This document shows, piece by piece, positions 1 to 64,000 of a DNA stretch of 64,000 nt. The stretch is from Candidatus Latescibacterota bacterium (GTDB lineage: Bacteria > Latescibacterota > UBA2968 > GCA-2709665). The notes beneath the pieces were generated by a model, which had not been told where the DNA came from, ran no database searches, and worked only from the letters and a program-made list of their open reading frames with translations. Numbering within the stretch: the stretch's first letter is position 1; each line of letters begins with the position of its first letter. The DNA lies in the NCBI GenBank assembly GCA_965226795.1, contig CBDDDZ010000004.1:608001-672000 (forward strand), given 5' to 3'. The position numbers and the translations under genes were made by a program.

Positions 1-2
1 CG

Positions 3-779
3 CAAGAGTGATTGTAGGCGATGGTTGGTTGTGTTTTCCGGGTTTTCTTCGGGTATGACCAGCGCACGCAATTTCTGTTCGGTTCGTTCTGGACTGGCAT
101 CCGTGCGCAGACGGATAAAGGTTTGCACCCAGCGAAATGAGGTGCGGAATTCCCAGATGGACCAGGCATCGCGGACGCCTGCCGGCAGGGTTGCGGTTAC
201 AAAGTGAGGGTTAAAATGCGTGTTGCGCGGTTGCTCGTCTAAAATACCAGTGACAATGTAAACGCGGCCCTGACATTCGAGCACTTTGCCCATGGGGTCT
301 TCCCCGGTCGGGAAGAATTCGACAATGGCTTCTTGCGAGATGACCACACCGCCGGGTTGTTTGAGAGCTTTGTGGAGATCGCCACGCTTTAATCTGATCC
401 CCCAGAATACGAGATAGTTGGGATCGGTGTACCAGAACGCACGGCGTTGGGCAAATTGGCGATATTGCACCCACCGATGGCCTGGATGGATGCGGTTGGC
501 AGATTCAATTTCGGCGATGGATTCGATCATTTTTAGGGTGAGCGCACCGTGAGTGTCGATCTGGAAATCCATTTTGTACGGGGTGGTCAGTTGCCGCAAC
601 ACCCGATAGGTGCGATCGGCCCCGGGGCGAAAGGTGTCGAAACTGAATTCGTGGGCGACATAGAGCCACGTTAGGAGCATGCACGTGAGACCAACGCTCA
701 AGCCGAGGAGATTGGCCAGAGTATACAAACGCTGGCGAATGATGTGCCGGATGGCGACTGTGAGAAAGTTGCGTAGCAT
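3..779 (-). CDS. ABC transporter permease, MacB/FtsX family (N-terminal part; runs off window start)
   Basis: Not in the ORF track. Manual translation from ATG at 779 gives MLRNFLTVAIRHIIRQRLYTLANLLGLSVGLTCMLLTWLYVAHEFSFDTFRPGADRTYRV...PGGVVISQEA...DPMGK...VTGILDEQPRNTHF, open to the edge; typical MacB-like permease N-terminus. Confidence 0.9.
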   Translation of the reverse strand, partial: MLRNFLTVAIRHIIRQRLYTLANLLGLSVGLTCMLLTWLYVAHEFSFDTFRPGADRTYRVLRQLTTPYKMDFQIDTHGALTLKMIESIAEIESANRIHPGHRWVQYRQFAQRRAFWYTDPNYLVFWGIRLKRGDLHKALKQPGGVVISQEAIVEFFPTGEDPMGKVLECQGRVYIVTGILDEQPRNTHFNPHFVTATLPAGVRDAWSIWEFRTSFRWVQTFIRLRTDASPERTEQKLRALVIPEENPENTTNHRLQSLL

Positions 780-782
780 GTC

Positions 783-1170
783 TTATTCCTGGCTCAAGAC
801 ATCGACGGGGTTGGTACGGGTCGCCTTCCGGGCAAGATGAACCACCGTTGCAACGGCGATGAGAAACGTAATAGCAATGCTCGAAAGGAATAGCCAGACC
901 GTGAGATCGATCCGGTATGCAAAGATCCGCAACCATTTCTGCATCAACAAATATGCATTTGGACACGCAACCGCCCCGGCTACGATAACGAGCGATTGGC
1001 CCATCAGAGTCGAAAACAGCGGCAGCAGTGCCTGCGTCAATCCGAGGGATACCGGTAGCGCGACAAGGGTAAACAGAAAGGACTCGAACAGAAATTGGCT
1101 GATTACGTTACGGCGATGCGCACCGCCGACTTTGCGCAGGCCCATCTCACGGACGCAGAAGCTATGGTTT
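783..1170 (-). pseudogene. Remnant of a second FtsX-type ABC permease
   Basis: REMGLRKVGGAHRRNVISQFLFES joined to a C-terminal AYLLMQKWLRIFAYRI...ATRTNPVDVLSQE; only ~130 codons, no N-terminus, MITE directly upstream. Confidence 0.75.
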
Positions 1171-1178
1171 GCCTCCTC

Positions 1179-1340
1179 GTGTTCTGTCCCGGAAATAGAT
1201 TGCCTGAATTCGGCCGACGGGTCGCCCGGCTCGCAAGGCACCTGAGCTAGGCGACCTGCGCAAGGTCGGCGAGTGATGGAAACGCAGCGAGACGGGATGA
1301 AACGGCGGATGAATGGTGACAAATTTCCGGGACGGGACAC
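1179..1340. mobile_element. MITE-like repeat, copy 1
   Basis: Terminal inverted repeats GTGTTCTGTCCCGGAAA / TTTCCGGGACGGGACAC; interior closely matches 43469-43620. Confidence 0.85.
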
Positions 1341-1346
1341 CAGGTT

Positions 1347-2135
1347 TCAGGACATCCAAACATAAACCCGTTTGTAGTAGGCGATCTCAAATCCATTTCG
1401 TTTAAGGTTCCCCAATGATGTCTTGAGCATCGAAAGTGTCTCGCTGCAGGCCACCCGGCATCCCAGTTCCGCGGCACGATTCAGGCGCGCTCTTATGAGT
1501 GCATTCTGTCCGCCTTTTCTTCTGTGCGCTTCGGCGGTTCCTGCCCATCCGAGATAGGCGAAATCGCCGTGGCGGGCGAGTATCGCGGCGCTGACAGGCG
1601 CACCCGCGTCATACGCCACGAAATGGTCGAATCCGGGTTGATCGACGCTTTCAAGGAAAAACGTGCAGGGCCACGGGTCGAATATGCGGAGAATCGCATC
1701 CCCCTGATCCTCAACCTCATGCCCCGATACGCGGCACACGTCAAGATGGGTCTGGAAAGGCGCTACTTTTTCGACGGGACGAATCAGCGTCGGATACCGG
1801 GTGCCCCCAAATGGTTTGAGGCGGTTGTCTCCGAGCCACCCGACGATTTCCTCTTCCTGGGGATTCGGGCTCAGCCAGAAGAAAAACCGCTCGACCTGCG
1901 CTTCCCTGAATACCTCCAGTATGTTCAAGAAATCGGTCCGGGAAACTGTGGTCCCGCATCCGAAAAAAAATACGCCGTTTCGATTCGCCGATGGATAGGG
2001 CGATGGTGCGGAAGGAGTGTCCAACGTGACAATGGCACCTCCGACATCTACCTGGATCCTCGAATCGTACGGACCGCATTCGAGTTCCTTTTGCCTGATC
2101 GCCATTAAACGCCGTGCGATTTCATCCCGTCTCAT
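1347..2135 (-). CDS. GNAT-family N-acetyltransferase
   Basis: Acetyl-CoA-binding-type motif LGWAGTAEAHRRKGGQNALIRARL and SLGNLKRNGF. Confidence 0.8.
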   Translation of the reverse strand: MRRDEIARRLMAIRQKELECGPYDSRIQVDVGGAIVTLDTPSAPSPYPSANRNGVFFFGCGTTVSRTDFLNILEVFREAQVERFFFWLSPNPQEEEIVGWLGDNRLKPFGGTRYPTLIRPVEKVAPFQTHLDVCRVSGHEVEDQGDAILRIFDPWPCTFFLESVDQPGFDHFVAYDAGAPVSAAILARHGDFAYLGWAGTAEAHRRKGGQNALIRARLNRAAELGCRVACSETLSMLKTSLGNLKRNGFEIAYYKRVYVWMS

Positions 2136-2150
2136 GTCGGTGTGCGAAAC

Positions 2151-4369
2151 CTATCTCCTTTCCAGGTGCGGTTTCAGGTACTGTCCCGTATGCGACTGAC
2201 CGGCCGCGGCAACCGCCTCGGGCGGACCTGTTGCAATCACGTCGCCTCCGTTGTGCCCATCCTCCGGGCCGAGGTCGATCACGTAGTCGGCGGTCTTGAT
2301 CACGTCGAGGTGGTGTTCGATAACCACAACCGTGTGACCGGCGTCGACCAGGCCGTTGAGCGCATCGAGCAACTTCTGGATGTCGGCCAGGTGCAATCCC
2401 GTCGTCGGCTCGTCCAGAATGTAGAGATTGTGTTTGCCGCGTTTGATCTTTCCGAGTTCGTTGGCGAGTTTAACACGTTGGGCCTCTCCGCCCGAGAGGA
2501 TGGTGGCCGGATGGCCGATTTTCAGGTAACCCAGCCCCAGGTTGTCGAGCACGGCGAGCTTGTGGGCAATGAGGTTATTTTCGGCAAAGAACGCGACACC
2601 GTCTTCAATGGACAGGTCGAGGACGTCCGCAATGGTCTTGCCCTTATATGAGACCTCCAGCGTTTCATCGTTGTAGCGCGCGCCCTTGCAGGTGGGACAG
2701 GATACGGAAACATCGGGCATAAAGGCAAAGCTGGTCTTGATTTCGCCTTCGCCGGCGCATTCTTCGCAGCGGCCGCCCTTGACGTTGAAGCTGAATCGGG
2801 AGGCCGTATAACCGCGTTCCATGGCTTCCTCGGTGGACGCGAAACACTTGCGGATATTGTCATAAAACCCGATGTACGTCGCGGGGTTGGATCGTGGGGA
2901 CCGGCCGATGGCTGACTGATCAATGTTGATCACACCTCCCACGTTTTCATGGCCTACGAGATCATCGTGATCGCCTGAAAAGACACGGCTGTCGTGAAAA
3001 AGGTTGTATAGTTTTTTATACAACACCTCATGAACGAGGGTGCTTTTGCCCGAGCCGGATGCACCCGTGATGCAGGTAAAGATGCCCAGCGGGATTTCGA
3101 CGTCGATGTTGTTGAGGTTGTTTGCCCGGGCGCCTTTGATTTGGATGGCTTTGCTGTTCTTCTCGCGGCGTTGGTCGGGTATGGCGATTTTTCGTGCGCC
3201 GCTCAAATATTGCGCCGTTGGCAAATCCCGGCATTCAAGAACCTCGCCGACCGGGCCTGTTGCGACCACGCGGCCCCCATGTACCCCTGGACCGGGACCC
3301 ATTTCAATAATGTGATCGGCGGCGCGGATGGTGTCCTCGTCGTGTTCGACAACGATAACCGTGTTGCCGATGTCTCGAAGTCGCCGCATGGTGCTGATCA
3401 TCTTGGCATTGTCTTTGGGGTGCAAACCGATGCTGGGTTCATCGAGAACGTACAACATGCCCATTAGCCCCGAGCCGATCTGCGTGGAAAGGCGGATGCG
3501 CTGAGACTCGCCGCCGGAAAGCGTACCCGTCGGGCGGTTGAGGTTAAGATAGTCGAGGCCGATGCCGATCAGGAGTTCGAGGCGGGACGAGATTTCGTGG
3601 ATAATCTGCGAGGCGACTTCCTTCTGTTTCACTGGTATGGGAAGTTGTGTGAGAAAGGCCAGCAACTCCGGTAAATGCATTTCGCCGAGACTGTGGATAT
3701 TGCGTTCGTCGATTGTGGCCAGAAGACGCTGTTTTTTTAACCTCTGGCCACCACAGTCCGGACAGGGGTTTTCAACCATGACTTTGCGCAGATAGTCTTC
3801 CATATGACCGTGAGCGACGGCTTTTTGCCTGTATCAGCGGTACTGGCGTTCGATCTGATTGATGACGCCGTCGAAACGAAACTCGCGCCCGATGTATTTC
3901 GCGCCGACTTTGGCGTCAGGGGGCTGCTCAATCATGACCCTTTCACCCCTTGTACCGTATAGAAGCAGGGCCTTTGTATCGTCGGAAAGGTCCTTGTATG
4001 GGGTGTCGAGGTCGAAGTTGTATTTTCTGGACAGGCTGTAAAGTATACGCCCGCCCCACGAATTGACATCGTACTTCAGCGCTTCTTTGACGAATGCGCC
4101 TTCGCGCAGACTGCGATCTTTGTCGGGAGCGACCAGGTCGGGATGGGCTTTGAGATAGGTGCCCAGACCCGAGCACGTTACGCAGGCGCCGACGGGATCA
4201 TTGAACGTAAACATCCCATGATGCATACGGCCGGCGACGACGTCCGCGGATGAAGCGCCGAGTTTACGGTAGAATGTATCCGACGCCGCCTTGCTGATAT
4301 CGGGATTTCGAGGTGGATATTCCGCAGGTTGTTTTCGCGGGCGCCTTTGACTTCGATGGTTGATCTCAT
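2151..4369 (-). pseudogene. uvrA: UvrA-like excinuclease ABC subunit A, disrupted
   Basis: Start MRSTIEVKGARENNLRNIHLEIP at 4369, frame switch at ~4300 with the first Walker A region missing, in-frame TGA at 3834-3836. The 550-aa remainder has [19 protein letters not shown], zinc fingers and [12 protein letters not shown]. Confidence 0.85.
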
Positions 4370-4427
4370 CCCGTGTTCTTTCCCGGTCATTTCCTTCGTT
4401 CGATACCTGCGCCCGTACCCGCCAATT

Positions 4428-5265
4428 CTACAGGAGTTCGACGCCGTCCCCGTCATAGTAATAGGCGGGTTCTTCCACTTCAATCCGGCTTTTCTCAGTC
4501 AGGTGGATGGGACTCGACAGTTTTTGGATGATTTCCTGGTGGACAAGCCATTCACAGGCCGCCTCGAGGCCGCCGCCCTGGATTTTCTTTTAAAATAATC
4601 GCTGATTTCCGAGAGTTTGCGGACTCATGAGTCTTGGGTTGATTCACAAAATCCGTGTAGATCGCGTTGAAAAACTGCGGATTGTATTTGAGCGCCTGGT
4701 GAACCACTTCGCGACCCGGCGCTTCGTTGTGCAGAAGCACCTGGATTGATGCCAGTTCGCGCACGACCTGCATCAGCCACCAGAAGCTGTATTCGAAGTC
4801 CTTTTTCAGGTAAAAGTACTTCTCCGCTTTGTTGAGCGACGGTATCAGAAAGGAAGCATACCTCAACAGTTGCAATGCATGGTCTCGCGTTCCGATGTGA
4901 TCGATGGTTCCGTACCATTTCGCCACGGAATCGTCCCTGGCAAAAAGAAGGGTGCTCTTGGAGAACGTGAAGTCCAGCCAGCCGCCGGCGAGGTCGCCTT
5001 CGATGCGGCGTTTGAAGACGCTGCGGGGAATGCGTTGCGCCTGGATGTTGACTTCGTCTTCGCACAGTGTAACATGGCCCTGTTTTTGTCCATCCTGCAT
5101 GATGATCCACAGGTCGATATCCGAATTCTCCCAGACTTCGTCGTAGGACAGACTGCCAAAGAGTATAGCCGCGAGTACCGTTCGGTCTTTTTCAAGTTTT
5201 CCGACCAGAGACAATAGTGCTTTCCGGTAGCGCTTCTGAATTACCTCCGGCTCGACATGAGACAT
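4428..5265 (-). pseudogene. Nucleotidyltransferase-domain protein, frameshifted near C-terminus
   Basis: LFGSLSYDEVWENSDIDL (GS..DxD) motif. Frame breaks at ~4580-4625; a plausible C-terminus (ACEWLVHQEIIQKLSSPIHLTEKSRIEVEEPAYYY...TAG at 4428) lies in another frame. Confidence 0.7.
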
Positions 5266-5302
5266 GGCAACTCCACCATATAGTGTATGCGAAGGAGCAC
5301 GT

Positions 5303-5331
5303 GATATACGCAGGTTCGAATCAGGTGTCAA
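5303..5331 (-). promoter_or_regulatory. sigma70-type promoter
   Basis: TTGACA-17 bp-TATATC upstream of the ATG at 5265. Confidence 0.6.
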
Positions 5332-5388
5332 GGTCATTTCCGGGAAAGCGCCGGCATCCGTGCAGCGGAATCCGGGCTTGTCAGCCCC

Positions 5389-5417
5389 TTGACGAATCGG
5401 ATCATTTCCGGTATATT
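5389..5417 (+). promoter_or_regulatory. sigma70-type promoter
   Basis: TTGACG-17 bp-TATATT upstream of the GTG at 5464. Confidence 0.6.
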
Positions 5418-5463
5418 TTGTGTGCATCTTGATGAGGTTTGCCCTTCTACTGGAGACGATAGA

Positions 5464-5739
5464 GTGTTTTATTCCTCCAGACGGATTTATCCTTTTGCCG
5501 TTTTGGCGCTGGTGATATTCGCGGTCTACCTGGCGGTATTCTTACTTGCCGCCTTCCCCGGTCACGATCACGATCAACAATGTACTGTCTGCGCCTGGTT
5601 CAACAACCTGAGCGTCGGTTTGCCGGCAGTGCTCGTGTTGCACCTTTGCTTCATGCATTTCCGGCAGTGGTACCCCACGTGCCGATCCCTTCGCACTTCC
5701 TTCCTGCTTCCCGATGGACGCGCCCCTCCTGTGTCCTGA
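5464..5739 (+). CDS. DUF2946/CruR/CutF-like leader protein (signal/TM, CxxC, C-terminal RAPP)
   Basis: GGAG RBS then GTG; hydrophobic N-terminus, GHDHDQQCTVC, ends ...PDGRAPPVS; upstream of a TBDR operon. Confidence 0.75.
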   Translation: MFYSSRRIYPFAVLALVIFAVYLAVFLLAAFPGHDHDQQCTVCAWFNNLSVGLPAVLVLHLCFMHFRQWYPTCRSLRTSFLLPDGRAPPVS

Positions 5740-6026
5740 TCCATCCTCCAGTGTCCTGAGGACACTTCCGCAGTTTTTCAAGCATTTTCCAAATTGTATC
5801 AGATCCGCTCTACAACTGTGTTTACGTTCACAGGAATCCGGATTCCCTGGACCGTAACACGGCCCTCCACCTGCCGCGATTCTCTCTCTGTGTCCGGCAG
5901 GAACGCGGTTCAGTAAAGCGGGAATACCAGCCAAGAAAACGGCATGCCACCAGCATGGTGAAATATCCGTATCGCGCCTTGCCAGTTGCGGGTGAAGGTG
6001 AAATCCTGGCATACGGGAGACCCCAG

Positions 6027-6524
6027 ATGCTTCGCTTGATAAAAATGATAACATCTTGTACCAACATTGCCACGGCGGCGGCCGTAGCCGTGATCCTGGC
6101 CGGTTGTGGCAAGGATGACCCCCTGACTCCACAGGAGGAACATTACGAAGCCGAAGGCCTGGTCCTCATTGACTCCGGCCACCGGTTCTTCCGGTATTTC
6201 CAGGGTAAGGTGGACTCGGACGACGGCCGGGTGGACGTCCTCGAGGTTCCTCACGGCCAACTCACCAACCATTGGAGCATCCGCTTCCTGGATGAAGACG
6301 GAAACGAAATGGCGCCCCCCGGCGGCGCGGGCCACACTTTCACGTGGGAAATTGCGGATAAGTCGATCGTGGAAGTCGTCCAGGACGAGGGCGACGAGGG
6401 TAAATTCGTCTTCTACCTGCGCGGTCTCGAAGCCGGCGAAACCACCATCAAGCTTCAGATCTCGCACGAAGGCCACGTGGACTTCACCACGCTACCCATT
6501 CCGGTGCGCGTCGAGTCACAATAA
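6027..6524 (+). CDS. Lipoprotein of unknown function, possibly metal-binding
   Basis: GGGAG RBS, lipobox ILAG-C, EEHYEAEG and HEGHVDF motifs. Confidence 0.75.
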   Translation: MLRLIKMITSCTNIATAAAVAVILAGCGKDDPLTPQEEHYEAEGLVLIDSGHRFFRYFQGKVDSDDGRVDVLEVPHGQLTNHWSIRFLDEDGNEMAPPGGAGHTFTWEIADKSIVEVVQDEGDEGKFVFYLRGLEAGETTIKLQISHEGHVDFTTLPIPVRVESQ

Positions 6525-6587
6525 TTTCCAGGCGGATGGCGCCCTGAGTCGCCATTCTATGGTTCACAGAATCGGAGTTCATTCCAA

Positions 6588-8864
6588 ATGATTCATTTAC
6601 TCGAAATCCGGGGTGTATTGTCGAACGAAAATGTGAGCGATCCAATCGTCACACGGTTGCGCTTGAACAGGATCGTGCTGGCGCTGTTCTGTCTGCTTTT
6701 TCTCACAGGAACCGGCTTGGCGAATCGAGCTGCGCTGATCGAAGGCTACGTTTTCGACAGCGAAACCCGGCGCCCCATCGGGAAAGTGAACGTCCAATCC
6801 ACAGATCACTCGACGGGCACGTCCACCGATGACGGAGGCCGGTTTGTGCTCCACCTGTCCCGTGGTGTTTACCGGCTGTCTTTTACCCACGTCGGCTATC
6901 AGGAAATGCAACGTGAACTGACCGTCTCGGAGGCGAAGCATCCCGTCATATACATGGAAATGGACCGGCTAGACCTCAGGTTGGACCCCATGGACGTCGT
7001 GGCCAAACGCGCCGAAACCCGATTTGACGAACTCCAACGGGCCACAGGCGTGCTCTCAGGAGACGAACTCAGGAAAAAATACAGCATCACGCTCGCCGAA
7101 ACCATGAAGAACGAACTTGGCGTTGCCATCCGCAGCATGGGACCCGCCCCGGCCCGTCCGGTCATCCGCGGACTCAGCGGCGACCGCGTACAGATCAACG
7201 TCGACGGCATTCAGGCTCAGGATCTCTCTTCAACGTCCGCAGATCACGCGGTGACGGTCGAGACCTTCAACGCGGAACGCCTGGAAATTATCCGGGGGCC
7301 CCGCACGCTGCTGCACACGTCCACGGCCGGCGGCGGCGTTATCAATGTCGTCAAGCACAAAATTCCCGAAGCCCGGCCCAAGCGCTTTTTCGGCAGTGTC
7401 GGCGCCTATGGGGAAACGGTCAACCGGGGCTATCTCTCCTCCGCCGCCGTAACCGTGCCCGTAGGGCCGCTCGCGCTCTACGCCGAATCCACGTACCGGG
7501 ATACACGGGACATACAGACCCCCATTGGCAGCCTCGCCAACACACCCATCAACACCCGTACCTATACACTCGGCCTGTCCTACGCGGTGGATCGAGGCTA
7601 TATCGGCGCTTCTTTCGATCAATTCGATACACGGTACGGCATTCCCGGAGGGTTTATCGGTGCTCATCCAAACGGCGCAGACCTTGACATCATGCGTCGG
7701 GTCTTCGACGGCAGGGCAGTCTACCGGTTCGATAGCCGGACGATAGACAGAGTGGAGGCGGGTTTCACAAAGGCGTATTACCATCACGTCGAGTTCGAAT
7801 CCAGCGGCCGCATCGGATCCGAATTCTTGTTTCACGACTACAGCGGCGATCTCAAGCTACACCTGAACACGCAAGGGCAAGCGCAAAACACCGTGCTGAC
7901 CGCCGGCTTTGAACACCGCAATCTCAAACTGGGTGCCTTTGTCTTCACTCCGCCCACGCGAAAACAAGACGTAAACTTCGGTTTGTATCACGAAACAACC
8001 TACCGCCATATTGAGCTTCAGGCCGCTGCCCGGTACACCTACGCCTCCTTCGACCCGCGCCTCAACGTAATCTCAAACACGAGTCTGGACATAGACCGCA
8101 CCTTTCATGTCTGGTCCGCGGCCTTCAGCCCTCTCGTGCCGATCACCGACCAGCTGACCGCTGGCGCCAGCCTCAACCGCTCCCAGCGCGCACCCACCAT
8201 CGAGGAACTCTACAACGAGGGACCTCACCTTGCCGCATACACCTTTGAGAAGGGCAATGTCGAACTCAATGCTGAACGGAGTTTCGGCCTGGAGGCATTC
8301 TTCCACTACCTGCAACCGGGTTTCGACCTGGTCTTCACGGGATTCTGGAATGAATTCGGCAATTACATCGCGCCTCGAAATACGGGTGAAATAAACTTCG
8401 CTCTACTCCTCCCCATCTACGCCGCCGAAGGCATCGATGCGAGAATGCTGGGCGTGGAGACGCACCTGAAGTGGCGTCCGAATGCGCACCTCGAACTGGA
8501 AATAAACCTGAGCCACGTACGTGGTGAAAATCGGGACGAGCGTATGCCCATGCCCGAAATGCCGCCGCTCAAATTCGTCGGCAGCGTAACCTACCGGCAC
8601 CCCTGGCTGACCGCGGGAGGGACCGTTGAATGGGCCGCGGGGCAGGAACGCGTGGACACGTTTGAGGACCCCACGGCCGGTTATTCCGTTTTCGGCGCCT
8701 ACGTACAGCGCGATTTCCTCACAGACCACGCCCGCCACAGCCTCATCCTTTCACTGGAGAATCTCTTTGACACTGAATACCGTAACCACCTGTCGCGCAT
8801 TCGGTCCGTGATGCCTGAAACAGGCCGGAGCCTTAAAATGCACTACAAGATGTATTTCTTTTGA
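6588..8864 (+). CDS. TonB-dependent receptor, probable metal uptake
   Basis: Plug motif RPVIRGLSGDRV, IIRGPRTLL, C-terminal NLFDTEYRNHLS...MYFF; start uncertain. Confidence 0.92.
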   Translation: MIHLLEIRGVLSNENVSDPIVTRLRLNRIVLALFCLLFLTGTGLANRAALIEGYVFDSETRRPIGKVNVQSTDHSTGTSTDDGGRFVLHLSRGVYRLSFTHVGYQEMQRELTVSEAKHPVIYMEMDRLDLRLDPMDVVAKRAETRFDELQRATGVLSGDELRKKYSITLAETMKNELGVAIRSMGPAPARPVIRGLSGDRVQINVDGIQAQDLSSTSADHAVTVETFNAERLEIIRGPRTLLHTSTAGGGVINVVKHKIPEARPKRFFGSVGAYGETVNRGYLSSAAVTVPVGPLALYAESTYRDTRDIQTPIGSLANTPINTRTYTLGLSYAVDRGYIGASFDQFDTRYGIPGGFIGAHPNGADLDIMRRVFDGRAVYRFDSRTIDRVEAGFTKAYYHHVEFESSGRIGSEFLFHDYSGDLKLHLNTQGQAQNTVLTAGFEHRNLKLGAFVFTPPTRKQDVNFGLYHETTYRHIELQAAARYTYASFDPRLNVISNTSLDIDRTFHVWSAAFSPLVPITDQLTAGASLNRSQRAPTIEELYNEGPHLAAYTFEKGNVELNAERSFGLEAFFHYLQPGFDLVFTGFWNEFGNYIAPRNTGEINFALLLPIYAAEGIDARMLGVETHLKWRPNAHLELEINLSHVRGENRDERMPMPEMPPLKFVGSVTYRHPWLTAGGTVEWAAGQERVDTFEDPTAGYSVFGAYVQRDFLTDHARHSLILSLENLFDTEYRNHLSRIRSVMPETGRSLKMHYKMYFF

Positions 8865-9036
8865 TATTGAAGGTCCTCATCAAGCGGGCCCTGCAACAGA
8901 ATCTGACCCCGGCCGATAGATGCCGGCAGGAAGACATACCAACAACCCCGTGTCAGTCTATTGGCCCGGGGCCTGTTTTTCGTCATCCTCTTTGTCGACC
9001 CGCCGCATTCCACGGGAAAATAAAGTGTTCGTCTCC

Positions 9037-9802
9037 TTACCGGCCAGCGCCCCCTTTCCGAATTCTTTCCAGCAACGCCCGCCGCATAACGGGCTCCACA
9101 ATACGTGGACACCATCTACCCAGAAAAGCCGCCGCACGATTTTCAAAACCCGGAACAATGAGACGTTTTCTCTTCTCGATGCCTCGAAAGATGGCCTCCG
9201 CCAATTTTTCCGGGGGCATGCGTTTTTCCTCTCGCGAATTGTCCGGGCTGTACCGGCGGGCATGGGCGGTGCGCGTAGGGCCCGAAAAGACCGTCATGAC
9301 ATGCATATCCCATTGAGCAAGTTCGACCGAGAGACTTCGTGAATAGGACGCCAGCACGCTCTTGGTTGCCGCGTACGTCGCGGCCCCCGGATAACTTATG
9401 TAGTGGGAGAGAGGAGACGAAAACGAGGAATCCGCCAGGGACAATGCGGTTGGCCTCCAACAACCTCGCCGTCACCGCCATGGGCGCGTAGAAATTCACT
9501 TTAGTCACACGTTCCTGCGCTTCCAGGCTCACGTCGGAAAACCGTCCCACGGCATTGATGCCCGCGTTGTGGATCAACACGTCAATAGGAACCATTGAAA
9601 CCAATTGATCGTGAGCCCTTGCGATGCCCGCATCGCAGCTCAAGTCCGCAAAGACAAAACGTGCGCCTATTTCCCGCGCAAGATTCGCCCCACCCTTCGC
9701 ATCTATGTCCACGCCGGTCACGGAATACCCCGCACGTACGAATCTTCGGGGCAGCGCCTCGCCAATACCATTCGCCGCACCGGTTATGACCGCGTGTTTC
9801 AC
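9037..9802 (-). pseudogene. SDR oxidoreductase with a frameshift (or sequencing error)
   Basis: TGAANGIG and HNAG in one frame, YAATK in another; break in the TCTCTC run at ~9405-9414; GTG start overlaps the upstream stop. Confidence 0.75.
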
Positions 9803-10542
9803 TGTGCTCTCCATCGCATCAGGGCATCCACAACCCCACCGAAATAACGCCCGCAGAACCGCAACCATTGGTTTCCCAAACCGATTGTCACCACGCGCCT
9901 ACGTCCATCGATCGCACGCACAATCCGCCGGGCGACCCGATCCGCCGGCGGGAATACTCTCGGATTCTCGTCGTCCCACCTTGCCTTTCGATGAATGCCC
10001 GTCTGTGTCCCGCCGGGGTGTATGACCTGGACGTTCGCTTCGCCTTCAACGCGGAGATTGCGTCCGAGAACATCGAGCGCCTCCTTGGTCGCGGCATACA
10101 CGGCATAATCGGGACACGGAAACGCATGAGCGATGGAGCCAATGAACACGTGTTTGCCGCCTGCATTCTTAACGTACGGTACCAACGCGTGCGTCATGCG
10201 CAACGGCGCCAGAAGATTGACGGCTACGATCTCTCGAATGCTGGCGACGTTCTGATTGGCGAGGGAACCGTAGTACCCCGTTGCCGCGTTCTGAATCGCC
10301 AGATCCAGCTTATCTATAGTCCGTGATTCCAAATATGAACCCACTTTGTCCGCGCAATTGTCCTTCATCAGATCGACCCTGCAATAGGTCCCCTCGCTGG
10401 AAAGTTCGCCTTCGAGCGAATCCAGCGCGCGCCTGCCCACCAGCACCAGCCGTTCTTCACGCGCGCGATAAATTTCCGCAAGCGCCCGTCCAATTCCATC
10501 CGTTGCACCTGTGATCAATACGGTCTCTCTTTCCTTTGCCAT
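9799..10542 (-). CDS. SDR oxidoreductase
   Basis: TGATDGIG, QNAA, YAATK. Confidence 0.9.
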   Translation of the reverse strand: MAKERETVLITGATDGIGRALAEIYRAREERLVLVGRRALDSLEGELSSEGTYCRVDLMKDNCADKVGSYLESRTIDKLDLAIQNAATGYYGSLANQNVASIREIVAVNLLAPLRMTHALVPYVKNAGGKHVFIGSIAHAFPCPDYAVYAATKEALDVLGRNLRVEGEANVQVIHPGGTQTGIHRKARWDDENPRVFPPADRVARRIVRAIDGRRRVVTIGLGNQWLRFCGRYFGGVVDALMRWRAQ

Positions 10543-10817
10543 GACATACATATCCTTCGTCGCATCTGTCCCCGACACCCACGCCGCCCCCACTGGCCAC
10601 TGGGGAGTTCGGGTGGATACGCACAGCACTGTATTGACCGTCCCATCCAGGGCTTGCTCTGCGACGCGTCAGATCCTATCTTTCCTTGAGCCCTTGCTCA
10701 CACAATGCCGGAGGCCAAAGACAATCTTCGCGAGTTGGCCGCCAAGCCCGATACCGTTGACATCTTGTCGGTAGCGGAAGCCGGTATTTTACGGGAGGCG
10801 GCCGGAGAGACGAGACA

Positions 10818-11777
10818 ATGAATGATTCGCAGATGTTGACCGAAGGAGTGTCCGACGAGCGGGCATGGCGGACGAGTAGCATCGATGATTCCGCAGCGTG
10901 GTACTATCCGTTGTCCGAGGATTATCTCTCCAGCTCTGAGCGCATCGTCCGTGATGCGCGAGTTCGTCAATTGCCCATTAGGGAGATTTTCCGCCAGGGC
11001 GTATCGTTCAATTACTCCGGAGAATGCCTTCAACCGGTACGTGACGCCCTCGGATCGGGGCGTGGATTTGCCATCGTCAATCGCGTGCCGATCGAAGGGT
11101 ATGTGATTGAAGAAGCGCTGTCGATGTACTGGATGATTGGCGAGAACCTTGGCACCCCCGTGGAGCAGAATATTGAGGGAACGCTATTGTACGATGTCCG
11201 AGATACGGGCAAGAATGTGGCGCAAGGAGCCAGGTTTTCAGTGACCAATGCGGAGAGCACGTTTCACAACGACAATGCCTTCGGCGAACCGCTGCCCTAC
11301 ATTGTGGGACTGCTCTGCCTGCGCACGGCGAAATCCGGCGGGCAGAGTCAGCTTGTCAGCGGCTACGCTCTCCACAATGAACTCCTCGAAAATCACGCCG
11401 ATGTCCTCGAAATACTCTATCAGCTGTTCCATTTTGATCGTCGAGGACAGTTCAAGGCCGGGGACTCGCCGACGTCTCAATTCCCGATTTTTCAGTGGAG
11501 CCGGGGCGAACTGACGCTCCGATACATGTACTATTACATCCAGGTGGGTCACGAGAGGGCCGGCAAACCGCTAACCGCCGATCAGAGAAGCGCACTGGAA
11601 GTTGTGGAACAGTTGCTTGGCTGCGCGGATTTCAGGGTGGAGTTCAGTCTACAACCCGGACAGATGCTATTTACGAACAACCGCTGGCTACTGCACAATC
11701 GTACCGCATTTGAGGACGATGCCGACCCTGCACGTCGGCGGCATTACGTGCGACTCTGGTTGCGGCACCAAGGCTGA
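10818..11777 (+). CDS. TauD/TfdA-family Fe(II)/2-oxoglutarate dioxygenase
   Basis: FHNDN (HxD), NNRWLLHNR, RRHYVRLW. Confidence 0.88.
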   Translation: MNDSQMLTEGVSDERAWRTSSIDDSAAWYYPLSEDYLSSSERIVRDARVRQLPIREIFRQGVSFNYSGECLQPVRDALGSGRGFAIVNRVPIEGYVIEEALSMYWMIGENLGTPVEQNIEGTLLYDVRDTGKNVAQGARFSVTNAESTFHNDNAFGEPLPYIVGLLCLRTAKSGGQSQLVSGYALHNELLENHADVLEILYQLFHFDRRGQFKAGDSPTSQFPIFQWSRGELTLRYMYYYIQVGHERAGKPLTADQRSALEVVEQLLGCADFRVEFSLQPGQMLFTNNRWLLHNRTAFEDDADPARRRHYVRLWLRHQG

Positions 11778-11835
11778 AGGATCGAAATCGCAAAAAACGG
11801 TCGCTCGTTTCTGCCGCGAATTCGCTGCTTTCGCA

Positions 11836-12033
11836 GTGTTCTGTCCCGGAAACAGATCGCCAAGATTCGGCCGACCAGAAGCAGCAAAAACAGTTGTCAG
11901 CTCTCAGCCGTCAGCTTGAATCAAAAACCCGATCAGTTGACGTCAGCGCCGTGAAGAGGCGGGACCAGAACGGGCGCAGTTAGACGGGATGAATCGGCGG
12001 TTGAATGGTAACATATTCACGGGACGGGTCTAG
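11836..12033. mobile_element. MITE-like repeat, copy 2 (divergent interior)
   Basis: Left TIR GTGTTCTGTCCCGGAAA; shares AGACGGGATGAA..GGCGG.TGAATGGT with copy 1; degenerate right end CGGGACGGGTCTAG. Confidence 0.75.
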
Positions 12034-12485
12034 TCCACAATCTCGTAAACACCCGAATTGTTCATGTTCTCCCGCGTCTCCACCCGGTAGACCCGGCAAC
12101 GCCCATCCGTCTTCTCACGTATCATCCGATCGGCATAGTCAAACACGTACTTGGAGGAGGCCTCCATCCCCACGTTGGGTATCACACGAAGGTCCACGAT
12201 CCCCCTGCGGTGCATCTCCTCGAACAGCTCCCGCTCCGGGTCGTTTTCGTTGATCAGCATCGTGTGGTCAAACATGTTCTCCAACCAGGCCTTCAGTTCC
12301 TTAAGCTTACCGAAATCCACCACAAAGTGATTCTCATCCAGTACCTCGCACGCAAAATGGAACGTAATGACCCGGTTGTAACCGTGGATAAACCGACAGT
12401 GCCCGTCGTGATGCGCCTGTCGGTGCGAACATGGCAGATTGTGAAATGTCTTGGTGGATGAAAACCGCCCTTTTCCGCTGGCCAT
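12030..12485 (-). CDS. queD: 6-carboxytetrahydropterin synthase / PTPS family
   Basis: CSHRQ..HDGHCRFIHGY, VVDFG, FDH, RVETRE. Confidence 0.8.
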   Translation of the reverse strand: MASGKGRFSSTKTFHNLPCSHRQAHHDGHCRFIHGYNRVITFHFACEVLDENHFVVDFGKLKELKAWLENMFDHTMLINENDPERELFEEMHRRGIVDLRVIPNVGMEASSKYVFDYADRMIREKTDGRCRVYRVETRENMNNSGVYEIVD

Positions 12486-12591
12486 AAACCCGTCTCTCTT
12501 CCGTGTTGATTTCTGACGATCACCATAGAAAATACGAATCTCATCTTCTCTGTCAAGGCTTCTGCACCCGAAATGCACGAGGAGCGCGCCG

Positions 12592-13434
12592 ATGATTATC
12601 GACACCCACACCCATTTCTACGATCCCCAACGCCCTGAAGGGGTACCCTGGCCGCCGCCGGACGACGCCCTGCTCTACCGCCGTGTGTTTCCTGAAGATT
12701 ACAAAGCCGTGGCCGTTCCCGAGGGCGTTACCGGCGCCGTAGTCGTGGAAGCCAGCGAATGGGTTGAAGACAATCGCTGGATCCTCGATCTGGCCGAAAA
12801 AGAGCCCTTCATCGTGGGCTTCGTTGGCAATCTCGACCCGGAATCGGACGCTTTTGAAAGGCATCTTATTGAACTTTCAGAAAACCCCCTTTTCCGCGGC
12901 ATCCGCCTTCACCGGAACGAGATTCAGACCGTCAGCGACTCGCTGTTTTCCAAACTCGACCTGCTCGCGCAGAACGACCTCTCCCTCGACCTCCTCATCG
13001 ACGTCGAGCAGCTTCACTCCGCAGTCCATATTGCTGCCCGGCTACCGGACCTGCGCATCGTGCTCAACCACGTTATCCATGTACCCATTGACGGCAAGAC
13101 GCCCAACCCCGAATGGATCGACGGCCTGCACAATGCCGCACAGTACCCGGGCATCTACTGCAAGATCTCCGGCCTCGTCGAAACCGCCCGGGAGAGACCG
13201 GCGCCTCCTGACTTGATCTACTACGCGCCAACTCTGGACCACCTCTGTGAAATCCTTGGCGTGGACCGCCTCATCTACGCCAGCAACTGGCCCGTGTGCG
13301 AACACGGCGCCGACTATGCCACGGTACAGCGCATCCCCATGGAATACTTCAAGGCCATTGGAGAAGATGCGGTCGAGAAGGTATTCTGGAAGAACGCAAT
13401 GGCTGCCTACAAGTGGTCCGCGCGCGCGCATTAA
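12592..13434 (+). CDS. Amidohydrolase-2 family (lactonase-like)
   Basis: IDTHTHF, VLNH, CKISG, ASNWPV. Confidence 0.88.
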   Translation: MIIDTHTHFYDPQRPEGVPWPPPDDALLYRRVFPEDYKAVAVPEGVTGAVVVEASEWVEDNRWILDLAEKEPFIVGFVGNLDPESDAFERHLIELSENPLFRGIRLHRNEIQTVSDSLFSKLDLLAQNDLSLDLLIDVEQLHSAVHIAARLPDLRIVLNHVIHVPIDGKTPNPEWIDGLHNAAQYPGIYCKISGLVETARERPAPPDLIYYAPTLDHLCEILGVDRLIYASNWPVCEHGADYATVQRIPMEYFKAIGEDAVEKVFWKNAMAAYKWSARAH

Positions 13435-13535
13435 CGATCCTCGAGGCGTTGGAAACGCGCCACCCGGACGATCCCACCGGGTGCGGAACCGGCGTCCGGG
13501 GACCGTTTCGCATCCCGCCAGATCGCGGGCAATCG

Positions 13536-13892
13536 TTATCTTTGCGGGGTGAGCATGGGCCCGAGGGGCCGGCCGCCGATCAGATGCATATGCAGGTGGT
13601 AGACCTCCTGACCACCATGGTCCCGGCAATTCACGATCAACCGGTACCCGTCCTCGGCAAGGCCTTCCTCCTTCGCAAGCCGGGCAGCCACCGTAAACAA
13701 CCGGCCGAGCGCGGCCTCATCCTCTGACGATACATCGCTGACAGTTGGAATCACGTTATTTGGAACGATCAGAATATGAGTCGGCGCCTGTGGATTGATA
13801 TCTCGAAACGCCGTCACCAGTTCATCCTGGTACGTTATTTCCGATGGTATCTCCTTCCGGATTATCTTGCTGAAGATCGTTTCTTCCGCCAT
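13536..13892 (-). CDS. hinT: HIT-family purine nucleoside phosphoramidase
   Basis: [27 protein letters not shown]. Confidence 0.93.
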
Positions 13893-14021
13893 GGATTCTC
13901 CTTTCCGTAACCAGCCCTTTTTGCTATCTTCTCGCAGCCGGCATCGGCCGGTATCAAAAAAACATCTCGTTATTCGAAAATCAAGCCAATCCTGATCCTG
14001 GCCGTGGGAGACCGCCGGAAC

Positions 14022-14285
14022 ATGCTTCGCTCCATCGACCGCCTTCTGGCCGCTATACCGATTGTCATTTTACGGATTTACCGGTTGCTGATTTCTCCTT
14101 TTTTTCATGTCGTTTTCGGCCCCGGCAGCGGGTGCAGGTTCCACCCCAGTTGCTCCCGGTACGCCCGTGATTGCTTTCGTCAACATCCCTTTCCGGTCGC
14201 TCTCTATCTATCGGTCTCGCGAATTCTAAAATGTCATCCCTACCATTCCGGCGGATATGACCCCGTCCCGCCGCGATGTTCTTAG
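14022..14285 (+). CDS. yidD: Membrane protein insertion efficiency factor
   Basis: [27 protein letters not shown]. Confidence 0.92.
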
Positions 14286-15082
14286 CCCAGACTCCCATGT
14301 TCGGAATCGCCCAGATCCATTGGAGTGCCGACCCCGAGATTTTCCGCATCGGCCCTGTCGTCCTGCGCTGGTACAGCCTGTGCTTTCTGGTCAGCTTCAC
14401 CCTCGGCTACTTCATTATGCGCCGTATGTTCGGGTTCGAGGGAAAATCGACAAAGGACCTGGACAGCCTGGTAAACCACATGGTGCTGGGTACCCTCATC
14501 GGCGCGCGCCTGGGACACTGTCTGTTTTACGACCCCGCATTCTACCTCACGAACCCGATCGAAATCTTCAAAATCTGGCGAGGCGGCCTTGCCAGCCACG
14601 GCGCAGCCATCGGTGTCTTCACCGCCCTATATCTGTACGCCCGAAACCGGCCGGATCAATCCTATCTCTGGATTCTCGACCGTGTTGTCGTTACGGTTGC
14701 CCTCGGCGGATGTTTCATCCGCATTGGAAACCTGTTCAACTCAGAAATCTATGGCACCCCGAGCGACCTGCCCTGGGCCATTGTTTTTTCAAGCGTAGAT
14801 GCGGTCCCGAGGCATCCGGCGCAACTCTACGAATCCCTCGCCTACGGGCTTATTTTCCTCCTCCTGTATGCCGTCTATGCAAGACGACGCGCCCAGACTC
14901 CCTCCGGACTGCTTCTCGGCATGTTCCTCGTTTCCGTGTTCTCATTCCGGGTAATCGTCGAATTCGTCAAGGTCCGCCAAGCCGCTTACGGCCACAGCTT
15001 CCCCCTCAGCGTGGGGCAATGGCTCAGTATTCCCCTCATCGTCCTTGGCATCGTCCTGCTCGTAAACGCATCGAGAAAATGA
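14276..15082 (+). CDS. lgt: Prolipoprotein diacylglyceryl transferase
   Basis: GARLGH, GGLASHG, RIGNLFNSEIYG, RHPAQLYE. Confidence 0.96.
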   Translation: MFLAQTPMFGIAQIHWSADPEIFRIGPVVLRWYSLCFLVSFTLGYFIMRRMFGFEGKSTKDLDSLVNHMVLGTLIGARLGHCLFYDPAFYLTNPIEIFKIWRGGLASHGAAIGVFTALYLYARNRPDQSYLWILDRVVVTVALGGCFIRIGNLFNSEIYGTPSDLPWAIVFSSVDAVPRHPAQLYESLAYGLIFLLLYAVYARRRAQTPSGLLLGMFLVSVFSFRVIVEFVKVRQAAYGHSFPLSVGQWLSIPLIVLGIVLLVNASRK

Positions 15083-15098
15083 GGGCTCGACAGCACCC

Positions 15099-15426
15099 AT
15101 TCGAGGTCGTCTCCAAACGCTACGAGAAGGGCAAACCCATTATCCACACCTCCAACTAATCCTATACCGCCTGGGGCGACTTCTTCCCCGATCCCGTCCT
15201 GGCCACCGCCCCTCTTTGATCGACTCCTCCATCACGCCACCACCATCTCCATCCACGGCGACAGCTACCGCCTGCTACATCGCAGAAACGCAGGACTGTC
15301 AACACATACTCATCAACACACTTAAAAAAGGGAACTTCTCATGCCGCCCTGATCAACCCATAACCCCGTCTATATGTGTCCAATTCTATACCGGCGTATC
15401 TGTCAAAATCGAAAACGGTGTTGACA
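15099..15426 (+). mobile_element. IS21-family remnant: istB 3' fragment plus right end
   Basis: Broken translation FEVVSKRYEKGKPIIHTSN*..WGDFFPDPVLATA/DRLLHHATTISIHGDSYRL resembles the IstB C-terminus; followed by two imperfect subterminal repeats ending in TTGACA. Confidence 0.8.
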
Positions 15427-15470
15427 ACAAACACACCTGTCCCCAATATACCACGGAAAGGTGGAATCCC

Positions 15471-16226
15471 ATGAACTCGTATACGGCCATTGCCGGAACG
15501 CTGCAGAAATCCCTGAACCTTGTCCTGCCTCCCATTGCCGTCTGCATCTCGGACGAAGTGCCCGAGGGCATACCAGATTACGATGGTCGAGCGCCGGCCG
15601 GCTGTCTGTTCTGGCAGGAGGCTGAGAACGGACCCTTTGCCACCCAGACCTCCCACCACGAACTGTGCGCCATCGGCGTCCACACACACCATATGGCCAG
15701 CCCTCCGGCCTCGTACGAAGCCGAACTGGGCGACGTCCTGAAGACTATGGCCGACATGGACTACGTTCGCGAGCAGGACGTAATGGAGATCCCGGTGCTG
15801 GAGAGGGAAACAAAGCACGTGATTTACGCCCCGCTGGACAAAACTCCGCTTGAACCGGCCGTGGTCCTGCTATTCGCGCATTCACGGCAAAGCCTGATAA
15901 TTACCGAAGCCGTCCAGCAGGTCGACCCGGCCGTGCCGCCCGCAATGGGCAGGCCCGCCTGCGCCGTGGTTCCCCAGGCCGTCAGAACAGGACGGGCCGC
16001 CCTCAGCCTGGGATGTTGCGGCGCGCGGGCATACCTGGATACGCTCACGGACGACGTCGCCATATGGGCGCTGCCCGGCGACAAGGTGAACGCGTATGCA
16101 ACACGCATCGAAATTCTTGCCAGGGCCAACTCGGTCCTGGGTGAATTTCATTCCCTGCGTCGAAGAGATGTCGAAGCCGGACTTGAACCCACCGTTGCTG
16201 AGTCTCTTTCAAGGCTGGGAAACTGA
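15471..16226 (+). CDS. DUF169-family protein
   Basis: Cys motifs CAIG, PACA, SLGCCGAR. Confidence 0.75.
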   Translation: MNSYTAIAGTLQKSLNLVLPPIAVCISDEVPEGIPDYDGRAPAGCLFWQEAENGPFATQTSHHELCAIGVHTHHMASPPASYEAELGDVLKTMADMDYVREQDVMEIPVLERETKHVIYAPLDKTPLEPAVVLLFAHSRQSLIITEAVQQVDPAVPPAMGRPACAVVPQAVRTGRAALSLGCCGARAYLDTLTDDVAIWALPGDKVNAYATRIEILARANSVLGEFHSLRRRDVEAGLEPTVAESLSRLGN

Positions 16227-16365
16227 CCCCACACCATCGGATTGAAGGTGCGCGCCCCGACCGGACACCGGACGCCCATCTTTCGCTTGAAACAGCACCA
16301 ATCCATGGTATATTGTGAAAAAATCGTCGCCCGTAGATTCACTTCCTCATCAGATGGAAACTTCG

Positions 16366-17088
16366 ATGCGTTCCACTTCGAAAGAAGAAACCCTGGACCT
16401 GCGTGAAAAAGGCAAACCGATCAATGGACAGGTTCAGGCCAGCAACCGACGGCTGTATATGCAGTTGCACGTCTTTGGAAACTGCACGCGCACGGACGTT
16501 GTGGCCGGCGCACTCCGCGACTCCGGTGTCGATGCCGTCCTGTACGTCGACCTGAACGATCCATACGGCGTTGCCTTTCTCGCCATATCCGAATCTCCGG
16601 ACACCTTCGTGGGGGAAATCCGCACATTGCTTAACAGCCAGCCCTTCACTGAGCTTCGACGCAATCCCGACCTCACCATGATCGGACGAACCTACGCCCA
16701 CGGGTACGAACCCGATCTTGAAGAAACGCTGTTACACAAACCACGCCGTAAGGTCCTCAACCCGGACTGGCCATGGGCCGTCTGGTATCCTCTGCGACGC
16801 AAGCCCGAATTCGGACTGTTATCGGGTGACGATCTTCGCGGAATTCTGGGCGAACACGCCAGAATCGGGCGCGCCTATGCCGAGGCCGGTTTTGCCCAGG
16901 ACATCCGTCTGGCCTGCTATGGCATGGACCGCAACGACAACGACTTCGTCATCGGCCTGCTGGGGCCCGAGTTGCATCCGCTCTCACACGTCGTCCAGGA
17001 AATGCGGAAGACCCGGCAGACCGCGCAATACGTGCAATCCCTCGGGCCGTTTTTCGTTGGTAAAGCCATCTGGCAGACTCCTTTCTGA
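16366..17088 (+). CDS. Chlorite dismutase / coproheme decarboxylase-like heme protein
   Basis: WYPLRR, EHARIG, GMDRNDNDFVIG, PFFVG. Confidence 0.8.
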   Translation: MRSTSKEETLDLREKGKPINGQVQASNRRLYMQLHVFGNCTRTDVVAGALRDSGVDAVLYVDLNDPYGVAFLAISESPDTFVGEIRTLLNSQPFTELRRNPDLTMIGRTYAHGYEPDLEETLLHKPRRKVLNPDWPWAVWYPLRRKPEFGLLSGDDLRGILGEHARIGRAYAEAGFAQDIRLACYGMDRNDNDFVIGLLGPELHPLSHVVQEMRKTRQTAQYVQSLGPFFVGKAIWQTPF

Positions 17089-17136
17089 CACCGGCGAAAA
17101 AGGACAACGAGGTCGCTTCACCCACGGCGCGTCGAA

Positions 17137-18390
17137 ATGATCCTAAAAATCGAAGCCCTGCGCTACCGCTGTCTGCGTTTCATCAGCCGACCGCTTGATG
17201 CGTTCCACATTCTGGTTGGGCCGAACGCCAGCGGGAAAACCACCCTGCTGGATGCCATCGCCTTCCTCTGTGACCTCGTTTCGGTCGGCCTGGAGGAGGC
17301 CGTCGAAAAACGCACGGCCGACCTGCGCGATCTGGTCTGGCGCCGGACGTTCGACCCGTTCGAACTGGCCATCGAGCTGAGTATACCTGCTCAGAAAGCC
17401 GACCTTTTCGAAAACCGGCAATACAATCGATGCCGTTACGAAATCGCCATTGGGCCAACAGCCGAAACCGGTGAGACCGCTATTCTCGCCGAACGTGTTC
17501 TGCTTCTCCCCAACGCACCCCAGGAAGACGAGGAGTGCGAACAGCAGACGCTTTTCCCCATCGACCGCCCGATGCCCGGCACGCTTGCCCTGCCCCGCCT
17601 CAGAGGCGCCAGAACCATCGCACACAAGGTTCACGGCAGCAACGACAACTTCTACTACGAAACCGGCACCGGATGGGACCACTCTTTCAAGCTGGGTCCA
17701 AGACGGTCCGCTCTTGCCAATTTGCCCGAAGACGAAACCCGATATCCCGTTGCCACCTGGCTGAAGGGCGTACTCAACGACGGAATCCAGCGTCTGGTTC
17801 TAAACAGCGCCAGCCTGCGCTGTCCCAGCCCGCCCGGCCGACCCACCGGATTCAAGCCCGACGGTTCCAATCTGCCCTGGGTCATCTCCGCCATGCAAAC
17901 CAGCGCACCCGACCGATTCACGGCCTGGATCCGTTGCCTGCAATCCGTCCTTCCCGACCTGAGAACCATTCGCACATTGGAACGTCCTGAGGATCGTCAC
18001 TGTTATCTGGTCTTCCAGGATCGAAACGGCCTCGAAGCGCCATCCTGGACGATTTCAGACGGCACCCTTCGCCTTCTGGCCCTTACACTCCCGGCCTACC
18101 TGCCGGACTTTGGCGGCACCTATCTCGTTGAAGAACCCGAAAACGGGATACATCCACGGGCCGTCGAAACGGTTTTTCGAGCGCTCTCATCCATAGAAAA
18201 CGTCCAGGTCCTCTTAGCCACGCACTCTCCCGTCATTGTGGGCCTGGCGGAAGGCAGTCAGGTCATCTGTTTCTCCAAGACCGAAACCGGTGCCACCGAT
18301 ATGGTCCTCAGCACCGAAAATCCCGCGCTTCGCGAATGGCAGGGCGCAACCGATCTGGGTTCCCTGTTTGCCGACGGTGTGTTGGGATAG
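17137..18390 (+). CDS. AAA_21/ABC-type ATPase (defence-associated type)
   Basis: GPNASGKT, ISDGTLRLL, EEPENGIHP, ATHSP. Confidence 0.85.
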   Translation: MILKIEALRYRCLRFISRPLDAFHILVGPNASGKTTLLDAIAFLCDLVSVGLEEAVEKRTADLRDLVWRRTFDPFELAIELSIPAQKADLFENRQYNRCRYEIAIGPTAETGETAILAERVLLLPNAPQEDEECEQQTLFPIDRPMPGTLALPRLRGARTIAHKVHGSNDNFYYETGTGWDHSFKLGPRRSALANLPEDETRYPVATWLKGVLNDGIQRLVLNSASLRCPSPPGRPTGFKPDGSNLPWVISAMQTSAPDRFTAWIRCLQSVLPDLRTIRTLERPEDRHCYLVFQDRNGLEAPSWTISDGTLRLLALTLPAYLPDFGGTYLVEEPENGIHPRAVETVFRALSSIENVQVLLATHSPVIVGLAEGSQVICFSKTETGATDMVLSTENPALREWQGATDLGSLFADGVLG

Positions 18391-18451
18391 AACCGTGAGC
18401 ACTGGAAACGAAGTTGCGTTACGTGAGATTTCCTGGAACCCTGAGAACAAG

Positions 18452-18526
18452 AATCGGCCGGCGTAACCGCCGACGCAGCACGGAAGACCGCGGGATGACC
18501 CACCGATGACCCGACCGCCCGGGCAG
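18452..18526 (+). ncRNA. Putative ZMP/ZTP (pfl) riboswitch, divergent
   Basis: 3' motif CCGACCGCCCGGGCA resembles the ZTP P3 consensus; upstream GGCG can pseudoknot with loop CGCC; lies in the leader of an AICAR transformylase. Confidence 0.5.
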
Positions 18527-18602
18527 TTAACCTTCATCGCCCGGGCTATTGTCTGCCGGGCACATTCATGTTGATTTTTGTAGACATTCGAGGACAAACG
18601 CC

Positions 18603-19772
18603 ATGGTTGAACTCGCCCTGAAATACGGATGCAACCCACACCAGAAGCCCGCGAGAATATACAACAGGCACGGCACGCTGCCCTTCACCGTGTTGAACGG
18701 CGCGCCCGGCTATATCAACCTGCTCGATGCGCTCAATTCATGGCAGCTTGTAAAGGAACTGAAGCAGACGCTAAGCACACCCGCCGCCGCTTCCTTCAAA
18801 CACGTCAGCCCCGCCGGAGCCGCGGTGGCCGTACCCTTGAACGAAGACCTGAAGAAAGCCTATTTTGTCGAAGATCTGGATCTCTCCCCCCTGGCCGTGG
18901 CATACGCCCGCGCACGGGGCGCCGACCGGCTTTCTTCATATGGCGATTGGGCTGCCCTGAGCGACACGGTGGACGTCGCCACCGCCAGACTTCTGCGCCG
19001 CGAGGTTTCCGACGGCGTGATTGCGCCCGGATATGAACCGGAAGCCCTGGATATATTGAAGCAGAAAAAAGGAGGCGCCTACCCGGTCCTTCAAATCAAT
19101 CCGGATTACAAACCCGTGGAAATGGAGTGCCGGGAGGTATTCGGACTCACCTTTGAGCAGCAATGCAACACCCGGGTCACCGGTCCTGAGATATTGAAAA
19201 ACATCGTTACCCGCAGACAGGACATCCCTCCGGACAAAGCCCGCGATATGCTGGTGGCCACCATTACGCTCAAGTTCACCCAGTCCAACTCCATTTGCTT
19301 CACGTTACAGGGTCAGTCCATCGGCGTAGGCGCGGGCCAGCAAAACCGCCTTGCATGCACGGATCTCGCAGCAAGCAAAGCCGAAGCATGGTTTCTTCGC
19401 CAGCACCCGGCGGTGCTCAATCTGAAGTTCGGAAAGGGTGCCAGGCGGCCCGAAAAGATAAATGCCATCGAACTCTATCTCAAGGGAAACATGACACCCG
19501 AAGAACGAAGCGCCTGGCGGTCTTCATTCCCCAAGGCGCCGCCGCCATTCGGCGATACGGCGAGGCGGGAATGGTTGCAGCGTCTCAAGGGCGTCATACT
19601 GGGCTCCGACGCGTATATTCCCTTCCGCGACAATATCGACCGCGCCGCTCGAACGGGTGTAGAATACGTTATCCAGACCGGTGGTTCCGTGCAGGACGAT
19701 GCGGTGACCGCCGCCGCAGATGAATACGGCATGGTCATGGTCAATACCGGCATCAGGCTCTTTCATCATTAG
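18603..19772 (+). CDS. purH: AICAR transformylase (short PurH lacking the IMP cyclohydrolase domain)
   Basis: LKYGCNPHQ, SFKHVSPAG, KFTQSNS, SDAYIPFRDN, RLFHH. Confidence 0.92.
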   Translation: MVELALKYGCNPHQKPARIYNRHGTLPFTVLNGAPGYINLLDALNSWQLVKELKQTLSTPAAASFKHVSPAGAAVAVPLNEDLKKAYFVEDLDLSPLAVAYARARGADRLSSYGDWAALSDTVDVATARLLRREVSDGVIAPGYEPEALDILKQKKGGAYPVLQINPDYKPVEMECREVFGLTFEQQCNTRVTGPEILKNIVTRRQDIPPDKARDMLVATITLKFTQSNSICFTLQGQSIGVGAGQQNRLACTDLAASKAEAWFLRQHPAVLNLKFGKGARRPEKINAIELYLKGNMTPEERSAWRSSFPKAPPPFGDTARREWLQRLKGVILGSDAYIPFRDNIDRAARTGVEYVIQTGGSVQDDAVTAAADEYGMVMVNTGIRLFHH

Positions 19773-20127
19773 TTCGCCGGTTGTTTCCTGCCTGAAAAAC
19801 GGTTTCGTCTCCAGGCGACGGTCTGGAGGTACGCGAGGGAAGCCGAGGTCGTCGCCTGCCTCGAATAACCTGAAAAAAAGTCAAATTTTCCATTGACGAC
19901 CGTGCACCGCGTCTTATATTTATCGTTTGACGCAGTTCGATTTTCATAAGTAAAACGACTGTTTTTCGATCCATTGCCGTCGAAAACCGTCGACACGTAC
20001 ACAGTAGCTCAGATTCAGCTCCTGCTATGCGGTGGACGCCGGAAGTGCAGGATGAGTATCAAAAGCTTCTTGATGGATGCATGGGTGTACCTGAAGCATA
20101 CACCAACGCATATGGAGGTGTCCGGAC

Positions 20128-20955
20128 ATGCAATCCAGTGGTTTGGACGGCGACACCAACATTTATCTGCGCGATATCCGAAAATTTACACCGCTCAGCA
20201 GAGAAGATGAGGCCGGTGTGATCGCAGACGCTCAGAAGGGTAACCGTAGAGCCCTCAACCGTCTTATCACCGCCAACCTGCGATTTGTGGTCCGTGTTGC
20301 ACGGGAATATAGCGGACGGGGGTTGCCCCTGTCCGACCTGATTGCCGAGGGCAACCTGGGTCTGATCCGAGCCACAAGGACATTCGATCTTGCTCGTGGG
20401 CACAAATTCATCACTTACGCTGTCTGGTGGATCCGGCAAGCCATACTGTCAGCACTCAATCGGTATGCCCACCCCGTGGTGTTTCCGGTGAATCGGATCG
20501 ACGACCTCGACGCAATCAACAGGTCAAAGAACGCCCTCTCGCAATCGCTGGGCCGACTTCCCGATCTGGGCGAACTGGTTGAGAAAACCGGAATGCCGCT
20601 CAGAAGGCTGCGCCGCGCCCTCGAAGCCAACCGGACGACCGTATCGCTCGACAGCCACACACACGACGGATCCTCGGCAGTTTACGCGGATGCACTTCCG
20701 GCACAGGCCTCCCGCCCGGACGAACAGTTCGAGGATGCCCGGATCAAAAAACTCCTGAAGGAATGCCTGAACCGGTTGCCCCGGCGTGAAGGGCGGATCC
20801 TGAGTCTTTATTTCGGCCTGAACTCGGACAGGCCCGAGCCCCTCGAACGGATTGGCAAACGCCTGCAGATCAGCAGGGAGCGGGTCCGGCAACTCAAAGA
20901 CAGAGCGCTCAACAGGCTCCGACTCAATTTTGCACAGAAAACCCTGATTTCGTAG
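20128..20955 (+). CDS. sigma70 RpoD/SigA-like factor lacking region 1.1
   Basis: ANLRFVV, DLIAEGNLGL, KFITYAVWWIRQ, SRERVRQ. Confidence 0.93.
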   Translation: MQSSGLDGDTNIYLRDIRKFTPLSREDEAGVIADAQKGNRRALNRLITANLRFVVRVAREYSGRGLPLSDLIAEGNLGLIRATRTFDLARGHKFITYAVWWIRQAILSALNRYAHPVVFPVNRIDDLDAINRSKNALSQSLGRLPDLGELVEKTGMPLRRLRRALEANRTTVSLDSHTHDGSSAVYADALPAQASRPDEQFEDARIKKLLKECLNRLPRREGRILSLYFGLNSDRPEPLERIGKRLQISRERVRQLKDRALNRLRLNFAQKTLIS

Positions 20956-20973
20956 ACAGAATGAATCACACCC

Positions 20974-21016
20974 ACAGACAAAGCGGGCGGCCACTCAGGC
21001 CGCCCGCTTTGTCTGT
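20974..21016. terminator. Bidirectional terminator hairpin
   Basis: 19-bp perfect inverted repeat with 5-nt loop between convergent genes. Confidence 0.8.
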
Positions 21017-21052
21017 ACGGATAATATCCGGTTACTGCCCGGAAAAACCCGC

Positions 21053-22228
21053 TCATTTCTTGATCGTTTGCTGCTTCAACAACTGTATCTCCCGTTGGAG
21101 ACGAAGGAATTCCCGGTACAAGGCCTGGTTACCATGCTGCATTGAAAGCTGCGACGAGACCGAAAATGCGTCAAGACCGACTGGTGGAAATTCACTGGAT
21201 TCCACCGAGAGTTCGCCCACCTCGACGCGGGGAGTGTCCGGTTGTTCGCCTCGTTTGACCTTCATTCGAACCTCGGTTCCCGGAGTTGTGGAAAGGACCA
21301 TACTCTGTAAATGCTCGGCGCTTTCCACCTGCCGCTCCTGGAACGAAATTATCAGATCGCCCCTCACGATACCACTCGTCGCCGCAGGTCCGTTGGGCGC
21401 AATACTATCTACGCGCACGCCGTGGTATTCGGGATCGTATTCTCCAGTAACGCCCAGCCATCCGTATACTGTCTGTGAACCATTTAGAAGACGCTGGGCA
21501 ATGCGAATCGCACGGTTGATAGGCACCACGAATACGGTGTTTGGAATCTCCTGTACCATTTGGGCGCCCGGAGCCCCTTCGGGCAAAATACCGGACCACG
21601 GCTCCAACAACGCCCAAACCATGCCCAAAATCTCTCCAGAACTGCAAAATACCGGTGCGCCACCAAAGCTGAGGTGCACCGGTGCCGCGACACGAATCAG
21701 ATCCTGCGTGCGGTCGACATTGTAAACGAAACCAAACGATGGCGTCAGTTTTCCAAAATTGTTACCCAGAATAAATGCATAGTGGCCAATGCGGACCCTG
21801 TCGGAATTCCCGATTGCGATCGGCTGCAGACCTTCCGCTTCAACCCGAATAACCGCCACATCCGAAACCGGATCCGATGCCACGAAACGGGCCTGTAGAC
21901 GACGCCCCGTACCCAGGGTCACCCAGATTTCCTCGGCATCTTTTACAGCACGATGGACGGTTATGATGGTGCCTTTGGAATCCAGGACAAATCCCGTGCC
22001 ATGCATGAAACCCTTACCGTACTGCAGCCCTTCCACCGCCCCCATTTGGGTATAGCTGGCATGAATGCGGACGACGCCGGCCCGGTTCTCTTCCAGAATC
22101 TCTGCTCTCTCTTCTTCGATTCCCTTGAGCACGCTACCGGCGCGGCAATCTGTCGCACCTTGCCCGGCAAACAGTAACCCCATCATTACGGGAACCGTCC
22201 ATAGGGATCTGCACCGTCGTGTTTTCAT
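21053..22228 (-). CDS. HtrA/DegP-like trypsin+PDZ protein with degenerate catalytic triad
   Basis: Signal peptide, GTGFV, SDVAVIRV, GWLGV PDZ loop; lacks TNxHV and GNSGG. Confidence 0.85.
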   Translation of the reverse strand: MKTRRCRSLWTVPVMMGLLFAGQGATDCRAGSVLKGIEEERAEILEENRAGVVRIHASYTQMGAVEGLQYGKGFMHGTGFVLDSKGTIITVHRAVKDAEEIWVTLGTGRRLQARFVASDPVSDVAVIRVEAEGLQPIAIGNSDRVRIGHYAFILGNNFGKLTPSFGFVYNVDRTQDLIRVAAPVHLSFGGAPVFCSSGEILGMVWALLEPWSGILPEGAPGAQMVQEIPNTVFVVPINRAIRIAQRLLNGSQTVYGWLGVTGEYDPEYHGVRVDSIAPNGPAATSGIVRGDLIISFQERQVESAEHLQSMVLSTTPGTEVRMKVKRGEQPDTPRVEVGELSVESSEFPPVGLDAFSVSSQLSMQHGNQALYREFLRLQREIQLLKQQTIKK

Positions 22229-22261
22229 TGTCCGTGTAGACTTTCTCTCCCTGAGGATTCG

Positions 22262-22864
22262 CTAAAAGGACACCCGGCGTAAGTTGGCCAGGTGCCTGCC
22301 CGGCCGCATACGCACCATTGACGCGGCCTTTACGGAATCCGCCCGCCCGGTCCGATAAACCTGTTCTGAAATCGGAAAGGATGTTTTCTGGGACAACATC
22401 TTCAGCGCCCCCCGCCGGTCCGCGGCGGGAAACGGCGAAAACGCGGGCGCAACCACCGTCAGTTGATGCACTCGATCCGTAGTGACCGCGCGTGTCTCCG
22501 GCGCCTCATCCAGTGCCGCGGTCATGCCGAGCGCCATCAGCACAACGGCCGCGGCCGATGCAAGCGCCCTTGGCAGGGTTGGGAAAAATACGTTTGGCAG
22601 CCTGTTCCAGAACGAAGTTTTTTGAGCCGCCTCCATCATCAGCCGGCTCCGAAGCGCAAAATCAAATCCGGCGGAAGGCCGTACACGGGACATCCGGGCC
22701 AGTCGCCGGGTCAGGTTCCTGACGCCTTCCATGGAATTGGCACAGGTGGGACATACTTCCACATGGCGATCCATCTGCGCCCGCTTTGCGCCTGCTACGT
22801 CGTCTTCAAGGTAGGCCGATAATCGGGCCGCAAACTCGCCGCAAGTTATGTGACCCTCACCCAT
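22262..22864 (-). CDS. Zinc-finger (zf-HC2) membrane anti-sigma factor
   Basis: C...LSAYLE...HVEVCPTC followed by one TM helix; next to an ECF sigma. Confidence 0.88.
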   Translation of the reverse strand: MGEGHITCGEFAARLSAYLEDDVAGAKRAQMDRHVEVCPTCANSMEGVRNLTRRLARMSRVRPSAGFDFALRSRLMMEAAQKTSFWNRLPNVFFPTLPRALASAAAVVLMALGMTAALDEAPETRAVTTDRVHQLTVVAPAFSPFPAADRRGALKMLSQKTSFPISEQVYRTGRADSVKAASMVRMRPGRHLANLRRVSF

Positions 22865-22930
22865 GAAATTCCTCCAATGGTTCTATTCGATTGCGAATGT
22901 CCGTGCGGTCCGGCAGACGGCGTCACGCTG

Positions 22931-23536
22931 TCAGATCAACAGCCCCACGTCCCTTCCCTCATTCTTCAGCTTTTGCTGCAGTTTCAGACGAGCCCGGTTC
23001 ACGCGAGACTTGACCGTGCCCACCGGACACCGGCTGATTTCTGCAATCTCCTGGTAGGACAGCCCCTCCACGTCCCGAAGCAGGATGACCTGCCGGTAGT
23101 TTTCGGACAACGACATGATGGCCTGATGAATCTGCACATCCGCAATCGAAGATTCGGTAATTCGATCAGGCCGGTAGGACTCGTCCGGTAATTCCATCCC
23201 CGTCTCGTTCTCCTCGTCCCGGTGAAGCGGAAACAGCCGCCAACGTTTTCGACGTCTTAACTCGCTCTTGGCCAGGTTGCCGGCAATTGTAAACAACCAC
23301 GTGGAGAAATTCGCTATCGCCCGATATTCGTTCCGCTTGCGATAAGCCCTGAGAAAAGCCTCCTGAACAATATCCTCGGCTGTCTCCCGGTCTCCGACGA
23401 ATCGAAAAACAAAGTTGTAGAGCCGTCCTCTGTAACGATTTACAATCTTTCCATAGGCTTCAATATCGCCATTCGCAACTTCCGTCAGAATTTCAACATC
23501 CGAAACCGTTCCGCTATCTGTGTTTACCATAAGCAT
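22931..23536 (-). CDS. ECF RNA polymerase sigma factor (RpoE/SigW-like)
   Basis: AEDIVQEAF, FSTWLFTIA, SYQEIAE, GTVKSRVNRAR. Confidence 0.95.
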   Translation of the reverse strand: MLMVNTDSGTVSDVEILTEVANGDIEAYGKIVNRYRGRLYNFVFRFVGDRETAEDIVQEAFLRAYRKRNEYRAIANFSTWLFTIAGNLAKSELRRRKRWRLFPLHRDEENETGMELPDESYRPDRITESSIADVQIHQAIMSLSENYRQVILLRDVEGLSYQEIAEISRCPVGTVKSRVNRARLKLQQKLKNEGRDVGLLI

Positions 23537-23704
23537 GGACTTTTCCCCCTTTCACCTGCAACATCCTCGGGAATGGGGTATGCAAAACCCTCAATCCAGA
23601 CGATCACCAAACAGCTATTAAACCCTCTGGTTTGAGAAAAGTTCCCGAAAAGCAAAAAATCACAACCGGTACGCAATACGCGGCAACTCGCCTTTGCTAA
23701 ACAC

Positions 23705-23973
23705 TTTCAACCGTTTCAAACCGAATGCACACCCGTCGCGTAACCATATATCAATACCTTCAACATCATCGATCTATACCGGATCGGAAGTACAACCGAT
23801 CAAACGACAACGAAATCCAGGAAAGAAAACAGCTGGATTTCCAGGCTCTCGATCCGGTTTCTCGGCTTGACATCGGCCCGGGATGTGGTATAATTATAGC
23901 CGTTCCATCGAGGAATTGCAAGACCTGTTTTACTGACGTCGAATCTGCGGTTTCAACCGTTTCAAACCGAATG
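23705..23973. repeat. 23-bp perfect direct repeat (23705-23727 and 23951-23973)
   Basis: TTTCAACCGTTTCAAACCGAATG occurs twice, flanking the acs promoter. Confidence 0.9.
23867..23894 (+). promoter_or_regulatory. Consensus sigma70 promoter of acs
   Basis: TTGACA-16 bp-TATAAT with extended TGn. Confidence 0.8.
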
Positions 23974-23985
23974 AAGGGGTCTTCA

Positions 23986-25986
23986 ATGGCTGCACATCCA
24001 GACCGGATTCTCGAACAGGGCGGACGATATTTCCCGCCTCAAGATCTCAGTGGCCGGGCGCATGTCAATAGTTTCGAAGAATACCAGCGGCGTTATCAGG
24101 AATCCATAAAGGACGTCGATGCATTCTGGGCTGACGTAGCAGGAGACTTCCACTGGTTCAGAAAATGGGATAACGTACGTGCATACAACTACAACGTCGA
24201 CGAAGGACCCGTCTACATCAAATGGTTTGAAGGTGCGAAGACCAGCATTGCCTACAATTGCCTCGACCGTCACCTGGAAACACGGGGAGATCAGGTTGCG
24301 ATCATCTGGGAAGGCAATGAACCGGGTGAAGACGGCAGGCTGACGTACCGGGAACTCCACCATCAGGTCTGCAAATTCGCCAACGTGCTTAAGTCTCGAG
24401 GCGTGAGAAAGGGAGACCGCGTTTCCATATATATGCCAATGATCCCCGAACTGGCCATCGCGATGCTCGCCTGCGCCAGGATCGGCGCAATACACTCGAT
24501 CGTTTTCGGCGGCTTTTCCGCGGATGCGCTTGCCGACCGCATTGTCGATTCCACCTGCCAGGTGGTCGTTACGACCGACGGCATGTTTCGAGGCGACAGA
24601 CCGATGGAGCGTAAGGCGTTTGCCGATCACGCCATCGCCAATGCCGACGGACGTATGGATGGCAAAACCGTAGATACCTGCATTGTCGTCCGCCGCGTGG
24701 GCGAACACGCGGGTATTTCCTGCCCCATGAAGGACGGCAGAGACATCTGGTGGCACGAAGCCATGGATACCGCCAGCCCGGATTGTCCGTGTGAAGAGAT
24801 GGACGCGGAAGACCCGCTATACATCCTGTATACGTCGGGGTCCACAGGCAAACCCAAGGGCGTGCAGCACAATGTGGGCGGATATATGGTATACACCGCC
24901 TACACCCACAAAAGCATCTTCGACTATCACAATGGCGACATTTATTTCTGCGCTGCCGATATCGGCTGGGTTACCGGACACTCATATATCATCTACGGTC
25001 CATTGGCGAACGGGGCTACGTCGGTCATGTTCGAAAGCACTCCCCTATATCCCGATCCGGGGCGGTACTGGCAGGTGATCGACAAATACGAAGTCAATCA
25101 GTTCTATACGGCGCCCACGGCGATTCGGGCAGTTGCCAAAGAGGGCGAAGCGTGGCCGGCCAGATACGACCTCTCCTCCCTGAAGCTTCTGGGGACCGTC
25201 GGCGAGCCCATCAACCCGGAAGCCTGGCTCTGGTACCACAACAACGTGGGTCGAGGCCGGTGTCCGATCGTCGACACCTGGTGGCAAACCGAAACCGGCG
25301 GCATCCTCATCACCCCGCTTCCGGGCGCAACCGCCACGAAGCCCGGATCCGCAACCTTTCCCTTCTTCGGCATCAAACCAGTCGTACTCGACCCGGAGTC
25401 GGGCAGTGAACTGGAGGGTAACGACGTCCGGGGCGTCCTCGCCATTGCGGAACCCTGGCCGGGGCAGATGCGCACCGTTTACGGCGACCACCAACGCTTC
25501 GAGGAAACTTACTTCCAGCAATACAAAGGCTATTATTTCACCGGCGACGGCTGCCGCAGGGACGAAGACGGCTATTACTGGATTACCGGCCGGGTGGATG
25601 ACGTCATCAACATCTCCGGGCACCGCATGGGTACGGCCGAGGTCGAATCCGCGCTGGTCTCTCACCAGGGCGTGGCTGAAGCGGCTGTGGTGGGTTTCCC
25701 CCACGAAATCAAGGGTCAGGGAATCTATGCCTACGTAACCCTGAACGTCGGCGTGGAATACATCGATGCGTTGAAGGAAGAACTGAAGGCATGGGTTCGA
25801 AAAGAGATCGGTCCCATCGCCACACCCGACGTGATCCACTGGGCGCCGGGATTGCCCAAAACCCGATCGGGAAAAATTATGCGCCGGATCCTGCGCAAAA
25901 TCGCCGCCGCCGACACCAGTGATATGGGCGACACGTCCACGCTTGCAGAACCGGCGGTTGTGGATCAACTCCTGGAGAATCGGTAG
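23986..25986 (+). CDS. acs: Acetyl-CoA synthetase
   Basis: [42 protein letters not shown]. Confidence 0.97.
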
Positions 25987-26008
25987 GAAAACAGCCAATA
26001 CGCGCTCA

Positions 26009-26046
26009 GTCACGAGGGAGCCGGATGGCTCCCTCGTGACGTTTTT
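26009..26046 (+). terminator. Intrinsic terminator
   Basis: GTCACGAGGGAGCC/GGCTCCCTCGTGAC stem followed by a T-run. Confidence 0.8.
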
Positions 26047-26068
26047 GTGAGAAGGGCCCCGCCCCGGA

Positions 26069-26776
26069 ATGAACCCCTTGCCCCGGAAATCCCTGCTCCT
26101 GCTCTCCGGCGGCATGGATTCAACGACCCTGCTCTGGTGGATGCGAGACCACAGCATTTCCGAGATTCACACCGTCTCGATCGACTATGGCCAGCGCCAC
26201 GCTATCGAACTCGAATCCAGCGCAACACTCTCCCGGATGGCGGGCGCAACCTCCCACCGTTGTCTCAAAGTCGACCTTCGGCAGATCGGCGGGAATCCGC
26301 TGACGGATACGGGACGTCCGGTTCCCGAAGCGGAACAGGATCGGCAGGCTCTAACCGTTGTCCCGTTCCGCAACATGCTTTTTGTCACGCTGGCTGCCGC
26401 GTGGGCAGAGGTGAAGGGTTGCAAGGATCTCTTTCTCTCGCCGGTACGGGACGACTTTAAAATCTACCGGGACTGCCGTCGCGAATTTTACGATATGCTG
26501 GAGAAGACCCTGTGCCTGGGCGCCACACGGCAGACCGACTACCATATCCATACCCCATTTGTGGAGAAATGGAAGGACGAAGTCGTGAGCACGGGCCTGA
26601 ACCTGGGTGTGCCCTACGCCGAGACCCACACCTGCTACGAAGGCAAACGCCCGGCCTGCGGCCGTTGCGACGCCTGCGTGGAACGCATCGCCGCCTTTCG
26701 CACCAATCGCACCGTCGATCCCCTGGCCTACGAAATCGAAATCGACTGGACAATATCCCACGCACCGCATCAATAG
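26069..26776 (+). CDS. queC: 7-cyano-7-deazaguanine synthase
   Basis: SGGMDS, YGQRH, VPFRN, DCR, TCY...CGRCDAC. Confidence 0.95.
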   Translation: MNPLPRKSLLLLSGGMDSTTLLWWMRDHSISEIHTVSIDYGQRHAIELESSATLSRMAGATSHRCLKVDLRQIGGNPLTDTGRPVPEAEQDRQALTVVPFRNMLFVTLAAAWAEVKGCKDLFLSPVRDDFKIYRDCRREFYDMLEKTLCLGATRQTDYHIHTPFVEKWKDEVVSTGLNLGVPYAETHTCYEGKRPACGRCDACVERIAAFRTNRTVDPLAYEIEIDWTISHAPHQ

Positions 26777-26806
26777 GCAACTCCGCGCGACGTTCCCCGT
26801 GCCGGA

Positions 26807-27937
26807 CTATGCGTTTTTCAACGCCGTTACGGTGTCGATCAGACGCCGATCCGCATTGTACCGCAGTTGGACAATCTGAACGAGTGTCTCCGGACTGGCG
26901 TCCTTGGCCGTCAACCGATAGACCTCGAGTCTGTCCGCCAACGCGTTCATAACCATGTCGAGCAGGATGACGTCTGATGCATCGTCCTCGACCATACATT
27001 CATCCGCAAGCACACGGCGAACTACCTTCAGGCGGTCCCGCAACGCCTCCTCGTCTATCTCCTCGACCTTGTCTCGACTGACCAGTGGGGTGGAAAGCGT
27101 CGCCAGAAACCCTTCGCTCAGATATTTGCGGGCTTTCTCGTCGGTCCAGGTGTCCGTCAGAATTTCCACGACGGACTGCGGGATCCGCTCTGCCCGCTCC
27201 CGGCTTTCAGCGGTCCCACCGCTTTCGTTCTGCCGGCGCGGCTGCCGGCGCCTTCTCGTTCGGCGATGTTCCTGCGAAGCGCCCCTTGTGGGGGACTCCT
27301 GTGTCGTTTCAGCCGGGGTCTCCACGGGTGCGCCCGCTGCCGCATCGGGCGGTGACGTCGCCGCAGCCTCCGTGGTCTCCGATGATGGCTCCGCAGCGGA
27401 TTCCCTGGTGTTCGCCGGTTCAGGGGGCGTCGCGACTGCTTCCGCCGGTTCCGCCGGTTCAGGGGGCGTCGCGACTGCTTCCGCCGGTTCCGCCGGTTCA
27501 GGGGGCGTCGCGACTGCTTCCGCCGGTTCCGCCGCTTCCACGGTTATCTCAGCCTCTTTCTCGGATTGATTCAGCTGCGTGTCCTCCGCTTGCACGCGTG
27601 TCGTGCGCTTCGTGGGCGTTGTTGAGCCCTGCGCCCGTTTCGCCGGCCGTCGCGATACCACACGCTTCTCCGGAACTTCCGCCGTTTTCTCGGTAGACTG
27701 ACCTGCATCTTCCGGGGCGTCAGCTTCGGGCTTCTCCCTTTTCTCCTCTACCGGCGTGGTTCGTCTACGAGTTGTCCTTTTCGGCTTCTTGCTGGCGCTT
27801 CGGGTACGCTTGGCCGGCCGCCGCGACACCACCCGCCTTTCAGAATCCGTGGAGTCGTCCTTCTTCTCCCCGTCCGGGGCTTCCGACACGGGTTGATCAT
27901 TTTCCCCAGATGGTGGGGAATCCAAAATATCGTCCAT
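26807..27937 (-). CDS. Hypothetical protein, long low-complexity region plus helical C-terminal domain
   Basis: GGAGG RBS before ATG 27937; R/K-rich motifs and EPAEAVATPPEPA repeats. Confidence 0.7.
   Translation of the reverse strand: MDDILDSPPSGENDQPVSEAPDGEKKDDSTDSERRVVSRRPAKRTRSASKKPKRTTRRRTTPVEEKREKPEADAPEDAGQSTEKTAEVPEKRVVSRRPAKRAQGSTTPTKRTTRVQAEDTQLNQSEKEAEITVEAAEPAEAVATPPEPAEPAEAVATPPEPAEPAEAVATPPEPANTRESAAEPSSETTEAAATSPPDAAAGAPVETPAETTQESPTRGASQEHRRTRRRRQPRRQNESGGTAESRERAERIPQSVVEILTDTWTDEKARKYLSEGFLATLSTPLVSRDKVEEIDEEALRDRLKVVRRVLADECMVEDDASDVILLDMVMNALADRLEVYRLTAKDASPETLVQIVQLRYNADRRLIDTVTALKNA
27413..27534. repeat. 39-bp in-frame tandem repeat, about 3 copies
   Basis: CGCCGGTTCAGGGGGCGTCGCGACTGCTTCCGCCGGTTC repeated. 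Confidence 0.95.
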
Positions 27938-28068
27938 ATACCTCCGTTCGAGCTGCAGACGACGCACAACAGACCATTTCGTCTCCAACCCACCACAATG
28001 TTGAACCTGCCCGAAAACATCAAGCCGACACACCAATATAAACAAATGTGATCATCGTTTACCAGATG

Positions 28069-28099
28069 AAAAAAGGTCGGCCAGTATCGGCCGACCTTT
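28069..28099 (-). terminator. Intrinsic terminator of groEL
   Basis: AAAGGTCGGCC/GGCCGACCTTT stem with a U-run on the minus strand. Confidence 0.85.
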
Positions 28100-28129
28100 G
28101 AACTCTAGACGGATATTACGGACAGGGCA

Positions 28130-29758
28130 CTAATAATGATCGTGGCCGTGGCCGTGATCCTGCGGCTTTTTTTCCTCTTCCGGAACTTCCGTTACCAGCG
28201 CTTCCGTTGTCAGCAGAAGCCCGGCAATGCTGGCCGCATTCTCAACCGCGGAACGCACAACCTTGGTGGGATCCGCTACGCCGGATTCGATCAGGTTTTC
28301 GTAGGTTTCGGTAAGCGCGTTGAATCCGAAGGCGCCATCTCCCTCTTTCACCCGCTGCACAACCAGGCTGCCCTCGTGGCCCGCGTTATCGGCAATCTTC
28401 CTCAGGGGCGCTTCCAGCGCCTTGCTGAGAAGGTCCACGCCCGTCTTCTGATCCCTGCGAACCCGGCTGCGCACCGTGTCCAGCGACAAAATACATCTCA
28501 AGAGGGCTACGCCGCCGCCAGGCACAATTCCTTCCGCCACAGCCGCCCGGGTCGCGTGCAGGGCATCTTCCACTCTCGCCTTCTTTTCTTTCATTTCGGT
28601 TTCGGTCGCGGCTCCGACGTTCACCACTGCCACGCCGCCGGCCAGCTTGGCGAGTCGCTCCTGGAGTTTTTCCCGGTCGTAGTCCGAGGTTGTCTCCTCA
28701 ATTTGCATGCGAATCTGGCTGACGCGTCCCTGGATGTCGTCAGTCGACCCCGCGCCTTCCACAATTGTCGTATTGTCCTTGTCAATAACGATCCGCTTGG
28801 CCTGCCCCAGATCGTCGAGCTGGATATTTTCAAGTTTAATGCCCAGATCTTCGGAAATTACCCTGCCGCCGGTGAGAATGGCGATATCGGTAAGCATCTC
28901 CTTCCGGCGGTCGCCGTAGCCGGGCGCTTTTACCGCCGCCGCTCTAATGGTCCCCCGGACTTTATTCACAACAAAGGTCGCCAGCGCCTCACCCTCGACG
29001 TCTTCGGCGATCACCAATAACGCTCTGCCCGTTTGCGCCGTTTTCTCCAGCAACGGAAGGAGATCTTTCATGTTGGACAGCTTTTTCTCGTGGATGAGGA
29101 GGTAGGCATCTTCCAGAACCGCTTCCATATTGTCCTGGTCGGTTACAAAATACGGCGAAATATAACCTCGATCGAACTGCATGCCTTCCACCACGTCCAG
29201 CGTCGTCTCGATCGACTTGGCTTCTTCGACCGTTATCGTACCGTCTTTGCCCACCTTCTCCATGGAATCGGCGATAATTTCACCTATACCGCTGTCGTTG
29301 TTGGCTGAGATCATTGCCACCTGGGCGATCTCCTTGCGACCCTTGACCTCCTGTGACTGTGCCTTTAACGCATCGATCACGGCCCTGACGCCCTCGTCGA
29401 TTCCCCGCTTGATATCCATTGGGTTGGCTCCGGCCGTCACGTTCTTGAGCCCCTCGCTATAGATGGCTTCTGCGAGCACTGTGGCAGTGGTGGTGCCGTC
29501 ACCTGCCACGTCTGACGTCTTGGAAGCCACCTCTTTCACCATCTGGGCGCCCATATTCTCGTAGGGATCAGGCAGTTCAATCTCTTTGGCTACCGTGACT
29601 CCGTCTTTGGTTACGGTTGGCGAACCCCATTTCTTGCCCAGAACGACGTTCCGGCCACGGGGGCCCAGCGTCGCTTTCACGGCTTTACTCAGGATGCGCA
29701 CGCCATCGAGAACCTTTGACCGGGCGTCAATCCCGTAGCTCAGTTGCTTGGCTGCCAT
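28130..29758 (-). CDS. groL: Chaperonin GroEL
   Basis: [24 protein letters not shown]; His-rich tail. Confidence 0.99.
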
Positions 29759-29896
29759 TATGACCCTCCTAATTGCGGTTAAGTACGAAAACGGTACCGA
29801 TTCCGGGGATTCTGTTCCCCCTTACCCTTCAGACACATCCCATCCGTGCCCGGCTCGAATCAGGACACGCATAATTGCGTTGTCCGTGACTGTTTA

Positions 29897-30187
29897 TTAT
29901 TCCAGGATTCCCAGAATATCGTCTTCCGACGCGATTACAAGCTCCTCTCCGCCCACCTCCACATCGGTGCCGGCATATTGGCCAATGAGGACACGGTTGC
30001 CAATACCCACCGAAACCGGTACCGGATCGCCGGTTTTGTCGTTGACTTTGCCCGGCCCGACCGCGACGACCTCGGCTTCGAGTGGTTTTTCTTTGGCCGT
30101 ATCTGGAATAATGATGCCGCCCTGGACCTGTACATTGGCTTCAATCCGCCGTAGAAGTACCCGGTCGGCAAGAGGCTTCACCGTCAT
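29897..30187 (-). CDS. groS: Co-chaperonin GroES
   Basis: VKPLADRV, GGIIIPDTAKEKP; GGGGAG RBS. Confidence 0.97.
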   Translation of the reverse strand: MTVKPLADRVLLRRIEANVQVQGGIIIPDTAKEKPLEAEVVAVGPGKVNDKTGDPVPVSVGIGNRVLIGQYAGTDVEVGGEELVIASEDDILGILE

Positions 30188-30253
30188 CAGCTCCCCCTTC
30201 GCAAGAATGGCGTTTACGTTAACCCGTTTATTTATAGATATTTTATCCAATTA

Positions 30254-30280
30254 TTAGCACTCATTGTGCTCGAGTGCTAA
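30254..30280. promoter_or_regulatory. CIRCE element (HrcA operator)
   Basis: Perfect TTAGCACTC-N9-GAGTGCTAA upstream of groES. Confidence 0.97.
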
Positions 30281-30287
30281 TAGGACA

Positions 30288-30316
30288 AATATACAAGCTT
30301 TGATTTCATGGCGCAA
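30288..30316 (-). promoter_or_regulatory. groESL sigma70 promoter
   Basis: TTGCGC-17 bp-TATATT just upstream of CIRCE. Confidence 0.65.
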
Positions 30317-30415
30317 GGACAAATTCCCGAACTGAACAAAAAAGCGCATTACGACTGGTAATGCGCTTCGACCGAATTCCGCCGGTTCGTCTTATGTTAG
30401 TCCGTGATGCTCCGC

Positions 30416-30892
30416 CTAATTTATCGAACTCCTCAGCAGCTTTTTCTTCCGTGCGATCCGCTTCTCCAGGTGTTCTATTTCAGCCTCCAGCAGTTCGGGG
30501 AGATCCAGATCGTCGGCTTCTTCGGGCGGCGGCGGGTGTTCCGACGGAAGGGCGGCATCCGCCCAGTCTTCGTACCCGCCCGCCATCGAAATCACCCACT
30601 CATAGCCCAATTCCTTCAAAGACTCCGCGGCCAGCAGTGAACGTACCCCGCCAGCGCAATACACCACCACTTCCCTGGACTTATCGGGAATCCTGGATTC
30701 AGCCTCCGCTTCCAGGCGACCTCGCGGAATGTGAACGGCCCCCTGTAAATGTCCCGACTCCCATTCTTCCAGGGCGCGCACATCCAACAGGACCGGGCTC
30801 TCGCCGCTTTCAAGATGGCTGTGCACCTCCTGTACGCTCATCTCCGGAATCTCCCTGCGGGCTTCACTCAACAGGTCATCTCGGGATTTCAT
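30416..30892 (-). CDS. Rhodanese-domain protein
   Basis: LLDVR..EW..GHL.GA, YCAGGVRS, MAGGY..W; coiled-coil-like tail. Confidence 0.9.
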   Translation of the reverse strand: MKSRDDLLSEARREIPEMSVQEVHSHLESGESPVLLDVRALEEWESGHLQGAVHIPRGRLEAEAESRIPDKSREVVVYCAGGVRSLLAAESLKELGYEWVISMAGGYEDWADAALPSEHPPPPEEADDLDLPELLEAEIEHLEKRIARKKKLLRSSIN

Positions 30893-30963
30893 CGCCTCTG
30901 AGCTCCTTTGTGTCGTTTTTCCGGGTTTCGTTTCAAACTGAAATGACTCCACTGCGTTGGTTC

Positions 30964-33900
30964 TCACGCAGGCACCCGACCCGCCTGACCATGACATTTT
31001 TTATATTTTTTTCCGCTTCCACAGGGACATGGGTCGTTTCTGCCCACCTTCTGCACCCGAACCGGACGCTTCCTGGGCGGACCGCCTTCGGAAGCGCTGG
31101 TGGCGGTATCCGACATCGGCGACGCCTCGACTCCAGGGGCAAATCCCATACCTGTGGCGTCCTGATGCATGAGGGAGACTTGTTGAGGTTGGCGGCTTCT
31201 GGGCCTTGTCAATTCCTCTTCAACGGGGATGCGAAACAGGGTTTTCAGTGTTTCACGGTTGATCTCGTCCAGGAGATCGACGAACATCTGAAATCCTTCA
31301 CGCTTGTATTCGATCAGCGGGTCCTTTTGTCCGTATCCGCGCAGACCGATACCCTCCTTGAGATCGTCCATCTCCCTGAGGTGGTCCTTCCACTTTTCGT
31401 CGGTAACCCCCAGATAGACCATCCGCTCGATGTCCCGCATCCTTCCCGCGCCAATCAGACTCTCGCGTCGTCTATAGGCCGCCCTGATCCCGTCGAACAC
31501 CTTTTTTCGGTATCCATCCTCTTTAAGCTCGGGCAACGCCTCCGGGGGTACTACCGGAACCTGAAGGAATATCTGGCGCAGATCGCGATAGAGTCCGTCC
31601 AGATCCCACTCTTCGTGGGTGCCTTCATCCGGAAGATGGCTCCCAAACGAAGCGTTCACCACCTCCTCCATCGTTTCGTCGATCTGTTCGTAGAGATTGT
31701 GTTGCTCCAGCGCGTGGCGCCGCCGGTCATATACGACCTCCCGTTGCTGATTCATCACGTCGTCGTATTCAAGCAGATGTTTGCGCACCTCAAAGTTTCG
31801 GCCTTCCACGCGTTTCTGCGCCCGCTCGATAGATCGGGTCACCATCCGGTGTTCGATCACCTCGCCCTCTTCGGCTCCCAGTCGGTCCATAATCCGGGCA
31901 ATCCTTTCGGATCCGAAGAGCCGCATCAGATCGTCTTCCAATGAGATGAAAAACCGGGAATTTCCGGGGTCGCCCTGTCGGCCAGCGCGTCCCCGGAGCT
32001 GCCGGTCTATCCGCCTCGCCTCGTGTCGCTCGGTGCCGATAATATGCAATCCGCAGGGCAACTCCTCCCGGCACCGGTATTCTTCCAGGTGCGGGCACAA
32101 CGGGTGACCGCCATTGGCCCCAGGGCCGGGTATCAACGCGCATTGATGCCCTTCCGGCGCCTTGACCACGCCCTCACCCAGCTTGATATCCGTACCGCGC
32201 CCCGCCATATTGGTGGCAATGGTCACGGCTGCCGGCTGTCCTGCTCTGGCAACGATCTGGGCTTCCTGCTGGTTGTGGCGGGCGTTGAGCACCGAATGTT
32301 TAATCCCCTTTCGCTTCAACATGCGGGATAACAACTCCGATATTTCGACACTGATCGTACCGACGAGTACCGGCAGGTTTATGCCGTTCAACCGCTCTAT
32401 CTCATCCACGATGGCGTTATATTTCTCCCGTTTGGTTCTGAAGATCAGATCCTCCGAATCAACCCGCCGCACCGGTTCGTTCGTAGGCATCACCACCACG
32501 TCCAGCTTGTAGATCTGAAACAGTTCCGCCGCTTCGGTTTCGGCGGTACCCGTCATCCCCGCCAGTTTGTGGTACAATCGGAAGTAGTTCTGCAAGGTAA
32601 TCGTGGCAATCGTCTGGGTGTCCCGTTCCACCTTGACCCGCTCTTTCGCCTCGAGAGCCTGGTGCAGCCCATCCGCGAATCGCCGACCCGGCTGGGGGCG
32701 CCCGGTGAAATCGTCTACAATAATCACGTGGCCGCCATCCACGATATACCTTACATCCTTCTCATAGAGCGTATAGGCGACCAGAAGCTGTTGCACACTG
32801 TGAATCGCCTCGCTCTTCCGGGCGTAGTCCTGATAGGCGTCGTCCTTAGCCCTGACTTTTTCGTCCGTCGCCAGCGAATCATCCGTTTCGATTTCGTGCA
32901 GGACTTCATCCAGGTCCGGCATCACAAAGTCGTCCGGCTTCCTGCTGATCTCGACGCGCCCCGTGTCAGTCAGGTCGATAACGTGACTCTTCTCGTCCAC
33001 GCTGAAGTAGAGACCTTCGTCAATCTCGCCCATTCGCTTGTCGCGCATGTAATCCGACTCAACCCGACCAATCAGGCGTTTGATTCCCTCCTCCTGCACC
33101 AACTTCATGAATCGGCCGTTTTTGGGCATCCCACGCCGAACCTGAAGCAGCCGGACCCCCGCCTCGTATTCCTCTTCGTCGAGAAGTTCCTCCGCTTCGT
33201 TCAAAGTCCCGGTTACAACCCGTGTCTGCGCCCTGACCAACCGCTCCACCAGTGGCCGCATCTCATCGTACCGCTGGTTATCGGCCTCCGCCACCGCTCC
33301 GGAAATGATCAGCGGCGTCCTGGCTTCGTCGATCAATATGCTGTCCGCTTCGTCGATTATCGCGAAATAGTGGTCGCGCTGCATCAGGTCATCCGGGCGA
33401 ACCGTCATATTGTCATAAAGATAATCGAACCCGAACTGGTCCTTCGTGCCATAGATGATATCGGCCCGATAGGCCTCCCGATGATCGCACTCCCGCAGGC
33501 GGTACCCGCCCTTGCCATCCTCCTCGAGGCGATACGCCTCCGCCTCCATGGATCGGTCCTGGATGATGCCCACGCTCATCCCGAGAAAAAGGTAGAGGGG
33601 TCCCAGCCACATGGCGTCCCGCTTTGCCAGGTAGGAGTTCACCGTGACGAGATGCACGCCCCGTCCCGTCAATCCGTTCAAATAAAGCGGCATTCCCGCC
33701 ACCAGCGTCTTGCCCTCGCCAGTGGCCATCTCGGCTATTTTTCCCTGGTGCAGCACGATACCCCCGACCAACTGCACGTCGTAAGGTACCATATCCCAGA
33801 CAATGGATTCCCCCGAACGCTCCCACTGCTTCCCCTCCGCCTTGAAGCGGCGACACGTCTCCTTATAGACCGCATATGCCTCCGGCAATATCCCCTCCAG

Positions 33901-34200
33901 AGCCTCCGCCTCAAGTTGCCTGACCTCGTCCTCCAGTTCCGAAATTTCATCCAGCAGCGAGGAACGATCCATTTCGTCCTCACTTTTCAACTCCGCCCGC
34001 AACCGATCCACATGTTCCGTACATTCCTCTGTCGCGTCCTGCAGACTTTGTTTGAACTCAGCCGTCTTGTCGCGCAGACCAGCATCCGAAAGCGCGGAGA
34101 AAGACTTGCAAAGGCCGTTAATTCTGTCCACCATCGGCCAGAGTTTCTTCAGATCCCGATCGTATTTGGTCCCGAAGACTTTTTTGATCACACCCATCAT
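30964..34200 (-). CDS. secA: Preprotein translocase SecA
   Basis: [52 protein letters not shown]. Confidence 0.99.
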
Positions 34201-34285
34201 AAGCGGTTATCCACTTTCTAACGACAATCCATGGGATTTGCCTGCAAACACCCACCTGTTGCCGGTCGTCACACCGGTACCTGGT

Positions 34286-35008
34286 TTATCTGCCCACGGC
34301 AAGGCGTTCCGCCAGAATACCCGGAAGACCGGCGTCCCGGATCTTGGCCTGCGCCAGGGATATGTCATAACACACACGGCAGAGATGCATCTCGTCGGCG
34401 GCCCGGTCCCACATCACAAATGCCGCTCGGGGGTCCCTATCTCGCGGCTGCCCCACGCTGCCCGCATTAACGAGATACCGCAGGGAGGCTTCCACTTTCA
34501 CCGAGCCTTCCCCCAGAATCTCCACGTCTCCGCCCTCGGAACAGATGAACGCGTGGTGAGAATGGCCAACGAAACAGATGCGCGCATTCGTATGGACCAG
34601 ACACATCCGGCCCTCATTCGGACAGCGGATATAGGGAAATGTATCCGGACGGTCCGGCGACGCGTGCGCGTACAGCACCATGTCTTCCTGTACGGTTAAC
34701 GGCCGTCCTTCAAGGTACGCCACGTGGTCTTTGCTTAACTCCGCCGCCGTCCACCGGATCGCGGCCAGCGCGGCGGGGTTGAAGTTGCGTGCGTACCGGA
34801 GAGACACGGCAGCCCGATCGTGATTGCCGGCGAGCACCGTCTCGGCCACGGCCCGCACTTTTGCAATACAGGCATTCGGATCGGCGCCGTACCCCACCAT
34901 GTCTCCCAGACAGACCACACGGTCCGCATGCATTCCTGCGCACCGTTCCAGCACGGACTGAAGCGCCTCTAAATTGCCATGGATATCGGAAATGATCGCG
35001 ATGCGCAT
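34286..35008 (-). CDS. Calcineurin-like metallophosphoesterase
   Basis: SDIHGN, GDMVGYG, GNHD, GHSH, GSVGQPRD. Confidence 0.92.
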   Translation of the reverse strand: MRIAIISDIHGNLEALQSVLERCAGMHADRVVCLGDMVGYGADPNACIAKVRAVAETVLAGNHDRAAVSLRYARNFNPAALAAIRWTAAELSKDHVAYLEGRPLTVQEDMVLYAHASPDRPDTFPYIRCPNEGRMCLVHTNARICFVGHSHHAFICSEGGDVEILGEGSVKVEASLRYLVNAGSVGQPRDRDPRAAFVMWDRAADEMHLCRVCYDISLAQAKIRDAGLPGILAERLAVGR

Positions 35009-35234
35009 GAGGGCAATACGGGCGGAGAGGAACGGTCGCCCCGTATCGGTTATCCTGCGTGAAAGCGCCAGAACACGACTGGGATCGATACCGGCTGAAC
35101 GTTACAGCCGGAAGCGACACCCTCAATTTCCACTGGGACGTGGAACCGTCTTTTCCACGGAACCCGCTGCGGCGTTTTCTCATCTGGAAAGGAATGCCTG
35201 TCCGAAACGCCCGATGCCGTCGGCTCTTTCCATC

Positions 35235-35663
35235 CTAATCTGCGGTTTCTGGCATTATACCCTGTTGCCTGACCAGCGCATCCAGTATTCCGTTGATAAA
35301 CGTCGGCGCCTTCTCAACGCTGTACCGCTTTGCGAGTTCAATGGCTTCGTTCATCGAGACCCTGACCGGGATATTGTCGAATGCCAGCATTTCGGTAAGC
35401 GCCATCCACAGGAGGATCCGATCGATTCTCGAGATGCGTTCCAATGCCCAGTTCCTTAAAATCCCCTCAACCATACGGTTAAGTTCGTCTTTCCGCGTCC
35501 AGGTCTCCCGACCCAGCGCCTGTGCGAATTCGGCCGCATCCTCTGACAGCTCCGCGCGAACCGCCATGGCATGGAGCGTCTGATGCACGGGGTCTCCCGA
35601 ACTCTCGCTCCAATATAGCGCCTGCAGCGCAACTTCGCGGGCTTTTCGGCGTGAACCCGTCAT
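35235..35663 (-). CDS. nusB: Transcription antitermination factor NusB
   Basis: [30 protein letters not shown]. Confidence 0.96.
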
Positions 35664-36139
35664 GCCTCGTCTTCTTTCCAGGATGCCAGCAGATTCGCCA
35701 TCTCGACGGCGCCCAGGGCAACTTCCCATCCCTTGTTGCCGGCCTTGGTCCCCGCCCTTTCGATTGCCTGTTCGATGGTATCGGTTGTCAGCACGCCAAA
35801 CAGGCACGGAACACCCGATTCCAGCCCTACCGACGCAATGCCCTTGGAGACCTCATTGGCCACGTAATCGAAATGGGGTGTACTCCCGCGAATCACGGCA
35901 CCCAGACAGATCACCGCGTCGTAGCACCCGCTGCGTGCCATCTTCTGAGCCATCAGCGGGATCTCGAACGAACCCGGAACCCAGGCCACGTCCACGTTCT
36001 CCGGTTCGCATCCATGCCGCTTCAGACAATCCTCGGCACCGTCCAGCAACTGCTTGCTAATCAGCGCGTTGAATCGACTTACCACAATACCGAAGCGTTT
36101 GCCGTCCGCACTCAATCCACCTTCAAACACTCTGGCCAT
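35660..36139 (-). CDS. ribH: Lumazine synthase
   Basis: [24 protein letters not shown]. Confidence 0.97.
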
Positions 36140-37397
36140 ACGTTCCCTCCGGGGCGCCATCGACCAACTTCAGATCTTCTTCGTCAAATAAGTGTCCCAT
36201 CTTCTTCTGTTTGGTGCGTAAATACCGGATATTCCATGGCGTTGGAACAATCTTGACAGGCACTCGCTCCACGATCTCGATTCCATACGCCTCCAGCCCC
36301 ACCCGCTTGGCCGGATTGTTGGTGATCAGTCGCGCCTTTCTGATGCCCAGATCCAACAGGATCTGCGCACCGATGCCGTAATCCCGCTCGTCCATCTTGA
36401 ATCCCAGCTTCAGATTCGCCTCCACCGTATCGTAGCCTTCCTCCTGAAGCTGGTAGGCGTGTATCTTTTCGCGAAGGCCGATACCGCGGCCCTCCTGCCG
36501 CATGTAGACAACGGCACCGCGCCCCTCCCGTTCAATCAACTCGATCGCTGAATGGAGGTTCGTGCTGCAGTCGCACCTTAGCGACCTGAACGTGTCGCCG
36601 GTCAGACACTCGGAGTGCATCCGAACCAGCACGGGATCACCCGTCGACAGGTCTCCCTTGGTCAGTGCCACGTGTTCCCGCCGGTCGACTTCGCTTTCGT
36701 AAAGGTGCAACTTGAACTCGCCGAACTGGGTGGGGAGGCGCACGGTCTCCAGGCATCCGACCAGCTTTTCCGATCGGCGGCGATATGCAATCAGATCGCG
36801 AATTGTGATAATCTTCAGGTTGAACTGACGAGCCATTTCCATCAGCTGCGGCAGCCGGGCCATCGTCCCGTCCGAATTCAATATTTCGCACAGGACACCC
36901 GCCGGATAGAGGCCGGCGAGCCTCGCCAGGTCCACCGTCGCCTCCGTGTGCCCCGCTCGGCGCAATACACCTCCTGGACGGGCACACAGAGGAAAGACGT
37001 GCCCGGGTCTGGCAAAATCAGGTGGCCGGGCGCCCGGGTCCACAAATCGCTGTATTGTGACCGCCCGATCCTGCACCGAAATCCCGGTGGTGGTGCCCTC
37101 TACCGCGTCGATGCTGACCGTGAAAGGCGTTCCGTGCAACGCTGTGTTTCTGCCCACCATCATCTCCAGCTCCAACTCCCGCAGTCGCTCCGGCGTTGCC
37201 GGCAGGCAGACCAGCCCGCGCCCGTGAAGGGCCATGAAATTGATAATTTCAGGCGTGACTTTTTCCGCCGCTGTGATCAGGTCCCCTTCGTTTTCCCGGT
37301 CCTCATCGTCCACGACGATAACCAATTTTCCCGTCCGAATGTCGTCCAGCGCCTCTTCGATGGACGCAAAACAGAACCCGTTGTCGATTTCAGACAT
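36123..37397 (-). CDS. ribBA: Bifunctional DHBP synthase / GTP cyclohydrolase II
   Basis: [36 protein letters not shown]. Confidence 0.97.
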
Positions 37398-37457
37398 GAA
37401 GTGCCGCTCCCGGCAAAGTGACGAAGAGATATGTACAAATCTCAACCCGTGCGAATC

Positions 37458-38114
37458 TCATTGAACCCCTTCTCTTTCACTACCGTACACGATGTCCTGC
37501 GTTGCCGACAATTCCCCATTGGCCGCGTGGCGGCCTGTCAACCTATCCAGATACCGCGCCACCATGTCCACCTCCAGATTCACAGTGTCGCCGACCCGGC
37601 GTTCACTGATCGTTGTCGCTTCCATCGTATGCGGAATCACCGACACCGTGAAGTCGCGTGCGCCTGCGGACACAACCGTCAGGCTGATCCCGTCTACGGC
37701 TATCGAACCCTTATCAGCCACGAACGGGGCGAGTTCGGCCGGCATCCCTATCCGGAACACGACGTTGTCCGCCCATCGCCGCCGCTCAAGCACCCGGCCC
37801 AACCCATCCACGTGTCCGGACACCAGATGGCCACCCAGGCGATCCGACAGTTTTAGCGATCGTTCCAGATTCACCCGGTCGCCCGTTTTCAACTTTCCCA
37901 TGGTCGTCCGCTCCAGGGTCTCCGATACGGATTCGAATGAAAACCCCTGCCGCCCCACTTCGACAACGGTGTGGCAGGCGCCGTCGATCGAGATGCTATC
38001 GCCAATCGCAACATCCGCCAGCACGTGCTTCACTTCCAGTGTCGTTCGCTGATACCCCGTCCGCCTCTGAACCGTACGCACCAGCCCCACTTCCTCGACA
38101 ATTCCCGTAAACAT
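37458..38114 (-). CDS. ribE: Riboflavin synthase
   Basis: [24 protein letters not shown]. Confidence 0.96.
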
Positions 38115-38189
38115 CAAGCCCATCCTTTCGGGGGCCACGGCGTTCGGGAAATCAGAGACACACCAAACAATGAGTCCTGGTTTGGCGTT

Positions 38190-39302
38190 CTATTCCGCGG
38201 CCCATGGCGTCCGTGTCGGAACCGCATCGTCTTTCACCCGTGCCGTGTAGAATAAATCGGGTCCGGTCCAATCCACGTCGACCTCGTTGAGACGAATCGC
38301 ATCGGCCATTCTTGTTATCCCCAGATCGCCCACCGAGGCAATCCCTTTACCCAGAATCGCGGGGGCGATAAACACTGCCAGCCGGTCGACCAACCGGTCT
38401 CGCATGGCGGACGCCGCCACGGCACCCCCGCCTTCGATCAACATATGGGTGATTCCTTCGTTGCCCGCCCGGGAAAGCACGTCTCGAAGCAAGGGCCTTC
38501 CATTTATCTGCGAACAGACCCACACGCGTGCGCCGCATTTTTCCATCGCTTCGATTTTTTTTTTTGATACACCTTCCGCCGCGGCAAGAATCAGAGGCGC
38601 CCCGTCGAATACCTTCGCCCCTCTTGAAATCTCAAGGCGACTGTCCAGCACGATTTTTACCGGATCGACACCGTCCAGATGCCGGACAGACAGCGCCGGA
38701 TCGTCCGCGTCGACCGTCCCCCGCCCAACCATAACCGCCGTTGCTTCGGCACGCAGCCCGTGCGCCCGTGTTCGGGACACATCCGAGGAAATCCATTTCG
38801 ATTCGCCCAATGCGGTCGCAATCCGACCGTCGAGGGTCTGGGCCAGCTTCAGAGTGACAAAAGGAAAACCCGTCGTCCGGTGTTTTATAAAAGCCTCGTT
38901 GAGTCGTCGTGCCTCTCCTTCGAGCACACCGACCTCCACCCGTATGCCCGCCTCGCGCAACCGGTCGATACCTCGGCCTGAAACCCGTCTATCCGGATCC
39001 ACCATTCCGCACACAACCCGCACGACCCCTTTTTTTATCAATAAATCGACACACGGCGGCGTGAGGCCGGTATGGGCGCACGGTTCAAGCGTCACATAGA
39101 GCGTGACGTCCGGCGTTCCGTCCGCCACGCCTTCAAGCGCATAGACCTCAGCGTGTGATTTTCCCGACTCAGGATGATAACCCTTTCCTACAATGTGCCC
39201 GTTCCGGACCGCCACCGCGCCCACCAGCGCACCGTCCCTAACCCGGCCGCGTCCTTTTTCAGCCAAAGACAACGCCAGCCGCATATTATCCACATCCGTC
39301 AT
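38190..39302 (-). CDS. ribD: Bifunctional pyrimidine deaminase/reductase
   Basis: HAE, LEPC..PPC, TLDGRIA, EGGG. Confidence 0.96.
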   Translation of the reverse strand: MTDVDNMRLALSLAEKGRGRVRDGALVGAVAVRNGHIVGKGYHPESGKSHAEVYALEGVADGTPDVTLYVTLEPCAHTGLTPPCVDLLIKKGVVRVVCGMVDPDRRVSGRGIDRLREAGIRVEVGVLEGEARRLNEAFIKHRTTGFPFVTLKLAQTLDGRIATALGESKWISSDVSRTRAHGLRAEATAVMVGRGTVDADDPALSVRHLDGVDPVKIVLDSRLEISRGAKVFDGAPLILAAAEGVSKKKIEAMEKCGARVWVCSQINGRPLLRDVLSRAGNEGITHMLIEGGGAVAASAMRDRLVDRLAVFIAPAILGKGIASVGDLGITRMADAIRLNEVDVDWTGPDLFYTARVKDDAVPTRTPWAAE

Positions 39303-39351
39303 ATACCACCCAGTGTCGCCGGGACCGGGAATCCCGGAACGTGGAAGGGCT

Positions 39352-41433
39352 CTACTTCAAATCTACCGTCGCCTTGCCAACCCCCACGTTTCCCAGCGAG
39401 TCGGTCACACGGACGACCACCGTGTATTCTCCCGCAGTCAGCTCTGGAATTTCAAAACGCAGGGTTTCGGTCCTGGAATCGAAAATCCGATCTACAGGAA
39501 AAACCACCTTCCAGTCTCCAGAATTCACCGCATAGTCCGCCTTCCAGAGAGGGCTCGCAGCGTCGTTCAGCGAACCCTCGACGACTATGGACCTGTCCGC
39601 AGCCGGCCGTATCTGCAGCCGCACAGCGGGTGGCGTGTGGTCAAGATCGAACGGCTCGCTTACTTTTTCGCCAACCAGCGCGAGTTCTTCCGGATTGTTC
39701 AACCGGTCGGACGCCACCACCCTGACAAGCATCGTGCCTTCGGGGGCAGATTCGGTATGCCACTCGTAGGAATTGGCAAGCAGGTCCTCCTTCAGGAGTT
39801 TCCACTCTTTCTCGGAGCGACCCCGATAATACAACGCGTACACCAGTCGGTCGTCGTTTGCGTCTGCCGCTTTCCAGGAGATTCGCCAGACACCTCTCGC
39901 GTTACCGGGCGCCTGCCGGCCCTTTCCGGCGTCCTGAGGCGGAGCGCCGTTACCCTGGGCCTCAAGGGGCGAGACGACGAGTGCAAGCACCTGCGGGCCC
40001 ATGTTTTCCTGGAGGCCCACCAGACTCACTTCTCGAATCATCGGTGTGGTCGCGCCCGTTACCGAACTCAACTCGGCCCGATACTGCAGGAATCGGGCAG
40101 GCGGACTCGATATCTGACCACCCTGGGCGGCTGAAGACCATTCACTCCAGGTATTGTCCGGTTTTTCGCTGTTTCCCGACCGCGTCTGGAATTGAATCGA
40201 CGCATCCTGTGCGGGTTCTGAATCCCACCGGATCTTACCCCATCTGGAGACCAGGAAGAAATCTCTCGCCCTGGATTCCAACCTGCCTTCGCGTGTGTGT
40301 GCCTTCCCCAACCGGTACACTTTTCCAGCACCCGCGGTTCCCACCCAGAACTCCCCGGATCCGGACCTGCAGAATGCCCACGGCTGTACGTCTTTCAGAC
40401 GGGTCAACAGGGTTGCCCGACCATTCAGGTCCACGCGATAGATGCTCCCCCTGTCTCCCGTCAGCGCGGTAATTTCCCGATCGTCGACGTCCAATGCAAG
40501 AAGCATCGGCTCATCCACCTCCCAAAGACGAACCGTCGCACCCGAGGGCCGTATGGCATACAACACGGAAGCCTGTTGCGAGGAAGAGGATCCCTGACCC
40601 TTGGCGGCTGGCTGGGACCCGCCCTTTCCGCTCCCCTTGGAACGCTTGGACATCGCGCCCGCGAACAGGATCCCGTCCGGTCCCATCGCAAGCGCATGAA
40701 TTTCATCTTCCGCCGCATCGTAAAGCACTTCAACTCGTCCCTTTGCATTGACCCGATAGACCAGACCACTCTGATCCGTACCCGCGTACACCTGCCCGTC
40801 GGCGTCCCGAATCAGCGAAACCACATTGTGGTCTTCGCTCTTATAAACCTCGTCGACCTTTCCGGCCGCGGAAATACGCAGGATGCGTCCGTGTCTGCCG
40901 CCGGTGGCCGCGTACAGGCCTCCCTGTCCATCCACCACCAACACCCAGACGTGTTCGTCTCCGGTTCGACAAAACATCTCAGGCTCTTTGCCAGGAACAA
41001 CCCTGTATACAATCCCGTCCGGGGAGGATCCGGCAAAAAGTGTTCCGGCCGGTCCGACGGCGAGACTGAAAATGGCCACCTCGGGAGAATCAAAGAGAAG
41101 CACCGGCTCACCAGCGCCATCAAACGCAAAGATCTTTCCGCTATTACCCGTCCCAATATACAGACGGCCACCTCGCCCCTCCGCAAGCGCCCACACGAAT
41201 TCTTCGCCCGTATCCGCTGCGGCTTGAAGCTCCGGCGCGAGCAACACCATGCCCTCTCTGGTTATCGAGACGCCGTCGGCTTCGCCCCTGGCAAACGATT
41301 CCTGCGAATGGTCGCGCCAGACGATCGGCTCGACGCCGTCTGATGAACCCGGCAGGCAGCCTAGAACGAAACAAAGGCCCATAAATAATACACGAAACTT
41401 CGCATGTCCGTTTTCTCGATCCAACAGCCTCAT
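39352..41433 (-). CDS. Secreted beta-propeller repeat protein with C-terminal beta-sandwich
   Basis: Signal peptide; repeated LA.GPxGxLYAGT..G.VYRV blades. Confidence 0.75.
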   Translation of the reverse strand: MRLLDRENGHAKFRVLFMGLCFVLGCLPGSSDGVEPIVWRDHSQESFARGEADGVSITREGMVLLAPELQAAADTGEEFVWALAEGRGGRLYIGTGNSGKIFAFDGAGEPVLLFDSPEVAIFSLAVGPAGTLFAGSSPDGIVYRVVPGKEPEMFCRTGDEHVWVLVVDGQGGLYAATGGRHGRILRISAAGKVDEVYKSEDHNVVSLIRDADGQVYAGTDQSGLVYRVNAKGRVEVLYDAAEDEIHALAMGPDGILFAGAMSKRSKGSGKGGSQPAAKGQGSSSSQQASVLYAIRPSGATVRLWEVDEPMLLALDVDDREITALTGDRGSIYRVDLNGRATLLTRLKDVQPWAFCRSGSGEFWVGTAGAGKVYRLGKAHTREGRLESRARDFFLVSRWGKIRWDSEPAQDASIQFQTRSGNSEKPDNTWSEWSSAAQGGQISSPPARFLQYRAELSSVTGATTPMIREVSLVGLQENMGPQVLALVVSPLEAQGNGAPPQDAGKGRQAPGNARGVWRISWKAADANDDRLVYALYYRGRSEKEWKLLKEDLLANSYEWHTESAPEGTMLVRVVASDRLNNPEELALVGEKVSEPFDLDHTPPAVRLQIRPAADRSIVVEGSLNDAASPLWKADYAVNSGDWKVVFPVDRIFDSRTETLRFEIPELTAGEYTVVVRVTDSLGNVGVGKATVDLK

Positions 41434-41574
41434 CTCCTATCCTTACGCAATAGCTCTTCGCTGTCAGTTACCCCCGCCAGGCCGCGTGCGGTCCATCCGT
41501 TGCTGGCGCGCCAATGCGGGTTCGCGACGGGTTCGTTCCGGCCGGGCGTCTGGCGATGGCGTTCCCGGGATTGG

Positions 41575-43380
41575 CTATTTCCCTTTATCGCCAGCGCTTC
41601 CACCCTCGGCAAAAACGACGCCATTCCGTTTCCTGTTGACATTCAGTACGACGACCTGACTTCCGGAAAGCACATAGTCCGTGGGAATTCGAGCCCTTTG
41701 CACAACGGTCTGCAGAACCCGTTTTACCGCATCCGACGAACGGGAAAACTGAAGCACCGAAAGCACCGAGGACGGCAGCCTTGACACCTCCCGTCCCTCG
41801 ATCGTCACTCCCAGGGCGCCGGACAGCAACTCAACGACCATCTCGTTGTTCCGGCCCACCCGCCCCAACAGGCGGATAAGATGATCCAGATCTCTGGCAT
41901 TATATTCACCCGGCGCTCGCTTGGCCTCCTGTTTGCCGTGGGCGGATGCGCTGGAAACCCTGAGAATCAACCGGCCGCCCGGTGTTTGATTCGGAATGAC
42001 CAGCGCCTCCTGCACTTCCTCCAGGCCGCCCCAATAGGGCTTTAAAGAAACCGTGACGCGCACCGTATCGCCAGGCTGGAACGATGTCTTCTGCAAACCA
42101 ATTGACTTGATGCGGGCAGTGTGCGCCCGCTCAGCTTCAACATCCAGGTCGAAGGTAACCCGCTCGATCTTAACCGGCTCAAATGGATTCCGGATCAGCT
42201 TTGCAAGCGGCGTGGTAACCCCCAGCACGGCATTACTCAGCCCCAGCGGTCCGGCATAGACGTTTTCGGCCTCCACTGATGGACGTCCGTTCAGGTCAAT
42301 TCGCACACGGGACTTCACCGTTACCTCTCCCGTCAGCTTCTCGGACGAAATCATCGCGCTGAATACCGCCATTCTCAACAGAGTGGGGCTGAGATCGCGG
42401 TTTCGCAGAACCTCCATCCGGAACTGCGCCTGCTTGCCCGGGGAACGCAAATTGATCTGCGCCGGCATCATGTCCACCTCGAGGCCGATGGTGCCCGCTA
42501 TGCCGGGCGCGCGGTCCTGAACGATGGCACCTATGGTTTCCCCGACCACACCCAGCTTGAAGGACGCGTATTGACTGGGCAACACTTCGTGAATATAGGC
42601 TGCCGTCATCGGCAACGCCGTGGCGCCGCCGAAAATCATGGAATGCCCGAAACCGACCACGCGGTCTCCGTCGCGATGGGTCAGCGTTCCGATTCCCGTA
42701 ACGCTGAGATCACCACGTACCAGCTGCACACCCATGGCTGCGCCCGGTTCGAACGCACCTGAAGGCAGACCAGGATCCATTCCACCTCCGCCCTGAACCG
42801 GCGTCCATCCCATCCTCGAAAATTCATGTCGGAATTCAGCCACCGCCTGCCGTGCGAAACCGGAGATCACGATCGGCAGGCTGATCGGCGTCAACTCAGC
42901 CGCATTCATCCCCGTCAGATCGACCAGACGGCGCGCGCCGGTTTCCGTCAATCGGGCCGCCGAACTGACGCCCTCTGGCGCTGATGGTCGATTGAACAGA
43001 TCAACCATGGCCGCGATTGGCGTTATCCCGGCGATGGGTTCTTTAGCAAAGGCGCCAACTCGATACGATACCGCTCCTACCAACTTACCATCGATATAAA
43101 CCGGGCTGCCGCTCATCCCCAGGATCACCCCTGTATTCGACAGGGGGCCGCCGGACAGCCGGGCGAGAATCAGGTCGCTTCGTGGACCGATCGCGTTGTG
43201 CAGCACACCCAGGATTTCGACCTGAAACGTATCGATCCGCGTGCCCTGGAAGACCGTCCGGCCGATACCCCGCATGCCTCTCCGGAGCTCTTCGACGGGC
43301 ATGGTCGCCACGGTCCCCCAGGAATTGCCGACAATTATGCCCGACAGCAAAGCGGGGAGCGTTATTTTCAGTAGGCGCAT
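41575..43380 (-). CDS. SpoIVB-like peptidase S55 domain protein
   Basis: GRTVFQGT, GMSGSPVYIDGKLVGAVS, GITPI, FGH; real start ATG 43380. Confidence 0.88.
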   Translation of the reverse strand: MRLLKITLPALLSGIIVGNSWGTVATMPVEELRRGMRGIGRTVFQGTRIDTFQVEILGVLHNAIGPRSDLILARLSGGPLSNTGVILGMSGSPVYIDGKLVGAVSYRVGAFAKEPIAGITPIAAMVDLFNRPSAPEGVSSAARLTETGARRLVDLTGMNAAELTPISLPIVISGFARQAVAEFRHEFSRMGWTPVQGGGGMDPGLPSGAFEPGAAMGVQLVRGDLSVTGIGTLTHRDGDRVVGFGHSMIFGGATALPMTAAYIHEVLPSQYASFKLGVVGETIGAIVQDRAPGIAGTIGLEVDMMPAQINLRSPGKQAQFRMEVLRNRDLSPTLLRMAVFSAMISSEKLTGEVTVKSRVRIDLNGRPSVEAENVYAGPLGLSNAVLGVTTPLAKLIRNPFEPVKIERVTFDLDVEAERAHTARIKSIGLQKTSFQPGDTVRVTVSLKPYWGGLEEVQEALVIPNQTPGGRLILRVSSASAHGKQEAKRAPGEYNARDLDHLIRLLGRVGRNNEMVVELLSGALGVTIEGREVSRLPSSVLSVLQFSRSSDAVKRVLQTVVQRARIPTDYVLSGSQVVVLNVNRKRNGVVFAEGGSAGDKGK

Positions 43381-43468
43381 CACGACACAGACCCTTTCTC
43401 GTAAAACAGTATTGAAGCCACGGAATCTACGGTGCGCCCTCAAAAAAGTCAAGCATTGCCACGTCCTA

Positions 43469-43620
43469 ATGTTCTGTCCCGGAAATAGATTGCCGAAATC
43501 AGGCCGACGAGTCGCCCGGCTCGCAAGGCACTTGAGCGAGGCGACCTGCGCAAGGTCGGAAACGCAGCGAGACGGGATGAATCGACGTAAAAACGGTGAT
43601 ATCTTTCCGGGACAGAACAC
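43469..43620. mobile_element. MITE-like repeat, copy 3 (best conserved TIRs)
   Basis: 16-bp perfect TIR TGTTCTGTCCCGGAAA / TTTCCGGGACAGAACA. Confidence 0.88.
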
Positions 43621-43734
43621 CGGGTTCTTGCGGAACAATATCGGAACGATCTTAATTACGCAGATAAAATACCCGTTTTTGGAGCGTGGAACAAGCCTCT
43701 TGTGTAAATCTGATCTTACCCTTATCATAATTCC

Positions 43735-44205
43735 ATGCAGATCATGTTGCTGGCGGTTGGCAAATGCCGCAAACCTTACCTGCGAGAAGGAGTGTCGGAC
43801 TATATCAATCGCATCCGGAGATACGCCAGCCTGGAGCATATCGAACTGAGAGAGGAACGGACCCCCAGGAAGGGCGCCACGCCGAGTGGCCTTTGCAGAG
43901 AAGGCGAACGCATCCTCCGAAAACTGCCGGAAAACGCTTTCCTTGTTGCCCTGGATCCGACCGGAGACACCTGCAGTTCCGACGCCCTCGCCCGGCGTAT
44001 CCAGAGAATCGGTATTGAGGGCATGCGCCGAATCGTGTTTGTGGTTGGCGGCCCCTCCGGCCTTTCCTCCCCGGTTATCCGGCGTGCCGACTGGCGCCTT
44101 TCGCTTTCTTCCTTCACCTTTCCACACGAAATCGCCCGTCTGATTCTCCTTGAACAGATTTACAGGGCATTTACCATTATGCGCGGCGAACCGTATCACA
44201 GGTAG
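43735..44205 (+). CDS. rlmH: 23S rRNA pseudouridine1915 methyltransferase
   Basis: VGGPSG, TFPHEIARLILLEQIYRA, PYHR. Confidence 0.96.
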   Translation: MQIMLLAVGKCRKPYLREGVSDYINRIRRYASLEHIELREERTPRKGATPSGLCREGERILRKLPENAFLVALDPTGDTCSSDALARRIQRIGIEGMRRIVFVVGGPSGLSSPVIRRADWRLSLSSFTFPHEIARLILLEQIYRAFTIMRGEPYHR

Positions 44206-44274
44206 TCGCCGCCACATACAGACCCTTTGCAACGCGGGAAGAATTCAGGCCGTACATTTCCGGCAGTCTGCAGA

Positions 44275-44517
44275 AACAAAAAGCCCGGAAAACAGGTTCA
44301 TCCGACAGCCGTGGAGAGATGATTCCGCCACTGGAATCCGGCTGCCGCGAACGTCTCCTGTTTCCGGGCTTTTTAAATGCGGACTGAAATGCCTAAATAT
44401 ACAGTTTCGGGGGAATGGGAGAAATCCGAATCCGACAACCACGGTGAACGGCCGGAGGGGTATCGGCCCGAGGGGTGCCGGAAGAAGGGTTGTCTCAATC
44501 GCATGCCTTTCCAGAGC
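44275..44517 (-). ncRNA. Candidate structured small RNA
   Basis: Own promoter, three C-rich-loop hairpins and a long terminal hairpin ending in a U-run; see findings. Confidence 0.5.
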
Positions 44518-44523
44518 AATTGA

Positions 44524-44552
44524 AAGATAAGCCATTGTTTTTTTTTAGTCAA
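44524..44552 (-). promoter_or_regulatory. sigma70 promoter with no annotated gene downstream
   Basis: TTGACT-17 bp-TATCTT with AT-rich upstream DNA. Confidence 0.6.
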
Positions 44553-44922
44553 GGGTAAGTTTGTCCTAATATACTGTTTTACATTATCTTGTGGTCTCCA
44601 CGTCGTAACATACCTTAATATATGGATTTTTGCGCGGCGAACCCTCGAAAACCGCATATCGCGTCGCTGGCCGCGAAGGGATTCCCGGATTCGCCTGACA
44701 ACTTCGCCACTTCCCGCCATACCTTATTCTCTGACGATTTCGCAATATCGTCTCCGTTCAATATCGCCACTTCGAGCGAGGAAGGCGGACGTTGCAACCT
44801 CAGGCGTCGAGAGATACTTCTGGACAGGTTCCCTGTTCGGCGCTATCTTCGATGCTCGGTGAACGGAATCCGGTCCTTACATATCCAGCTCACAACCTCT
44901 TCTTCTTCGACGCGATTTCCCC

Positions 44923-46275
44923 ATGCCACATACCCTTACCATCACACAGGCAGCAGCGGAAATCCGGGCGGGCCGTCTTTCTCCCCTGGAGCTTCTACAC
45001 GCCTGTTTTTCACAGATCGACGCCCTCGACAGCCGCCTGCACGCATGGGTCATCGTCGACAGGGAAGGGGCCGAGAATCGCGCACGGCGTCTTCAGGAGG
45101 ATCTCGCCTGCGGCCGGTACCGCGGTCCCATGCACGGAATCCCGGTGGGGATTAAGGACATCATCAACACGAAAGGCTTGCCTACCGCCGCCGGAGCAAG
45201 ACACCTTTACAACATGGCACCGAAGGAAGACGCAACCGTGGTTGCCCGCTTGCTCCGCTCCGGGGCGATCATCCCCGGCAAAACGGTTACCACGCCCTTT
45301 GCATGTTTCGATCCGGCGGAAACCAGGAACCCCTGGAACCCTGATCATACCCCCGGCGGCTCCAGCAGCGGATCCGCCGCCGCGGTCGCGGCGCGTATGT
45401 GTCCCGCCGCCTTGGGGTCCCAGACCGGCGGCTCCATCAGTCGTCCCGCCGCGTACTGCGGCCTCGTGGGTCTCAAACCCACCTTTGGCCGGATCAGCGT
45501 TTATGGGATCCTGCCCGTCAGTTATGAACTGGACCATCCGGGTCCGTTCACACGGTCAGTCGCCGATGCAGCCGTCATCCTGGAGAGCCTGGCCGGGAAA
45601 GATCCGCTGGATCCGCTCAGCACCGACGTTCCTGTTGGGAAATATCGCATCAACCCGTTGACGCGTCCGCCCCGAATCGGCATTATCCGTACATACTTCC
45701 CTGAAAACGCCGACGAAACCATGCGTGCAGCGACCCACTTTGCAACAAGCCGTCTCGACTCCGCCGGCGCCGAATTCACCGACGTGCACATGCCCGGATC
45801 CTTTGCGGAATTGCACGAGAACCACGCCCTTCTGCTTGCCGTCGGCGCGGCAAGCGTTCACCGGGAACGATATGACGCGCACCGCGACCGCTTTCCGCCC
45901 GGCCTCAGCGAAATAATCGAAAGGGGTCGCGCCGCCAGCGCCGTCACCTACGCCGATGCACGACGCCACCAGATTGCATTCAAATCGGAGGTTCTCGCTG
46001 CTTTCAAGGGCGTGGACCTGCTCCTCACCCCCGCAACGCCCACACCGGCTCCGTCAGGCCTGACATCCACCGGCAACCCTGCCTTCAACAGCCCCTGGAG
46101 CTACGCCGGCCTTCCCACGATCGTCCTGCCGGCCACGTGTACCCCCGGCGGACTGCCCGCCGGAATCCAGCTGGTTGCCCGCCCCTTCGCCGAAGCCCGC
46201 CTGCTCTCTATCTCCGCCTGGTGCGAAACCCACCTCGAGTGGACCCGCACTCCATCGAATCTATCTGGCAATTAG
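44923..46275 (+). CDS. Amidase-signature family enzyme (GatA-like)
   Basis: GIKD, GGSSSGS, GSQTGGSI. Confidence 0.92.
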   Translation: MPHTLTITQAAAEIRAGRLSPLELLHACFSQIDALDSRLHAWVIVDREGAENRARRLQEDLACGRYRGPMHGIPVGIKDIINTKGLPTAAGARHLYNMAPKEDATVVARLLRSGAIIPGKTVTTPFACFDPAETRNPWNPDHTPGGSSSGSAAAVAARMCPAALGSQTGGSISRPAAYCGLVGLKPTFGRISVYGILPVSYELDHPGPFTRSVADAAVILESLAGKDPLDPLSTDVPVGKYRINPLTRPPRIGIIRTYFPENADETMRAATHFATSRLDSAGAEFTDVHMPGSFAELHENHALLLAVGAASVHRERYDAHRDRFPPGLSEIIERGRAASAVTYADARRHQIAFKSEVLAAFKGVDLLLTPATPTPAPSGLTSTGNPAFNSPWSYAGLPTIVLPATCTPGGLPAGIQLVARPFAEARLLSISAWCETHLEWTRTPSNLSGN

Positions 46276-46279
46276 CACC

Positions 46280-47497
46280 ATGTATCCGCACCGGGCCCTC
46301 AGGCATCTCACGTGTTTGACGCTCCTTTTCCATTTTTCCGGCATCGTCCATGCTTCCCGCGTGCATGTCCCAAGGCAGCATGCCGTCCGCCAGGGAATCG
46401 ACCATGTGCTTAACGAACGGTTTGACCTCTCGCATGCCATATTCGATTCCCTTGTCGCCGTCGAACCCGACCGGCCCGAAGGTTTTCTGGGTAAAGCCCT
46501 TACTTACTGGAACGAAAGTGTGCTTCTGGCAGACGGCGAACGGTTTGCCGACCGCGTCGACCACCTGACCGGACGCGCCATCAAGTCTGCCGAGCAGGCG
46601 CTCAAGACCGACAATGACAACGCGGAGATGGTCTTCCTTCTCGGAAAGGCCTATGGCCTGCGCGCGGGCATGGCGCTCATCCACGGCAGCCCCGTAGACG
46701 GCGTACTCCACGGCTTGAAGTGCCGCGACTACCTCAAGGAAGCCATCCGCCTGGATCCGAACCTGGCGGACGCCTATTTCGGACTGGGCCTCGCAGACTA
46801 CGTCGCCGCCCGCCAGCCGCGTTTCCTCAGGATGGTGAGCCGGCTCCTATCGCTACCCGACGGCAATCGGAAACGCGGCCTCGCACGCCTGCAGCGGGTT
46901 GCCCGGGAAGGCATCTACACCCAGCGGCACGCCGTCTCCAGCCGTGCCTACATCGCCCTCTACTACGAGAAGGACTACGAAGACGCCCGCCGTCGTTTTG
47001 CGGACCTGCACCGACGCTACCCCCACAGCCTGGACTACCGTATCCGTTACCTGGACGCGCTCTTCGGGCTCACCATTCGAGGCAGGCAGGATCAACGCCA
47101 GGCTCTGATCGACTCCGCGAGATCGATCCATCGCCTGGCAAGAGAGCGCAACTGGGACCTGAACCGCTGGTCGCGCACCAAACTGGACTTTATTGAAGGC
47201 TTTGGCCACTATCTTACCGGCAACGTGGATGCAACAAAAAAACATCTGGAAATCTACATACGGGATGCCTCCAGAAAAAGCTGGCTGCTCGGCCCCGCAC
47301 ATCTCATTCTGGGCAAACTGGCCGACCTGCGAAACGACCGGAAAATCGCAATCCGCCATTACCGCCGCGCACGAAAACATGAAGACGTATGGGGCGTCCA
47401 CGACGAAGCCGACACCTATCTTCGGCAACCGTTCGTCGGAGATGAGCCCGTCAGGCGTCCGCCGGACACGGTACGGCGTTATCCTGAAAAACCTTGA
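46280..47497 (+). CDS. Secreted TPR-like protein
   Basis: Signal peptide; AIRLDPNLADAYFGLG helical repeats. Confidence 0.75.
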   Translation: MYPHRALRHLTCLTLLFHFSGIVHASRVHVPRQHAVRQGIDHVLNERFDLSHAIFDSLVAVEPDRPEGFLGKALTYWNESVLLADGERFADRVDHLTGRAIKSAEQALKTDNDNAEMVFLLGKAYGLRAGMALIHGSPVDGVLHGLKCRDYLKEAIRLDPNLADAYFGLGLADYVAARQPRFLRMVSRLLSLPDGNRKRGLARLQRVAREGIYTQRHAVSSRAYIALYYEKDYEDARRRFADLHRRYPHSLDYRIRYLDALFGLTIRGRQDQRQALIDSARSIHRLARERNWDLNRWSRTKLDFIEGFGHYLTGNVDATKKHLEIYIRDASRKSWLLGPAHLILGKLADLRNDRKIAIRHYRRARKHEDVWGVHDEADTYLRQPFVGDEPVRRPPDTVRRYPEKP

Positions 47498-47795
47498 ATC
47501 TTGCTAAATCTGAAAAACTCCGGCATCGTCCCACAAAGCTCCATACTTCTCCGGCCAAAACGACACGAGAGCAGTGCGTTCCCTTTCTCCCGCAAGGGTT
47601 CCCTGAAACTGCCACGAGATCGATCAATTCTTGTGGGACGGCCTTGACCACCCTCCCGGAATACGCGTTATTGTATCGGATGGATTGCAGTAAAACCTCT
47701 CAGACGGGACGATCAGCGGAAGAAAGGCTTGAAAAACCCCCCAGCCGTGTTCCCTATTGTGAACATGCCGGAATCTCTTCTCCCAGGGACAGGTT

Positions 47796-48602
47796 ATGGC
47801 GTTCGCGTCCTTATACTCCCTGCGCCATCGAAGGCTCGAGTTTTTCCGGGAGCGTATCCACTACCCCGCGCCTTCGTCAACACCGTGGATCGGGGCCAAC
47901 GTAGTCCGCATTAAAAGCCCGGACGTAGACCTGAAGCGCCACTATCTGAAGACCTTTGGCGTTTCCTTTGTCCTCTCCTCAATACTCCTCGCCGTTCTGT
48001 GCCTCATCTTTCCGAGATATGAATTTCTTAGCAATTCATCCTACCCCGCACCGGTTATCTTCACACTCGAAGACATCCCCGAAACCTTTCAGGCGCCAAG
48101 ACCTGAAACCGAAGAAATGATCCTGGGCTCGGACGACCCGGATGGCGTGGCGGTCGTCGACACCCTCGAAGAAGAGGAATCGGACATCGACTTTCTCGCC
48201 AACCTCCATATCGATGACACGCTTGGAGATATGGATCGGACGCTTGACGAGGAAGCTGTAGATTTCTGGGCCGTCTCAAAAGAACCCGTACTGGTGCGCG
48301 AGGTTCTGCCCGTCTACCCCAAAATCGCCCACGAGTCCGGCCTCGAAGGGGTTGTCTTCGTCAAATTCGCCGTTGGTTCGGACGGACTGGTCAAAGAGAC
48401 CTCCGTTCAGAAAGGCCCCCGGATTTTTCACGCGTCCGCCCTGGAAGCCGTCAACCGGTTTGTCTTCAGGCCGGCCCTTCAAAACGACAAGCCAGTCTCG
48501 GTCTGGATGACGCTTCCCATACGTTTTCGCATTGTGGACAATTTGCTTGAAGCACGACCCGTTCAACATGTCCAAAAGCTGCCGGCCCCCCTATCGCCAT
48601 AG
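47796..48602 (+). CDS. Energy transducer TonB
   Basis: TM anchor, PVYPKIA..GLEGVV, FRPALQNDKPV. Confidence 0.88.
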   Translation: MAFASLYSLRHRRLEFFRERIHYPAPSSTPWIGANVVRIKSPDVDLKRHYLKTFGVSFVLSSILLAVLCLIFPRYEFLSNSSYPAPVIFTLEDIPETFQAPRPETEEMILGSDDPDGVAVVDTLEEEESDIDFLANLHIDDTLGDMDRTLDEEAVDFWAVSKEPVLVREVLPVYPKIAHESGLEGVVFVKFAVGSDGLVKETSVQKGPRIFHASALEAVNRFVFRPALQNDKPVSVWMTLPIRFRIVDNLLEARPVQHVQKLPAPLSP

Positions 48603-48615
48603 AGGCAGCCTTTCC

Positions 48616-49620
48616 TCAATTTCCCCGATCGCGATCAACCGCTCCTCCTGAATAAATCACTTCCTTTAAACGACCCTGTTCGTCCAGCCGAACCCGCAAG
48701 GTAAATGCTCGCCTTTTCAGAAATTCCGGATTGTGATCCAGCGCCATCCGCAAGGCAAGCGACCCCAGCCAACCCAGGCCGTCGGCCCGTATCCCAAACC
48801 GCAAATCGTGGATCAAAAACGCGCGACCGCTTTCACCGGACTCCGCCACCACCGGGAAACGCGCGAACCAGCGATAAATCTGCCCGACCCTACGTTCCCA
48901 CAGGCGTTCCAGACGGGGCTCGTCAAGCGCCGAACGGTACGTTTTCGGCGTCCCGGCTACTCCTGAAAACATTGACACGGGCACCTCGTACCATTCTCCC
49001 TCACCGAATGCGATTCCCCGCCGGTGCAGAGGTGAAAAAGGCACTGGAACGGCCGCTACGGCCGTCAGGCCCCTTTCGGTTGCCCAGCGGTCCATGTAAA
49101 GGAAGGCGATAGCCGAAACGGCGATATTGAGTGCCATATAGGCGGCAAGCGCCGCTGCACCCATGCGGTACCCCCTTTCTCCCCATCCCTTCCACCCGAG
49201 AACCAGCCCGCCGATCAGAATCAGATCCAGGTACGGGTCGATAATGAACAGCACGTCAAACAACGCCCGGTACCTGGAAAATGGCATAAAGATCATGGTC
49301 CCATAGGAGGTAACCAGGTCGAACAGAATATGCAGCGACAGACCGGAAAGGGCGACAGCATACAGCTTGAGAAACGGAACTTCCTTGAGTATGAATCGCC
49401 GGACAACCCACGCGAGGGCGAGGGCGCCGATTGCAGCACCGAAAAACGAATGTGTCATCCCCCGGTGCGTCTGCAGGCTGTCGAGCGCGTCGCTGGACAG
49501 GAACACATCCACATCGGGCAATACACTGGTGAGGGTAACCAGATTCACGAACCCCCGGTTCTGCGGCCATACGGATCGCGCAACCAGACGGCCAACCAGG
49601 CCGTGCGTCGGGGTGTCCAT
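48616..49620 (-). CDS. Membrane metal-dependent hydrolase (YdjM-like)
   Basis: MDTPTH, PDVD, HRGMTHS, HILFD..TSYG. Confidence 0.9.
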   Translation of the reverse strand: MDTPTHGLVGRLVARSVWPQNRGFVNLVTLTSVLPDVDVFLSSDALDSLQTHRGMTHSFFGAAIGALALAWVVRRFILKEVPFLKLYAVALSGLSLHILFDLVTSYGTMIFMPFSRYRALFDVLFIIDPYLDLILIGGLVLGWKGWGERGYRMGAAALAAYMALNIAVSAIAFLYMDRWATERGLTAVAAVPVPFSPLHRRGIAFGEGEWYEVPVSMFSGVAGTPKTYRSALDEPRLERLWERRVGQIYRWFARFPVVAESGESGRAFLIHDLRFGIRADGLGWLGSLALRMALDHNPEFLKRRAFTLRVRLDEQGRLKEVIYSGGAVDRDRGN

Positions 49621-49848
49621 CCTGTCTGCCTCTGCTTCGGAAATGAATGAAACGGCAATCGGCGGCGGCGTTCTCTCGATTCAAACCCCACCCGTCAGGC
49701 ATCACTACCAGCGATCATTTGTCGCCGGAACACTGCGTCTGCCCTTGAACCGCCGGACCCACAGAATATACCCAATGCCCCGGCTGAATCAACCCCGCAC
49801 AAACGCCACTTGACAGCGTGCGTCCTGCCGATGTAACATAGGAACAGG

Positions 49849-49868
49849 TTTCCGGGACAGGACGCTAA
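49849..49868. mobile_element. MITE single TIR (right end only)
   Basis: TTTCCGGGACAGGACGCTAA resembles the right TIR of the other copies. Confidence 0.55.
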
Positions 49869-49913
49869 TTTCCCCTTCCTCACAGATGAAGGGCTGCTGG
49901 GAGGCTGAATGCA

Positions 49914-50645
49914 ATGTCAAAACTCGAAGGTAAGGTCGCGCTGGTAACCGGCGGAAATCAGGGCATCGGAAAGGGAATAGCGCGGGCGCTGGCGAAAGAA
50001 GGCGCGGATCTGGTGTTGACCGCCAGAACGGTCGAGAAGCTGGAATCGGCGGCGGAAGAGATCAGGTCGGAGGGCGTGGAGGCGCTGGTCGCTCCCGCGG
50101 ACGTCACCGACGAATCGCAGGTGGAGGCTGTATTCACTCGAACGATGGAGCGGTTCGGGAGGGTGGATATTCTGGTCAACAACGCAGCGGCCTTTGACGG
50201 GGGACCCATCGACGAACTTTCCGCATCCGCCTGGGATTGGGCGATGGCGGTAAATCTGCGGGGACCCTTTCTGTGCACGCGGGCGGCGTTTCGCATTATG
50301 AAAAAACAGGGCGGGGGCCGGATAATCAATATAGGCAGCATTTCCGCTCAGCGGGTTCGTCCGAATTCCGCTCCGTACAGCACGAGCAAATTCGGCATCA
50401 CGGGCCTGACGCATGCCACGGCGCTGGACGGCCGGGACTACGGGATTGTCTGCTCCTGTCTGCACCCCGGCAATACCCAGGTGGAACGTCGCCAGGAATC
50501 CGTCGCGCCCACGGACGATGAACCGATGATGACGGTGGATGAATTGGCGCAGGCCGCGGTGACAATGGCCACGCTGCCGCTTCACGTCAACATGCTGGAG
50601 GCAATCGTTTTGCCCGTAGGGCAGTTGTACGTTGGAAGAGGATGA
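49914..50645 (+). CDS. SDR oxidoreductase
   Basis: TGGNQGIG, NNA, YSTSK. Confidence 0.92.
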   Translation: MSKLEGKVALVTGGNQGIGKGIARALAKEGADLVLTARTVEKLESAAEEIRSEGVEALVAPADVTDESQVEAVFTRTMERFGRVDILVNNAAAFDGGPIDELSASAWDWAMAVNLRGPFLCTRAAFRIMKKQGGGRIINIGSISAQRVRPNSAPYSTSKFGITGLTHATALDGRDYGIVCSCLHPGNTQVERRQESVAPTDDEPMMTVDELAQAAVTMATLPLHVNMLEAIVLPVGQLYVGRG

Positions 50646-50796
50646 ATAGATACCGGTATGTTTCAAGAACCACCCGGACCCGAAACCCGGTGCCCGCCAC
50701 AGGAAATCACTGGATGGGGACACGGCTGAATCGGGACGGGATTCCAGGACCGTGATGGATCGGGACGGCTCGGTTCTTTCAAATCGAGGAATTTTC

Positions 50797-50825
50797 TTGA
50801 CACTCGTGATATGATTGTTTAATGT
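50797..50825 (+). promoter_or_regulatory. Promoter of the aromatic supra-operon
   Basis: TTGACA-17 bp-TAATGT. Confidence 0.75.
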
Positions 50826-50910
50826 TAGACCGTTCCTGTCGGCGTGGTCGTTCGGCGTAAGCAGGCGTCGGTGCGAGGCTGGCAGGAACCTGGATCATGG
50901 AGGATCGAAC

Positions 50911-51018
50911 GTGACGGATCATGGTCGGAACGGATTTCCCTGGCGTGGATATTTTTATCGCTCCTACCGGTGGTATTACCGGGAGGTCGCGGAACGTCAT
51001 GTCTGCCCACGAGAGTAA
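50911..51018 (+). CDS. Aromatic-rich attenuator leader peptide (35 aa)
   Basis: GGAGG 7 nt before GTG; MTDHGRNGFPWRGYFYRSYRWYYREVAERHVCPRE. Confidence 0.8.
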   Translation: MTDHGRNGFPWRGYFYRSYRWYYREVAERHVCPRE

Positions 51019-51040
51019 ACCGTTGACAGAGTCGGGAAAT

Positions 51041-51072
51041 GAGCCGTGGGCATCTGCTCACGGTTTTTTTTT
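51041..51072 (+). terminator. Attenuator terminator
   Basis: CCGTGGGC/GCTCACGG stem plus 9 T; its 5' arm can alternatively pair with 51004-51011. Confidence 0.85.
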
Positions 51073-51213
51073 GATCCGGTCGAAACATAAGGCCGGTGCT
51101 GGGACAAAGCGCCAGTCCCGGCCGGCCGGCTACGGATGTATAACAATCGCTCGTCCGGCACAAAGGGACGCGGATGTCTGATTCGCGACTTCTGATATAT
51201 CTTTGGAAGCCAG

Positions 51214-52704
51214 GTGAATCTCGTGAGCACACCCGATTTGAAAACGCTAAAAACGCTGGCTGAAGGCCGGGGGGTGGTTCCGATTTCCAGGGAAATCCTG
51301 GGAGATACGGAAACCCCGGTATCCGCGTACCTCAAACTGCGGCACAGGAGTCCCTACAGCTTTCTTTTTGAGAGCGTGGAAGGGGGAGAGAAGATCGGGC
51401 GCTATTCTTTCCTGGGAGTGGAGCCGTTTCTTGCGTTTCGGTCGTGGAAATCCCGGATAGAGGTGGAGGATCTGAAGCGGGGTGAGGTCCGTGTATATGA
51501 AGGGTCGCCCATTGCCGAACTCAGGCGTCTACTGAAAAAATACCGTTCAGCGCAGTTGGATGGACTGCCCAGATTTACCGGAGGGGCTGTGGGCTATGTG
51601 GGCTACGACGCAATCCGGTTGGTTGAAAATATCCCCGACAGCACGCGCGACGACTACGGTCTGCCAGACGTCGTATTGCTTTTCTACGATACGCTTCTTG
51701 GCTTCGACAACGTTCGACAGAAGATCCATCTGATTTCAAACGTGCATACCTCCGGGGATATTGAAGAGAATTACCGGGCGGCGGAGGCGCGAATCGATGT
51801 GCTGGAACGGGCCCTGTGCGGGCCGATTCCCACGAACGGCGTTCCGGAAAGTGTGCCCCGGCGAGGAGCGCGCGCGATCCGGTCGAATACGGAGCGGTCC
51901 GTCTTTTTGGACAAGGTGCGGCGCTGCAAGGAGTATATCGTGGCGGGCGATATTTTTCAGGTCGTACTTTCGCAGCGCTTTGAGACCGAGATAACCGTCG
52001 GATCACTGGACATTTACCGCGCGCTTCGCACGGTGAATCCGTCTCCATACATGTTCCATCTGGATTTGAAAGAGGTTCAGCTTATCGGCGCATCGCCGGA
52101 GCTGCTGGTTAGGGTCGAGAACGGCGTCGTGCAAGTGCGGCCGATAGCGGGCACACGGTGGAGGGGGGCTACGGAAGAGGAGGATTCCGCTCTCGAGGCG
52201 AATTTGCTGGCAGACGAAAAGGAACGTGCGGAACACATTATGCTTCTGGACCTGGGTCGGAACGACGTGGGGCGGGTATCCCGTTACGATACGGTACGGG
52301 TTACGGAGCAGATGACGATTGAGCGTTATTCTCATGTGATGCATATTGTGTCCAATGTTCAAGGGCATCTCAAAGATGGCGTGGATGCCCTGGATGCGCT
52401 TTTTGCCTGTTATCCGGCAGGCACGGTTTCCGGCGCGCCCAAGATCCGCGCGATGGAGATTATCGACGAACTGGAACCTACACGCCGTGGACCGTACTCG
52501 GGGGCGGTTGGCTATATTGACTTTTCGGGCAACATGGATACGTGCATTGCCATTCGTACGATGGTTTTGCAAGGCAGCAACGCCTATGTCCAGGCAGGCG
52601 GGGGAATTGTGTTCGATTCCGTGCCGGAGAGCGAGCACCAGGAAACAGTAAATAAAGCGAAGGCGCTGTTTAAAGCGGTGGAATTGGCGGAAGGTGCGAT
52701 GTAG
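51214..52704 (+). CDS. trpE: Anthranilate synthase component I
   Basis: FQVVLSQR, NPSPY, PIAGT, PAGTVSGAPK. Confidence 0.97.
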   Translation: MNLVSTPDLKTLKTLAEGRGVVPISREILGDTETPVSAYLKLRHRSPYSFLFESVEGGEKIGRYSFLGVEPFLAFRSWKSRIEVEDLKRGEVRVYEGSPIAELRRLLKKYRSAQLDGLPRFTGGAVGYVGYDAIRLVENIPDSTRDDYGLPDVVLLFYDTLLGFDNVRQKIHLISNVHTSGDIEENYRAAEARIDVLERALCGPIPTNGVPESVPRRGARAIRSNTERSVFLDKVRRCKEYIVAGDIFQVVLSQRFETEITVGSLDIYRALRTVNPSPYMFHLDLKEVQLIGASPELLVRVENGVVQVRPIAGTRWRGATEEEDSALEANLLADEKERAEHIMLLDLGRNDVGRVSRYDTVRVTEQMTIERYSHVMHIVSNVQGHLKDGVDALDALFACYPAGTVSGAPKIRAMEIIDELEPTRRGPYSGAVGYIDFSGNMDTCIAIRTMVLQGSNAYVQAGGGIVFDSVPESEHQETVNKAKALFKAVELAEGAM

Positions 52705-52753
52705 TATCAGGGATATATACTGCCATTCTTCAACGATCACGTTTCATTGACCT

Positions 52754-53317
52754 ATGATTCTGGTAATCGACAATTACGATTCGTTCACGTACAATCTGGT
52801 TCAGTATCTGGGCGAGTTGGGTGCGCGGATGGAGGTGTTTCGGAACGATCAGATCGAATTGGACCAGATCTGCGCATACCGACCTGAGAAGATGGTGATT
52901 TCGCCCGGGCCATGTACACCGAACGAGGCGGGAATCTCCGTGGATCTGATCCGGCGGTTTAGCGGAGAGATTCCGATGCTGGGCGTCTGTCTGGGGCATC
53001 AGTGCATCGGACAGGCCTTCGGCGGCACCGTCGTGAGGGCGCCGGCGATTCTACACGGGAAAGTGTCCGAGATTCATCACGACGAACGTTCGATTTTCAC
53101 GGGGATGTCACAGCCCTTTATCGCCACGCGATACCATTCCCTGATTGTCGAACGGGACAGCCTGCCGGACTGCCTCGAGGTTACCGCGCAGACACACGAC
53201 GGAACAATAATGGGGTTGCGGCACAGGGAGTATCCGGTTGAGGGCGTGCAGTTTCATCCGGAGTCGATTCTGACGGCTGAGGGCAAAGTGTTGTTAGAAA
53301 ATTTCCTGAATGGCTGA
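52754..53317 (+). CDS. trpG: Anthranilate synthase component II
   Basis: DNYDSF, SPGP, GVCLGHQ, QFHPES. Confidence 0.97.
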
Positions 53318-53372
53318 ATTCGTGGATCGGAAAGCTGGACCGGATCTCTGTTTACAGGCTGGGGAGATGGCT

Positions 53373-54392
53373 ATGGCGATACAGGATGCGATTGCGAAGC
53401 TGATTGAGGGACAGGACCTGACACGTGACCAGATGATCGGGACGATGGATCAGATTATGTCGGGTGGGGCGACGGACGCGCAGATCGGTGGGTTTCTGGT
53501 GGCTCTGCGTGTCAAGGGGGAGACAGTTGAGGAGATCGCGGGCGCCGCGGAGGTGATGCGGGAGAAGGCAACCCGGGTCGTGACGCGACACACCACGGTG
53601 GTCGATACATGCGGTACGGGGGGGGATGGGTCAGGAACGTTCAATATATCGACGGCCGCGGCGTTTGTGGCGGCCGGTGCCGGGCTGTGTGTGGCCAAAC
53701 ATGGGAACCGCGCGGCGTCCAGCCTGTGTGGCAGTGCGGATGTTTTGAAGGAACTGGGAGTAAATATCGAAGCATCGCCGGAGACGGTGGGGCGGTGTCT
53801 GGATGAGGTGGGCATCGGTTTCCTGTTTGCTCCGGCTCTGCACGGTGCCATGAAATATGCGATTGGACCCAGACGCGAAGTCGGCGTGCGCACGGTTTTC
53901 AACGCTCTGGGGCCGCTGACCAATCCTGCAGGCGCAACCCGACACCTGATCGGGGTATATGGTCGATCGCTTACCGAGAGGCTGGCCGAAGTGTTGCGTA
54001 CATTGGAATCAGAGCGGGCGTTTGTGGTACACGGGTCGGACGGACTGGACGAGATGACGACGACCGGGCCAACACAGGTGAGCGAGTTGAAGAACGGTAG
54101 TGTATCCACGTATGAGATCAGACCCGGGGATCTGGGCATTGCAAGGGCGGCGGCAGATGATCTGGCAGGGGGTAACGCCGAGACCAATGCGTCGATTCTG
54201 CGAAGGGTGCTGCATGGCGAGCCCGGTCATCGGCTGGACATTGTCCTGCTGAATGCGGCAGCCGCCATCGTAGCGGGGGGCGCCGTGGATGATCTGACGT
54301 CCGGTATGGAACTGGCCAGGGAGACCGTGGAATCGGGGCGGGCAATGGACAAACTGGAAAAACTGAAACTCGCCTCCGACGAGGGCAGCTGA
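53373..54392 (+). CDS. trpD: Anthranilate phosphoribosyltransferase
   Basis: DTCGTGGDG, NIST, KHGNR, GPLTNP. Confidence 0.97.
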   Translation: MAIQDAIAKLIEGQDLTRDQMIGTMDQIMSGGATDAQIGGFLVALRVKGETVEEIAGAAEVMREKATRVVTRHTTVVDTCGTGGDGSGTFNISTAAAFVAAGAGLCVAKHGNRAASSLCGSADVLKELGVNIEASPETVGRCLDEVGIGFLFAPALHGAMKYAIGPRREVGVRTVFNALGPLTNPAGATRHLIGVYGRSLTERLAEVLRTLESERAFVVHGSDGLDEMTTTGPTQVSELKNGSVSTYEIRPGDLGIARAAADDLAGGNAETNASILRRVLHGEPGHRLDIVLLNAAAAIVAGGAVDDLTSGMELARETVESGRAMDKLEKLKLASDEGS

Positions 54393-54478
54393 TACCTGGC
54401 GATTTCGCCACTCACGCCCTGAACGTACCCCATGAACGAGATAATCGGGGTTCGCCCGGCGCAACGAAGACGGGAAGC

Positions 54479-55270
54479 ATGGCCACGATCCTGGATGAGA
54501 TTATCGCATATAAACGGCGTGTTGTGGCCGAGGCGAAACAACGGGTCTCACCCGAGGAGTTACAGACGCGGGCGGACCTTGCCCGTGAGCCGGGCTCGTT
54601 GATGGACGGCCTGACAGCCGCCGAGGATATCGCGCTCATAGCCGAGATCAAAAAGGCATCTCCGTCAAAAGGGGTGATTAGAGAAGATTTCGATCCGGTG
54701 GAAATCGGCCGGGCTTACGAGGAGAACGGCGCGTCGGCAATTTCCGTGCTGACGGATGTAAAGTATTTTCAGGGCTCCGACGAGAGTCTGACGGCGGTAA
54801 GCGAAGCCGTGGAATTGCCGGTGCTCCGGAAGGATTTCGTGGTTGATCCCTATCAGATCCATGAAGCCAGAACAATCGGTGCGGCGGCGGTTCTGCTCAT
54901 TGTTTCAGCGCTCTCGCAACGTGAATTGGCAGGGCTGCTCGCTGTTTGCAGGGACTCGAAATTGGACGCGCTGGTAGAAGTTCACACCAGAGAGGAAGCG
55001 AAGATGGCGCTGGACGCGGGAGCGGATCTTGTGGGGGTGAATAACCGCGACTTGAAGACGTTTCAAACGGACCTGCGAACCACATTCGACCTGATTGAAC
55101 ACCTGCCGGAAGATCTGGTAATCGTAAGCGAGAGCGGCATCGAGACCAGGGACCACGTCGTCCGATTGAGGGATGCCGGCGTGGATGCGGTGCTTGTCGG
55201 GGAACATCTGATGCGTCATCCCGATGTCGGTCGGACGCTTCGAACGCTGCTGGGGAAGGAAGGCGGCTGA
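54479..55270 (+). CDS. trpC: Indole-3-glycerol phosphate synthase
   Basis: EIKKASPSKG, LRKDF, NNRDL, SESG. Confidence 0.97.
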   Translation: MATILDEIIAYKRRVVAEAKQRVSPEELQTRADLAREPGSLMDGLTAAEDIALIAEIKKASPSKGVIREDFDPVEIGRAYEENGASAISVLTDVKYFQGSDESLTAVSEAVELPVLRKDFVVDPYQIHEARTIGAAAVLLIVSALSQRELAGLLAVCRDSKLDALVEVHTREEAKMALDAGADLVGVNNRDLKTFQTDLRTTFDLIEHLPEDLVIVSESGIETRDHVVRLRDAGVDAVLVGEHLMRHPDVGRTLRTLLGKEGG

Positions 55271-55278
55271 TTCAGACC

Positions 55279-55911
55279 ATGGTTCGGGTGAAGATTTGCG
55301 GCATCACGAACCCGGAGGATGCCCATTTTTCGGTTGCCCAGGGCGTGGACGCCCTGGGGTTCATCTTTTATGAGCCCAGCCCGCGTTACGTGCATCCTGA
55401 CCGCGTGAGCGAGATCGTGTCGGAGTTGCCGCCCTTCGTGACGCCCGTAGGGGTTTTCGTGAACACGGCCAGGGAGGAGATCCTGGGAATCGTGCGGTCG
55501 ACGGGGCTTCGGGCGGTCCAACTGCACGGCGACGAAACGCCGGCCGATTGCCAGGGGTATCCTTTTCCGGTCATCCGGGCATTGCGGGTCGGCGAGGGAT
55601 TCAAGCCTGCGTCGCTGGGCGATTATCCGGTAAACACGTTTCTGTTGGATACGGCAAAAAAAGGATGGTACGGAGGCACGGGAGAGACCTTTGACTGGCG
55701 GGTCGCAAGGGCGGCTGCGGCACACGGTCGGATCATTCTGTCGGGGGGGATTGATCCGCGAAACGTGGCGGAGGCGGTCCGAACGGTGAATCCGTATGCC
55801 GTGGACTGCGGCAGTGGCGTTGAGGCCGCGCCAGGCAGGAAGGACCACAACAGAATCGTGGAATTTCTCGAGACGCTTCGCTCCGTAACAAGTGTTCTGT
55901 CCCGGAAATAG
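55279..55911 (+). CDS. trpF: Phosphoribosylanthranilate isomerase
   Basis: KICGIT, QLHGDE, GGTGETFDW. Confidence 0.97.
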   Translation: MVRVKICGITNPEDAHFSVAQGVDALGFIFYEPSPRYVHPDRVSEIVSELPPFVTPVGVFVNTAREEILGIVRSTGLRAVQLHGDETPADCQGYPFPVIRALRVGEGFKPASLGDYPVNTFLLDTAKKGWYGGTGETFDWRVARAAAAHGRIILSGGIDPRNVAEAVRTVNPYAVDCGSGVEAAPGRKDHNRIVEFLETLRSVTSVLSRK

Positions 55912-55924
55912 ATTGCCGGATTCC
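55892..55924. mobile_element. MITE left end only, overlapping the trpF stop
   Basis: GTGTTCTGTCCCGGAAATAGATTGCC matches the left end of copies 1 and 3. Confidence 0.85.
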
Positions 55925-55978
55925 GAGACCATCAGCGTTCTTGAACCCGCTAACCGAATCGATCTGGAGCCAAACATA

Positions 55979-57241
55979 TTGGATATCTTGGAAGATCTGG
56001 ACTTCCGGGGGCACGTTTTTCAGGTAACGGACGCCAGCGGACTCAAGGCGCGGCTCGACCAGGGGCCGATAACCCTTTATTCGGGGTTCGACCCCACGGC
56101 AGACAGCCTGCACGCCGGCAACCTGATTCCAATTCTGGGACTGCGGCGGTTTCAATTGGCCGGGCATCACGCAATCGGCCTTATCGGGGGCGGAACCGGC
56201 TTGATTGGCGATCCGAGCGGCAGCAAGGAAGAACGCCCGTTGAACCCGCCCGACATAGTCGCGGCATACACCGAGAAGCTGACAGAACAACTGGCCAAGT
56301 TCCTGGATTTCGAAACAGGAACGAATCCCGCCCAGGTGGTCTGCAATATGGGCTGGCTTTCCGAGCTCAAGGCAATTGACTTCCTGAGGGACACGGGCAA
56401 GCATTTCTCCATGGGTTATATGCTGGCGAAAGAGTCTGTGGCTTCCCGGCTGGAATCCGGAATATCGTTCACCGAATTCAGCTATATGGTCATTCAGGCA
56501 TATGATTTCATGGAGTTGTTTCGGACGCGAGGATGCGAGTTGCAAATTGGCGGGAGCGATCAATGGGGTAATATCACAGCGGGTATAGAGTTGATCCGGC
56601 GTCGGCTGGGCGAGCAGGCCCATGGACTGACGTTTCCGCTGCTTCAGAAAGCCGACGGGTCCAAGTTCGGCAAGACGGCATCCGGTACCGTCTGGCTGGA
56701 CACGGGAAGAACAACGCCCTATCAGTTCTACCAGCACTGGATCAATACGGATGACAGGGATGTCGTGAGGTTTCTGAAGCTGTTTACCTTTCTCTCAAAG
56801 GATGAGATTCGAAATCTGGAATTGGACGTGGCACAACACCCCGAGAAGCGAGAGGCACAGCGGGTGCTGGCCGAGGAGGTCACCACATTCGTACACGACA
56901 GGTCCGCCACCGACAGGGCGCGGCGGATTTCCGAGGCATTGTTTTATGGGGATCTGCGGGATCTGAGCGCGCAAGAGATAGAGGAAGGGTTCAGCGACGT
57001 GCCGTCTCATTCGCTCAATGGCGTTTCAGGAGTGGGTCTGGTCAATTTGCTGGTAGATGTCCGCATTTCAACTTCCATGCGCCAGGCGCGAGAAGACATC
57101 AGGTCCGGCGCGATTCATATCAATGGCCTGCGTTGCACGGATATGGGGCGGATCCTTGAACCTTCCGAGAGACTCGCAGGGAAATACCTGGTGGTTCGCC
57201 GGGGCAAACGCCGCTACTTTCTGGTGCGCTGGAACAATTGA
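55979..57241 (+). CDS. tyrS: Tyrosine--tRNA ligase
   Basis: GFDPTADSLHAGN, GGSDQWGN, KFGKT; TTG start after GGAG inferred. Confidence 0.97.
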   Translation: MDILEDLDFRGHVFQVTDASGLKARLDQGPITLYSGFDPTADSLHAGNLIPILGLRRFQLAGHHAIGLIGGGTGLIGDPSGSKEERPLNPPDIVAAYTEKLTEQLAKFLDFETGTNPAQVVCNMGWLSELKAIDFLRDTGKHFSMGYMLAKESVASRLESGISFTEFSYMVIQAYDFMELFRTRGCELQIGGSDQWGNITAGIELIRRRLGEQAHGLTFPLLQKADGSKFGKTASGTVWLDTGRTTPYQFYQHWINTDDRDVVRFLKLFTFLSKDEIRNLELDVAQHPEKREAQRVLAEEVTTFVHDRSATDRARRISEALFYGDLRDLSAQEIEEGFSDVPSHSLNGVSGVGLVNLLVDVRISTSMRQAREDIRSGAIHINGLRCTDMGRILEPSERLAGKYLVVRRGKRRYFLVRWNN

Positions 57242-57337
57242 TGGGCGGGTGTGTGGCCGCTTATGCTTATCGGAATGCAAATCAGGACATGATAATTCGG
57301 AACTCGGCAGGAAAAACAAAAGGAGAGGATTCCTTCC

Positions 57338-58315
57338 ATGAAAGCACCCTGGATTACCTTTCGGCCGGAACTCAAAGTACTTGATTGTACGATTCGAGAC
57401 GGCGGATTGATGAATGACCATCATTTCACCGATGATTTCGTGAAGGCAGTTTACGTAACCTGCGTTGAAGCAGGGGTCGATTATATGGAAATCGGGTACC
57501 GAAACTCCAAGGAGATGTTTCCAAAAGGACAGTTCGGACCCTTCCGACACAGTGACGAAGAAGATATCCGAAAGATTACGGGCGATCACGACCCTGAAAC
57601 GACCGGCCTGAAGCTCGCCATCATGGCCGATGCGGGCAAGAGCGATTGGGCTGAAGACATCCTGCCGGCCAGCGAGAGCGTGGTCAGCATGGTACGCGTA
57701 GCCTGCTATGTCGAGCAGATCCCTGAAACCGTCGAAATGCTGTGCGACGCACATGAAAAAGGATATGAAACCAGTTGTAACATTATGGCCATTTCGACGG
57801 TGCAGGAGGTCGAGATTGACCAGGCGCTGGAAGTCCTGATACAAACGCCGGTTGGAACAATATGCGTTGTAGATAGTTTCGGTGCATTGTACCGCGAGCA
57901 GGTGGATATGCTCATTCGGAAGTATATGGAAGCCGTCAGTGGAACGGGCAAAGAAGTGGGCATTCATGCGCACAACAACCAGCAACTGGCGTTCGCCAAT
58001 ACCCTGGAAGCGCTCATTCTGGGCGCTAACCGCGTTGATGCCACGGTGGACGGACTTGGCCGCGGCGCGGGAAATTGCCCGCTGGAATTGCTGCTCGGTT
58101 TCCTGCGCAATCCCAAGTTCAAAATTCGACCTGTCTACGAGCTGTTGGAAGACCATTTTGTCAAATTGCGCGGTGAACTGACGTGGGGGCCCCTCATTCC
58201 GTACAATATCACGGGTCAGCACAACCAGCATCCCCGCTCGGCAATGGCGCTTCTGGACGGGGACGACCGAAATCGTTATCTGGATTTCTACGATCAGGTG
58301 ATGAGGGAAATTTAA
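57338..58315 (+). CDS. DRE-TIM (HMGL-like) aldolase, 4-hydroxy-2-oxovalerate aldolase-like
   Basis: [24 protein letters not shown]. Confidence 0.85.
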
Positions 58316-58445
58316 TCGCCGGCGCCCGCGCTTCGGCAGTCCGCGAGAAAACCGCAGAGGTGGGAACGCCCGCCGAAGCGAGGGTCCGGAACGACGACGG
58401 CGGCTGAGTCCGCCTATGTCACCAAACCTAAATGGAATGGAAACA

Positions 58446-59662
58446 ATGGCACTTCTCAAGGCAGATGGATCCAACCGGACATGGCCCGACTCCGGGGGGC
58501 ATTTCGGACCCTACGGCGGGCGCTACGTACCGGAAACGTTGATGCCGTTGTTGGAGGACCTGGAGGCAGCCTACCGCGACGCGAAGGACCGTCCGGATTT
58601 TCAGGAGGAACTGGGCCGTTATCTCAGGGAATTTGTGGGAAGGCCGACGCCACTCTATTTTGCGCAGCGACTGACCGCCGAACTGGGCGGAGCCAGAATC
58701 TATCTGAAGCGGGAGGACCTCGCGCACACCGGCGCGCACAAAATCAACAATACGATACGATGGGGCAGGTCCTGCTTGCCAGGCGGATGGGCAAAACGCG
58801 GATCATTGCGGAAACGGGCGCAGGACAACACGGTGTGGCGACAGCAACCGTGGCGGCAATGTTCGGAATGGACTGCGAGATTTACATGGGCACCGAAGAC
58901 ATGGACCGGCAGGCGTTGAACGTGTTTCGTATGCGGCTTCTGGGGGCGAAAGTGACGGGTGTGGATTCGGGCAGCAGGACTCTGAAAGATGCGATCAACG
59001 AAGCCATCCGGGACTGGGTGACGAATGTGGAGGATACATTTTATATTTTCGGATCCGTCCTGGGACCTCATCCTTATCCGATGATCGTGCGCGATTTTCA
59101 GCGGGTAATCGGGGTGGAAACGCGCGAACAGATCCTGCAGGCCGAAGGCCGGTTGCCGGAATATCTGATCGCATGCGTCGGCGGCGGCAGCAATTCGATC
59201 GGGCTGTTTCACGCCTTTTTGGAGGACACGGAAGTGCGGATGGTTGGTGTCGAAGCGGGAGGGCATGGAATTGCCTCCGGCGACCATGCGGCGCGATTCC
59301 AGGGCGGGGATGTGGGCGTGCTGCACGGGGCAAGGATTTACCTCTTGCAGGACGAGAACGGGCAGATCGCGCTGACCCATTCGGTGTCCGCGGGCCTGGA
59401 TTATTCGGGTGTCGGGCCCGAGCACTGCCTACTGAGGGATGCGGGTCGGATCGAGTATGTGTACGCAACGGACGACGAGGCCCTGAAGGCCTTCCAGCTG
59501 TTGAGTCGTACGGAGGGAATCATCCCTGCACTGGAAAGCGCGCATGCGATCGCTTACGTGTCCAGAGCAGCGTCCGAAATGGGCAAGGATGCCGTTATCG
59601 TCGTGAATCTTTCAGGCCGTGGTGATAAAGACGTACAGCATGCGGCGAAGTACGTGGACTAG
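58446..59662 (+). pseudogene. trpB: Tryptophan synthase beta chain, frameshifted by a 5-bp duplication (or assembly error)
   Basis: [16 protein letters not shown] in one frame; [21 protein letters not shown] in another; ACGAT duplicated at 58752-58761. Confidence 0.9.
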
Positions 59663-59715
59663 GCGGTATTGGACCGATCGTTTTCACGTCGGAATCGAAG
59701 AATGGGGTCGATCGG

Positions 59716-60528
59716 ATGACAAGGATCGGGAAGCGTTTCGAAGCGTTGAAGAGAGCACACAGGACCGGATTTATAGCCTACATCACGGCGGGAGATCCGG
59801 ACCTGGCCACCACCCGCAAACTGGTGCCGGAGTTGGATCGGCGCGGGGTGGACATTCTCGAGTTGGGCGTGCCGTTCTCCGATCCACTGGCGGACGGGCC
59901 GGAGATCCAGCGGGCATCGCAGCGGGCCCTGCGGCATCGGGTGTCAATCAGCGATGTGCTGGATCTGGTGGCGGACCTGCGCCGGGAGACGGAGATACCG
60001 ATCGTGCTGTTTACGTATTTCAATCCGATGCACCGTTATGGTCTGAAACGGCTCGTCGACCGGGCGGCCGAAGCGGGGGTGGACGGTATTCTGGTGCTGG
60101 ATCTTCCGCCCGAGGAGGCAGCCGAGTACAAGGTTCTGATGTCGGAACGGGGATTGGATACGATTTTTCTAATCGCGCCAAATAGCCGTGAGGATCGCAT
60201 TCAACGGATTGCATCTCATAGCAGCGGGTTTGTGTATTACGTGTCACGCACAGGTGTAACAGGCGAACGGGACAGCCTGGAGGTGACGCTCGGGGCAAAA
60301 GTGGCGACCATCCGACGCCACACGTCGCAGCCGGTTGCGGTGGGATTCGGAATTTCGACGCCCGAACAATCCAGGGAGGTCGCAGGTTATGCCGACGCAG
60401 TCGTCGTCGGCAGCGCAATCGTGCGGCGTATTGCCCAGTGGCAAGCCGAACCGGATCTCGTTTCACAAATTGGGGCATTTGTGGAAGAATTAGTGCAACC
60501 GTTGAAGGGAGCATCCGATGGATCTTGA
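59716..60528 (+). CDS. trpA: Tryptophan synthase alpha chain
   Basis: ELGVPFSDPLADGP, SRTGVTG, VGFGIS. Confidence 0.97.
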   Translation: MTRIGKRFEALKRAHRTGFIAYITAGDPDLATTRKLVPELDRRGVDILELGVPFSDPLADGPEIQRASQRALRHRVSISDVLDLVADLRRETEIPIVLFTYFNPMHRYGLKRLVDRAAEAGVDGILVLDLPPEEAAEYKVLMSERGLDTIFLIAPNSREDRIQRIASHSSGFVYYVSRTGVTGERDSLEVTLGAKVATIRRHTSQPVAVGFGISTPEQSREVAGYADAVVVGSAIVRRIAQWQAEPDLVSQIGAFVEELVQPLKGASDGS

Positions 60529-60811
60529 AGACTGGCGCAAGGAAATCGACGCCCTGAATCAACAACTGTTGGAGCTTCTGAATAAGCGAGCCGAATGCGC
60601 ACTTGAGATCGGCAGGATCAAACAGGCAATCGAGCAACCTGTTTATGCGCCGGAGCGGGAGACATCGATCCTGAACCGAATCCGTCAACTGAACACGGGG
60701 CCCCTGGCCGACGAAGCGGTGCAACGGATATTTCAGCAGATAATCGATGAGTCAAGGCGGCTGGAACAGGAACACGGCGAACGGGAAACGGGGGGCACGA
60801 AACACCTCTGA
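60518..60811 (+). CDS. Chorismate mutase (AroQ, monofunctional)
   Basis: RKEID...LLNKR...IGRIK...PERE. Confidence 0.92.
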   Translation: MDLEDWRKEIDALNQQLLELLNKRAECALEIGRIKQAIEQPVYAPERETSILNRIRQLNTGPLADEAVQRIFQQIIDESRRLEQEHGERETGGTKHL

Positions 60812-60882
60812 ATCCGTTTGTGGAACCGGCCGCAACGGCAAACCATATTGACGGTCGCTATAGGAACCGGAGCTGAAGGCAC

Positions 60883-61911
60883 ATGGCGTTCAGAAGAATC
60901 CTGAAGATACCCACACCCGAAGCCGTGCTGGAAAAGATGTCGCTTCCAAAGGAGCTGAAGACCGTAAAGGAGGAACGCGACGCGGAAATCAGGGACATTT
61001 TCGCCCGCCGGAGCGATAAGTTTCTGCTGGTGATCGGCCCATGTTCGGCGCACAACGAAGATGCCGTATGTGAATACGTATCCAGGTTGGCGAAACTGCA
61101 GGAGGCCGTCCGGGAAAAGCTGGTTCTGGTGCCGCGCATCTATACCAACAAACCCCGCACAACCGGCGAGGGGTACAAGGGCATGGGGCATCAGCCGGAC
61201 CCGCGCAAGGCGCCGGACATATCCGAAGGTATTTATGCGGTTCGTCAGATGCATATCCGGGCTGTCCAGGAGTCCCACCTGACGGCGGCCGACGAAATGC
61301 TGTACCCGGGCAACCTGCCGTATGTCGAGGATCTGCTGAGTTATATAGCCGTGGGTGCACGCTCCGTGGAAAATCAACAGCACCGGTTGACCTGTAGCGG
61401 CGTCGGCGTCCCCGTTGGAATGAAAAACCCGACGGGAGGAGATCTTTCGGTAATGCTGAACGCGATCCATGCCTCGCAGATTCCCCACGTCTTCATTTAT
61501 AACGGTTGGGAGGTGGGCACCGACGGCAATCTCCTGACACACGCAGTGCTTCGGGGCGCCGTGGATGTTAACGGGCGCAGTATTCCGAACTATCACTTCG
61601 AAGACCTCATGTACGCGGCGGAACTCTATCGGCAGCGGCAGCTTGCCAATACCACAATCGTTGTGGATACGAATCACAATAACTCCGGCAAGCAGTTCAG
61701 TGAACAGCCCAGGATCGGGTTGGAGGTGATACGCAGCCGGCGGAGTTCAGAGATTTTAAACGACATGATCCGCGGGTTGATGGTGGAGAGTTATCTGGAT
61801 GAGGGCTCACAGAATGTAAATGACGGCGTGTTCGGCAAATCCATTACCGATCCGTGCCTGGGGTGGAAAGATTCCGAGGCGTTTGTCAAAGAACTGGCGG
61901 AAAGGATATGA
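60883..61911 (+). CDS. DAHP synthase, class I-alpha
   Basis: IGPCS, KPRT, VGARS, MKNPT, DTNHNNS, SITDPC. Confidence 0.95.
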   Translation: MAFRRILKIPTPEAVLEKMSLPKELKTVKEERDAEIRDIFARRSDKFLLVIGPCSAHNEDAVCEYVSRLAKLQEAVREKLVLVPRIYTNKPRTTGEGYKGMGHQPDPRKAPDISEGIYAVRQMHIRAVQESHLTAADEMLYPGNLPYVEDLLSYIAVGARSVENQQHRLTCSGVGVPVGMKNPTGGDLSVMLNAIHASQIPHVFIYNGWEVGTDGNLLTHAVLRGAVDVNGRSIPNYHFEDLMYAAELYRQRQLANTTIVVDTNHNNSGKQFSEQPRIGLEVIRSRRSSEILNDMIRGLMVESYLDEGSQNVNDGVFGKSITDPCLGWKDSEAFVKELAERI

Positions 61912-61989
61912 AAGCGTACGGGTTCTGGAATCCGGAGGAGATTGGAATGTCTTCTAGACGCTTTTGCCGGGTCTTCCGAGGATAACGGT

Positions 61990-63102
61990 ATGGCGAATGA
62001 TCCTCCGTTTGCGCGTGAGACGATCGCATTTGTTGGTGTTGGGTTGATCGGCGGATCTCTTGGTGTGGCACTCAAGGGTCTGGGTATCGGCCGAAGCATC
62101 GTTGGCATCAGCAGGCAGGAGACGCTGGATGCAGCCCTCGAGTTGAATGTAATCGACGCAGGCTATCGCTATGAGGACCTCGAAAGGGGGATTGGCGAAG
62201 CGGCGCTGGTTTTCCTGTGTACACCCATTGTACGTATTCTGGACCTTCTGCCACAGGTGCTGGGGGCGGCGCGGAAGGGTGCGGTCGTGACCGATGTGGG
62301 CAGCACCAAGCACGCGATTGTTTCCGCGGCGACGGCCCATCAACGTGATGGCGTGTATTTTGTGGGCGGGCACCCGATGGCCGGGTCGGAACATCGCGGG
62401 GTAAGCGCGGCGGATCCATTCCTGTTTCAGAACGCAATTTATGTGTTGACGCCGTCACCGGACACGCCCGAATTCGTGGTCGAAAAGCTCGCGCGCCTCG
62501 TAAGGGCGCTCGGAGCGAGACCCATGAGGATGACTCCTCAGGAACACGACAGGGCGGCGGCGGCGGTGAGTCACCTGCCACAGATGATGGCCACAAGCCT
62601 GGTGTCCATGATCGGACGGATGACCGAGGTCGAAGGGTTGCCGATAAGGATGGCGGCGGGTGGGTTTCGGGATCTGACACGCATTGCATGCAGCCCGTAT
62701 GAAATGTGGCGGGATATCTGCCATACGAACGCGGCCCCGATCCGTGAGATGATCGATCTGTATATCGAGTCGCTGACAGCGATGCGCGGAGCAGTGGATC
62801 ATGACCGGCTGGAGCAGGCATTTGTCTACGCCAATCGGGTACGCGGGCAGATTCCGAAGGACTCCAAGGGGTTTTTGCATCCTCTATTCGAAATTCTCCT
62901 GGTCGCGGAAGACAGACCGGGCGTGATTGCCGACGTCGCTCAGACCCTGGCCGGGAAAAATATTAATATCAACGACATCGAGGTATTGAATGTACGGGAG
63001 GGGGAAGGAGGCACCATCCGCATCGGGTTCGATTCGCGTCCATGCGCGGATCAGGCTGTAGACGTGCTGGGGAAGGCGGGATACAACGTCAGGCTGAGAT
63101 AA
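61990..63102 (+). CDS. tyrA: Prephenate dehydrogenase with C-terminal ACT domain
   Basis: GVGLIGGS, DVGSTK, GHPMAG, SHLP, FRDLTRIA, DRPGV. Confidence 0.93.
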   Translation: MANDPPFARETIAFVGVGLIGGSLGVALKGLGIGRSIVGISRQETLDAALELNVIDAGYRYEDLERGIGEAALVFLCTPIVRILDLLPQVLGAARKGAVVTDVGSTKHAIVSAATAHQRDGVYFVGGHPMAGSEHRGVSAADPFLFQNAIYVLTPSPDTPEFVVEKLARLVRALGARPMRMTPQEHDRAAAAVSHLPQMMATSLVSMIGRMTEVEGLPIRMAAGGFRDLTRIACSPYEMWRDICHTNAAPIREMIDLYIESLTAMRGAVDHDRLEQAFVYANRVRGQIPKDSKGFLHPLFEILLVAEDRPGVIADVAQTLAGKNININDIEVLNVREGEGGTIRIGFDSRPCADQAVDVLGKAGYNVRLR

Positions 63103-63181
63103 ACGGAAGGATCCGGAACGGGAAACGATGGAACGAAAGAGATCGCTATCCGTCCTTTTGTGACTCGATTTTGAAGAAGGC

Positions 63182-64000
63182 GTGGCTTTGAAATTCGCGG
63201 GTTCAGTAATTTCCCGGGACACGATCAGTCCCTCGCCGGGGCTTGTGGGGGCGTGCGACCTCCCCGGCGATGCCAGCATGTCGATTATGGCCCTTGTGCT
63301 GTCGTCAATATCCGATGGAATCTCACGGATTCACAGGTGTTCCCAACGACGCGAAGTCAAGCGAACCGGAGAATTGCTGGCGGAACTCGGGATTTCGGTG
63401 GCGTGGGACGGTGAGACCGCAACGGTGACCGGCGGCCACATGGAGGCGCCGGCCGACGTGCTGCGCGTGGGTGGGTCCCTTGTTCTGTTTTCCTGTCTTG
63501 CGGGATTGCTGTCCAATGCGCCCTTTGTGACCAGACTTTCCGGGGTTCGGGCGGATGCCGACGTCGACCGGCTTTTCGACGGGCTCCGCGCGTTGGGCGC
63601 ACACGTGAACATTCCGGTTGAAGACCGGACATCGGCGGGTGTCGGAGGGGGTAAGTTAACGCCCGGATCCTTCCGTGTCGGAGCTCCGGATATAGCGGTG
63701 AAGTGTGGAATGCTTATGGCCGGGCTGGGTGTGGGGGGACCGGTTGAACTGGTACAGGACACGGGCGGGGATGACGACCTGGAAGTTTTGCTGCAAGCAG
63801 CAGGATGCGGGCTGAAAAAGAGCCGGATGAAGGGCGCCGGAGGTCATCGGTTGTTGTTGGAAGGACCGGTACGGCTCCGTGGCGTTACACACGAGTTGCC
63901 GGGCTGCTCGGATGCGGGGCTGTTTCTTGCCCTGGCCGCGGCGATGTTGAAACGGTCTGAGTTGACCGTAACCCATTTCGGAATGGATTCGAGAAGCCGC
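63182..64000 (+). CDS. AroA (EPSP synthase)-fold protein with degenerate active-site motifs (runs off window)
   Basis: Not in the ORF track. Open frame from GTG 63182: ...LVGACDLPGDASMSIMALVLSSISDG...CLAGLL...LRALGA...AVKCGMLMAGL...LPGCSDAG; follows tyrA. Confidence 0.75.
   Translation, partial: MALKFAGSVISRDTISPSPGLVGACDLPGDASMSIMALVLSSISDGISRIHRCSQRREVKRTGELLAELGISVAWDGETATVTGGHMEAPADVLRVGGSLVLFSCLAGLLSNAPFVTRLSGVRADADVDRLFDGLRALGAHVNIPVEDRTSAGVGGGKLTPGSFRVGAPDIAVKCGMLMAGLGVGGPVELVQDTGGDDDLEVLLQAAGCGLKKSRMKGAGGHRLLLEGPVRLRGVTHELPGCSDAGLFLALAAAMLKRSELTVTHFGMDSRSR

Follow-up and report, generated by a model that had tools for sequence, protein, structure and literature searches.

Regulatory RNAs that titrate a protein, such as CsrB, RsmY and RsmZ, carry the motif found in the leaders of the target mRNAs and thereby bind the protein that reads it; in these RNAs the motif is GGA and is repeated, and known decoys generally repeat their motif many times. 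Among other RNAs with which a C-rich transcript can be compared, the cuckoo/CcsR RNAs have tandem hairpins with CCUCCUCCC loops, and 6S RNA forms a rod of some 180 nt that opens on both sides into a central bubble. Conserved unpaired UCCC motifs are the hallmark of RsaE of Staphylococcus and Bacillus and its relatives (PMC2790875) and of the 6C RNA of Actinobacteria, whose C-rich hairpin loops contain six conserved C (PMC6486639), and in the available excerpts of these papers most described UCCC-motif RNAs act by pairing. Rho, for its part, binds C-rich, G-poor, untranslated RNA, typically at a single-stranded rut site, and attenuates long leaders including its own; small RNAs alter its access by pairing with an mRNA, and the excerpt available describes none as a Rho decoy (PMC6582626).

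Here we analyze a locus in a 64,000-nucleotide stretch (the window) of the genome of a Candidatus Latescibacterota bacterium (G000). The locus is a real, uncatalogued, order-wide RNA gene of Latescibacterota, which by the tests applied here falls outside the 6C, cuckoo, RsaE, Csr and 6S families and may work like RsaE or CsrB. The features referred to below are as follows (window positions).

41575..43380, minus strand, SpoIVB-like (S55) peptidase gene (PF05580), past rlmH
43452-43424, minus strand, promoter-like site of the S55 gene itself
43735..44205, plus strand, rlmH (SPOUT methyltransferase; PF02590), convergent neighbour of the RNA gene
44273..44517, minus strand, predicted RNA of about 245 nt, with its putative start at G 44517
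44278..44374, minus strand, 3' domain, a long hairpin (~97 nt) with a covarying outer stem
44305..44345, minus strand, near-invariant core GCAGCCG-GAUUC / GAAUC-AU-CUCUCC-nn-GGCUGU with a one-sided bulge
44313-44318, minus strand, CUCUCC bulge, kept in 35/35 sequences
44373..44504, minus strand, 43-codon ORF, not a conserved gene, no Pfam match
44375..44517, minus strand, 5' module, variable in length, weakly folded, C-rich
44406..44430, minus strand, C-rich tract (third hairpin of the first-pass annotation), tract conserved, closing stem weak
44450..44468, minus strand, CCCC-loop hairpin GGCCG-AUACCCCUC-CGGCC, about 50 nt after the start
44524..44552, minus strand, sigma-70-type promoter TTGACT-17-TATCTT with conserved spacer AAAAAC-AATGGC-T
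44923..46275, plus strand, amidase gene, other flank of the RNA gene

The first-pass annotation had proposed a stand-alone, minus-strand non-coding RNA driven by the TTGACT-17-TATCTT promoter at 44552-44524. This promoter is present and conserved in the order, and the other elements named, i.e. GACAACC/GGTTGTC, two ACCCCTC motifs, UUCGG..CCGAA, the hairpin at 44278-44374 with its U-run and the ORF at 44373-44504, are all in the sequence. Conservation, the promoter pattern, covariation and the G-U pairs all give such a gene good support. Neither TTGAC nor the 17-nt spacing nor the T-A-n-n-n-T of the -10 box changes among 46 distinct homologues, whereas the middle of that box varies, as expected of a working sigma-70 promoter. 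The spacer positions AAA.AC...GGC are invariant in the same 46, which suggests that the spacer may hold the site of a regulator. A G lies seven bases past the -10 box in 43/46 homologues, making G 44517 the likely transcription start, and the RNAs predicted from it range from 219 to 338 nt. The 3' domain folds better on the minus strand in 38/46 homologues and G-U pairs are kept there (one pair is G-U in 32/35 sequences), which fixes minus as the sense strand. A small protein or dual-function RNA made from the 43-aa ORF had been given as the alternative. GGAAAGG does lie upstream of this ORF in the window, but a start at that place followed by 41-43 codons is kept in 5/46 homologues, within one genus and in differing frames, and no conserved ORF exists on either strand of the element in the 46 homologues; this explanation is largely refuted and we give it almost no credence.

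A regulon defined by the promoter spacer was considered and rejected, as no second good site exists in G000 and six metagenome sites precede an ArsR-like gene without a C-rich leader. A promoter with a near-identical spacer also stands before an ArsR-like gene in another taxon at L131, L137 and L143, with no C-rich leader. Separately, ATACTGTTTTAC occurs exactly twice in G000, at window positions 44559-44571 (plus strand) and 43401-43412 (minus strand), beside the promoter-like sites on the amidase side and the S55 side; the pair is possibly a shared operator.

Assembled contigs of four metatranscriptomes, which carry no strand, ends or level, were aligned to the locus with the RNase P locus as control. 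In one (X1), an exact contig covers 43745-44425 at depth 37 (neighbours 16-18), and in another (X2) one contig spans the locus at depth 44. The RNase P control gave short exact pieces at about 4000 and 15000 against flanks at 67-266, although these pieces may be shared with relatives. For both reasons the contigs prove nothing either way; if anything, they hint weakly that the RNA falls short of RNase P RNA in abundance in these metatranscriptomes.

A DNA search recovered the element from 48/61 relatives, the matches falling into one block at the promoter and another at the core of the 3' hairpin; promoter and hairpin are both conserved across two families. The promoter pattern occurs in 52/53 genomes of one Latescibacterota order and in 0/115 other genomes, while a covariance model of the 3' domain matches 47/49 genomes of the order and 0/102 others (a sample of 151), at one place per genome. 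Among species genomes the 3'-core pattern gave 39 matches, mostly labelled Latescibacterota and 37 of them with promoter and stem; L034 and L050, with neither, were dropped as chance. Outside the order, promoter-plus-hairpin patterns picked up just a tmRNA (G080) and one doubtful leader (G149) in 115 genomes, and two patterns gave 0 matches in viral contigs. The promoter was also matched 22 times in metagenomes: 13 matches have the 3' hairpin, 1 is the leader of a CARDB-type gene, 1 is interrupted by an insertion, 6 precede an ArsR-like gene without the C-rich module and 1 lies on contig L147. This contig has the promoter, the hairpin and C-rich tracts, and its OsmC protein has Nitrospirota-named relatives; it is one uncertain case, in which rearrangement or mis-assembly is possible because the facing pgpA gene is truncated on the contig. 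In G000 the element is single copy, being neither a multi-copy repeat nor an IS remnant, as the first reading had cautioned it might be, and the SRP RNA, RNase P RNA and tmRNA sit at other places. No Rfam family matched the RNA at E<=5 (the best weak match, to suhB, scored 25.9 bits against a gathering threshold of 41) and none matched in nine homologous or paralogous loci either, consistent with an uncatalogued RNA. No description of it was found in a search of the main texts of openly accessible papers.

The S55 peptidase gene is the steadiest neighbour (42/44 oriented loci, some of these being one genome fetched twice), and the genes upstream of the RNA differ from genus to genus. A search with the rlmH query of the window found no rlmH in four genomes (G015, G016, G019 and G034) that all retain the RNA element. 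Together with the steadier S55 gene, this indicates that rlmH is a neighbour and not part of the element. Truncated or frameshifted rlmH genes also occur beside an intact element in a few genomes (L010/G002, G024, G008). Between the S55 promoter and the start of rlmH, at window positions 43466-43620, lies a REP/MITE-like inverted-repeat element of ~160 bases with 108 blastn matches in G000, 40 of them of at least 80 bases, and with remnants in some pyrH-like leaders.

What is best conserved in the RNA is the 3' hairpin's core, including the CUCUCC bulge, a feature that the first-pass annotation had not singled out. In the alignment of 35 sequences of this domain 96.9% of cells are paired, 9/21 pairs show two-sided change and 0/500 shuffles reach the covariation score, bearing out the structural conservation for the 3' hairpin even though the alignment leans towards its model and contains related sequences that are not independent. 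The outer stem covaries; the core stems and the bulge, above which there are just 5-6 pairs, hardly change. Folding gave the 3' hairpin a z of -6.8 in the window and a median z of -5.4 in 24 homologues, and the whole unit in the window a z of -2.5. Only one other exact match exists in G000, of 13-14 nt and to the 3' strand of the core. A core that is near-invariant in both strands and has no long complement in the genome fits recognition by a protein or by tertiary contacts better than a long pairing target.

In most homologues an A-run precedes the hairpin and a U-run follows it, so that it is likely also a terminator for both directions, and the end of rlmH is 67 bases away in the window. 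These features would suit a two-way terminator for rlmH combined with antisense transcription that controls rlmH or continues into the S55 operon, but the element is intact in the four genomes without a detected rlmH, a terminator has no need of an invariant core, and the S55 gene has its own promoter-like site; we regard termination and antisense action as the whole function as quite improbable. Even less probable is a missing 6S-type RNA that binds RNA polymerase. The 6S models RF00013 and RF01685 match nothing in G000, and a long hairpin with a conserved unpaired part is present here; unlike the 6S rod, however, this is a hairpin of ~97 nt with a one-sided bulge and 5-6 pairs above it, RF00013 and RF01685 do not match it, and another locus near accA folds as a rod of ~200 nt. 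The latter lies downstream of accA at C5:1867445-1867645 of G000.

In contrast to the invariant 3' domain, the 5' module is variable in length and weakly folded (113-243 nt and a median z of -1.3 in 24 homologues). Its median C/G skew is 0.18, compared with a mean of -0.04 over 199 G000 leaders. Two YYCCC tracts are present in the 5' part of the window, a level reached or exceeded by 26/199 of these leaders. Three C-rich loops had originally been read in this region, and the middle one is a conserved hairpin: it is paired in 15/15 genomes of the genus, most relatives carry it as CCGAU-UCCCC-AUCGG, and a CCCC-loop hairpin was found at this position in 38/46 homologues vs 10/1139 promoter-like control sites. 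The first and third loops did not hold up in the same 15 genomes, where the first ACCCCUC hairpin has 64% of cells paired and the third hairpin 80%, with one of its five pairs broken in 12/15. The enclosing GACAACC stem fared no better, with 81% of cells paired vs 88% for a competing UCCGGCA/UGUCGGA stem and covariation in neither. C-rich loops are shared with the cuckoo/CcsR RNAs, but the CCUCCUCCC-loop modules of the latter are absent from the RNA and no Rfam match links the two. The resemblance to 6C RNA likewise extends to C-rich hairpin loops and a chaperone-poor host; here, however, there is one conserved loop with four C instead of six, and 245 nt with a separate 3' domain in another phylum, with no Rfam match.

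Much the same C-rich front also stands at the head of mRNAs. In ten genomes the promoter occurs a second time, facing away from a TLC-translocase-like gene. The leader behind this second copy has UUCCCC tracts and hairpins with C-rich loops but not the 3' hairpin, and in most of the ten it leads, after about 160-270 nt, to a gene encoding a large secreted protein whose domains are of the CARDB, NHL or dockerin type. A CCCC-loop hairpin occurs within the first 140 nt in 9/10 of these leaders vs 5% of 1139 controls and, by the stricter test, at the RNA's own position in 4/10 vs 10/1139. Among the folded leaders, L117, L119, L120 and L122 have their CCCC loops open and more than 100 nt from the start codon. 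The CARDB-type locus is absent from G000, and its leader is not independent evidence, as it probably arose by duplication of the RNA's 5' part. A pyrH-like gene (PF00696), found by scanning G000 leaders, has a promoter unrelated to that of the RNA and carries CCCGAU-AUCCCC-RUCGGG at +41 to +50 in 6/15 genomes of the genus; any CCCC-loop hairpin is present in 8/15 genomes of the genus and in 2/15 loci of other genera. Both stem and loop match the RNA's hairpin, which is more than pairing by the loop alone requires. This gene (G000 C5:454189-455176, L154) is found in 52/53 genomes of the order, outside the usual operon and upstream of purD- and purE-like genes; its long C-rich leader is restricted to one genus.

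Beyond these, few G000 leaders carry the hairpin. At L185, a receiver-domain gene, and at L212, the hairpin and UCUCCCC tracts lie 37-58 nt past a -10 box. The hairpin pattern occurs at about 100 sites outside the known loci; of 40 that were fetched, most are in reading frames and 2 are clear leaders, one of which precedes a receiver-domain gene. The leaders of the two cold-shock genes of G000 do not have the CCCC-loop hairpin. These two leaders (L226, L227) share a block of ~45 bases, TTTCTGTCTCCT.TGCAGTC ... GGCAAGGATCAGAAGTTCCGGTCCTTGCC, possibly a new cis-regulatory hairpin.

Our preferred explanation, held tentatively and at somewhat less than even confidence, is that the RNA is a decoy for a factor that reads C-rich mRNA leaders. 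The C-rich 5' module would copy the leader element of several mRNAs and bind the factor reading them, and the RNA, if transcribed as predicted, would titrate this factor; the invariant 3' hairpin would terminate and stabilize the transcript while serving as a second site for sequence-specific binding. We propose a decoy and not only a blocker of ribosome-binding sites because the C-rich front half also heads several unrelated genes. The logic is that of CsrB and the Rsm RNAs, with the difference that the motif is C-rich and in few copies and that CsrA was not found in G000. As in a protein decoy, the motif is common to the RNA and to mRNA leaders, the binding itself being predicted. Several observations count for this reading: the second promoter copy in ten genomes heads a similar leader, mostly with a secreted-protein gene; the pyrH-like leader matches stem and loop under an unrelated promoter; L185 and L212 also carry the hairpin and tracts; the CCCC loops of L117, L119, L120 and L122 are open; the 3' core is nearly invariant; and Rho is widespread in the order and has a C-rich leader in G000, where the usual chaperones were not found. 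Counting against it, the pyrH hairpin is restricted to one genus, G000 lacks the CARDB-type locus and has few leaders with the hairpin, and the 5' part in the window has just 2 YYCCC tracts, where known decoys have many copies of their motif; the CARDB-type leaders could release paralogous pairing RNAs; and the precedent of the UCCC-motif RNAs, most of which pair in the excerpts available (PMC2790875, PMC6486639), weighs the same way.

A serious contender, to which we also give clearly less than even confidence, is a chaperone-independent pairing RNA of the RsaE/6C type, whose CCCC loop, tracts and CUCUCC bulge would block G-rich ribosome-binding sites and whose look-alike leaders would be paralogues or duplicates. 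With RsaE (PMC2790875, in the excerpt available) the RNA has in common its own promoter, a 3' hairpin with a U-run, a host in which Hfq was not found and unpaired UCCC-type motifs, here the CCCC loop and the CUCUCC bulge, that sit where conservation is strongest; it differs in the recurrence of its module in mRNA leaders and in the length of its 3' hairpin, whose bulged core is invariant, and the RsaE family model gave no Rfam match. Pairing is further favoured by the failure to find either Hfq or ProQ in G000, and CUCUCC is the exact complement of GGAGAG. Upstream of 3465 crude gene calls GGAG occurs in 24% and GGAGAG in 1.4%, and start regions pair better than their own reverse complements, as is expected of any anti-Shine-Dalgarno sequence. 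On the other hand, mRNA leaders carry the module in sense orientation, in one case behind a promoter unrelated to that of the RNA, and this is not expected of an RNA that acts purely as an anti-Shine-Dalgarno sequence; conservation extends from the loops to the stem sequences; and of the three loops first proposed only the middle one is kept. Target prediction, suggested with the original annotation, did not help, since the best match to the bulge, upstream of clpC, is present in 1/30 loci, and clpC was rejected as a bulge target. Mimicry of the 16S rRNA 3' end was likewise dropped, its score being reached by 5% of 4000 control windows ending in CCTCC. In G000 at C3:440325 (minus strand), the ribosome-binding site of a CDP-alcohol-phosphatidyltransferase-like gene lies in a hairpin loop, AUGGGGAAUGC, with an 8-base complement to the CAUUCCCC tract of the RNA; this was seen in a single genome.

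Overlapping with both the decoy and the pairing explanations is an unlikely one in which the 5' module is a cis-acting gate only, an attenuating and probably Rho-dependent leader, and all activity resides in the ~97-nt 3' hairpin, which, like the CARDB-type genes, would be produced or set free only while the gate stands open. The weakly folded, length-variable 5' part next to an invariant 3' part would fit such a gate, as would the protein gene preceded by the same promoter and leader and the fixed distance of the hairpin from the start, but the leader is retained in genera where the second promoter copy was not found. Much less probable is a sponge, in which the C-rich loops of the mRNA leaders are targets of a G-rich small RNA soaked up by the RNA described here: a scan of G000, outside long ORFs, for promoter-proximal hairpins with a GGGG loop yielded neither a stand-alone candidate nor a cluster. 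The Bacteroides FopS RNAs are not sponges according to the excerpt available (PMC11697453).

If the RNA is a decoy, which protein might read the leaders? Hfq (PF17209), ProQ and CsrA gave nothing over cut-off in G000, although in the CsrA search (PF02599) the control matched in 3/14, and KhpA/B appeared under cut-off only. RRM proteins, over cut-off in 7/53 genomes of the order, were rejected as the RNA's partner on account of that distribution. Rho, encoded at C5:1102002-1103237 in G000, is over cut-off in 50/53 genomes and is the leading candidate reader of the C-rich leaders, although even granting the decoy its role is doubtful; a cold-shock protein (two such genes are present in G000) or another protein are alternatives. 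In 199 crude promoter-defined G000 leaders, that of rho ties with dnaE- and dnaA-like leaders for most YYCCC tracts and has the highest C/G skew of the three, the names of the genes other than rho being read off protein starts. Regions upstream of rho are C-rich in 28/30 loci (skew 0.14-0.44, some coding bases included); GCCG-U(U/A)CCCUC-CGGC, which is close to the RNA's hairpin, is present in 3/30 and any C-rich-loop hairpin in 7/30. Composition alone is weak evidence for Rho. As compared with Rho-attenuated leaders and rut sites (PMC6582626, in the excerpt available), the 5' stretch is alike in being untranslated, richer in C than in G, weakly folded and 110-240 nt long; it differs in preceding a non-coding hairpin in addition to mRNAs and in containing a conserved hairpin itself. 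That the best-kept 5' feature is a hairpin, whereas a typical rut site is single-stranded over 60-80 nt, counts against the Rho version, as does the presence of a C-rich-loop hairpin in no more than 7/30 regions upstream of rho. An elaborate form of the latter, which we think rather unlikely, is that Rho loads on the structured 5' module and thereby attenuates surface-protein and other genes, and that the RNA is both Rho-gated, reaching full length only when Rho is limiting, and a decoy drawing Rho away from those leaders; termination by Rho would then be under a self-reinforcing RNA switch. A hint that the module is present outside the phylum as well comes from one Nitrospirota-like contig.

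The regulatory RNAs of uncultured bacteria of the FCB group are nearly unknown, and the usual RNA chaperones were not found in G000. An RNA and promoter kept across a whole order, with a leader module in common with surface-protein genes, supply a defined motif and ready reporter constructs. Should the RNA do no more than pair with ribosome-binding sites, it would add a new family to a known class. Should it titrate a protein that reads C-rich leaders, it would be a C-rich counterpart of the Csr system, and if Rho, for which we found no RNA inhibitor described in the literature, were that protein, a global termination factor would be under inhibition by an RNA.

Follow-up and report, generated by a model that had tools for sequence, protein, structure and literature searches.

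A predicted tyrosine-weighted leader-peptide attenuator ahead of a trp-tyrS-aro gene cluster in Candidatus Latescibacterota

The DNA upstream of trpE in a Candidatus Latescibacterota genome carries what is likely to be a ribosome-mediated transcription attenuator, located before a cluster that joins trp, tyrS, and aro genes. The element resides in a stretch of 64,000 nucleotides that was analyzed as a whole (the window). Its sequence features suggest a sensor that is weighted toward Tyr, that also senses Trp, that is less certain to sense Phe, and that is probably multivalent. A bolder proposal is that this one leader opens the whole aromatic pathway upon a shortage of Trp-, Tyr-, or Phe-tRNA, and we place its chances slightly below even.

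All parts of the element are found on the forward strand. A predicted sigma-70-like promoter (50797-50825) is formed by TTGACA (50797-50802), a 17-nt spacer, and TAATGT (50820-50825). A strict promoter scan calls no promoter at 50797-50825, and the -10 sequence TAATGT agrees at 3 of 6 positions. However, the motifs named in the initial annotation are present, and the promoter gains support because the pattern is conserved upstream of leaders in related genomes. A TTG-anchored -35/TA...T pattern precedes 66 of 78 leaders and 22 of 22 in the window's family (f1), versus 0.9% of random 165-nt windows. A Shine-Dalgarno sequence, GGAGG (50899-50903), is positioned 7 nt 5′ of a GTG start codon (50911), which opens a 35-codon leader ORF, VTDHGRNGFPWRGYFYRSYRWYYREVAERHVCPRE (50911-51018), that closes with TAA at 51016-51018. 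The purine-rich Shine-Dalgarno sequence and GTG start are shared by 14 of the 15 genus genomes, and the fifteenth has ATG one codon later. Leader codons 9-23 (50935-50979) make up a regulatory block in which nine of the 15 codons are aromatic (5 Tyr, 2 Trp, and 2 Phe), and Arg accounts for 7 of the 35 leader codons.

Past the last aromatic codon by 24 nt is the putative antiterminator strand, TGCCCACG (segment 2, 51004-51011), which is the exact complement of CGTGGGCA (segment 3, 51045-51052) and covaries with it. Segments 3 and 4 compose a predicted intrinsic terminator (51041-51072), with a hairpin at 51041-51066 and a run of nine T residues at 51064-51072. The trpE ORF starts at 51214, leaving a gap of 142 nt from the end of the hairpin and T run. 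A possible segment 1, or protector/pause strand (50941-50953), is predicted to pair with 50998-51009 when no ribosome is present. The GGAGG/GTG-initiated ORF of 35 codons, its nine aromatic codons in 15, and the terminator with nine T residues were all found where the initial annotation had placed them.

Such a concentration of aromatic codons is rare in this genome, in which 3 of 72,336 short ORFs have nine aromatic codons in 15. Nine short ORFs genome-wide have at least eight in 15, and this leader is the only one followed by a terminator. At the level of sequence and models, four features of a classical attenuator are found here: a leader ORF with a ribosome-binding site, clustered codons for end products, an exclusive terminator and antiterminator, and a matching ribosome-position geometry, the last from a masking model only.

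Expression was examined by using assembled RNA contigs from four of 21 listed runs. In run X1, an identical contig covers 50791-51036 at a mean depth of 55, versus about 8-11 for trpE contigs; its ends are loose, and it begins 5′ of the -35 sequence. A contig from run X6, which belongs to another study, covers 50850-51031 at a depth of 11.9, versus about 2-6 for trpE. Both leader contigs end just 5′ of the hairpin. Run X2 is without a leader contig and holds one that bridges 51037 into trpE. Because contigs cannot show ends, strand, or level, we do not count the depth of the leader contigs as evidence.

The leader is widespread in the phylum. A close trpE is present in 103 of 168 phylum genomes, of which 100 were examined, and 5 of these had too little upstream DNA, leaving 95 testable. 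A short Trp-containing ORF plus a terminator precedes trpE in 79 of the 95, spread over eight families with different flanking sequences. The same leader and terminator are found in 49 of 49 testable genomes of the order, represented by families f1 (22/22) and f2 (27/27). Elsewhere the counts are 3/3 (f3), 19/19 (f4), 3/3 (f5), 1/1 (f8), 1/1 (f13), and 3/5 (f14). The 16 genomes that do not have the leader belong to f9 (2), f10 (10), f12 (2), and f14 (2). In f12, trpE is placed after trpA, and the DNA 5′ of trpE in f9 and f10 looks coding by eye. At locus L167 the script chose a wrong ORF, and this row is excluded from later counts.

Some variation surrounds this core arrangement. A second promoter-like sequence is located 20-28 nt past the terminator in 4 of 78 leaders (L016, L017, L125, and L126), and none is found 3′ of the terminator in this window. 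In those four leaders, a promoter behind the terminator could bypass the attenuator. Operons of family f4 (L129, L136, L141, and L156) have the order trpEGDC-trpS-chorismate mutase-tyrA-aroA-like-aroE, followed by a putative ArgRS-like gene, and no match to trpF, trpB, or trpA was found within the stretches fetched for these four loci. Trp-rich leader ORFs with terminators that look similar by eye also precede trpE in other phyla (L063, L075, L088, L106, and L123, from Acidobacteriota, Thermodesulfobacteriota, Armatimonadota, Deltaproteobacteria, and Binatia records). The leaders at L063 and L106 hold Tyr codons as well.

The initial annotation had stressed the complement between segment 2 and the terminator arm. 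This match is exact, but its 8 bp alone are within chance when the best duplex between the terminator arm and the whole leader is compared with whole-leader shuffles (p = 0.12 here, and p < 0.05 in 5 of 73 leaders). The complement becomes convincing only because its position is fixed and because it covaries. In a position-fixed window, which was picked after the data had been seen, pairing with the terminator arm is stronger than in shuffled sequences for 44 of 68 distinct leaders (p = 0.005 here). The mean energy is -15.6 kcal/mol, versus -10.6 for shuffled sequences and -8.6 for an adjacent control window. Moreover, the arm of a leader's own family pairs better with segment 2 than foreign arms do in f3, f4, and f5. 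For example, segment 2 of f4 yields -16.4 with its own arm versus -12.8 kcal/mol with the f1 arm, and that of f5 yields -13.1 versus -9.5. Segment 2 of f1 pairs equally well with f1 and f2 arms, which are nearly identical.

Covariation was assessed in a MAFFT alignment of 40 diverse leaders that were chosen by hand, with the structure derived from the same sequences. In the antiterminator, 87.6% of cells are paired and double-sided changes occur at 5 of 8 pairs. There are 42 double-change cells, versus 15.8 in shuffles (0 of 500), and slid partners are at most 50% paired. One pair of this helix is not formed in 17 of the 40 rows, and five rows are apparently shifted by two columns, which counts against the antiterminator. 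In the terminator, 97.2% of cells are paired, with double changes at 6 of 9 pairs. At alignment column 91, a G-to-A change is accompanied by C-to-U changes in both its antiterminator and its terminator partner. These counts represent few evolutionary events among kin. Nevertheless, compensatory changes are present in both stems, as the initial annotation had proposed to check. The antiterminator DNA (TGCCC/CGTCC) is read as C-P, M-P-T, L-P, V-P, A-S, or C-V, or lies past the stop codon. Because this strand is read in differing frames, it is the RNA rather than the peptide that is conserved there.

The predicted geometry fits control by ribosome position. In our masking model, the footprint edge is assumed to be 12-15 nt past the start of the A site and the RNA is folded up to the terminator loop. 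For this window, the antiterminator is predicted with the ribosome up to codon 27-28 and not beyond codon 29. Over 77 leaders, the antiterminator is possible at 548 of 599 aromatic codons and never at the stop codon, although the latter result follows from how the mask is built. The median spacer between the aromatic block and segment 2 is 24 nt in f1, f2, and f5, although their sequences are unrelated, and is 17 nt in f4 and 9 nt in f3. At two f2 loci (L174 and L177), the leader ends 6-7 nt 5′ of the antiterminator strand and the block spacing is still 22 nt.

In the full-length RNA, the terminator is always favored at equilibrium; switching would therefore depend on kinetics, as it does in the classical model that PMC1183508 outlines. 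Before strand 4 is made, the equilibrium fold without a ribosome favors the antiterminator, and for this reason super-attenuation is not predicted. In 46 of 73 leaders, segment 2 pairs with upstream sequence at P > 0.5, the partner differing from leader to leader; in several rows the motif anchor took a neighboring hexamer. A 1:2 protector helix is predicted in this window, whereas clear conservation of it was not found across the 73 leaders. Mutually exclusive antiterminator and terminator folds are nevertheless predicted here, as the initial annotation had expected.

Given these features, a simple sequence of events can be proposed. When charged tRNA is short, a ribosome translating the leader would stall at its Tyr, Trp, or, less surely, Phe codons. 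With the ribosome stalled there, segment 2 would be available for pairing with segment 3, the terminator would be blocked, and RNA polymerase would continue into the trp-tyrS-aro cluster. If translation instead proceeds to the last codons, the ribosome would cover segment 2, whereupon the terminator would form and transcription would end at 51064-51072. Each of the amino acids would elicit its response by this same route. The logic of the initial annotation, wherein a ribosome at the stop codon masks the antiterminator and one stalled on an aromatic codon frees it, is supported in these models by geometry, conservation, and covariation.

The putative controlled cluster occupies 51214-64000 of the forward strand and continues beyond the window, with aroE next. 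Its genes were named by NCBIfam matches, several of which score below the curated cut-offs. The order is trpE, trpG, trpD, trpC, trpF, tyrS, an aldolase-like gene, trpB, trpA, and chorismate mutase, followed by a DAHP synthase-like gene, a prephenate dehydrogenase-like gene (tyrA), and an aroA-like gene. NCBIfam therefore bears out the downstream list of the initial annotation (trp, tyrS, chorismate mutase, DAHP synthase, and tyrA). None of the 12 intergenic gaps between trpE and aroA was seen to contain a terminator with a U tract, and this span is presumably co-transcribed as one transcript. The trpB frame is shifted in this assembly by a 5-nt duplication (58749-58758) relative to three relatives from the genus, which may be an assembly error or a real break. 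The gene between tyrS and trpB (57338-58315) is HMGL-type aldolase-like, with a weak match to 4-hydroxy-2-oxovalerate aldolase; it is present in the window's genus and in many f2 genomes and is absent from other f1 genera.

Several known regulators were sought in the same genome (G000, 95.9% complete). TrpR was not found. The TRAP family (PF02081) gave 0 matches in a search that detected its Bacillus subtilis positive control, and a TRAP-controlled trp leader was rejected on this basis. The genome holds a sole T-box match, which precedes pheS (L237:1501-1799; G000:C5:682482-682780), and none is at the trpE leader, for which a T-box (RF00230) was accordingly rejected. The pheS element is a full-length match of 69 bits, below the 93-bit cut-off (E about 1e-14), with UUC at the specifier position and a long insertion. 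Rfam gave 0 matches at gathering score, whether for the window or for four additional loci, including none to the Trp_leader model RF00513, and at E <= 10 it returned two chance-level matches (E about 5) and no leader family. With no match to TrpR, TRAP, or a T-box at the trpE leader, none of these explains its control. The pheA gene is outside the cluster, about 78 kb upstream (L204:1378-3515, G000:C4). Its neighbors, named by eye, are a deacetylase-like and an aminotransferase-like ORF, with no space for a leader.

The codon content of the leader offers clues to which amino acids might be sensed. Trp, Tyr, and Phe are all present in 22 of 22 (f1), 25 of 25 (f2), and 3 of 3 (f3) distinct leader peptides. 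Leaders from f1-f3 have 8-10 aromatic residues in frame (8.5-10 in f1 and f2) versus fewer than 3 in the other frames, and hence the enrichment for Trp, Tyr, and Phe that the initial annotation proposed to look for in relatives holds throughout these families. In all 15 genomes of the genus, each of the five Tyr columns holds either Tyr, encoded by TAT or TAC, or Phe. Phe15 never varies; Phe9 is found in 9 of the genomes, Trp11 in 13, and Trp21 in 10, with at least one Trp per leader. Tyr runs vary in length by whole codons among relatives. There is no third-position bias in the core codons of the genus (6 synonymous and 13 non-synonymous variant codons).

Two natural controls are available. 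A second leader candidate precedes trpS (L205:598-735, G000:C3) and has a 25-codon ORF with tandem Trp codons, a promoter-like sequence, and a terminator. It is present in 19 of 20 f1 loci (G019 retains the terminator without the ORF) and in 0 of 10 f2 loci. In the same 19 genomes, the mean codon counts of trpS leaders are 2.5 for Trp, 0.9 for Tyr, and 0.7 for Phe, versus 1.5, 4.9, and 2.2 for trpE leaders. Relative to its trpS counterpart, the trpE leader has more Tyr codons in 19 of 19 genomes and more Phe codons in 15, and it has fewer Trp codons in 11 and more in none; its Arg codons likewise exceed those of the trpS leader in 19 of 19. The other control is a gene exchange, wherein the f4 operon has trpS where f1-f3 operons have tyrS. 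Tyr codons outnumber Trp codons in 29 of 29 leaders of tyrS operons and 0 of 18 leaders of trpS operons, with 2 loci having neither gene, 10 being too short to judge, and kin not being independent. An f3 genome without tyrS has 2 Tyr codons, versus 4 in its two f3 sisters. The tyrS/trpS contrast amounts to about one, and at most two, independent evolutionary events. Still, the codon mix of the leader appears to track the synthetase gene inside the operon, and the paired trpE and trpS leaders together with the tyrS/trpS swap point to codon-specific sensing. A genome scan for His, Leu, Thr/Ile, Ile/Leu/Val, Cys, Phe, and Met leaders with terminators returned 38 candidates, of which the trpS leader is the only one that is meaningful by eye.

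A response to Trp seems highly likely and one to Tyr nearly as likely, whereas the prospects for Phe are only somewhat better than even. Support for Phe is weakest because pheA is outside the cluster and pheS has its own T-box-like leader. Any effect of Phe could be confined to the shared steps (DAHP synthase, AroA, AroE, and chorismate mutase). The claim in the initial annotation that one sensor covers all three amino acids is thus plausible but unequal in its parts: Tyr has the strongest comparative support, Trp is represented by 1-2 codons, and Phe is weakest in the genus.

A real attenuator might nevertheless respond to one amino acid only, Trp or another, with the other aromatic codons being structural. 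There is precedent for codons that do not sense, including the inert Tyr codon of aroR described in PMC11802643 and the Streptomyces coelicolor ilvB leader, in which codon changes are reported to have no effect (PMC1262725). Both cases indicate that leader codons need not sense. In addition, the leader's Tyr and Arg codons fall in predicted hairpins, and the terminator stems that accompany Trp leaders before trpE in other phyla are similar-looking by eye. We consider a single input unlikely, in that the Trp positions are the least conserved aromatics in the genus (13/15 and 10/15), whereas the Tyr columns stay aromatic while switching between TAT and TAC, and the Tyr runs vary by whole codons. 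Moreover, the Trp-centered trpS leader in the same cells holds few Tyr or Phe codons. It is less probable still that the leader reads general translation speed or a wider tRNA set that includes Arg. The share of Arg codons, their excess over trpS leaders, the putative ArgRS-like gene further downstream, and the prediction of an antiterminator for every ribosome position up to codon 27-28 could all be accommodated by this idea. However, the aromatic enrichment is far above the genome background and tracks the operon synthetase, the Arg codons provide G and C for the predicted helices, and f3 leaders have only 3 Arg.

Because C-P recurs near the leader end in many relatives, one might also envision a TnaC-like arrest peptide whose C-terminal Cys-Pro detects a free amino acid inside the ribosome tunnel. 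This we regard as very improbable, since the underlying DNA is read in differing frames or past the stop codon, and arrest at the leader end would favor the terminator. A TnaC-type arrest peptide was rejected for want of conserved peptide residues near the stop codon. Finally, the hairpin might be a plain terminator of upstream transcription, accompanied by an ORF and a complement that arose by chance. The silent promoter scan and the chance-level 8-bp match agree with this reading, but it is scarcely credible and already largely refuted by conservation over eight families with different flanks, by covariation, and by the genome background. A multivalent attenuator weighted toward Tyr is therefore the reading that we carry forward.

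The thr (Thr plus Ile) and ilvGMEDA (Ile plus Leu plus Val) attenuators are multivalent. As in our candidate, a single leader contains codons for several of the amino acids in which a branched pathway ends; the pathway is a different one, and here the codon mix appears to follow the aminoacyl-tRNA synthetase gene of the operon. Both leaders are named as attenuators in PMC1183508. The trpL, pheL, and pheST leaders of Escherichia coli are similar in having a short ORF with cognate codons and a 2:3 antiterminator that competes with a 3:4 terminator, as outlined in PMC11802643 and PMC1183508, and trpL is likewise placed before trpE. In contrast, the candidate has three types of aromatic codons with Tyr dominant and heads trp, tyrS, and shikimate genes together; it also differs from trpL in matching no Rfam leader family (Trp_leader, RF00513, is named in PMC2659441) and in residing in a genome where TrpR was not found. 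The nearest case is aroR of Corynebacterium glutamicum, a Phe-Tyr-Phe leader before the DAHP synthase gene aroF that, in the account PMC11802643 gives of Neshat et al. 2014, responds to Phe and not to Tyr. Both have mixed aromatic codons before a DAHP synthase gene, but aroR has three and no Trp in its motif, whereas this leader has nine, five of them Tyr, and heads a trp and tyrS operon. An Acholeplasma element before aroF, uORFC-13-1, also pairs a predicted uORF with a terminator ahead of a DAHP synthase gene, in a different phylum and with a U-run that encodes at least one Phe only (PMC8632094).

In Firmicutes, tyrS and the trp/aro supraoperons are described as being under T-box or TRAP control (PMC1262725, PMC1173090). 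The targets and the use of transcription attenuation are the same, but the sensor here would be an ORF, with no T-box match at the site and no TRAP gene found. RNA-level control by tyrosine is assigned to T-boxes in PMC1262725. A predicted Shewanella aroF element is listed in PMC2659441 as an 'attenuator sensing tyr-tRNA', citing an E. coli paper, and predicted attenuators are noted in PMC1173090 before aromatic supraoperons, including that of Desulfovibrio vulgaris, without leader peptides. A full-text literature search, whose scope lay outside the main comparative attenuator surveys, returned no leader with Trp, Tyr, and Phe together and no attenuator paper on this lineage. Those surveys (Vitreschak 2004, Lopatovskaya 2010, and Merino 2008) are said to predict some mixed Phe/Tyr leaders, and for this reason the absence of such leaders from print is not established. 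The initial annotation knew of no characterized leader with this combination; this agrees with the search, but the published mixed leader aroR (PMC11802643) had been missed. The mechanism is that of the textbooks, and the mixed aromatic codon form is likely to be unusual.

If the prediction is true, the aromatic branch would complete the set of multivalent attenuators. It would also provide a leader that responds to Tyr, a role that PMC1262725 gives to T-boxes and that is absent in aroR as PMC11802643 describes it. A true three-input sensor would be a first example of a leader peptide that senses tyrosine, built on a Trp-attenuator scaffold in which the codon weights changed as tyrS displaced trpS in the operon. 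With about 80 natural variants (Trp-, Tyr-, or Phe-heavy) and a Trp-only paralogue within the same cells, the weight of each input could be tested against codon number and position. If true, the leader would also constitute a compact, protein-free sensor part for strains that make aromatic amino acids. For the organisms themselves, the candidates described here suggest that an uncultured phylum combines leader peptides (for trpE and trpS) with a T-box-like element (for pheS).
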